This document shows, in pieces, positions 1 through 26,981 of a stretch of 26,981 bases of DNA (positions within the stretch are counted from its first letter, which is position 1; each line of letters begins with the position of its first letter). The position numbers and the translations under genes are program-made. Source of the DNA: a virus. Its lineage: Duplodnaviria; Heunggongvirae; Uroviricota; Caudoviricetes. The notes beneath the pieces are model-generated. The model was not told where the DNA came from. It made no database searches and saw nothing but the letters and a program-made list of their open reading frames with translations. The stretch lies in IMG/VR virus record IMGVR_UViG_3300006139_000005, positions 90,050 through 117,030 of that record, one strand, 5' to 3'.

Positions 1-44
1 CTCGTGTTTCATAAAGCGGCGAATTAAATCAAAGAAAAGAGGAT

Positions 45-750
45 ATGCGAATGATGACGAAGCGACGAGCCGGCCTATGGCCGGCAAATGTAACAGAAAT
101 AATCACACTAACATTATGCGTGATAGTATCCATTTTTGTTGTTACGATTTTGAGTATCCAGAAACCAGCGCCGCAGTCTACCATGTGTCAGGCAGAGCCG
201 ACATTGTATAGAGTCGATGCAAGTACATTTGAAGAATTGTATGAGACGACTTCCTACGATAAAGCCTGTCAAGTTCCCAAGATTGCGGTTGCCAGCGAAC
301 AGATTACACCCCCCCCCTAAATTTGAACAGTTGAAATCTGAGTACGCCGTTGCTGGCACAGTATATGAATACTTGAATGAGCATGGGCTTTCAGATCCTG
401 TTATCGCTGGCATCCTTGGCAATATGATGACCGAGTGCGGTGGGCAGACGCTCGATCTACAATGGGACATTTACTCACTGGACGGTAGTGACTATTACGG
501 CCTATGTCAGTGGAGTCTATATTACAACCCATCTGTTGAAGGAATGGATGTTACAGGCCAGCTTGATTACTTAATGAGCAACATCCAAACTAACATGGAA
601 TACTTTGGCGGCAGTTTTGACGCCTTTTGCGAAATCACAGATGCCGAAAGTGCTGCCAGATATTTTTGCAACTATTATGAGCGTGGGACTGGTGAATCCT
701 TGAGGGCGACAAATGCCAGCACCGCCTTTGAATGGATAAAAGGAGAATGA
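45..750 (+). pseudogene. Membrane-anchored Phage_lysozyme2-like muralytic protein split by a C9 frameshift
   Basis: ORF 45-320 has a TM segment (IITLTLCVIVSIFVVTILSI) and ends CCC CCC CCC TAA. ORF 217-750 in the +1 frame has 'IAGILGNMMTECG...YYGLCQWS...YYER'. Removing one C from 309-317 fuses them. Confidence 0.75.
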
Positions 751-751
751 T

Positions 752-1555
752 ATGAGCATCACCACAAACACTGTCATCAATGGTAATTGCCTTGAAGTGA
801 TGAGAGAGATTGATACCGAGAGCATTGATCTTATCCTCTGCGACCTCCCATATGGGGCGACTCAGAACAAGTGGGATGTGGTAATCCCTCCAGCTCTTTT
901 ATGGGAGCAGTACGAACGGATCATAAAACCAAACGGCGCAATTCTTCTCTTCGGACAAGACAAATTTACCGCAACGATGATGCTTTCTAATCCAAAGTTA
1001 CACCGCTACAATATTATTTGGGACAAGGTACTTAAAAGCGGTTTTCTTAACGCTAAGAAAATGCCACTTCGAGAGCATGAGGATATTATGGTGTTTTACA
1101 AATCGCCGCCTCCATATCATCCTCAAATGACTAAGGGTGAAAAGAATCACAGCAAAGGTCAGGCGGTTGGTAAACAGGCCATAGATATTCATTCCAACCG
1201 CAGCTATGGCAATTATACACTCGTGCAATCAGAAGACACGGATTTGAAGTATCCAGCGTCAATTTGGAGGTTTCCTAAGCCACATCCATCCGTTGCTTTG
1301 CACGCAACAGAAAAGCCTATCGAGTTGTTACGGTATGTAATTCGCACTTACACCAATGTGGGTGGGGTAGTTCTCGACAACTGCTGTGGAACGGGATCAA
1401 CTTTGATTGCTGCAAAGCTGGAGGGTAGGCAGTACATCGGGATCGACAACGGTGTTTGCGACAAGAAGAAAAGCAAATATTACGGGCTACCATGGGCGGA
1501 GGTTGCCCAACGAAGATTGGAGGAAGTCGATGAACCTGGTTATGAATCTGCGTGA
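752..1555 (+). CDS. DNA N6-adenine/N4-cytosine methyltransferase (beta class, N6_N4_Mtase)
   Basis: Catalytic motif 'LCDLPYG', 'HATEKP', SAM-binding motif 'VLDNCCGTGST'. Confidence 0.92.
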   Translation: MSITTNTVINGNCLEVMREIDTESIDLILCDLPYGATQNKWDVVIPPALLWEQYERIIKPNGAILLFGQDKFTATMMLSNPKLHRYNIIWDKVLKSGFLNAKKMPLREHEDIMVFYKSPPPYHPQMTKGEKNHSKGQAVGKQAIDIHSNRSYGNYTLVQSEDTDLKYPASIWRFPKPHPSVALHATEKPIELLRYVIRTYTNVGGVVLDNCCGTGSTLIAAKLEGRQYIGIDNGVCDKKKSKYYGLPWAEVAQRRLEEVDEPGYESA

Positions 1556-2087
1556 CCTTGAATTGTTGGAGCAAGGAACGCTAAAAGCCTTTGCTGTTCC
1601 GCAATCATGGATAGACGATGCTGATTTGTCTCAGCCGATTGGCATTAGAGAACCGTTCAAAAGACTGACCATAATGGAAACGGTTGAGAATAACGGCGAA
1701 ACTCAAGAAAAGAAAACTCTTGTTGGTGTAAAATATCGCACCGATGGGGCTATTTTCATAACAAGATCTGACTTAGACACAAGCCAGATTGAAGAGGCTA
1801 TGAGATGGAGTCCAGCAGCCCAACTCCCAGACTTTGCTATACGCCGTTTTGTTAATGTCGATACTGTGAGTAACGAAAAGCCCATTCGCTCTTTTACTGA
1901 GGCGGAGCTGAGACTTATGCACTTGGATTACGCCTCACAAAACGATCCACAAATACTTCTTGAGGAGTATTTGCCAATTAAAAATTTCGAGCTTCTATAC
2001 GGTTGGTGGAAAGCACACTATAAGGCCACATTGAAAAATTGCGACAACCCATTAGCGGTACTCTTCCATCTCCAGTCAAGCCTCTAA
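1530..2087 (+). CDS. Hypothetical protein
   Basis: Long ORF; GGAGG at 1519-1523 before ATG 1530; overlaps the end of the MTase gene. Confidence 0.7.
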   Translation: MNLVMNLRDLELLEQGTLKAFAVPQSWIDDADLSQPIGIREPFKRLTIMETVENNGETQEKKTLVGVKYRTDGAIFITRSDLDTSQIEEAMRWSPAAQLPDFAIRRFVNVDTVSNEKPIRSFTEAELRLMHLDYASQNDPQILLEEYLPIKNFELLYGWWKAHYKATLKNCDNPLAVLFHLQSSL

Positions 2088-2117
2088 AAAATAACGAACA
2101 AAATCACGGATTTCCTC

Positions 2118-2145
2118 TTGACAAACAGGGAATCCGTGATATACT
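2118..2145 (+). promoter_or_regulatory. Sigma-A/70 promoter embedded in an inverted repeat
   Basis: TTGACA 2118-2123, 16-nt spacer, TGa-TATACT 2137-2145; inverted-repeat arms 2103-2116 and 2127-2140. Confidence 0.75.
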
Positions 2146-2192
2146 ATATTTAGCGACGAACAAAATCAACGAATAACATGGAGGTGCCCAAT

Positions 2193-2672
2193 ATGAAAGT
2201 CGCAATGGTCAAGCACAGCCCCAACAGCAAGACATACTGGTTCGAGGTGCCGGAGTACCTTGCAGACAAAATCACACCCAACACCCGTGTTGCCTGCGAT
2301 ACGGTGCGTGGTCTGGAAATCGGCGTTGCAGTTGGATCTGTCCTCAACATGGACGAAGTGCGAGATGTCATGCTCGCATCTGGTGCAAAGCTACCGCTGA
2401 AGAAGATTGTCGCTATTCCACAGGAGATCCCGCTTGATGAAATCAAAATCCCTAAGTATATGTCCCGCACCACACCCAGAGATGAGAAAATCGCAAAACG
2501 GTTCCTGGAATACTACCACACTGGCAAGTTCAACACCCATGTTGCGCTGAACAGCGACGGGATGCTTCGTGACGGTTATTCCGCATACTTGGTAGCAAAG
2601 AAAATCGGCCTGCCGTCCATTACTGCGTTTGGAGGCAAGATGCGTGAGTTGGCAGATGACTTCCCGTTTTGA
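2193..2672 (+). CDS. Hypothetical protein, PSP1-like N-terminus and possible ParB/Srx-like C-terminus
   Basis: 'RVACDTVRGLEIGVAV'; 'IPLDEIKIP...MLRDGYSAYLVAKKIG'; GGAGG at 2180-2184. Confidence 0.6.
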   Translation: MKVAMVKHSPNSKTYWFEVPEYLADKITPNTRVACDTVRGLEIGVAVGSVLNMDEVRDVMLASGAKLPLKKIVAIPQEIPLDEIKIPKYMSRTTPRDEKIAKRFLEYYHTGKFNTHVALNSDGMLRDGYSAYLVAKKIGLPSITAFGGKMRELADDFPF

Positions 2673-2684
2673 GGAGGTGCAGCA

Positions 2685-3455
2685 ATGTTAGAATTTGTGA
2701 AGCCTATGCGTAAGAGCATCAAAGTAAGCGAGGGCTTTGCCGAACTACTTGGAAAAGAGTTGTTCAAAGACCTCGCAGAACACGAGGGGATTTGTCCGCA
2801 GTGTCATGGAACCGGCATGGTTGTTCGTAATCATCCATATGGCTTAGAGGGAGATCCAGATAAAAAGGTTGGTGTCTTCCCTTATAATCACCAGTCCATC
2901 ATTCCATGTCCAAACTGTTATAACGGCGTGGTTAGATATTGTCCAGACTGTGGGAAGCAGCTCAAGAGAAGCTATTTGAAATGTGACTGCGAAGCAGAGC
3001 AGCAGCGTGAACGGGACGAAAAGAAGCGGAAATACCAAGATGCGATTGAAAAGGCAGAGAAGCATGAACCCAATGAACTTTGCAAATTTAAGTGTGGATA
3101 TAGTGATTGGATTAACCACAACGATGGGTACTTCTTTGACTGGCAAGAATTTTTCGGCGCTTGGCACGATTTTGTGTGTGAGTGTGAAGCTGATGGAATT
3201 ACGGTTCCTGAACGCCCTGTATATGTTTGGGGTACTGAAGAAATCGAAATGAATTTGGATGCTGGTAGCATTATAGAAAGTGCTTGTGAAGAACTATACG
3301 ACGATGCCATGTCAAATATCGACAGTTCTGCAATAAAAGAAATGCAGGATTATCTCAACCTTTGGAAATATCGGTATGGTTTAACTGCTTATGGAGAAGA
3401 CCACAGACACGCTATTAGAATCCCTTGGGAGGAGGATAAAGAATATGGCGAATAA
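2685..3455 (+). CDS. Hypothetical protein with DnaJ-type zinc-finger motifs
   Basis: CPQCHGTG, CPNCYNG, CPDCG; GAGGAGG ribosome-binding site. Confidence 0.75.
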   Translation: MLEFVKPMRKSIKVSEGFAELLGKELFKDLAEHEGICPQCHGTGMVVRNHPYGLEGDPDKKVGVFPYNHQSIIPCPNCYNGVVRYCPDCGKQLKRSYLKCDCEAEQQRERDEKKRKYQDAIEKAEKHEPNELCKFKCGYSDWINHNDGYFFDWQEFFGAWHDFVCECEADGITVPERPVYVWGTEEIEMNLDAGSIIESACEELYDDAMSNIDSSAIKEMQDYLNLWKYRYGLTAYGEDHRHAIRIPWEEDKEYGE

Positions 3456-3478
3456 AAAAAGATAGCCTTGGCGACCGT

Positions 3479-4282
3479 ATGAAGGGCTACGAGAATATCT
3501 CTCGCAACTACTTAACCCGCCGTGTACCAGTCATCATCCGTCTGGATGGTAAGGCGTTCCACACATTTACACGTGGTATGGAGAAACCTTTTGATTCCGT
3601 TCTTACACAGGCTATGCAGCAGACTATGAAATCTCTTTGCGAGAGCATTCAAGGCTGTGTCCTGGGCTACACACAATCAGACGAGATTACACTGGTGTTG
3701 ACCGACTATGCCACAATCAAGACGGACGCATGGTTCGGATATAACATTCAGAAGATGACAAGTATTGCTGCTTCCATGGCTACATTGGCGTTTGACCGTG
3801 AGTTCATCATTGCTTATGGGCAATGGTTTGACCGTAGCTTTGTGAATGGCGACTCTGATCTGCCCGGATTTTCAAAACTCGATGCGCTTTACGCCAGCAA
3901 ACGGCATCAGGCATTGTTCGACGCACGTGTTTTCTCTATCCCTAAAGAGGAAGTCTGTAATTGCCTGATCTGGCGACAGCAGGACGCAACTCGCAACAGC
4001 ATTGAGGCTGTTGGTCAAGCGTTCTTCTCTCAGAAAGAGCTACACAAGAAGAATTGTGATGAGATTCAAGAAATGCTCTGGTCGAAACACAATATCAACT
4101 GGAATAACTTCCCAACAGAAAACAAGCGTGGTTCGTGTTGTATCAAGCAGGAGATAGAAACTCCTATGGCCGATCCAAGAAATCCTGGTCAGACTGTTGT
4201 GGTTCGCCGTAGGAAATGGGTAATCGACACCGAAATTCCAATCTTTACGCAAGATAGGAATTATGTAGAGAGGTCGCTATAA
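3479..4282 (+). CDS. tRNA(His) guanylyltransferase Thg1-like protein (3'-5' polymerase)
   Basis: 'VIIRLDGKAFHTFT', 'YTQSDEITL', 'FDARVF', 'WRQQDATRNS'. The RBS-supported start at 3445 is out of frame because of an A7 run. Confidence 0.92.
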   Translation: MKGYENISRNYLTRRVPVIIRLDGKAFHTFTRGMEKPFDSVLTQAMQQTMKSLCESIQGCVLGYTQSDEITLVLTDYATIKTDAWFGYNIQKMTSIAASMATLAFDREFIIAYGQWFDRSFVNGDSDLPGFSKLDALYASKRHQALFDARVFSIPKEEVCNCLIWRQQDATRNSIEAVGQAFFSQKELHKKNCDEIQEMLWSKHNINWNNFPTENKRGSCCIKQEIETPMADPRNPGQTVVVRRRKWVIDTEIPIFTQDRNYVERSL

Positions 4283-5715
4283 TGGATGGCTTGCAAAATC
4301 TTTTTAGAGGCGGGATGCCAAATCCAACGCTTCAAAAAGATGCGATAGCGCAGATGCTTAAAATAAGTCCAGAGGCTCTTTCCAAATTTGAGGAATCGTA
4401 TAAAAGATATACCTTGGCCGAAGAGCCAGACGGATTCTTCCAGCAAAATTCTCGGCAGGCCGCAGAGCAAAACCATTTAATTGATATGGCGTCGAAATCA
4501 ACCCACGCTGATACAACAGCCTTGGAACGCCGTATCGTAGATGAGTTACTTTCTCAAACCACCACTTACTTTTTTGACGGGAATTTGGCTACCATTCAGA
4601 GCTATAAGGCTCTGCCGACTGGATCTGAACCTGTAACTCTCCAAGAAGTGACCAATCTCCCACCAGAAATACAACCTCAGCTTACCGGAACTTTGATGAA
4701 ACGTGATATTGGAGAAGAGTCCGGGCCAATACTTCTGTATCAGTATAAGGAGTATCTGGACAATCCGAACACAGTGAAAGGGCGGACATCGTATCATATG
4801 TTTCGACAAGGGCTGGACATCCTCGATCTTGATGGCCTGACTTATGAGATCATTGGCACGAACCCAAACTCAATGGGGCATTGGCTTCCTCAGCTTGTAG
4901 AGGCTTGTCGTGGCAAAGGATTCTTCAAGATCCCAGCAACAGCTATCACAAAAGTACCTATGACGCTTCTACAGCTAACCAGGCAGGAATATGGGATGCT
5001 GACACAAACAACGCTATCTGTTCTGGATAAATGGGCACATGAAGCATTTCGGCTTGATGATTCCAAGGAGTATTTTATTAAAACAGGAACTTATTCTTCA
5101 AAGTTCGATTTTCGCAATGCTCACGTCAAAGGTGCAAAAGAGGTTATGGAGCTGGGAGAGTATTTGCTCTTTATTCACTATCAGGCTCTTCAGATGGCAA
5201 GCCCACTATCTTCCCCGTGTATCTATGGAGCCTCTACCACAAATGAATGGGTTGTAAGAGAGTGGATTGAGGATGCGGAGAACAACCCGTGTATCTACAA
5301 AGGTTTGCCTCTTCGTACCGAATACCGCATCTTTATTGATTGTGACCAGAAAACCGTTATAGGCTACACTCCTTACTGGGAACCACAGACTATGAAGCAA
5401 CGCTTTGGTCACGAAGAAGATGCGAACTCACCTCATCAGATCCACGACTATATCATCTACAAAGCACATGAGGAAACTCTGATGCGGCGTTACTACGAGA
5501 ATATTGAACGGGTAAAAACGGCGGTCATAGACCTCCTACCTGACCTACACCTACACGGCCAGTGGTCACTGGATATTATGCAGAACGGAAATGACTTCTG
5601 GTTGATTGATATGGGTGTGGCTGAAAACTCCGCTTTCTATCGTGAGTGTGTACCAGAGTCCAGTCGTGTACCTACGCCAGAAAATTGGCTCCAGCAGCTA
5701 ACAGATGGTAGGTGA
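4282..5715 (+). CDS. CDC123/R2K-clade ATP-grasp protein
   Basis: 'YFIKTGTYSSKFDF', 'VVREWI', 'TEYRIFI', 'SLDIMQNGNDFWLIDM' resemble the CDC123 motifs FxK..s.KD, LRkW, EFRcFV, D...wLID. Confidence 0.7.
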   Translation: MDGLQNLFRGGMPNPTLQKDAIAQMLKISPEALSKFEESYKRYTLAEEPDGFFQQNSRQAAEQNHLIDMASKSTHADTTALERRIVDELLSQTTTYFFDGNLATIQSYKALPTGSEPVTLQEVTNLPPEIQPQLTGTLMKRDIGEESGPILLYQYKEYLDNPNTVKGRTSYHMFRQGLDILDLDGLTYEIIGTNPNSMGHWLPQLVEACRGKGFFKIPATAITKVPMTLLQLTRQEYGMLTQTTLSVLDKWAHEAFRLDDSKEYFIKTGTYSSKFDFRNAHVKGAKEVMELGEYLLFIHYQALQMASPLSSPCIYGASTTNEWVVREWIEDAENNPCIYKGLPLRTEYRIFIDCDQKTVIGYTPYWEPQTMKQRFGHEEDANSPHQIHDYIIYKAHEETLMRRYYENIERVKTAVIDLLPDLHLHGQWSLDIMQNGNDFWLIDMGVAENSAFYRECVPESSRVPTPENWLQQLTDGR

Positions 5716-5921
5716 TGAATATAGGTAATATAGCAAAATGCTGTGACTGTGTATATGCAGACAGAAATCGCATAAACTCGCTCCCTTGTAAAGACTTCGG
5801 AAAAATCAGATGCACAAGGTTTAGTCGATGGGTATGCTTATTTGAAACCATCTGTGAAGAGTTTGTCGATAAAATTTCTGCAAATCTGGTTAGCAAATCC
5901 AGCCGAAAGGGTGGTATTTAG
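5712..5921 (+). CDS. Small Cys-rich hypothetical protein
   Basis: 69-aa ORF coupled to the previous stop codon; several Cys residues. Confidence 0.55.
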   Translation: MMNIGNIAKCCDCVYADRNRINSLPCKDFGKIRCTRFSRWVCLFETICEEFVDKISANLVSKSSRKGGI

Positions 5922-5959
5922 AATGAATATCAAAAATTGGATGGAGAGGACACGTTTTT

Positions 5960-6136
5960 ATGGAAACTGTATGCACGAAAACTGATATGTCTTCGGTGTG
6001 TGGAATGCACTACGATGAATACTGGAAAGCCGTCCATATCGACAAAACCATGCCCCAGGAAGATTTTGATAAGTGGCTCCACGAAAATTGCTGCAAGTGC
6101 CGCAATATGAGTGACATTTGTATGTACGGAGAATAA
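5960..6136 (+). CDS. Small Cys-rich hypothetical protein (58 aa, absent from the ORF track)
   Basis: Manual translation METVCTKTDMSSVCGMHYDEYW...CCKCRNMSDICMYGE; GGAGAGGA upstream. Confidence 0.55.
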   Translation: METVCTKTDMSSVCGMHYDEYWKAVHIDKTMPQEDFDKWLHENCCKCRNMSDICMYGE

Positions 6137-6200
6137 TGGGGTGACTGAATGGCTGAATATCATGTTCGTGTGACGATCAAAGAGAAGGAGCGATTGCCAT

Positions 6201-6722
6201 ATGAAACTCGTAAACGCAAAGCTCTATGAGGAGCAGATAAAACGCAAGATGTGGGGAATCTGGTACGATGAAAAGTACCAATATTATTTCGGTGGTAACT
6301 ATCGTAGCGATTTCTCCCTTGCTGATAACACTGGCGATTATCAAAAGCGGTCATTCGCTGTGTTGAACAATAGCGATGAGCTGCTGGGGTATATCAGTTA
6401 CTCCGTGGACAATGAGTTGCAGATCGCTCAGTGGTTTGGAGCAGTCAATTTTTCCGATGACAAAGTATCTTTCGGCAAGGCACTAAGGCAGGTTGTCGAA
6501 GACTGCTTCCTGAAATTCGGCATGGAAGTGGTTGAGTGGTGTGTAGTCTGTGGCAATCCCATTGAGAGAAGTTACGATAGGATGTGTGAAAAGCTGGGCG
6601 GTCGCATTATTGGCATTAGACATCATCGTGCAAAGGACATGGCTGGAAATGTGCATGACGATAAAATGTATGAGATTCTGCGAGAAGATTTTTTGAGGGC
6701 AACCGCTCGAATGAAAGACTAA
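6201..6722 (+). CDS. GNAT family N-acetyltransferase (RimJ/RimL-like)
   Basis: 'LLGYISY', 'FGKAL..V.E..F.KFGME.V...V..GN', 'G..R....D..G..HD..YEILREDF' pattern. Confidence 0.7.
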   Translation: MKLVNAKLYEEQIKRKMWGIWYDEKYQYYFGGNYRSDFSLADNTGDYQKRSFAVLNNSDELLGYISYSVDNELQIAQWFGAVNFSDDKVSFGKALRQVVEDCFLKFGMEVVEWCVVCGNPIERSYDRMCEKLGGRIIGIRHHRAKDMAGNVHDDKMYEILREDFLRATARMKD

Positions 6723-6740
6723 TTTTATAGGAGGTATTGT

Positions 6741-6989
6741 ATGGCCGCAAATAAATGGATGATCGAGTCGTGGCTTAAACGTGAGAAAGCTGCGGAAAGC
6801 GACTATATGCTTGTGGTGTGCGACACATTTGACCATGAAGACTATCCTGTTTATGTGTCAAAAGAAGATCTTGAGAAAGCTATCCAGCAATACTCCAGTA
6901 ATATGCAAACCATAATGGAAATCTACAATTTGGCTCTTGACATAGATACTCAACTCGCAGAAAAAAGATCGTGGCATATTGAATGTTAA
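6741..6989 (+). CDS. Hypothetical phage protein
   Basis: AGGAGG ribosome-binding site, in-line ORF. Confidence 0.75.
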   Translation: MAANKWMIESWLKREKAAESDYMLVVCDTFDHEDYPVYVSKEDLEKAIQQYSSNMQTIMEIYNLALDIDTQLAEKRSWHIEC

Positions 6990-7004
6990 TTTTGGGGTAA
7001 AGAA

Positions 7005-7190
7005 ATGACGCAAATCGTTGGAATGATAGACGGAAAACTTGTTATTGATGGCAAGTATGTTGATTTACCAAGGCCGTCTAATAATATCTGTGTTACACAA
7101 TATAACGGCAATGTGTATGTGAACGGATTCAAATGGGTTGATGGTAAATGGAAGCGTACATTGGATGCGCTTTGGCATTGGCTATTCTGA
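7005..7190 (+). CDS. Hypothetical protein
   Basis: In-line 61-aa ORF. Confidence 0.6.
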   Translation: MTQIVGMIDGKLVIDGKYVDLPRPSNNICVTQYNGNVYVNGFKWVDGKWKRTLDALWHWLF

Positions 7191-7202
7191 TAAAAGATTG
7201 AT

Positions 7203-8180
7203 TTGATAGGAGTGATTGTAATAGAAATTGTTAGAACCCATACGGGAAAGATCTATGTTGACCGTGAGCGCAAACTGGAGTTCTTGACCGTAGGTGACTA
7301 TGGCAAGGAGAACAATATCAAAGCTGACTTCCTTGGCCTACACAAAGAAATCCATGGCGTGCAACATCACGATGTTGACCTGTCGCAAAAGTGGGTTGCT
7401 ACTATCAGCACGCAAAAAGGATGCCCTATGCGCTGTCAGTTCTGCGACTGTCCGAAGTTCGGCTTCCATGGTAATGTTTCCCACGATGAACTGGCGTATG
7501 AGATTGAAACCATACTCCAAAGTGAAAGCGTAAATGCTACTGATCGGTTCAATGTCCACTTTGCACGAATGGGTGAGCCAACCTGGAACAAGGATGTTTT
7601 GGCATTCGTTGCAGAAGATTTACGGAATTTGGTTGCAAAGTACATCACCGCCAAGACCATTCATCCCGTAGTTTCTACTATGCTTCCGAAAAATAACCGT
7701 GATCTGGTACGGTTCATCCAGGAGTGGTGCCGAATCAAAAATGAGGTATACGCTGGAGAAGCTGGTCTTCAGTTCAGTATCAACTCTACGGATGATGAGC
7801 AAAGAAATACCCAGTTCAACGGTATGAGTCTGAGTTTAACCGAAATCTCTGCATTGGCTCATAGTTTGCCAAAACCGATTGGCAGAAAGTACACATTGAA
7901 CTTTGCTGTAACCGCAGAAACAATTCTCGATGCCGATAAGCTGTCAGAGCTGTTCAGTAAAGAAGACTTTATTGTGAAAATTACTCCCATTCACAAAACC
8001 GAATCAGCTGTGAAAAACGGTTTCAATGTGACGACAGAGTACACAGACTACGATGTTTACCGTAAATTTGAGGCTCCACTTGTTGCTGCCGGATGGGATG
8101 TCATCGTTTTTGTTCCAAGCGAAGAAGAAGACAGCGACAGAATTACCTGCGGAAATGCACTAATCACAGATCAAGGGTAA
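7203..8180 (+). CDS. RlmN/Cfr-like radical SAM protein
   Basis: 'ISTQKGCPMRCQFC' (CxxxCxxC), 'RMGEP', 'LQFSINS', C-terminal 'ITCGN'; exact start uncertain. Confidence 0.85.
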   Translation: MIGVIVIEIVRTHTGKIYVDRERKLEFLTVGDYGKENNIKADFLGLHKEIHGVQHHDVDLSQKWVATISTQKGCPMRCQFCDCPKFGFHGNVSHDELAYEIETILQSESVNATDRFNVHFARMGEPTWNKDVLAFVAEDLRNLVAKYITAKTIHPVVSTMLPKNNRDLVRFIQEWCRIKNEVYAGEAGLQFSINSTDDEQRNTQFNGMSLSLTEISALAHSLPKPIGRKYTLNFAVTAETILDADKLSELFSKEDFIVKITPIHKTESAVKNGFNVTTEYTDYDVYRKFEAPLVAAGWDVIVFVPSEEEDSDRITCGNALITDQG

Positions 8181-8186
8181 AACAAA

Positions 8187-8211
8187 GCCTGCCCGCAATC
8201 AACGGGCAGGC
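8187..8211 (-). terminator. Intrinsic terminator between convergent genes
   Basis: GCCTGCCCG/CGGGCAGGC 9-bp stem followed by a T-rich tract on the minus strand. Confidence 0.75.
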
Positions 8212-8217
8212 CAAGGA

Positions 8218-8424
8218 TTACACTTCGAGTCCGAGCTTTTCAGCGATTTCTTCTGGTGTCAGTCCAATTTCTTTTGCCTTTGCCATAACGGTCTTCATGT
8301 TGACCGGATGGAGGAGTTTCTGTTTTTGAGCTTCAAGCGCGTTAATCTCCTCCTGCTTCTTCGCAATCTTCTGGTCGATTACCGCAACTTTTTCCTCAAC
8401 AGATTTGACAGTGCGTGCAGCCAT
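8218..8424 (-). CDS. Small coiled-coil protein with an HTH-like C-terminus
   Basis: Heptad region then 'GLTPEEIAEKLG'; GGAGG ribosome-binding site; has its own promoter and terminator. Confidence 0.8.
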   Translation of the reverse strand: MAARTVKSVEEKVAVIDQKIAKKQEEINALEAQKQKLLHPVNMKTVMAKAKEIGLTPEEIAEKLGLEV

Positions 8425-8454
8425 ATGGTTGGCCTCCTTCGTCTATGATAGAAA

Positions 8455-8483
8455 AGTATACAAACAAAACCAGGTGGTGTCAA
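8455..8483 (-). promoter_or_regulatory. Sigma-A promoter for 8218-8424
   Basis: Minus strand TTGACA (8483-8478), 17 nt, TATACT (8460-8455). Confidence 0.8.
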
Positions 8484-8516
8484 TAGAAAACCGCCAACTT
8501 ATGCTGGAGGTGAAAA

Positions 8517-8891
8517 ATGTTTCGAGTTATTATTGCTGGTGGCAGAGACTTTAACAACTATCCTGGTCTTGCCAAAGCTATGGATCAACTGCTTGCCAAT
8601 GTGACTGACGAAATTGTTGTAGTGTGCGGTATGGCTCAAGGTGCAGATCGGCTTGGAGAGCGTTATGGTAAGGAACGTGGATATTCCATCCGTTATTTTC
8701 CGGCGGACTGGGATAGCAAAGGCCGTGGTGCTGGCTTTATCCGAAATGAAGAGATGGCGAAGAACGCCGATGCTCTGGTAGCATTTTGGGACGGCCAAAG
8801 CCGAGGCACAAAGCACATGATTGAAACAGCGAAAAAGCACAAACTGGATATTCGTGTGAAACACTATAAAAGGAGGGAACAGCGTGCTTAA
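8517..8891 (+). CDS. SLOG family protein (DUF2493/YspA-like)
   Basis: 'IIAGGRDF', 'CGMAQGAD', 'FPADW', 'RNEEM', 'AFWDGQSRGT'. Confidence 0.88.
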   Translation: MFRVIIAGGRDFNNYPGLAKAMDQLLANVTDEIVVVCGMAQGADRLGERYGKERGYSIRYFPADWDSKGRGAGFIRNEEMAKNADALVAFWDGQSRGTKHMIETAKKHKLDIRVKHYKRREQRA

Positions 8892-9300
8892 AATCTATGA
8901 TGTGAAGTCCATGTTTCAGGTCAACAGGCAAAACTGGAAGCTATGCGGAAACAATGGATACACTTGCCGTGACGAATCGGAAGTGCAAGAAGAACTGGTT
9001 GCTTTAGACCGCTGCACCTTTGATGAAGCATATCAAATAATCCCCGAACTTCATCTTGACAGAATGTATGTCGGTGAAACCTTGTTCAATCATAGACAAT
9101 ATATCGAAGTACACGGATGGAGCACCGAAACACAGAGACGGTTTTACGCTAAAAGCGTTCATACAATTTCCTATAAATATGTGTTTCGTGAGCGAGAGTA
9201 TGTGACACTGGAATGGATTATGAAGCACCTCTCTTCAGAACAGGCTATCCACTATTTCAAAGAACGAGGGATGTCTGTGTGCCCTATAAATCTTCAATAA
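8884..9300 (+). CDS. Hypothetical protein
   Basis: GTG start with GGAGG, overlaps the upstream stop codon. Confidence 0.65.
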   Translation: MLKIYDVKSMFQVNRQNWKLCGNNGYTCRDESEVQEELVALDRCTFDEAYQIIPELHLDRMYVGETLFNHRQYIEVHGWSTETQRRFYAKSVHTISYKYVFREREYVTLEWIMKHLSSEQAIHYFKERGMSVCPINLQ

Positions 9301-9333
9301 TGACGAATAAAATCAATGACAGGAGCCGAGTAC

Positions 9334-9675
9334 ATGACGAAAACAGAAAAGTACATTGCACTGAGAAAAAGTGGCCTGAGTTATGAGGCAATCGCAAGAA
9401 AATGTGGTGTCAGCAAGCAAGCGGTACACAGCGCAATTAAAAAGCATGAAAACGCCACTATCAACATCAAGCCACAATCAGTCGTATTCCCAGGTTTGCG
9501 CAAGTGGATGTGTGACAATCACATCTTCATATCCAATCTGGAACGTATGACTGGCAAATGTCTTAGACAAGCGCTAAGTAGCGGGAAGATCAGTGGTAAA
9601 GGTATTGCTGCGATACTGGAAGTAACAGGGCTACCCTATGAGTTGGCTTTTGGGAATATGGAGAAAGAGGTGTAG
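9334..9675 (+). CDS. Helix-turn-helix DNA-binding protein
   Basis: 'SGLSYEAIARKCGVSKQAVH'; AGGAG at 9321-9325. Confidence 0.75.
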   Translation: MTKTEKYIALRKSGLSYEAIARKCGVSKQAVHSAIKKHENATINIKPQSVVFPGLRKWMCDNHIFISNLERMTGKCLRQALSSGKISGKGIAAILEVTGLPYELAFGNMEKEV

Positions 9676-9679
9676 CGAT

Positions 9680-10897
9680 TTGAACAATAATATTTTTATA
9701 CCTCAAAAAATTCGCATTGGATTTCAAGAACGTAACGATACCTATACAAAAAAACTGGCCTATGTAATCTATTATGATGAGAAAGGCACTTTGCGAAAGG
9801 CAGGATCGTGGGAGAGTTGGCGTGATAAGAAAATTGATCCTGTTGAATACGATAATATCCCGATGGAGGGATTTGTCCTCAACAAAAAGGTTGGCGGATA
9901 TGCAGGCTCATGGGGAAACTTCCGGCAGGCATATGTCCGAGTATATGACCCACGCGGCTTTGAGTTTGAAATCTCTGTTCCAAACTTGCTCTACATCTTG
10001 GAGCATACCAGCTCAATCAAAGGAAAAGGTCTTGAGGGAGAGTTTGTATACGGCTGGGATGGGACTGAGCTTGTTCTTATCCCTACCTGTTCTCCTGACT
10101 ATGCCAGTCTTACAGAACTGAATACTAAGCGATTTGAGAACAAGGCTATCAAAGCAAAAGACCTTGTAATAGGAGGCGAATATCTAACAAAGGACAACAA
10201 ACATCTCATCTATATGGGACGATTTGACGCATACGACAGTATGTATCACTTCGATGGGAAATGGTTCTTAACTGCTGGTCTTATGGAGAAGTACGCTCGT
10301 GAAAATCAAAAGCCATTATCTACTCGTGGTCGTTTGGATAGATGGGGATATCGTGATGAACGATTGTATACAGTCGAAACTGGATGTGTTGGTAAACGCC
10401 ATTTCTTTACAACACCAGATGGTTACTTTTACAACTTCAAATCCATCTCAGGACTTTTCATTGACACCATTTCAACAGAACCAGCTACTAACTATGCAGA
10501 ACTATTTGAAAGGATGGAGGGGCAAACCTCATACTCACCATACGATTCGTCTAAAGACAAGATTCGTCTATGTAGCGACGAAGAAAACATTCACCGAATT
10601 AAAAACGCAAACGGTTACTGGTGGAGCGTTGACTGTATGACTATGATTGATGGAGAAATGGTTCACTATAATATTTCACATCCTTACACAGATCGTAGCA
10701 ATCCAAAGTTTATTTGTTCATTCAAGTCTGATTGTAAAGGGATCAGTATACGGGACTATTTTGAATTTGAAGATGATGGCACACGAGACGGGAGAATGAT
10801 CCCTTTGGATGTGACAGAAATATTTGCAAAGCTACCGCCATACTGTATCGACCAGTATTTGCAAAACGGAAAATTTTATAGGAGGGTATACGCATGA
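9680..10897 (+). CDS. Hypothetical phage protein
   Basis: TTG start after AGAGGTG; 405-aa ORF, N-terminus 'IPQKIRIGFQERNDTYTKKLAYVIYYDEKG'. Confidence 0.8.
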   Translation: MNNNIFIPQKIRIGFQERNDTYTKKLAYVIYYDEKGTLRKAGSWESWRDKKIDPVEYDNIPMEGFVLNKKVGGYAGSWGNFRQAYVRVYDPRGFEFEISVPNLLYILEHTSSIKGKGLEGEFVYGWDGTELVLIPTCSPDYASLTELNTKRFENKAIKAKDLVIGGEYLTKDNKHLIYMGRFDAYDSMYHFDGKWFLTAGLMEKYARENQKPLSTRGRLDRWGYRDERLYTVETGCVGKRHFFTTPDGYFYNFKSISGLFIDTISTEPATNYAELFERMEGQTSYSPYDSSKDKIRLCSDEENIHRIKNANGYWWSVDCMTMIDGEMVHYNISHPYTDRSNPKFICSFKSDCKGISIRDYFEFEDDGTRDGRMIPLDVTEIFAKLPPYCIDQYLQNGKFYRRVYA

Positions 10898-11304
10898 ACA
10901 AAAACGATGACCAGATCTTAATGCTGAAACAGCGCATTGAGGCAAAGAAGAAGGAAATCGGCCAACCACGCCGATTCTCTCCTTTGACCAGCTGTTCCAT
11001 CGAGATGGACGGCACACGGCACAATCTTCACTCAGCTGACCGCACATCGCTGATTCTTCTGCTTTGTAAACTCCACAACCTGGATACTGCCGCCGAAGAG
11101 CTTGGTTACTCCGAGCAGTGCATGATCTGTGGTTTCCCAACCAGTAGCTGGATTTCTGATATTCAGGATCGGCTGGCAATACTTGACCAGAAGAGCGAAC
11201 TGGAAAAGCTAAAATCTATGGAAGTCCAGCTGGATAAGCTGTTGTCTGACGATAAGAAAACAGAATTGGAAATCAGCAGCATCGCCACAGCGCTCGGGCT
11301 ATAA
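10894..11304 (+). CDS. Hypothetical coiled-coil protein
   Basis: ATGA overlap with the upstream gene; AGGAGG ribosome-binding site. Confidence 0.75.
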   Translation: MNKNDDQILMLKQRIEAKKKEIGQPRRFSPLTSCSIEMDGTRHNLHSADRTSLILLLCKLHNLDTAAEELGYSEQCMICGFPTSSWISDIQDRLAILDQKSELEKLKSMEVQLDKLLSDDKKTELEISSIATALGL

Positions 11305-11327
11305 CAACTATTCAGAGGTGAAACAAA

Positions 11328-11758
11328 ATGAATACAGAGGTTATGTTTTCGTCCAAGGCTATGGACTGGGCAACACCACAAGCATTCTTTGACCAGCTGG
11401 ATTCGGAGTTTCACTTCACCCTTGACCCCTGTGCGAACGAGTCCAATCATAAATGCGCTCGCTATTTCACAGAAGCGGACGATGGACTGAAGCAGTCGTG
11501 GGGGGGGGGCAGACGGTCTTTTGCAATCCGCCATACGGAAAGGCTATCAAAGACTGGGTGAAGAAATGCTCCGAAGAAGCCAAGCAGCCTAATACCACTG
11601 TGGTGCTGCTGATACCGGCCAGGACAGATACGGCATACTTTCACGACTACATTTATCAAAAAGAAAATGTAGAGATGCGCTTTATCCGTGGCCGTCTGAA
11701 ATTTGGAGATGGTAAAAACTCCGCCCCATTTCCCAGTATGGTAGTTATCTTTCATTAA
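11328..11758 (+). pseudogene. Phage Dam-type N6-adenine methyltransferase split by a G10 frameshift
   Basis: 11328 frame: 'DWATPQ..F..LD.EF.FTLDPCA...DGLKQSWGG'. 11453 frame: 'QTVFCNPPYG...LIPARTDT..FH...RFIRGRLKF...APFPS'. G run at 11500-11509. Confidence 0.88.
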
Positions 11759-11787
11759 ACAACGAATAAAATCAAGGAGAAATCAGT

Positions 11788-12057
11788 ATGAAGAAAAGTC
11801 ACATCCTCTTTTTCAAGGACAGCCATGGAAACAAACGGAAGATTGCGTTCATTGATGACTACAACGACACAGGCCAGCTAAGGTCTGATCAGGACATAAT
11901 GGATGAAGCGAACCTATTGATCCGTGCATTTTGCGCCGAACGAAACTTTACCATTTACTATACGCGCATTTGGAACAGTGATGGAAAAACAATCTTCGAT
12001 GTCGGAAGCCATACGGAGTTCTTTCATCTTATGCCGGAGGTGAGCATCAATGGCTAA
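11788..12057 (+). CDS. Hypothetical protein
   Basis: AGGAG ribosome-binding site, in-line ORF. Confidence 0.7.
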   Translation: MKKSHILFFKDSHGNKRKIAFIDDYNDTGQLRSDQDIMDEANLLIRAFCAERNFTIYYTRIWNSDGKTIFDVGSHTEFFHLMPEVSING

Positions 12058-12625
12058 GGTAACAAATAGAACGACTAATATCGTATCTCTCCACTTCCAG
12101 CAAGAAAGAGGAGATCCAGACTACGGCTCTTGCCTCTGGGCAGTCTTCAATTTCGATCTTGACCGCTATGAGCTGTCCATAACGTCTGATTGCGGAAGCT
12201 ATGCTTATGGGTGGGTTCCAACTCCAAACAGTGAGAGTTTTATGCACCTTATGGCACGAGTTGATGATGGCTACTTATTAGACAAACTCTCAAAACGGAA
12301 TTTCATCAATGAGGCTGACACTTTCAAGGAAGTTAAGCAGCTTATTGATGATTACGGGATAAACCCGTCAGAACCAAATGAATATGGCGATTCAACCATT
12401 GATTTAGATGAAGTCAGAGAGTGCTGCGAAGAAGCCACAGACCAAGGGATTATTTTGGCTTTACAAGATTTGTTTAGAGACACACCAATGGCAGATTGTG
12501 ATGAGAGTGACTTATGGGGTTGCATTTGTATGGATTTCTCTGCCAGTGCAAAGAAAATAACTCAGGTCTTCATCGACTATATTAAGCCAATCTGCAAGGA
12601 AATCTCTGATAAGGAGGAGAAATAA
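12050..12625 (+). CDS. Hypothetical protein
   Basis: GGAGGTG ribosome-binding site, overlaps the upstream gene. Confidence 0.75.
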   Translation: MAKVTNRTTNIVSLHFQQERGDPDYGSCLWAVFNFDLDRYELSITSDCGSYAYGWVPTPNSESFMHLMARVDDGYLLDKLSKRNFINEADTFKEVKQLIDDYGINPSEPNEYGDSTIDLDEVRECCEEATDQGIILALQDLFRDTPMADCDESDLWGCICMDFSASAKKITQVFIDYIKPICKEISDKEEK

Positions 12626-13471
12626 ATGCCTCTTATTTTGAATGGCAACCACGTCGCATTATCTATCAAGAAAAAGATCAAGGAAACGATTGTAGAATCT
12701 GGTATACAGCCACGTTTGTCCGTTATTTTAATTGGGCACAACCAATCATCCAGAGTCTATGTTAGGAACAAAGCGAAAGATTGTGAGGAATGCGGAATTG
12801 ATAGTGTTACTTACGCACTCCCAGAAAACACAAGTGAAGAAAAGTTGATTAAGCTGATTCGCTCACTTTCTGATGACAGCAATGTGCATGGAATTTTAGT
12901 TCAACTTCCACTTCCAAAACATATCAATAAAGACCATATCATCTCTGAAATCAATCCTAAAAAAGATGTGGACGGATTTACAAAGGCAAATACTATGGCA
13001 ATGCTGGATGGAAAATTCCGATTTGTACCTTGTACTCCTGGAGGCATTATTGAGCTGATGAGGTTTTACAAAATACCAATCGTTGGACGGCATTGCGTTA
13101 TAGTTGGCCGCTCCGATATTGTTGGCAAACCAATGGCTACCATAGCACTTTGGAATAACGCCACAACAACTATCTGCCATTCGCACACCAGAAACCTTGG
13201 CGACATTTGTAAAAGCGCTGACATCCTAATAGCCGCCACTGGCAGAAGAAACCTTATCAAACCAGAGTTTATTAAGCCGGACACCACTATTATTGATGTT
13301 GGGATGAACCGTGATGACAACGGGAAATTGTGTGGTGACTGCGATCCTAATGCCTATGAAAAGAGTGCAGCATACACGCCAGTACCTGGTGGTGTCGGGC
13401 CGATGACTCGTGCAATGCTTCTACTGAATACAGCGGCGGCGGCTGGTCTAAATGTAAAATTGGGCTGGTGA
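12626..13471 (+). CDS. folD: Bifunctional methylenetetrahydrofolate dehydrogenase/cyclohydrolase
   Basis: 'VHGILVQLPLP', 'KDVDGF', 'PCTPGG', 'VIVGRSDIVGKP', 'TPVPGGVGPMT'. Confidence 0.96.
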   Translation: MPLILNGNHVALSIKKKIKETIVESGIQPRLSVILIGHNQSSRVYVRNKAKDCEECGIDSVTYALPENTSEEKLIKLIRSLSDDSNVHGILVQLPLPKHINKDHIISEINPKKDVDGFTKANTMAMLDGKFRFVPCTPGGIIELMRFYKIPIVGRHCVIVGRSDIVGKPMATIALWNNATTTICHSHTRNLGDICKSADILIAATGRRNLIKPEFIKPDTTIIDVGMNRDDNGKLCGDCDPNAYEKSAAYTPVPGGVGPMTRAMLLLNTAAAAGLNVKLGW

Positions 13472-13474
13472 TAT

Positions 13475-13720
13475 TTGATGGGTGAATGGATTTCAGTAAA
13501 AGACAGACTACCCATCGACAATCAGATGGTTTTGGGTTATACTCCTTGTGACGGAATCATTTTCATAGGTTTTTACAGAAAAGATCCAATGAATGACCGC
13601 TATCCAAGAGCAAAGCGCAGAGAGTGGTATATCGTAACGTCAATGCGGTCAACCCAGAAAGTGACCAAGAGAGTTACACATTGGATGCCGCTTCCTGAGC
13701 GACCAGAAGATACAGAATAG
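13475..13720 (+). CDS. DUF551-like phage protein
   Basis: 'EWISVKDRLP ... VTHWMPLPERP'. Confidence 0.85.
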   Translation: MMGEWISVKDRLPIDNQMVLGYTPCDGIIFIGFYRKDPMNDRYPRAKRREWYIVTSMRSTQKVTKRVTHWMPLPERPEDTE

Positions 13721-13731
13721 AGGGATCAGAG

Positions 13732-14250
13732 ATGATAGAGCTGCTTGAAACTTATGGCATTCTGCATATAGGTATATCTTTGTTCTACTTTGACCTGGAT
13801 GATCTTCCTATCATTGAAAGCCGCCGCTGGTATGTAGACAAAGACGGGTATCTTACAAGCAGCTACTATTATCTCGGTCAACTGCGGATCGTTAGGTTTC
13901 ATAGGATCGTTGCCCATGCAAAACCAGGCCAATGGGTAGACCACAGAGACAAAAACCGTGCAAACAATAGAAAGCAAAATCTGAGGTGTTGTTCCTACTC
14001 TGAGAATAACCGAAACCGTGGCCTATACTCAACCAACACTTCTGGCGTGGCCGGCATTTCATTTGACAAGAAACGTAATCGGTGGGCGGCAAGTATTACC
14101 TACAACAGCAAACGGATATTTATAGGCCGCTTTCGTGACAAAGAGGACGCAATTATAGCCCGCCTCGAAACAGAGGTTGAGTTGTTTGGTGAGTTTGCTC
14201 CGCAATGGGAACTATATCTCGAATTAGTGCAGCAAAATGGAGGTGTGTAG
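13732..14250 (+). CDS. HNH endonuclease with AP2 domain (free-standing homing endonuclease type)
   Basis: 'VDHRDKNRANNRKQNLR...SENNRN' followed by 'NTSGVAGISF...WAASI...IGRF..KEDA'. Confidence 0.9.
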   Translation: MIELLETYGILHIGISLFYFDLDDLPIIESRRWYVDKDGYLTSSYYYLGQLRIVRFHRIVAHAKPGQWVDHRDKNRANNRKQNLRCCSYSENNRNRGLYSTNTSGVAGISFDKKRNRWAASITYNSKRIFIGRFRDKEDAIIARLETEVELFGEFAPQWELYLELVQQNGGV

Positions 14251-14251
14251 A

Positions 14252-14647
14252 ATGCCTATCGTTGGTAATGGGAAAAATACACATATTGAATACCAGATAC
14301 CAGAGAAAATTAAAAACAATATCCCCCAGCATTTTTATATTGCATTTGCTGGGGAGCTATGCAGTGTTTTCGGGCATATGATTTTTCAGAAAGACGAATC
14401 TGATGTTTACAGCCTGTTCTATGTTAGTAGCACAGCTGGCTGGAATGAAGCTCTGAAAATGACCTGCCAAAAGCTGAATATGTGCTGGCTTCTGGACTAC
14501 TACAATTCGCTTGAATGGTATGAATCAGATTTGTTTGATGGTGAAATGGAAGGCAAGATCGTTTCTGAGTTCATTGAAGCGGATCAAGCACAAGCAAATG
14601 CCAATGCGTACTATAAATTTTTGTTCCAAAGGAAGGATGAAAACTAA
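14252..14647 (+). CDS. Hypothetical protein
   Basis: GGAGGTG ribosome-binding site at 14239-14245. Confidence 0.7.
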   Translation: MPIVGNGKNTHIEYQIPEKIKNNIPQHFYIAFAGELCSVFGHMIFQKDESDVYSLFYVSSTAGWNEALKMTCQKLNMCWLLDYYNSLEWYESDLFDGEMEGKIVSEFIEADQAQANANAYYKFLFQRKDEN

Positions 14648-14669
14648 ATGAAATGATGTTTTCATTTAG
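14644..14669. promoter_or_regulatory. Operator-like palindrome
   Basis: CTAAATGAAA-tgatgt-TTTCATTTAG, perfect 10-bp arms. Confidence 0.45.
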
Positions 14670-14690
14670 CCTAATCGAAGGAGGATAGTC

Positions 14691-14924
14691 ATGGCTGATA
14701 CAGAACGGGTAAGAAATATCCCAGATAAAGAGCGGTTGAGAATTGTGCGTGATGTGTCTCAGCTACAAACTGAAATCATACTACGTTTCAATACCTTTAT
14801 GTGTGAAGATGTCACGAGGTACGATCTAACTAAAGCTGACATTGAACGCTTTAAGGCAAGTATCAATTATGTGATGGATGAGAAATTCGGATTCGTCATA
14901 AGAGCGATAGCAGAGGCAACATAG
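14691..14924 (+). CDS. Hypothetical protein
   Basis: AGGAGG ribosome-binding site. Confidence 0.7.
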   Translation: MADTERVRNIPDKERLRIVRDVSQLQTEIILRFNTFMCEDVTRYDLTKADIERFKASINYVMDEKFGFVIRAIAEAT

Positions 14925-14984
14925 AAGAAATAAACTTTTTACAAAGTGGCGAATAAAATCATTGTCAAGAGGGGAGTATAGACG

Positions 14985-15185
14985 ATGGCTGTTGAAATCC
15001 CATTCTGGGAGCGATATACCCTTTCCATAGAAGAAGCCGCAGCATATTTCAGAGTGGGAGAAAACAAGTTGCGGAAACTAATCAGCGAACATCCCGACGC
15101 TGACTTCATCCTCTGGAACAATACCAGAGCACAAATAAAACGCAAGAAATTTGAAAACTACATTGATCGAATCAGTTTGATATGA
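14985..15185 (+). CDS. xis: Excisionase (Tn916-type/HTH Xis)
   Basis: 'IPFWERYTLSIEEAAAYFRVGENKLR...IKRKKFE'; directly upstream of the integrase. Confidence 0.85.
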   Translation: MAVEIPFWERYTLSIEEAAAYFRVGENKLRKLISEHPDADFILWNNTRAQIKRKKFENYIDRISLI

Positions 15186-15191
15186 TTTTGC

Positions 15192-15220
15192 TTGAGGTCA
15201 AATGCTCGGTGTGGTATAAT
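15192..15220 (+). promoter_or_regulatory. Candidate integrase promoter downstream of xis
   Basis: TTGAGG 15192-15197, 17 nt, TGgTATAAT extended -10 (TATAAT 15215-15220). Confidence 0.6.
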
Positions 15221-15266
15221 CCAAATACCACATCGAGTTTCTTCTTCAGGCAGAAAGGAGTTCACA

Positions 15267-16538
15267 ATGGCCTCGAAAAGAAGAGACTCGAAAGGCCGAC
15301 TTCTCAAAGTTGGCGAATCCCAACGAGCGGACGGGATGTATATGTACCGCTACAACGATGCTGGAGGGGTGAGACGGACTATTTACAGCTGGCGGTTAGT
15401 AGAAACCGACAAACTGCCAACAGGCAAAAAAGCTGGTGCGCCTTTACGTGATCTGGAAAAACAACTGACCCGTGATACAGATGATGGCATTGAAAGTTTC
15501 GTAGCCAGTAAGAAAACCTTGGATGACTTTTTCTACAAGTATATGGCTATGAAGAAAGAGTTGAAACCCACCACACGCTCTGGCTATTTCCAAGTCTACA
15601 AACACTACATCAAAGATGAACTTGGTATGCGTAGCATCAGTTCTATCAAGTATAGTGATATCAAGAAGTTTTACTTAGCGCTGTTCTATGAAAAGGGAAT
15701 GAAGCCAAACACAATCCACGCCGTCAATACCGTACTCCATCCTATTTTTACACTTGCAGTACGTGATGGTTATATTAGGGCGAATCCCGCATACCAAGTA
15801 TATGCCGAACTGAAAAAGCAAAACGCTTGGAGCCAGGATAAGCGCCATGCGCTGACCGAAGATGAACAGGAAGCGTTTGTAGATTTCATCCGAAATTCTC
15901 AGAAATACTCTGGTTTTCTCAACCTGTTTACTGTGTTTCTTGGGACTGGTTGCCGTGTAGGTGAAGTCATCGGACTTCGCTGGGACGACTGTGATTTCAC
16001 TGATAATCTCATTTCTATCAACCACAGCTTGGCCTTTTGTAAGCCTGAAAATGAGAAGAAAATGAGATTCCTTGTGTCCTCTCCGAAGACCGAAGCTGGT
16101 GAGCGGATAATCCCTATGCTGAAAGAAGTTAAGTCTGCTCTAATCTCTGAACGGCTTAGGCAGATGGCGGAGGGTTTCAACAAAAACGAAGTAGACGGAT
16201 ACTCTGGGTTCATTTTCCAGACGAAGCGTGGCAATCTGTATACCAGCGTAAGCATTAACCGTATCATCAACAACATCATCCGTGACTACAATGCCTCAGA
16301 GGAGCAGGCCGCTAAAAAGCAGAAGCGGAAGCCGCTCTTGCTCCCGCACTTCTCCGTTCATAATTTAAGGCACACGTTCTGCACTCGTTTCTGTGAGAAC
16401 GAAACCAATTTGAAGGTCATTCAAGAGATCATGGGACACGCCAATATCTCGACCACCATGGATATCTACAATGAAGCAACGATGGAGAAGAAAAAGGCCA
16501 GCTTTGCGAACCTTGAGGGCAAGATTAAGATTGGCTGA
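15267..16538 (+). CDS. int: Tyrosine integrase with a Tn916-type N-terminal arm-binding domain
   Basis: 'RRDSKGRLLKVGESQR.DG.Y.YRY', 'GTGCRVGE', 'PKT', 'HNLRHTFCT', 'IMGH', 'TTMDIY'; AAGGAG before ATG 15267. Confidence 0.95.
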   Translation: MASKRRDSKGRLLKVGESQRADGMYMYRYNDAGGVRRTIYSWRLVETDKLPTGKKAGAPLRDLEKQLTRDTDDGIESFVASKKTLDDFFYKYMAMKKELKPTTRSGYFQVYKHYIKDELGMRSISSIKYSDIKKFYLALFYEKGMKPNTIHAVNTVLHPIFTLAVRDGYIRANPAYQVYAELKKQNAWSQDKRHALTEDEQEAFVDFIRNSQKYSGFLNLFTVFLGTGCRVGEVIGLRWDDCDFTDNLISINHSLAFCKPENEKKMRFLVSSPKTEAGERIIPMLKEVKSALISERLRQMAEGFNKNEVDGYSGFIFQTKRGNLYTSVSINRIINNIIRDYNASEEQAAKKQKRKPLLLPHFSVHNLRHTFCTRFCENETNLKVIQEIMGHANISTTMDIYNEATMEKKKASFANLEGKIKIG

Positions 16539-16553
16539 TTACATCCGCTTGCA

Positions 16554-16830
16554 TACACCAAATTCTACACCACTTCACGAAAATTTTCTAAGAAGCTATA
16601 AGAAATTGTGTGAAAAAATTCTGGATTGTATCGCAAGCGGAGCAGTTTTGAGAACTTATAAGAAACCATGAGCAACAATATTTATATCTTAAAGATATAA
16701 GTATTTCAAAACCGACTTTAACCAGAATGTGCGTAATTCTGTGTTAAACACAAAAAAATTCACCATATCTTGTGTAAATTGTTTTGGCATATCGGGAGTG
16801 CCATTTCAGCTTTACACCAAGTTTACACCA
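16554..16830. other. Candidate attP region
   Basis: Tandem TACACCA pairs at 16554/16566 and 16813/16824; CAGAAT-7nt-ATTCTG at 16723-16741; palindrome at 16682-16700; lies directly after int. Confidence 0.6.
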
Positions 16831-16873
16831 TTTGAAGAAAAGCTCGATGTGGTTTTCAAATTCCTTGCGAAGC

Positions 16874-16917
16874 AAAAAAAGAGGGCGTAAGTATCGTAAT
16901 TTGATACATACGCCCTC
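16874..16917 (-). terminator. Terminator of the late/lysis operon
   Basis: GAGGGCGTA..GTATC/GATAC..TACGCCCTC hairpin with T7 on the minus strand. Confidence 0.8.
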
Positions 16918-16925
16918 AATTTGCT

Positions 16926-17375
16926 TTAGACTTTAAGGAAACCATTTGTCCTCTCGTTCTCTTCATACACGCGCTTAATATTTGCGATAGCCATTACAGC
17001 TCGATTGTTCTTGTATCCTGGGTGCTCTTCACAATACCGCTCGTACTCGTCAATCTCTGTAAGCATATCTACAAAATGTTCATGTGTATAATTTTTCCCA
17101 CGCATCAGCTCAACATTGAAGTTAAGGATATCTCGACGACGAGAGTTTGCATCACGCTCGTCGTCTACACGGATATGCTCTTCCAGTTGCACCCTTGTTT
17201 CGGCCTGACCGTCTTCCAATTCGTCCAGTTTCTTCAACACATCACCGTTCAACGCCCGACCAATCCACCGAGCAATAGCACCCCACGGATCAATCTTGAT
17301 TGGTGCAATTTGAAGAATGGTTAAAATAATTACAAGCGCACCGCCACCATTCAGAAAAATTTCTTTGAGAGTCAT
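16926..17375 (-). CDS. Membrane protein of the lysis cassette (holin-like)
   Basis: N-terminal TM segment 'GGGALVIILTILQIAPIKIDPW'; last gene of the cassette. Confidence 0.65.
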   Translation of the reverse strand: MTLKEIFLNGGGALVIILTILQIAPIKIDPWGAIARWIGRALNGDVLKKLDELEDGQAETRVQLEEHIRVDDERDANSRRRDILNFNVELMRGKNYTHEHFVDMLTEIDEYERYCEEHPGYKNNRAVMAIANIKRVYEENERTNGFLKV

Positions 17376-17626
17376 TACTGCTTCACCTCAGAACCTTGCA
17401 CCGCATCAATGGCATCTTGAATTTGGCCCGCAGTATTGCCCACAGCTTCCTTGTCGATGCGTCCCTCAGTGACAATGTAAGTCATCACAGATGCCAAAGA
17501 AACAACTGCTCCAGCAATACTGGTAATCACATTTTCATCAAGCCCAAACACCATAGCCAAGCCGGTGACAACACCAGCAACTGCCGCCCACAGTTTACGA
17601 CTTGTAAGTTTCTGCATAATCTTCAT
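17375..17626 (-). CDS. Putative holin
   Basis: 'KLTSRKLW' start followed by two TM segments. Confidence 0.75.
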   Translation of the reverse strand: MKIMQKLTSRKLWAAVAGVVTGLAMVFGLDENVITSIAGAVVSLASVMTYIVTEGRIDKEAVGNTAGQIQDAIDAVQGSEVKQ

Positions 17627-17645
17627 ATCTAATCATCCTCCTTTT

Positions 17646-17939
17646 TTACGCATGAATGATAGGAATACCATATTCACGAGCGCACAGGTTTTCAATCTTA
17701 CACCCTCTGGCTTGTTCCCATCCTTCACAAAACCACACCCAATCAGCGCCAGCAAGGAGCTTCAGACTATCGCCTAAATACTCCAACGGCTTTCCATCGC
17801 CGTCTTGAAAAAAGCTATCAATGACCTCAACTTCCTCTTTCAAGATTCTTTCAGCGGCAAGTTTGGCATACTCCCGCTCGGCTGCAATCTCTTCATCCGA
17901 TCTACCCCGCATAGGCTGGGAGATAAAAAGCTGAACCAT
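17646..17939 (-). CDS. DUF4406-like protein (nucleoside deoxyribosyltransferase-like fold)
   Basis: 'FISQPMRG', 'ADWVWFCEGWEQARGCKIE'. Confidence 0.75.
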   Translation of the reverse strand: MVQLFISQPMRGRSDEEIAAEREYAKLAAERILKEEVEVIDSFFQDGDGKPLEYLGDSLKLLAGADWVWFCEGWEQARGCKIENLCAREYGIPIIHA

Positions 17940-17953
17940 TTTCTTTCTCCTTA

Positions 17954-18292
17954 TTAAATCATCGGGCTTTCGTCACTGCCAGTGTCCATCTCAAAGTTGC
18001 TTGCTTTGGCGGACTCGAAAGTGATACCACCTTCACTATGATCTGACTTTGCCATATTGAGATAGAACGAGCACACAACGCCATGAGCAGTCCAAGGAAG
18101 CCCCACCATAGCACTTAGCCACGGCAAAGAGCCAGTATACCCTTTACGAACACAATAGGCTGCCAGGACGATACCTCCAAGAGTTACCACCCACAGCAGC
18201 CACCTAATGTCCGAAATCAGCCTTTTGGAAAAATCCTTTTTGGCTGTTTTGGGTTTTGCCAACCTTTTTCCGCCTCCACCAAAAACAACCAT
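17954..18292 (-). CDS. Two-TM membrane protein of the lysis cassette
   Basis: Two hydrophobic segments; immediately downstream of the amidase; start uncertain. Confidence 0.7.
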   Translation of the reverse strand: MVVFGGGGKRLAKPKTAKKDFSKRLISDIRWLLWVVTLGGIVLAAYCVRKGYTGSLPWLSAMVGLPWTAHGVVCSFYLNMAKSDHSEGGITFESAKASNFEMDTGSDESPMI

Positions 18293-18303
18293 ATTGTTAC
18301 CTC

Positions 18304-19386
18304 TTATGCTTTACCCATCAGTTGAGCAAACCGATAAAGCACAGCTACAAACTGCTCACGGGTAAGCATATCAGCCCACATACAGTTCGGTTCGCCGTTG
18401 ATGGTTGTTCCGTTGCCGGCAATAAGACCGTTTGAAGTCGCCCACTCACGAGCCTTTGCGCTCCAATCACCAGCGTCATTGTCCTGCCATGCACTCCGCA
18501 TTTCTTTCCACAGCTCAGTAAACCGATTCACGTCCATATCGTCATCCTCCTTTGTAGATTCAGTTGTAGCAATCTTTTCAACATATTTAAGTGAAACCCA
18601 GCCAAGGCCGGTGAAACCCCACCCGTTTTTCTCTTTGCTGATAACCAGTGTTGTTCCATAAGGATACGTTGTAAGCACTGGATTTTGTGACGGTTCTGGT
18701 CTGCAATTCAATCCATCCTTAGCGGTAACTTTGCATTGGTAATTGACAGTTGCTCCTTGTTCAGACGAAATGACACCGCCACCACCATTGAGGATTTCCT
18801 GGACTTCTTTACGCAGCGCATCCATACTCTTGCCATGCTTCGGCCACCAATGCCCAACATCACCATGATTAGAACCATAACCGGCCTTATATGACTCGGC
18901 ATGATCACTGATGCCAGAAACAGGATAGCCAAATTTCTTGACCATATAGACATTCCAGGCTACAACCATCTTCCACATACGATCAAAAAATTGCTGGTTA
19001 TTTGCCACATCGTATCCAATCATTGTACCGCCCGCATAAGTATGACCAGCAGGCTCTGTAATCTCCCACTGCACCTTTGTGTTATTCCAAGATCCTTTGC
19101 TGCCCGCTCCACATCCCCATGGACGAGTGTTCCAGTTCAAAGCGAGAATAATTTTTCCCTCACCTTTGTGGAAGTCACCCAGAATAGCATTTACTCCCCA
19201 ACCAGCGCTTCCTTTATTCATATTCTTAAAGAACACATCGGCTGATGGTTGGGCGCAGCCAACAGAATGATTTACACAGCCAGCAGGTGTAATTGTTCTG
19301 CCGCTGGTATATGCTCCGTTACTTGTCGCAGGACAGATTTCCAAATGGCTCTCAACATAATTGATACATTCTTGAACCGTCATCAT
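18304..19386 (-). CDS. Endolysin: N-acetylmuramoyl-L-alanine amidase + SH3b + SLH-like domain
   Basis: 'VNHSVG', 'WEITEP', 'SDHAE...SNHGD'; SH3 'GLNCR.EP...W..T..GWVSLKY'; SLH-like 'W...AREWA...GLI.G...LTREQF..LYRF'. Confidence 0.9.
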   Translation of the reverse strand: MMTVQECINYVESHLEICPATSNGAYTSGRTITPAGCVNHSVGCAQPSADVFFKNMNKGSAGWGVNAILGDFHKGEGKIILALNWNTRPWGCGAGSKGSWNNTKVQWEITEPAGHTYAGGTMIGYDVANNQQFFDRMWKMVVAWNVYMVKKFGYPVSGISDHAESYKAGYGSNHGDVGHWWPKHGKSMDALRKEVQEILNGGGGVISSEQGATVNYQCKVTAKDGLNCRPEPSQNPVLTTYPYGTTLVISKEKNGWGFTGLGWVSLKYVEKIATTESTKEDDDMDVNRFTELWKEMRSAWQDNDAGDWSAKAREWATSNGLIAGNGTTINGEPNCMWADMLTREQFVAVLYRFAQLMGKA

Positions 19387-19387
19387 A

Positions 19388-19672
19388 TCAATCCACCTCT
19401 ACATACTCTCTGCCCCAGTAAGGCTCTCCTCCATCATCTGGCGTCTTCAGTACGGCATACCACGCCTTACCACCATCTTTACGAAAGTTGGGGTTGACAG
19501 TCTTAGAGCAAAATCCAAAGCTACCCTCGTCCTCTTCCGCATCAGCCCGACAAATCTTGCTGGTACATTCCGTGTTCTTTGTGGGATCGCACTCATAAAA
19601 CAGAACCCTCTGTCCTGTTGTGCCATCCACCAAATACCCATTACGGGGAACGATGTTATTTACATTGACCAT
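19388..19672 (-). CDS. Hypothetical Cys-containing protein
   Basis: GAGGTG ribosome-binding site; lies between the two lysins. Confidence 0.7.
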   Translation of the reverse strand: MVNVNNIVPRNGYLVDGTTGQRVLFYECDPTKNTECTSKICRADAEEDEGSFGFCSKTVNPNFRKDGGKAWYAVLKTPDDGGEPYWGREYVEVD

Positions 19673-19737
19673 GTTTTCACCTCAAAACTTTTTCTGAATA
19701 TTGGTTAGCAAAATAGGAAGCCAGTCTGATATATAAA

Positions 19738-20469
19738 TCAGAGGCTCCCTATCAGCTTTGAAAATCGGTATAATACAACAGCAAATTGCTCTCTCGTCAA
19801 AAAGTCCTGCCACATATAGTTAGGAACTCCATTGACAGTAGTACCATTACCAGCAATTAAGCCAGTGCTTACTGCCCATTGTCTGGCATCTGCGCTCCAA
19901 TCACCAGCGTCGTTATCCTGCAAATTGCTTCTCATTTCTTGAAAGAGCTTTATGAACTCTTCAAGGCTGGCTGTAGTGAACTGGTCATAATATCGTTGTC
20001 CATACTCAGCCCGCTTCGTTTGAACACCCTCACTCTGATTTGCCGGCCTCTCATAGTTTAACAACACAGCATTTGATGCTTCCAGCACAGAGGTAGCAGA
20101 CTTCAAAACAGATACAACACCAGGATAACTCTCGGACAATTCTTTCCATAAGAAATCCAACTGCATAATCAGATCACCAATAGATTTACCAGCCGCCCTT
20201 GCAAAATTGAGAAGATTTTGCTTGCGGCTCCAATAAGTCCATTGCGCCAGCCCAAATCCTGCCTTATCATACACGAAGTTTGTATATGTGCCATTGTCCA
20301 CAGCTGTGACATAGGCGTTATCATTCATGCTTAGAGATTTTTCGTAACTGTTCTGTAAATTTCTTGGGTTCAACCCACTCTCAGCGAATAAGTTCCCCAT
20401 AAGACCTGCCACACCGTACTCATTCAGTCCCTTTGCTCTGAGGTAATCATGGATTACCAGTTCGTTCAT
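19738..20469 (-). CDS. Phage_lysozyme2-family lysin + SLH-like domain
   Basis: 'GVAGLMGNLFAESGLNP', 'GFGLAQWT', 'YERPA'; C-terminal SLH-like module. Confidence 0.88.
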   Translation of the reverse strand: MNELVIHDYLRAKGLNEYGVAGLMGNLFAESGLNPRNLQNSYEKSLSMNDNAYVTAVDNGTYTNFVYDKAGFGLAQWTYWSRKQNLLNFARAAGKSIGDLIMQLDFLWKELSESYPGVVSVLKSATSVLEASNAVLLNYERPANQSEGVQTKRAEYGQRYYDQFTTASLEEFIKLFQEMRSNLQDNDAGDWSADARQWAVSTGLIAGNGTTVNGVPNYMWQDFLTREQFAVVLYRFSKLIGSL

Positions 20470-20481
20470 ATGCTCGCCTCC

Positions 20482-21507
20482 TCACAGATCAGACAGGCTC
20501 GTTTGCTTTTGTCCGACAATCTCTCCATCTTGGAAATACTTCCCGATTTCCTCTTCATCATCAATATCCTTGTAGATCTCCACCATTTCCAGACTCTCCC
20601 AGCCGATGATAGTCTTGATTACAGAGTCTGGCAGGTTGGCCTTAGCCAGAGATGTAGTGAAGAAGTGTCGGAGGCTATGCCAATACACTGGGATATCCAA
20701 AATGTTAGAGAACGTCTCTGTCCAGCTATTCAGCGTTGAAATCGGGATTGGCTGAGTAGGATCATCTTTGTCTGGGAAAAGCCATTCACTATCAATACCA
20801 AGTTCCGCCCGTTTCTGCATCCATAGGTCGAAATACGGTTTGAACGGTTTAGAAAGCACATAACACGTCAACATCTTGCCATTTACGCCACGCCCTTTGG
20901 TCTTGATTTTTTCAGGCGTTTTATAAAGTGAGCCATAGATGATATTCTCATCGTCAAAATATGACACTTTGAACCTCGGCAACTCAGACTTGCGCCGTCC
21001 AGAATAGCGAGCCAGAGCAAAACAGCAGGCTTTCTCATATTGCTTGCGTCCAACCAAATACTCCAGCAGAGTATCCGCTTGTTCATCAGTTAGCACTGTT
21101 TTCTCTCTGGTTGGTTCATTGATTGGGTTTTCAATCTTCCGAACGATTGAACGGAATCCTGGAAGTTCATCATCCAAAATTGCCTCAATGTAATTGCTGA
21201 GAGAGGAAAGTGTTGCCTTCAGCCGGCGCACACGAGCCGGAGAGTTTTCATTGTCCCGCAACAACCAGTTTTGATAAGCGACAATATCTCGTTTGCTAAC
21301 CTCTGGAAAATATTTATTGTCAGCATTTTGAAGCACCCACACAAAGAAGATATAGAGATCGCTTGTGTAGGCTTTCACGGTAGACTCTGCTTTGCCAACC
21401 GACCTCAGATAGTCCAGAAAGTCATTCATCAGCCGAATGTTCTTCGGATTGATCTGGGCGATCAACTCAGGTGAGGTAATTTTGTTTTGCTTTGTTTTTC
21501 GTCCCAT
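20482..21507 (-). CDS. Second tyrosine recombinase (XerC/D-like)
   Basis: 'YSGRRKSEL', 'HSLRHFF', 'IIGW', 'IY'; no arm-binding domain. Confidence 0.92.
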   Translation of the reverse strand: MGRKTKQNKITSPELIAQINPKNIRLMNDFLDYLRSVGKAESTVKAYTSDLYIFFVWVLQNADNKYFPEVSKRDIVAYQNWLLRDNENSPARVRRLKATLSSLSNYIEAILDDELPGFRSIVRKIENPINEPTREKTVLTDEQADTLLEYLVGRKQYEKACCFALARYSGRRKSELPRFKVSYFDDENIIYGSLYKTPEKIKTKGRGVNGKMLTCYVLSKPFKPYFDLWMQKRAELGIDSEWLFPDKDDPTQPIPISTLNSWTETFSNILDIPVYWHSLRHFFTTSLAKANLPDSVIKTIIGWESLEMVEIYKDIDDEEEIGKYFQDGEIVGQKQTSLSDL

Positions 21508-21540
21508 ATAGCCCTCCTTTCTACTATCTGGATATGGGAA

Positions 21541-21568
21541 AAGCCCAGCGGATCTCTCCGCTGGGCTT
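21541..21568 (-). terminator. Intrinsic terminator upstream of the second recombinase
   Basis: AAGCCCAGCGGA-tctc-TCCGCTGGGCTT; TTTT follows the GC core of the stem on the minus strand. Confidence 0.75.
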
Positions 21569-21575
21569 GATATTT

Positions 21576-21654
21576 GGCGAATAGTAGGGCGGCATATCCT
21601 ACATCTCAGGTTCCATTGTTGGAGTGTTGGGAGCCATTTCCAACCTCATTCGTC
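21576..21654. ncRNA. Candidate structured RNA (multi-hairpin, cloverleaf-like; not a canonical tRNA)
   Basis: Closing stem GGCGAAT/ATTCGTC; hairpins GTAGG-N9-CCTAC, TCCA-N4-TGGA and GTTGG-N9-CCAAC. Confidence 0.35.
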
Positions 21655-21789
21655 AAACAAAATTGTACTTTTATTCAAACTGCTACACATCTATCTCGTT
21701 GCTTTCTGGAGAGAAAAATACTGTTATTTCAGTTTTGTTGGTCAAAGCGATAATAAAACTCATATCACCCATATGTCTTCACCTCTTTC

Positions 21790-21818
21790 TTGCAAAACAG
21801 ATTTGCATATGCTATAAT
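21790..21818 (+). promoter_or_regulatory. Sigma-A promoter antisense to 21812-22081
   Basis: TTGCAA 21790-21795, 17 nt, TGcTATAAT (TATAAT 21813-21818). Confidence 0.7.
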
Positions 21819-22081
21819 GTGTCCGTAAATCCAGCCACAGAAGAACCAAGCAGCTTTTTCAGAACAACGCTCAGTTCGTCAACGTAAATTGCCTGCGGCT
21901 TCTCCGCCATGCCTTGCAACTCTTGTGTGGAAATAGGACGCGGAATTTGTACGTGCAGCTTCTCCGCAAGCTCTATAATGTATTGCGGTTGCATAGAGAC
22001 GATTGGGATACCGGTTTGCGCCGACATGCAGATCAGATTTGTTGTTTTCCCATGCCCGCGTTCTTTAAGAATAATGTCCAT
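21812..22081 (-). CDS. Miniature P-loop-like protein
   Basis: Walker A-like 'RGHGKT' and Walker B-like 'AIYVDE' in 89 aa; AAAGGA ribosome-binding site. Confidence 0.65.
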   Translation of the reverse strand: MDIILKERGHGKTTNLICMSAQTGIPIVSMQPQYIIELAEKLHVQIPRPISTQELQGMAEKPQAIYVDELSVVLKKLLGSSVAGFTDTL

Positions 22082-22104
22082 ATAAAATCCTTTCGATCGG
22101 AGTG

Positions 22105-22133
22105 TTGCAGAATCTCTTGGTTTGTGCTATACT
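22105..22133 (+). promoter_or_regulatory. Sigma-A promoter for 22262-22468
   Basis: TTGCAG 22105-22110, 17 nt, TGcTATACT (TATACT 22128-22133). Confidence 0.65.
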
Positions 22134-22261
22134 CCCATTAAATAACCTGAGCGCTTTAATCCAATATGTTTTATTACCACCACTAACCAGCTTGTTACTG
22201 GCAAACTGGATTCCCTCGTATGAAGGTAGTAAGCTGAAAATTTTAAGATGGGAGAAATATT

Positions 22262-22468
22262 ATGGATAGCAAACTAACCGAAGATGAAATTCGACAATTA
22301 GCTCTTGTTTATGCTCACGCAAAGTTCTCTCAATATCTACAGAGCGATACTCCACGTAGCCGTAATGATATGCGAGATTATGAGATGCTGGAGTTGTCAA
22401 CACTCACAGAATTTTATAACTCCGCAAAGCAATCACTTCGTAGAGTTGATAAGTGGGAATTTACTTAA
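22262..22468 (+). CDS. Hypothetical protein, counter-oriented
   Basis: GGGAG ribosome-binding site and its own promoter. Confidence 0.65.
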   Translation: MDSKLTEDEIRQLALVYAHAKFSQYLQSDTPRSRNDMRDYEMLELSTLTEFYNSAKQSLRRVDKWEFT

Positions 22469-22637
22469 AAGTATTCATATCCATTTGCTCAATTACACGA
22501 TCCCGCACAACACCTAACGCCCACAATATATCTCGATATTCTGCGTTTTGTTTGCGAAGATAGTCCGTGATATCGTCTGTCATTTTCTTTGCAATTTTAG
22601 AGTGTTTCACCCTATCTTCTGTGTCTTTGTAACTCAT
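22461..22637 (-). CDS. Small hypothetical protein (58 aa, absent from the ORF track)
   Basis: Manual translation MSYKDTEDRVKHSKIAKK...QMDMNTFK; GGGGA upstream. Confidence 0.5.
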   Translation of the reverse strand: MSYKDTEDRVKHSKIAKKMTDDITDYLRKQNAEYRDILWALGVVRDRVIEQMDMNTFK

Positions 22638-22659
22638 AAATATTCCCCCATAAAATCAG

Positions 22660-22686
22660 AAGAGAGCGGCGATAAACCGCTCTCTT
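22660..22686. terminator. Terminator hairpin
   Basis: AAGAGAGCGG-cgataaa-CCGCTCTCTT at the end of 22687-23121. Confidence 0.7.
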
Positions 22687-23121
22687 TTATAATGTATAAT
22701 GCGGCTTCTCTCCACCGCAGATCTTATACTCCAGCCAGTCAAATACCACAATGACGGGAATTGCCAGCAGGCACCACAGAATGGTGTACAGTGGGCAAAT
22801 CTGCCCAAGGATATTTCCAAACTGGTTGGAGTAATCCCATACGCCCATACCCAACCAGACGTTCACAATCAGTCCAGTCACAAACTCCATAACTGTAATG
22901 GTCAGTCCGCCAAGAACGCCTTGCAGAAGCAAAGGCATATCCCACGGAATATGCTCGTTCGCAATATCCAGTGGGATACACAGAATTGCCGCCAGCAGAA
23001 CCATCGTCCAATGGGTGTACCCACGCCAAGCGATTTCAAGCAGACCATATAGGCATCCACCAAACACCCAGCGCAGAATATGAGCTGACACCTTACAGGT
23101 CAATTCTTTTCTTGTGCCCAT
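22687..23121 (-). CDS. Membrane protein, ABC_trans_CmpB/DUF1113-like
   Basis: 'EF.TG...N..LG..VWDYS...GN..GQIC..Y...W'; four TM segments. Confidence 0.8.
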   Translation of the reverse strand: MGTRKELTCKVSAHILRWVFGGCLYGLLEIAWRGYTHWTMVLLAAILCIPLDIANEHIPWDMPLLLQGVLGGLTITVMEFVTGLIVNVWLGMGVWDYSNQFGNILGQICPLYTILWCLLAIPVIVVFDWLEYKICGGEKPHYTL

Positions 23122-23135
23122 ATAGAATCAACACC

Positions 23136-23708
23136 TTACCCATTCAGCCGCTCAACGATAGCGTCCATCTGGGTCTTTGCAACCGTCAGCTTCTCCACAA
23201 CCTCAGACGCAAACGGCTCAGGTAGATCCATACCGTACTGCACAGCGGCAATAGCCTCCACATCATCAAGGCTCTGGACATAGGCTTTCAGCGCATTATG
23301 ATAGGTGGTCTGAGTAGTGATAGCACTCTGAGCCGCAATGTAGATTTGAGCAATTTCCTGGGCGGTGTAGATACGGCACACGCCGCCGTCCGCCTGATAG
23401 GGGAACTCGGTGCCACCAAGCTCAACCACACGGAACAGGTTGGCGATATTGCTCTGATCCTCAATGCTCAGATTGAAATGCACTGGGCCGTCTGTCAATG
23501 TCAGGTCGATACCAGACACGATGACGGTGTTACAGGCCGCAGAGATTTCAACGATCTTCGCCGCACGAATGACTTCCGTAGACTGGTCAGCACCAATAAT
23601 CTCAACAGCGTCCTCAATGGTGATCCATCCTCTTAGGATAGCGTTCAGCACACCCTTGTCAGAGATTGTCTTATCCTGATACAGTTGTGCAATGTAATTC
23701 TTATCCAT
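23136..23708 (-). CDS. DUF4376-like tail-associated protein
   Basis: 'K..EIS.AC...I..G', 'HF.LS.EDQ.N', 'Y.ADG..C..YT..E'. Confidence 0.7.
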   Translation of the reverse strand: MDKNYIAQLYQDKTISDKGVLNAILRGWITIEDAVEIIGADQSTEVIRAAKIVEISAACNTVIVSGIDLTLTDGPVHFNLSIEDQSNIANLFRVVELGGTEFPYQADGGVCRIYTAQEIAQIYIAAQSAITTQTTYHNALKAYVQSLDDVEAIAAVQYGMDLPEPFASEVVEKLTVAKTQMDAIVERLNG

Positions 23709-23711
23709 AAC

Positions 23712-23981
23712 TCAACCCTCCAAAATGTTCACGATCAGACCGTCAATCGCCCGCTTCTGCTCCGCAACAAGGAGGCCACCGTCAACCTTCACGATCATCA
23801 CAGTCGCAACAGCGCCAGGAAGCTCCTCTCTGCCGAGAATATGATAAGGAGCACTTTGGATAGCGATACCCTGCGCCTCATCCTCGGTAGCACCCACATA
23901 GCAGCCGTTTGTGTGCATACGAATAAAGACAGGGTTGTCCACGTATGCCATTACCGTGTTGTCCTTGATAATCTGATACAT
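23712..23981 (-). CDS. Hypothetical protein (tail-gene region)
   Basis: AAAGGAAG before ATG 23981 (MYQIIKDN...). Confidence 0.7.
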   Translation of the reverse strand: MYQIIKDNTVMAYVDNPVFIRMHTNGCYVGATEDEAQGIAIQSAPYHILGREELPGAVATVMIVKVDGGLLVAEQKRAIDGLIVNILEG

Positions 23982-23997
23982 ACACCCACTTCCTTTC

Positions 23998-24396
23998 TCA
24001 AATTTTGATAAGTTCCATGATATGCTGCAAATCCTCAATCGGGGCAGCATAGAACTCACAGTTCCAAAGCCAGAAGTCCTCATATTCAGTCATGCGATAC
24101 TTTTGACAGCGTTCGTCCGCCCACACTTTATCCCATCTGGCCTGATAGTTCTTGTTTCTCTTAACCAATGTAGAGATAATTTCAGTGGTCAACTTGCCAC
24201 GCTCTTCTCCATGTCCATCGTCATTTTGAGCAAAATGATCAATCCCGCTCTGACTATTCACCGCACATACCGGCTCCCCATTCCACAATAGGCACCCATT
24301 CTGTGCCTCCACGTGTGTACCATAGGGGATATTCACATCACCGCTGACACCCGTAAACCGTGCCCGTTTTTTCACAATGTAGTTTTTGTACTCCAC
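23998..24396 (-). CDS. Hypothetical protein directly downstream of the DGR RT
   Basis: GGAGGA before GTG 24396 (VEYKNYIVKKRARF...). Confidence 0.7.
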   Translation of the reverse strand: MEYKNYIVKKRARFTGVSGDVNIPYGTHVEAQNGCLLWNGEPVCAVNSQSGIDHFAQNDDGHGEERGKLTTEIISTLVKRNKNYQARWDKVWADERCQKYRMTEYEDFWLWNCEFYAAPIEDLQHIMELIKI

Positions 24397-24420
24397 AAAA
24401 AATTCCTCCAAACATAACAA

Positions 24421-24447
24421 AACGTCTGGAGCATACGCCCAGACGTT
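24421..24447 (-). terminator. Hairpin just downstream of the RT
   Basis: AACGTCTGG-N9-CCAGACGTT; weak T tract. Confidence 0.45.
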
Positions 24448-24463
24448 CGTTGATTTCAGATAT

Positions 24464-25639
24464 TTAGGCTGTCTGTTTAAGCAACTTCTGTTGCTCTTGC
24501 TGCCTGTACTTGTTAAACAGGGCATAATGTAGCCTCCGCAACCGAAGAAGCCGCCCATGGTCGTTGTAGTTTCGGTAATACGCCGTTTGACACTCCATGA
24601 ATTGGTCGATATCGGCAAGTGTACGCTTACCGTCCAAATATTCACGATGGAACAGTTTTAGCTTGCGTCTTGCACTCTTCATTCCGCCACGATTGCCATT
24701 CACCTTAATTCTGCCAGTCTCTGTCAAAGTAAACCTTGCCTTACAGAAGCGGAATCCTTTAGAGCTGGAGAGAGGAACGATTTTGCATTTTCGCCGGTTG
24801 ACACGAATACCATAGGACTCCATCATTGCCACGATCTCACGAGCAATCTTCTTCAGCTCCTCAATATCGGGGAGAATGATGTAATAGTCATCCATGTAAT
24901 GACCAGCACAATGTATCCCCAGCTGGCATTTGATGTAGTTATCAATAGCACTGGGAAGCGCAACCATTTCCTGTTGACTTGGCTCCACACCGAGCGGCAT
25001 ACCACGACCAGGCGCTGTAGCTGGTGCCGTTCTGACAATGTAATCCGCAAACGCCCGAACTTCTGGGTTCAACATCACTTTACTATGCCGCTGGTATATT
25101 AGCTGACGGTTAGCATTTGGGAAGAACTTCTTCAAGTCCATAAGAAACACTGCACCATCACGCCCGTACCGTCGATAGTGCCATGCCAGTTGTTCTTTAA
25201 GCCGCCGAAATTGCCAATGTAATCCCTTATTCTTCTGACTGGCCGCATTGTCGATTATCATGCTGGGTTCATACAATGGAATAAGAATTTTGTTGCACTC
25301 CACCTTTTGAACCTGTCGATCAACAATGTGCGGAGCATCAATAGGACGTACTTTCCCTCGCTCATGAAGTGTAAAATGAGAACACGGTTGTGGCTTCCAC
25401 ATTCCACTGACCACCATTTGACGCCTCTTAGCAGTACCAGAAAGCAGATGCAGTTCAAAGTTCTGGGTGCTTTGTTTCCAACGCACACCCTTACAGCACT
25501 CTTTACCGAAAAAGAACATATCGTGAAAATTGTAAATTTTGTCGAGTGATCCTACCTCGTCACTCCGTTTTTGCCTATTGGCCTGTCGCCGCGCTTGGCG
25601 GCGTTGGTAACGCGCCTCTCGGCGCTCTTCACTTGTCAT
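24464..25639 (-). CDS. DGR reverse transcriptase
   Basis: 'HERGKVRPI', 'DRQVQ', 'MDLKKFF', 'GMPLGVEPSQ' (GxxxSQ DGR signature), 'YMDD'; GGAGG upstream of ATG 25639. Confidence 0.96.
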   Translation of the reverse strand: MTSEERREARYQRRQARRQANRQKRSDEVGSLDKIYNFHDMFFFGKECCKGVRWKQSTQNFELHLLSGTAKRRQMVVSGMWKPQPCSHFTLHERGKVRPIDAPHIVDRQVQKVECNKILIPLYEPSMIIDNAASQKNKGLHWQFRRLKEQLAWHYRRYGRDGAVFLMDLKKFFPNANRQLIYQRHSKVMLNPEVRAFADYIVRTAPATAPGRGMPLGVEPSQQEMVALPSAIDNYIKCQLGIHCAGHYMDDYYIILPDIEELKKIAREIVAMMESYGIRVNRRKCKIVPLSSSKGFRFCKARFTLTETGRIKVNGNRGGMKSARRKLKLFHREYLDGKRTLADIDQFMECQTAYYRNYNDHGRLLRLRRLHYALFNKYRQQEQQKLLKQTA

Positions 25640-25854
25640 AATTTTATTCGCCCTCCGCATAGATGTCTTGTAGGTGCGTGTCTAATACTACGTTGACCAT
25701 ACACATGAAACGAGGTAAACGCAATCCCCCGCCATGCAAGCAGCGTCCGTGCATGGTCGTCAAAGGGCAGTTTTAGGCTTTCACCAGGGAAGTATTTCTC
25801 CTTTTGCAAAGGTCGTCCTTCGCCGAAGCTACTACCATTCGACCTCGCACATTG

Positions 25855-25979
25855 CAAAATCCGGGGCGCACACCCGCCGACCAGGAAGCATTGTTGTTGT
25901 TGATGTTGCCGTTGTTGTTCACATTACAGAAATTGTTGTTGTTGTTGTAATAGGGGGAACGCAACCACCACCACACAGC
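25855..25979 (-). repeat. DGR template repeat (TR)
   Basis: Reads AVWWWLRSPYYNNNNNFCNVNNNGNINNNNASWSAGVRPGF with 14 AAY codons; 25857-25913 aligns with 26925-26981. Confidence 0.95.
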
Positions 25980-26016
25980 AGTGTGACTCATTTACAGAAA
26001 TACACCCATAGACCGA

Positions 26017-26481
26017 TTACTGCTTTTTAGTTTGTGCCAGTGCCTTAGTAACACCTCTGAGAAGTTCATCTTCCTTGTCGATCAGCAGCCCTAAACTTTC
26101 CGCCATACGATCAAGTTTCTCAATCGCATCCACAGATTTCAACTGAACACCTTTACTATTTGTAAAGCATCCTTCTGGGTTCTGCATCATAAGAAGATAG
26201 CAATGCGTAAGCCGCACATCCAAGGCTTTCAAAGAAGCCCTTGCTTCCAGCAGGTGTGCCTTGCGCAATGTCTTTCTCTGGTCGTCTGAGGGGTAGATAC
26301 TGTTTGCCATTTCAGCTTGATCCACCACTCCACCGGCCAGATGTGCGATATCCTCAGCAATCAATCTGGAATATCTTGCAGACAGCCTTGTAAGAAAATT
26401 TAGCGTTTCCACATAAAGTTGGTTTGCCGTATTGACAAACTCCGCCTTGCTTGTGGTACGCTTTGCTTTAAGTACCGACAC
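26017..26481 (-). CDS. avd: DGR accessory variability determinant (Avd-like four-helix bundle)
   Basis: 'MSVLKAKR..SKAEF', helical, 154 aa; canonical position upstream of TR and RT. Confidence 0.8.
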   Translation of the reverse strand: MSVLKAKRTTSKAEFVNTANQLYVETLNFLTRLSARYSRLIAEDIAHLAGGVVDQAEMANSIYPSDDQRKTLRKAHLLEARASLKALDVRLTHCYLLMMQNPEGCFTNSKGVQLKSVDAIEKLDRMAESLGLLIDKEDELLRGVTKALAQTKKQ

Positions 26482-26674
26482 TGTTTTTCTCCTCTTCTAC
26501 TGCTTTTTTAGTATCTATCACCCCGCGCTCCTGCTCAACTTGTTCCAGGTGCTTGATTAAGACATACTCGATGTAATTTGTCATGGATCGGTGCTCATTC
26601 GCCGCAAGCGTACCAATCTTATCAAACACGTCATCAGTCAGACGCAGGGTAAACACTCGTTTGGTTGTCGCCAT
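26468..26674 (-). CDS. Arc-like ribbon-helix-helix DNA-binding protein
   Basis: 'VFTLRLTDDVFDKIGTLAANEHRSMTNYIEYVL'; GGAGG ribosome-binding site; overlaps the avd start. Confidence 0.85.
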   Translation of the reverse strand: MATTKRVFTLRLTDDVFDKIGTLAANEHRSMTNYIEYVLIKHLEQVEQERGVIDTKKAVEEEKNSVGT

Positions 26675-26808
26675 ATTATCGTACCTCCATCTAACTGGTA
26701 TAAGGTATATTATAGGGCGACGTTCATGCTTTGTATGCAGTCTTTAACCTGTCAAGTGATAGCACTTTTTTGGAAAACTGCAAAAAAGCCCATTTTTCAA
26801 AAAATCGC

Positions 26809-26889
26809 GTCGGCGCTTCGCGCCGACATTGTTTTCCGTACCGAAACTTTCTGCCTCTATCGAAGCACCCGCCCACTGACGTGGGCGGG
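26809..26889 (-). promoter_or_regulatory. Two GC-rich hairpins downstream of VR (candidate DGR target-recognition structures)
   Basis: CCCGCCCAC-tgac-GTGGGCGGG at 26868-26889; GTCGGCGC-ttc-GCGCCGAC at 26809-26827. Confidence 0.75.
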
Positions 26890-26915
26890 ATATAGACCCG
26901 ATACACTGCGGTAGA

Positions 26916-26981
26916 TTAGACAGAAAAGCCGGGGCGCACACCCGCTGACCAGGAAGCAAGGATGTTGGTGACGTAGCCGTT
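26916..26981 (-). CDS. 3' end of the DGR target gene (variable repeat; probable C-type-lectin-fold receptor-binding protein), truncated by the window edge
   Basis: Reads NGYVTNILASWSAGVRPGFSV*, in frame with TR NGNINNNNASWSAGVRPGF. Confidence 0.9.
   Translation of the reverse strand, partial: NGYVTNILASWSAGVRPGFSV

Follow-up and report, generated by a model that had tools for sequence, protein, structure and literature searches.

The window analysed here, a stretch of 26,981 nucleotides, spans the final 27 kb of an IMG/VR virus record 117 kb long (IMGVR_UViG_3300006139_000005). An open reading frame on the plus strand (7203-8180) encodes a radical SAM enzyme resembling RlmN and Cfr with only one of their two catalytic cysteines, 325 residues long from a TTG codon and 319 residues long from the start position used by the family; residues are numbered from 7203. 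The gene is the final one of a plus-strand run and ends at an 11-bp GC-rich hairpin (8186-8212) common to it and a convergent gene of 68 amino acids, the hairpin being terminator-like on the minus strand. The 20 tRNA genes of the 117-kb record are all located elsewhere than in the window. Since the nearest cellular copy (82% identical) is found in an Oscillospiraceae assembly, the host is likely a gut clostridial bacterium. A Shine-Dalgarno-like AGGAG (7208-7212, plus strand) is followed 8 nt later by the family start position (7221-7223), which is ATG in a near-identical variant (L376:1502-1504) and in most homologues and ATA here. The ATA form of the gene is recorded on 96 contigs (P0005) and is therefore not a one-off error. 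Translation of the phage allele may begin at ATA 7221, GTG 7212 or TTG 7203, perhaps weakly, and the ATA may reduce expression.

The gene occupies a swappable slot (7206-8208). A complete phage that is 94-97% identical on both flanks matches the window to position 7205 and again from 8209, with an unrelated 140-aa ORF in between (L229:9943-10365; no match with PADLOC) and no homologue of the enzyme elsewhere in its genome. The neighbours of the enzyme gene in the window are small phage ORFs, with no hydrolase or flavoprotein adjacent. A gene for a Thg1-like tRNA-His guanylyltransferase lies 3 kb upstream, followed by a 477-aa ORF (phrog_12834; together 3479-5715), and the enzyme is found near Thg1 in 19 of 54 Thg1 loci, mostly from one related phage group. 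A YspA-type SLOG gene (PF10686) is located at 8517-8891 and is interrupted by a stop in L377. A module formed with the Thg1, ATP-grasp-like or SLOG neighbours was considered and rejected, as the gene is swapped out alone in the close relative and the neighbours differ. Further ORFs of the window, assigned by eye, encode a FolD-like methylene-THF dehydrogenase (12626-13471), present in only four related viral loci, and two tyrosine-recombinase-like proteins on opposite strands (15192-16538 and 20482-21507). A putative diversity-generating retroelement, also recognized by eye, is located on the minus strand at 24464-26481 and comprises a reverse transcriptase (24464-25660), an AAC-rich template-like stretch (approximately 25773-25991) and an Avd-like ORF (26017-26481).

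RlmN is the C2-methylase of A2503 in 23S rRNA and of A37 in tRNA (TIGR00048; PDB 3rfa, 5hr6, 5hr7, 6fz6) and Cfr is the C8-methylase of 23S rRNA A2503 (TIGR04432, NF000424; PDB 9p0p). A by-eye comparison in the sequence-only reading had placed a threonine at the position of RlmN Cys118 and had found the methyl-carrier Cys355 retained. Both assignments were upheld when a profile of 90 homologues was aligned to E. coli RlmN (probability 99.0, E 7e-18, gap-free around the key motifs). The alignment equates C118 with T67 (7401-7403), seven residues before C74; the cluster ligands C125, C129 and C132 with C74, C78 and C81; G177 with R122; E180 with E125; and C355 with C316 (8148-8150). A search of the PDB with the family profile placed RlmN and Cfr in an identical register (E 6e-21 to 9e-19), and no other cysteine of the phage enzyme aligns at the C118 position. 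The cluster motif C74-x3-C78-x2-C81 is followed by a conserved D82 and by the non-conserved C83, the extra cysteine noticed earlier (C74 to C83, 7422-7451). The ARMGEP motif (A121-P126, 7563-7580) carries an invariant arginine, R122, in place of RlmN G177 and A121 in place of M176. K259 (7977-7979) occupies the position of RlmN N307, is 96-100% conserved and is a candidate substrate-binding residue or replacement base. E26 (7278-7280) is 100% conserved and lies, in the structure model, in the strand that matches RlmN Glu105 and Cfr Glu91; the sequence alignments did not extend to this residue, and its probable equivalence to Glu105, which activates the methyl-carrier cysteine in RlmN, is drawn from strand order and aligned ranges. 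All of these features are on the plus strand.

The AlphaFold model of the enzyme (pLDDT 91.6) is consistent with the sequence alignments. RlmN was the nearest structure in Foldseek, and superposition on RlmN (5hr6) with VIA-align gave Z 25.6 and an rmsd of 2.8 Å over 263 residues, with the next unrelated family at Z 14. The partial TIM-barrel fold of radical SAM enzymes and the SAM-binding motifs are present in the model, with F80, E125, S158 and S192 identified as SAM-binding residues by sequence and model together. Since the structural alignment covers RlmN residues 81-363 only, the N-terminal helical domain of RlmN is absent from the phage enzyme; the cluster motif has 53-67 residues before it versus 124 in RlmN. 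The protein is acidic, with a pI of 5.4 and a net charge of -12. The residues that correspond to RlmN M176, K305 and R344 are not retained, and RlmN G177, A231, E278 and N307 are replaced by the invariant R122, Q190, N233 and K259. The residues essential in Cfr that have equivalents here are C112, C116, C119, F118, S189, S212, C338 and probably E91; those without an equivalent are C105 and the N-terminal R25 and Q28 (essential residues from PMC2836569). The radical SAM profile PF04055 scored 27.3 bits (E 4.9e-06) versus a gathering score of 29.5, and the cut-offs of the curated models were not reached (TIGR00048, 33.3 vs 290; TIGR04432, 27.5 vs 550; NF000424, 29.8 vs 530). PHROG 24834 was matched over the full length (residues 12-322, E 7.6e-103).

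The homologue search yielded 7076 matches among 8000 candidates, the weak tail of which may include RlmN proper; the best 120 are 75-100% identical, and 445 viral stretches carry homologues. Conservation was evaluated with 570 distinct homologues, 508 of which cover the stretch equivalent to C118. None of the 508 has cysteine at position 67, which answers the concern that relatives might mostly retain it. The residue is threonine in 92% of the phage and gut clade and isoleucine, methionine, leucine or valine in the cellular clade; such variability indicates that position 67 is not catalytic. C83 is cysteine in 70% and valine in 27% of the phage and gut clade and alanine in 93% of the cellular clade. 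Thus, the extra cysteine after the cluster is real, and because it is not conserved a role for it as the substitute resolving residue was rejected. The cluster cysteines C74, C78 and C81 are 98-100% conserved, as are C316 and the adjoining G317. Comparison with three homologues gave a dN of 0.09-0.11, with dS at 3.5 or saturated. These results, together with the absence of cysteine from every homologue at position 67, indicate that loss of the second cysteine is not decay. The further residues conserved at 95-100% are E26, K63, S69, D82, R122, T159, Q190, S192, K229, N233, K259, T261, P262, T266 and E309; among them, the newly invariant K63, D82, R122, Q190, K229, N233, K259 and E309 suggest a rebuilt pocket. 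A sister clade approximately 30% identical to the phage enzyme is distributed among Thermotoga, Thermoplasmata, Brocadiia, Cloacimonetes and Micrarchaeota. Members of the family are often annotated as 23S rRNA methyltransferases, and no description of a one-cysteine family was found in a literature search that ran mostly outside subscription journals.

Nine longer homologues (P0398, P0399, P0401-P0403, P0410, P0417, P0421 and P0423) contain LAGLIDADG inteins at the third cluster cysteine; inteins are a common trait of phage genes of nucleotide metabolism. The gene is split in Moorella phage MTATph1, where the carrier cysteine is encoded on a separate downstream peptide of 40 residues (L007:6673-6795), and in Vibrio phage D479, where a short downstream peptide has two tandem copies of the carrier cysteine (L003, approximately 6700-6925). 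The carrier cysteine is therefore retained even when detached from the body of the enzyme. No carrier cysteine could be located in the next ORF of Yersinia phage P778. Both cysteines are kept, and the N-terminal domain is missing, in RlmN-like proteins of Salmonella phage Arash and Stenotrophomonas phage ANB28 (L004:5878-6807 and L006:5881-6840), the gene of the latter lying among tRNA genes.

The carrier cysteine of RlmN and Cfr (C355 in RlmN) receives its methyl group from the first SAM, and the second yields a radical that generates a methylene radical on the methylcysteine, which then adds to the adenine (PMC9692996; bioRxiv 10.64898/2026.02.27.707579). C118 of RlmN serves as the general base that takes the ring proton, upon which the C-S bond fragments, and without it the crosslink between enzyme and RNA persists (PMC9692996; bioRxiv 10.64898/2026.02.27.707579). 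The variants C118A of RlmN and C105A of Cfr accumulate crosslinks, and C105A disturbs 70S assembly (PMC9692996; bioRxiv 10.64898/2026.02.27.707579; PMC2836569). The N-terminal R25 and Q28 of Cfr are implicated in RNA binding (PMC2836569).

The genomic context of the family in cells is metabolic. In the sister clade, a cysteine hydrolase, a TrxB-like flavoprotein lacking the CxxC motif and the enzyme form a trio on all four long contigs examined, which represent four phyla (Thermotoga, Thermoplasmata, Brocadiia and Micrarchaeota); the flavoprotein adjoins the enzyme on four more contigs, and both partners also occur as fusions. The hydrolase retains the Asp-Lys-Cys triad, lacks the metal motifs of nicotinamidase and has the isochorismatase EntB as its nearest relative in the PDB. 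Identification of the fused or adjacent hydrolase as a canonical nicotinamidase was not supported. In Bacillota the enzyme is fused to a QueT-like transporter and to an MTA/SAH nucleosidase. Such a nucleosidase clears both by-products expected of the reaction, SAH and 5'-deoxyadenosine.

Copies 73-76% identical to the phage protein are located inside NAD-salvage operons of Enterousia-type Alphaproteobacteria (pncB-pncA-nadE-nrtR holding the enzyme gene), of Bacilli (pncA-pncB-nadE-nadD-pncC-nrtR-nadK holding the enzyme gene) and on further metagenome contigs. The gene is sporadic in the orders concerned, occurring in 4 of 201 and 5 of 301 genomes, and a separate canonical RlmN was found in five of five cellular genomes tested. 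Descent of six NAD-operon copies as one clade was rejected (p-AU 1.5e-7); in quick trees of the family most of these copies group together with weak support and could stem from a small number of events. Two NAD-operon copies are apparently truncated or broken (L129:6001-6843 and L142:3413-4367, with ORFs of 298 and 156 aa). A DUF5662 gene is present in the Enterousia-type operon (L093:7735-8232 and relatives) and also in Moorella phage MTATph1. The 4.19 Mb of loci searched contain 12 copies of a 25-bp palindrome (TGTTAWTA-N9-WAWTAACA). Seven lie upstream of NAD operons that hold the enzyme gene and five upstream of pairs of a prephenate-dehydratase-like gene and the enzyme gene, within 6 kb of which no NAD gene was detected; shuffled sequences contained none (0/2000 each). 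From its position the palindrome is probably an NrtR site. It does not fit the GT-N7-AC core described in the literature for the majority of NrtR sites (PMC2330246).

The neighbours of the enzyme gene are not fixed in phages. Homologues adjoin nampt-nadE or pnuC in two phages. NAD genes within 6 kb were not enriched (2 of 80 viral enzyme loci; two control genes, 3 of 54 and 8 of 80), and genome-wide the NAPRTase family was in no excess, being present in 12 of 50 carrier genomes and 15 of 49 controls. A link to NAD at the level of phages is thus not supported, and the phage studied here has no detectable NAD-salvage gene and no copy of the 25-bp palindrome. Since the link in phages is not above background, the NAD reading relies on the operons of bacteria and on the palindrome that they share with the stand-alone copies. 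An association with DNA methyltransferases was also considered, a C5 methylase being encoded at most 6 kb away in 16 of 85 lineages versus 3 of 54 controls, and was dropped because there was no excess within 2 kb and 15 families had been compared. Among 25 near-complete carrier phages nine have no tRNA gene, which weakens a role on phage tRNAs and led to rejection of these tRNAs as the obligate substrate.

The kept and lost residues and the acidic pI suggest that the first half-reaction of RlmN is intact, that the pocket is rebuilt and that the substrate is no large RNA. We tentatively class the protein as a functional class A-type radical SAM enzyme in which the first half of the RlmN reaction is kept and the second half and the substrate are changed, an assignment held with less than even confidence. 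The family-wide loss of the cysteine, the absence of the N-terminal domain and partner genes that encode small-molecule enzymes and transporters all argue for different chemistry or a different substrate, an option that the sequence-only reading had offered beside a different resolving residue and a covalent crosslink; an RNA or DNA target is less likely than a metabolite. To our knowledge, RNA adenosines are the only substrates of class A radical SAM methylases. The reading that we favour, also short of even probability, is a two-SAM methylcysteine relay acting on a small heterocycle related to NAD or niacin with no requirement for a cysteine base. The first SAM would methylate C316, aided by E26, and leave as SAH; cleavage of the second would yield the 5'-deoxyadenosyl radical and from it a methylene radical on methyl-C316. 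This radical would add to a small electron-poor N-heterocycle tied to NAD or niacin salvage, for which a nucleotide or derivative of nicotinamide or nicotinate and the adenine moiety of a nucleotide of the NAD type are candidates. Inasmuch as C118 acts as general base in RlmN, a more acidic adduct could dispense with it: a pyridinium-type radical adduct might be resolved by loss of its proton to water or to K259 or E309, or might break down by some other fragmentation. A resolving residue other than cysteine is possible, with the invariant K259, K63 and E309 as candidates. Electrons could reach the enzymes of the cellular clade from their dedicated CxxC-less flavoprotein and the phage enzyme from a host flavodoxin or ferredoxin. 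In this phage the gene would be a stand-alone accessory function working on the host metabolite pool. The direction may be either C-methylation or salvage of a methylated precursor. The most specific form of the proposal is doubtful: a one-cysteine branch of class A that, with no resolving cysteine to help, adds or removes a carbon on a heterocycle of the NAD pathway. This would be a so far undescribed step of NAD or niacin metabolism in anaerobes, taken over by gut phages to shield or modify the NAD pool of the infected host.

A substrate unrelated to NAD is the foremost alternative, though rather unlikely. The same methylcysteine relay would then act on another small molecule, such as an imported nucleoside or base (a purine or deazapurine) or a chorismate-derived or carboxylated compound, and loss of CO2 or cyclization may replace loss of the proton. 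The fusion of a QueT-like transporter and a nucleosidase, the affinity of the trio hydrolase to EntB, the prephenate-dehydratase-like neighbour, the inteins in the cluster motif and the lack of NAD enrichment in phages are all consistent with such a substrate; however, it leaves unexplained both the repeated placement in NAD-salvage operons and the palindrome shared with the stand-alone copies.

An RNA C-methylase acting on tRNA or rRNA of host or phage, with Lys259, Lys63 or Glu309 as base and RNA bound without the N-terminal domain, appears decidedly unlikely. The nearest folds are those of RlmN and Cfr, the phage has 20 tRNA genes and a Thg1 gene upstream, phage RlmN-like proteins can lack the N-terminal domain while keeping both cysteines, and the positions of RlmN R114 and R274 remain basic (K63 and K229). 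Against these points, C118 or its counterpart is indispensable in both known enzymes (PMC9692996; PMC2836569), the RlmN K305, R344 and M176 positions are not kept in what is an acidic protein, more than a third of the near-complete carriers (9 of 25) lack tRNA genes, the cellular genomes tested have a canonical RlmN of their own, and the partner genes of the enzyme belong to metabolism.

The covalent crosslink raised by the sequence-only reading would make the adduct the product, with the enzyme a single-turnover trap in which C316 is methylene-bridged to RNA, a nucleotide or a defence protein. The crosslinks accumulated by the C118A and C105A variants are in keeping with such a trap, as is the detachable carrier peptide of MTATph1 and D479, duplicated in the latter, which would suit a consumable carrier. 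The split carrier could, however, belong to just a two-piece enzyme, the RNA-binding domain is absent, and the fact that bacteria and archaea keep the gene in metabolic operons, alongside genes for a reductase and a hydrolase, suggests turnover. Since bacteria hold the gene inside housekeeping NAD operons, a deliberate crosslink is ranked lower and is considered quite improbable.

Still less probable is a mechanism in which C316 takes no part in a SAM-methyl relay, and either accepts a methyl group from an N-methylated substrate such as N-methylnicotinamide or trigonelline, with regeneration by radical oxidation to formaldehyde, or serves as a thiyl or hydrogen-atom relay. A single cysteine would suffice, and both the hydrolase partner and a niacin-salvage regulon in gut auxotrophs would fit; no precedent was found in the literature, however, and the nucleosidase fusion fits release of SAH equally well. 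A degenerate, inactive copy of RlmN, for which the ATA codon and the dispensability of the slot in the close relative could be cited, is contradicted at the family level by the conservation pattern, the dN and dS values, 70-87% identity across many unrelated phages and the inteins retained in the cluster motif, and is very improbable, with weak expression of this one allele possible.

In thousands of sequences one cysteine is retained, the other is lost and the pocket is rebuilt; the resolution step must differ and the substrate is probably small. The family is thus a ready test of the necessity of a cysteine base and is likely to yield new radical chemistry. The enzyme is a small soluble protein, and a thermostable form is available from Thermotoga together with its partners. 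The link to NAD, if true, would reveal an unknown step in a pathway that has been studied in depth and, in the enzyme, a candidate means by which phages contend with host defences over NAD.

Comparison with known systems places the enzyme beside RlmN and Cfr and within neither. With RlmN (17-20% identity) it shares the fold of the beta-extension, radical SAM core and C-terminal cysteine loop (Z 25.6), the cluster motif, MGEP, the equivalents of S211, S233 and F131, the carrier Cys355 and probably Glu105. It differs from RlmN in lacking Cys118 and the N-terminal helical domain, in an insert of approximately 30 residues ahead of the first core strand and in the replacements G177 to R, M176 to A, A231 to Q, E278 to N, N307 to K and R344 to F. 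The fold of Cfr is shared (Z 17.7), as are the equivalents of its C112, C116, C119, F118, S189, S212, C338 and probably E91; unlike Cfr, the phage enzyme has no C105 and no N-terminal domain with R25 and Q28, scores 27-30 bits versus cut-offs of 530-550 and gives no sign of a role in antibiotic resistance. The one-cysteine arrangement is shared with the C118A variant of RlmN and the C105A variant of Cfr (PDB 4pl1, 5hr6), which have alanine where the phage enzyme has threonine; whereas those are stalled mutants, the loss in the phage family is natural, universal and accompanied by a newly conserved pocket. The cellular trio enzymes, uncharacterized like PHROG 24834, are 30% identical and have the same invariant residues, although the phage enzyme stands alone with neither hydrolase nor flavoprotein neighbours. 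With NAD salvage (Nampt/PncB, PncA, NadD, NadE and the NrtR regulons, PMC2330246) the family shares placement of homologues in operons of gut bacteria and next to nampt-nadE or pnuC in two phages; no radical SAM step is described for these pathways in the literature searched. The definition of class A includes a second conserved cysteine (C118 or C105) that resolves the adduct (PMC9692996). Since two defining features, this cysteine and the N-terminal domain, fail in the phage enzyme, it should be assigned to neither RlmN nor Cfr. Overall, the alignments and conservation indicate that it is a member of a large, uncharacterized one-cysteine family predicted to work like the first half of RlmN and Cfr.

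Follow-up and report, generated by a model that had tools for sequence, protein, structure and literature searches.

The window analysed here, a 26,981-nucleotide stretch (positions 90,050 to 117,030) of the Caudoviricetes record IMGVR_UViG_3300006139_000005, carries a cassette at one end of a phage contig of 117 kb. The phage is found in mouse-gut metagenomes and, judged by complete relatives, has a genome of ~138 kb. All parts of the cassette lie on the minus strand, in the order target-1 3′ end with VR1, GC hairpin, terminator, conserved upstream region, RHH gene, Avd-fold gene, template repeat (TR), RT-2 RNA, reverse transcriptase (RT) and a second terminator. The contig retains only the last 21 codons of target 1 and its TAA stop (26916–26981), the rest of the gene falling beyond the contig end; circular closure was considered and rejected because the contig start fails to continue target 1. 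An intrinsic terminator with a 9-bp stem and a T-run follows the target-1 gene (26808–26828) and is kept in relatives, and a terminator-like hairpin (24420–24448) marks the end of the downstream operon. Two open reading frames listed for this region, one of 72 aa covering the TR (25773–25991) and one of 215 aa overlapping the 3′ end of the RT gene (23998–24645), are not regarded as real genes in the form listed. A megablast search of the cassette against deposited phage genomes returned no match.

The locus contains an ungapped repeat of 58 nt at 86% identity between 25856–25913 and 26924–26981. The second copy contains the last 57 nt of VR1 (26925–26981), aligned to TR positions 72–128, the first ~71 nt of VR1 having been lost at the contig end. 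VR1 differs from the TR at 8 of 57 positions, 7 of which are TR adenines, although adenines make up only 14 of the 57 nt compared (hypergeometric p = 9e-5). On the minus (coding) strand the changes are AAC>TAC, ATC>GTC, AAC>ACC, AAC>ATC, AAT>CTT (two changes), GGA>GGC and a synonymous TCG>TCA, reproducing all eight mismatches of the alignment reported in the first-pass annotation together with the adenine-specific divergence that it had proposed. The 57-nt TR given there proved to be the VR1-covered part of a longer element: the full TR spans 128 nt (25857–25984), with the 14 AAY codons originally counted and 34 adenines rather than about 32. Adenine-free runs of ~30 nt lie near both ends of the TR, and positions 95–124 form a GC-rich, IMH-like 3′ end with zero adenines. 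The GGA>GGC change, originally listed among the adenine substitutions, is indeed present, but it is an identical synonymous change in 13 of 13 VRs examined across the window and relatives, and for this reason is more likely a fixed difference between VR and TR 3′ ends (IMH versus IMH*) than a product of random mutagenesis. The VR1 reading frame closes with the TAA stop at 26916–26918; the contig end cuts into both VR1 and target 1, and their intactness in this phage is judged from relatives.

A search of the rest of the genome for additional VRs, which had been suggested as a check, uncovered a second, complete copy. VR2 occupies genome positions 75794–75921, outside the window and 40 kb from the cassette, and differs from the TR at 19 of 128 nt, with 18 of the 19 mismatches at TR adenines (p = 1e-11). 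Each VR carries a single non-adenine difference, G>A in VR1 and T>C in VR2. No VR beyond VR1 and VR2 was found in the 117-kb record. VR2 ends an intact 267-aa open reading frame (target 2) with a DUF6273 / C-type-lectin-like domain. The gene is flanked by a PD-(D/E)XK nuclease gene and a primase-helicase gene, placing it in a replication module, and is encoded on the strand opposite to the cassette, an arrangement conserved in complete 138-kb relatives.

These comparisons bear directly on the simplest alternative, in which the three repeats are paralogous copies of a shared C-terminal domain that diverged by normal mutation and selection, with no retroelement involved. Conservation of the encoded WWLRSP...GVRPGF motif is compatible with such an origin, since selection could maintain it. 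Concentration of the mismatches on TR adenines, at a p value of 1e-11, nevertheless effectively refutes it: both A positions of AAY codons change and stop codons are never created, and the TR copy lies outside any real gene, flanked by an Avd-fold gene and a DGR-type RT, with a structured RNA next to it. Divergence of ordinary paralogues is thus assigned a negligible probability, and the region is, with high confidence, a canonical phage diversity-generating retroelement (DGR) with two targets.

The protein and RNA components of the cassette are those expected from this assignment. The RT gene (24464–25660) has a longest open reading frame of 398 aa, and translation likely begins at the ATG at 25639 to give 391 aa. 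The product matches RVT_1 (E = 4.5e-13) and phrog_1423 (E = 4e-72) and contains the LGVEPSQ (LGxxxSQ) and YMDD motifs, in agreement with the DGR-type GxxxSQ and YMDD signatures initially reported. The closest match of known structure is the Bordetella phage bRT (8ub7_A, E = 2.7e-10), with both motifs aligned, and a group II intron RT is a weaker match (E = 1.5e-4). The spacer between the TR and the RT start is filled by a structured RNA (25630–25847) recognised by the covariance model of the Rfam RT-2 family (RF03077). The match is full-length (model positions 1–222) and scores 154.7 bits, the gathering score being 40, and all 12 related loci compared, FP_Taranis among them, have the RNA at this position. 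The RNA presumably makes up the 3′ portion of the DGR template RNA.

Upstream of the TR lies a gene for a basic protein of 154 aa (26017–26481; pI 9.1) assigned as Avd (accessory variability determinant). Sequence-family searches of Pfam, NCBIfam and the PDB, the last with phmmer and with a 20-sequence profile, returned no match, and Foldseek comparison of the AF2 model (pLDDT 89.9) with the PDB gave no Avd match at E ≤ 0.001. In VIA-align, the top seven matches to the same model are all Avd or 23S-rRNA-IVP four-helix-bundle chains, with Z scores of 13.3–16.9 and rmsd values of 1.8–2.4 Å (2gsc, Z 16.9; bAvd 4dwl_C, Z 13.3 and rmsd 1.8 Å over 108 residues), whereas generic helical bundles reach Z scores of 12 or less at rmsd values above 3 Å; helical bundles attain high structural scores with ease, and the assignment holds at the level of the fold. 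The gene sits between target and TR in about 70 loci. This conserved position and the ranking of the Avd-family fold uphold the avd-like gene placed upstream of the TR in the original description.

Each VR is followed by a feature characteristic of DGR targets. A GC-rich hairpin (26868–26889) lies 35 nt after VR1, its 9-bp stem capped by a 4-nt GTCA loop; it is a candidate DGR target-recognition hairpin or cruciform, and a hairpin with the loop GGAA is found ~35 nt after VR2. Published DGR hairpins have a GC stem of 7–10 bp and a 4-nt loop and lie 4–34 bp after the VR (PMC3240598), and the GTCA loop of the VR1 hairpin departs from the published GRNA consensus. The same hairpin follows both VR1 and VR2 in relatives, with compensatory changes in the stem and GNNA loops.

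Comparison with related phages shows natural VR diversity beside an invariant TR. The TR is 100% identical in four relatives (L004, L009, L012 and L013), three of which (L004, L009 and L012) carry complete VR1 homologues. The VR1s of relatives each differ from the TR at 6–17 positions, nearly all adenines, and VR1 divergence amounts to 9–18% as against 0.9–3.7% across the adjacent 1283 nt. In complete 138-kb relatives, the mismatches at VR1 and VR2 fall exclusively on adenines (13 of 13, 14 of 14, 17 of 17 and 19 of 19); in relatives G004 and G005 every VR mismatch is at an adenine. Complete VRs thus differ from the TR almost only at adenines rather than randomly across all four bases, and VR2 in this genome and VR1 in relatives end intact open reading frames; these were the two points on which the first-pass annotation had expected a DGR assignment to stand or fall. 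A parallel pattern emerges from 11 distinct target-2 proteins of one 90% cluster from other assemblies, in which three singleton changes are the only ones among residues 1–233, the variation clustering instead at TR-adenine-coded residues between positions 234 and 254. Logan contigs from four mouse-gut runs of four studies have no differences in the VR2 flanks and break at the VR, with 25 of the 25 variable VR positions displayed being TR adenines; these are contigs rather than raw reads, in which rare variants are dropped, short VR contigs are not assignable to VR1 or VR2, and contigs of the TR and VR1 cross-map onto VR2 at 80% likeness. The variation seen is accordingly variation between samples and relatives at the level of contigs, again beside an invariant TR.

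These data also speak to whether the element still functions, as both VRs might have been diversified in the past by a retroelement now silent or defective in this phage, leaving the TR/VR differences frozen. Some cultured Faecalibacterium phages with intact DGRs had no VR variation in reads (PMC11792537), and the runs surveyed here are represented at the level of contigs only, both of which would fit a relic. A silent element is nevertheless very improbable, given that the RT, Avd, TR and RT-2 RNA are all intact and conserved, that relatives less than 4% different in the flanks have different VR1s beside an identical TR, that the target-2 cluster comprises many VR2 versions on otherwise identical proteins, and that assemblies break at the VR in many samples. 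The DGR at this locus is genuine and recently active, and the binding tips of two phage proteins are rewritten by it.

The nature of those tips follows from the domains that the VRs encode. Because both VRs specify the end of a DUF6273 / C-type-lectin-like domain, this DGR diversifies two ligand-binding surfaces. The target-1 homologue is intact in relative L009, where it comprises 674 aa with a C-terminal DUF6273 domain and matches phrog_37900, and target 1 adjoins tail-fibre-like genes. The model of target 2 (pLDDT 89.7) finds structural matches almost exclusively among CTLD proteins, with Z scores of 17.3 for an IgAse N-terminal CTLD, 7.5 for Lcl, 7.0 for TvpA and 4.8 for TaqVP. The CLec-fold target deduced earlier from the encoded motif is thereby borne out as a DUF6273 domain with a C-type-lectin-like fold. 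Downstream of the RT, the tail-fibre-like gene at 23136–23708 matches DUF4376 (E = 4.1e-9) and the tail fiber protein family phrog_1348 (E = 6.5e-10), and had been taken to suggest a tail or receptor-binding target. The domain is present and the cassette does sit beside tail-fibre genes, but the DUF4376 gene is context rather than a DGR target, no TR-like repeat having been found within it, and target 2 belongs to the replication module rather than to a tail module.

The operon opens with a gene for a 68-aa RHH / Arc / RelB-like protein (26468–26674) whose frame overlaps that of avd by 14 nt. It is recognised by weak matches to RHH_7, Arc, a RelB-like antitoxin model (E = 5.5e-5) and Arc-like repressor PHROGs, and the position of the gene is kept in 46 related loci. 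Scanning with the sigma-70 consensus gave no promoter on the minus strand upstream of the RHH gene; a conserved region was found instead by alignment of 12 related loci, including that of FP_Taranis (26709–26765). It holds the near-palindrome GTGCTATCAC, an invariant GCATACA and, 17 nt on, TATAAT. The genome has a single copy of this region, which accompanies the RHH gene in 44 loci and is never seen apart from that gene. The region may act as a promoter or operator, and the position and conservation of the RHH gene suggest a regulatory role for its product, making the gene and its own upstream motif a candidate regulator. Such a regulator is relevant to a question raised for cultured Faecalibacterium phages, namely if and when the activity of a DGR is turned on (PMC11792537). 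A more speculative proposal couples two ideas: that the RHH protein, paired with the motif GTGCTATCAC ... GCATACA-N17-TATAAT, gates mutagenesis by repressing or timing avd-TR-RT transcription, and that the small replication-module target is not a virion protein but an early-expressed, intracellular diversified binder, directed for example against host factors. In conjunction these are doubtful, and neither RHH-gated mutagenesis nor an intracellular early binder was found described for DGRs in the literature surveyed.

By analogy with the Bordetella BPP-1 paradigm, a mechanism can be outlined for the assembled parts. The RHH protein, Avd, the 128-nt TR, the RT-2 structured RNA and the RT would be expressed from one terminator-bounded transcription unit. 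A complex of RT and Avd would reverse-transcribe the TR-containing RNA, misincorporating opposite template adenines, and the mutagenised cDNA would replace the homologous VR at the 3′ end of each of two genes, with the adenine-free, GC-rich 3′ end of the VR and the GC hairpin ~35 nt downstream probably serving as guides.

The finding leaves the understanding of how DGRs work unchanged. Its value lies in a clean, well-supported natural two-target phage DGR in mouse-gut phages, a setting in which mouse models make the system experimentally approachable, and in three small reusable annotations: the Avd fold of the unannotated 154-aa protein (phrog_30516), the identification of the spacer between TR and RT in this DGR clade as the Rfam RT-2 RNA, and the RHH gene and its motif as a candidate regulator. 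The new points, which are minor, are this spacer identity, the conservation of an RHH gene together with an upstream motif of its own, and the replication-module target.

The prototype DGR of Bordetella phage BPP-1 (mtd-avd-TR-brt) resembles the present cassette in its target-avd-TR-RT order, its adenine-specific TR-to-VR differences, its RT with xGxxxSQ and YMDD motifs, its Avd four-helix bundle and its C-type-lectin-fold target, as well as in the GC-rich VR 3′ end and the downstream GC hairpin with a 4-nt loop. In contrast to BPP-1, the cassette described here includes an extra RHH gene, two targets and a spacer RNA of the Rfam RT-2 family, uses an enlarged CTLD of the DUF6273 type in place of Mtd, has GTCA rather than GRNA in the VR1 hairpin loop, and encodes an Avd devoid of a sequence-level match. 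The best structural match of target 2 comes from outside phages, in the N-terminal CTLD of the Thomasclavelia ramosa IgA peptidase (PDB 9qa6; Z 17.3, rmsd 2.1 Å, 173 residues, 22% identity), which its depositors describe as an enlarged CTLD whose function is unknown and without which IgA is still cleaved (PMC12237041). The parent protein is a protease of the bacterial surface, the domain is not among reported DGR targets, and the likeness is one of fold.

The closest known systems are those of the Faecalibacterium phages FP_Taranis, Roos and Pioen (Taranisvirus and relatives), in which tail-fibre genes, a DUF6273 target, an RHH open reading frame, an Avd-like open reading frame, TR, RT-2 RNA and RT are likewise followed by lysis genes. 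The RT is 63% identical to those of Pioen, Taranis and Roos, and the Avd and RHH proteins are 71% and 76% identical, respectively, to those of FP_Taranis, where both are annotated only as hypothetical. VR variation has been demonstrated in reads for Roos and Pioen (PMC11792537). These genomes measure ~52–54 kb as compared with ~138 kb here, and a second VR is reported for Lelie, Lagaffe_CP and CP11 but not for FP_Taranis, Roos or Pioen (PMC11792537), whereas the second target of the present phage lies 40 kb away. Pairs of large and small DUF6273 targets are already published for Faecalibacterium phage Lelie and prophage CP11, which, as here, combine one TR with a large and a small target, both DUF6273-ended with a C-terminal VR, the function of the small target being unknown (PMC11792537). 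Roseburia phage Shimadzu has a tail protein and a protein whose function is unknown as its DGR targets (PMC11792537), and its only match to target 2 sits ~13 kb from the RT. Target 2 shares ~29% identity with the Lelie and Shimadzu proteins over half its length and differs from the Lelie, CP11 and Shimadzu arrangements in being encoded within a set of replication genes, at a distance of 40 kb from the cassette and on the other strand. The lineage is thus one already described in cultured Faecalibacterium phages, of which the present locus is a good example rather than a new type of system.

The source record is a linear IMG/VR virus of 117,030 bp (CheckV completeness estimate 88%), and the window, bases 90050-117030, runs to its last base, which puts the diversity-generating retroelement (DGR) at the contig's extreme end. 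The gapless repeat that the first-pass annotation had placed at this end is real, pairing 25856-25913 with 26924-26981 over 58 nt at 86% identity, and the eight mismatches found on the coding strand match the codon changes described there exactly: seven at adenines of the template repeat (TR) and one synonymous G>A in the variable repeat that ends the target-1 gene (VR1). Because adenines make up just 14 of 57 TR bases, this concentration has a hypergeometric p of 9e-5. The VR1 frame reads ...NGYVTNILASWSAGVRPGFSV, followed by a TAA stop at 26916-26918; that of TR carries the 14 AAY codons reported earlier and 34 adenines rather than about 32. A search of the whole 117,030-bp record with the TR region as query, a step the annotation had proposed, returned three sites: TR, the truncated VR1, and a complete third copy (VR2) on the plus strand at genome positions 75794-75921 (L002:1501-1628 in the region holding it), beyond the window and 40 kb from the cassette. 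Its ungapped alignment gives TR a full length of 128 nt (25857-25984), with 19 mismatches, 18 at TR adenines and one a synonymous T>C (p = 1e-11). The synonymous GGA>GGC near the VR 3′ end, previously counted among the changes at TR adenines, is the same in 13 of 13 VRs examined and more likely reflects a constant difference between VR and TR 3′ ends than a mutagenesis event. The repeat observation is confirmed, and interpretation of the locus as a DGR is very probably correct.

All features discussed in the window lie on the minus strand. In transcription order, the target-1 3′ end with VR1 is followed by a GC hairpin (26868-26889), a terminator (26808-26828), a conserved upstream region (26709-26765), a 68-aa ribbon-helix-helix (RHH)/Arc/RelB-like gene (26468-26674; weak but consistent family matches), a 154-aa Avd-like gene (26017-26481), TR, an Rfam RT-2 RNA (25630-25847; full-length match, 154.7 bits), the reverse transcriptase (RT) gene (24464-25660, start likely at 25639), and, last, a terminator-like hairpin (24420-24448). 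Downstream of RT are genes for a DUF4376 tail-fibre-like protein, a membrane protein, an integrase, and a tail lysozyme, which places the cassette at the tail-fibre/lysis boundary. A 215-aa ORF listed at 23998-24645 (minus) overlaps the RT 3′ end and terminator; the start of the real gene within it is probably a GTG near 24386, preceded by a GGAGGAA ribosome-binding site, and family searches with its product of about 129 aa gave no match. At 21576-21654 (minus), directly upstream of the gene for the tyrosine integrase (20482-21507), is a skipping-rope RNA (Rfam RF02924, 69.4 bits) that also occurs 3′ of the DGR in a relative, L021 (12102-12180). In another related phage contig, a type II hammerhead ribozyme match barely over the gathering score (39.3 bits; L050:10861-10925, minus) lies about 4 kb 3′ of the DGR RT.

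The RT matches RVT_1 and the phage RT family phrog_1423; among solved structures it aligns best to the Bordetella phage DGR RT, a group II intron RT ranking lower. The claimed GxxxSQ and YMDD motifs are borne out by this alignment, in which LGVEPSQ stands opposite IGSLTSQ and YMDD opposite YMDD. Sequence-family searches with the Avd-like protein gave no match, but the best structural alignments of its confident model (pLDDT 89.9) are seven chains of the Avd/23S-rRNA-IVP family, including bAvd (Z 13.3-13.8, rmsd 1.8-2.1 Å across some 108 residues); generic helical bundles score lower (Z 12 or less, rmsd above 3 Å). Helical bundles readily give high structural scores, and support for the Avd identity proposed earlier is therefore at the level of fold; it is strengthened by conservation of the gene's position upstream of TR in about 70 related loci. 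The RT-2 RNA lies between TR and RT in all 12 loci tested, a placement that appears unreported in the literature found, and its position matches that of the DGR RNA's spacer part.

In 46 related loci the operon opens with the RHH gene, which more distant DGRs from that RT family lack. The preceding region at 26709-26765 contains a near-palindrome, GTGCTATCAC, and an invariant GCATACA 17 nt ahead of TATAAT; it occurs once in the genome, shows strict linkage to the RHH gene in 44 loci, and may be an operator or promoter. Since autoregulation is common for RHH proteins whose gene opens an operon, a putative regulatory role is a reasonable inference here. The conserved first-gene position and linked upstream region appear unreported in the literature found. 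Near each of its ends, TR itself contains about 30 nt free of adenine. About 35 nt 3′ of each VR lies a GC-rich hairpin, with a 9-bp stem and 4-nt loop GTCA after VR1 and a 7-bp core stem and 4-nt loop GGAA after VR2. Their offset is unchanged in relatives, in which the stems differ yet stay complementary (for example CCCGCCCAC/GTGGGCGGG, CCGCCCCC/GGGGGCGG, CCACCCGC/GCGGGTGG, and CGCCCGC/GCGGGCG). These putative elements match the hairpin/cruciform needed for BPP-1 retrohoming and described in other phage DGRs, with 7-10 bp GC stems and 4-nt GRNA loops 4-34 bp after VR (PMC3240598), although some loops in the present lineage are GNNA.

Target 1 is truncated in this contig; its 674-aa homologue in a related locus, L009 (RT 91% identical), has a C-terminal DUF6273 domain, and the genes preceding it there are without informative family match. 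VR2 closes an intact ORF, target 2, whose true start is probably an ATG located 16 codons into the ORF as listed, given homologues of 267 aa in public assemblies. Target 2 matches DUF6273 (E = 1.9e-24), already termed C-lectin-like (PMC10743442), and structural matches to its model (pLDDT 89.7) are almost exclusively C-type-lectin-like domains (CTLDs). Top-ranked is the N-terminal CTLD of the IgA peptidase from Thomasclavelia ramosa (Z 17.3, rmsd 2.1 Å, 173 residues), an enlarged CTLD of unknown function according to its depositors (PMC12237041); others include Legionella Lcl (Z 7.5), many animal CTLDs, and the DGR variable proteins TvpA (Z 7.0) and TaqVP (Z 4.8). The gene is flanked, all in the same orientation, by PD-(D/E)XK nuclease and primase-helicase genes. 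This place among replication genes, kept in complete 138-kb relatives, appears unreported for a small target in the literature found.

In five IMG/VR relatives the RT is 91-95% identical to that of the window. Their TR is identical to the window's in four and differs by two bases in the fifth, whereas each of their VR1s departs from TR at 6-17 positions, almost all of them adenines, and every VR1 is distinct; the VR1 segment diverges from the window by 9-18%, versus 0.9-3.7% in the adjacent 1283 nt. Two complete 138-kb relatives share the two-target layout, and the mismatches at their VR1 and VR2 fall at adenines only (13/13, 14/14, 17/17, and 19/19). The target-2 90%-identity cluster has 41 member sequences; in its eleven full-length members residues 1-233 are invariant save three singleton changes, and positions 234 to 254 are hypervariable at TR adenine-codon residues. 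Mouse-gut metagenomes from six or more studies contain the phage. Contigs from four mouse-gut runs of four studies were mapped to VR2 at 80% likeness, a setting that also admits TR and VR1 contigs. Over the 931- and 802-nt flanks the contigs have zero differences; they break off at the VR, where each of the 25 variable positions shown is a TR adenine. These data represent between-sample diversity, not within-sample heterogeneity. Contigs end 1.0-1.45 kb upstream of RT, at VR1, in 20 of 80 related loci, and some others stop at TR. Such ends fit systematic assembly breaks at repeated, variable sequence, which explain why this contig ends inside VR1. Together, the sequence comparisons provide evidence that the element has been active in nature.

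The nearest cultured relatives, the Faecalibacterium phages Pioen, FP_Taranis, and Roos, have RTs 63% identical. Gene order is the same in FP_Taranis, likewise at the tail-fibre/lysis boundary and with the RT-2 RNA between TR and RT; its 61- and 152-aa ORFs, both annotated hypothetical, are 76% and 71% identical to the RHH protein and Avd, respectively. In Faecalibacterium phage Lelie and prophage CP11, one DGR serves a large and a small DUF6273 target, and the targets in Roseburia phage Shimadzu are a tail protein and another protein whose function is unknown (PMC11792537). With cultured relatives of matching gene order and published two-target DGRs, this kind of system is therefore already known: the element is a textbook-type DGR within a lineage already studied in culture.
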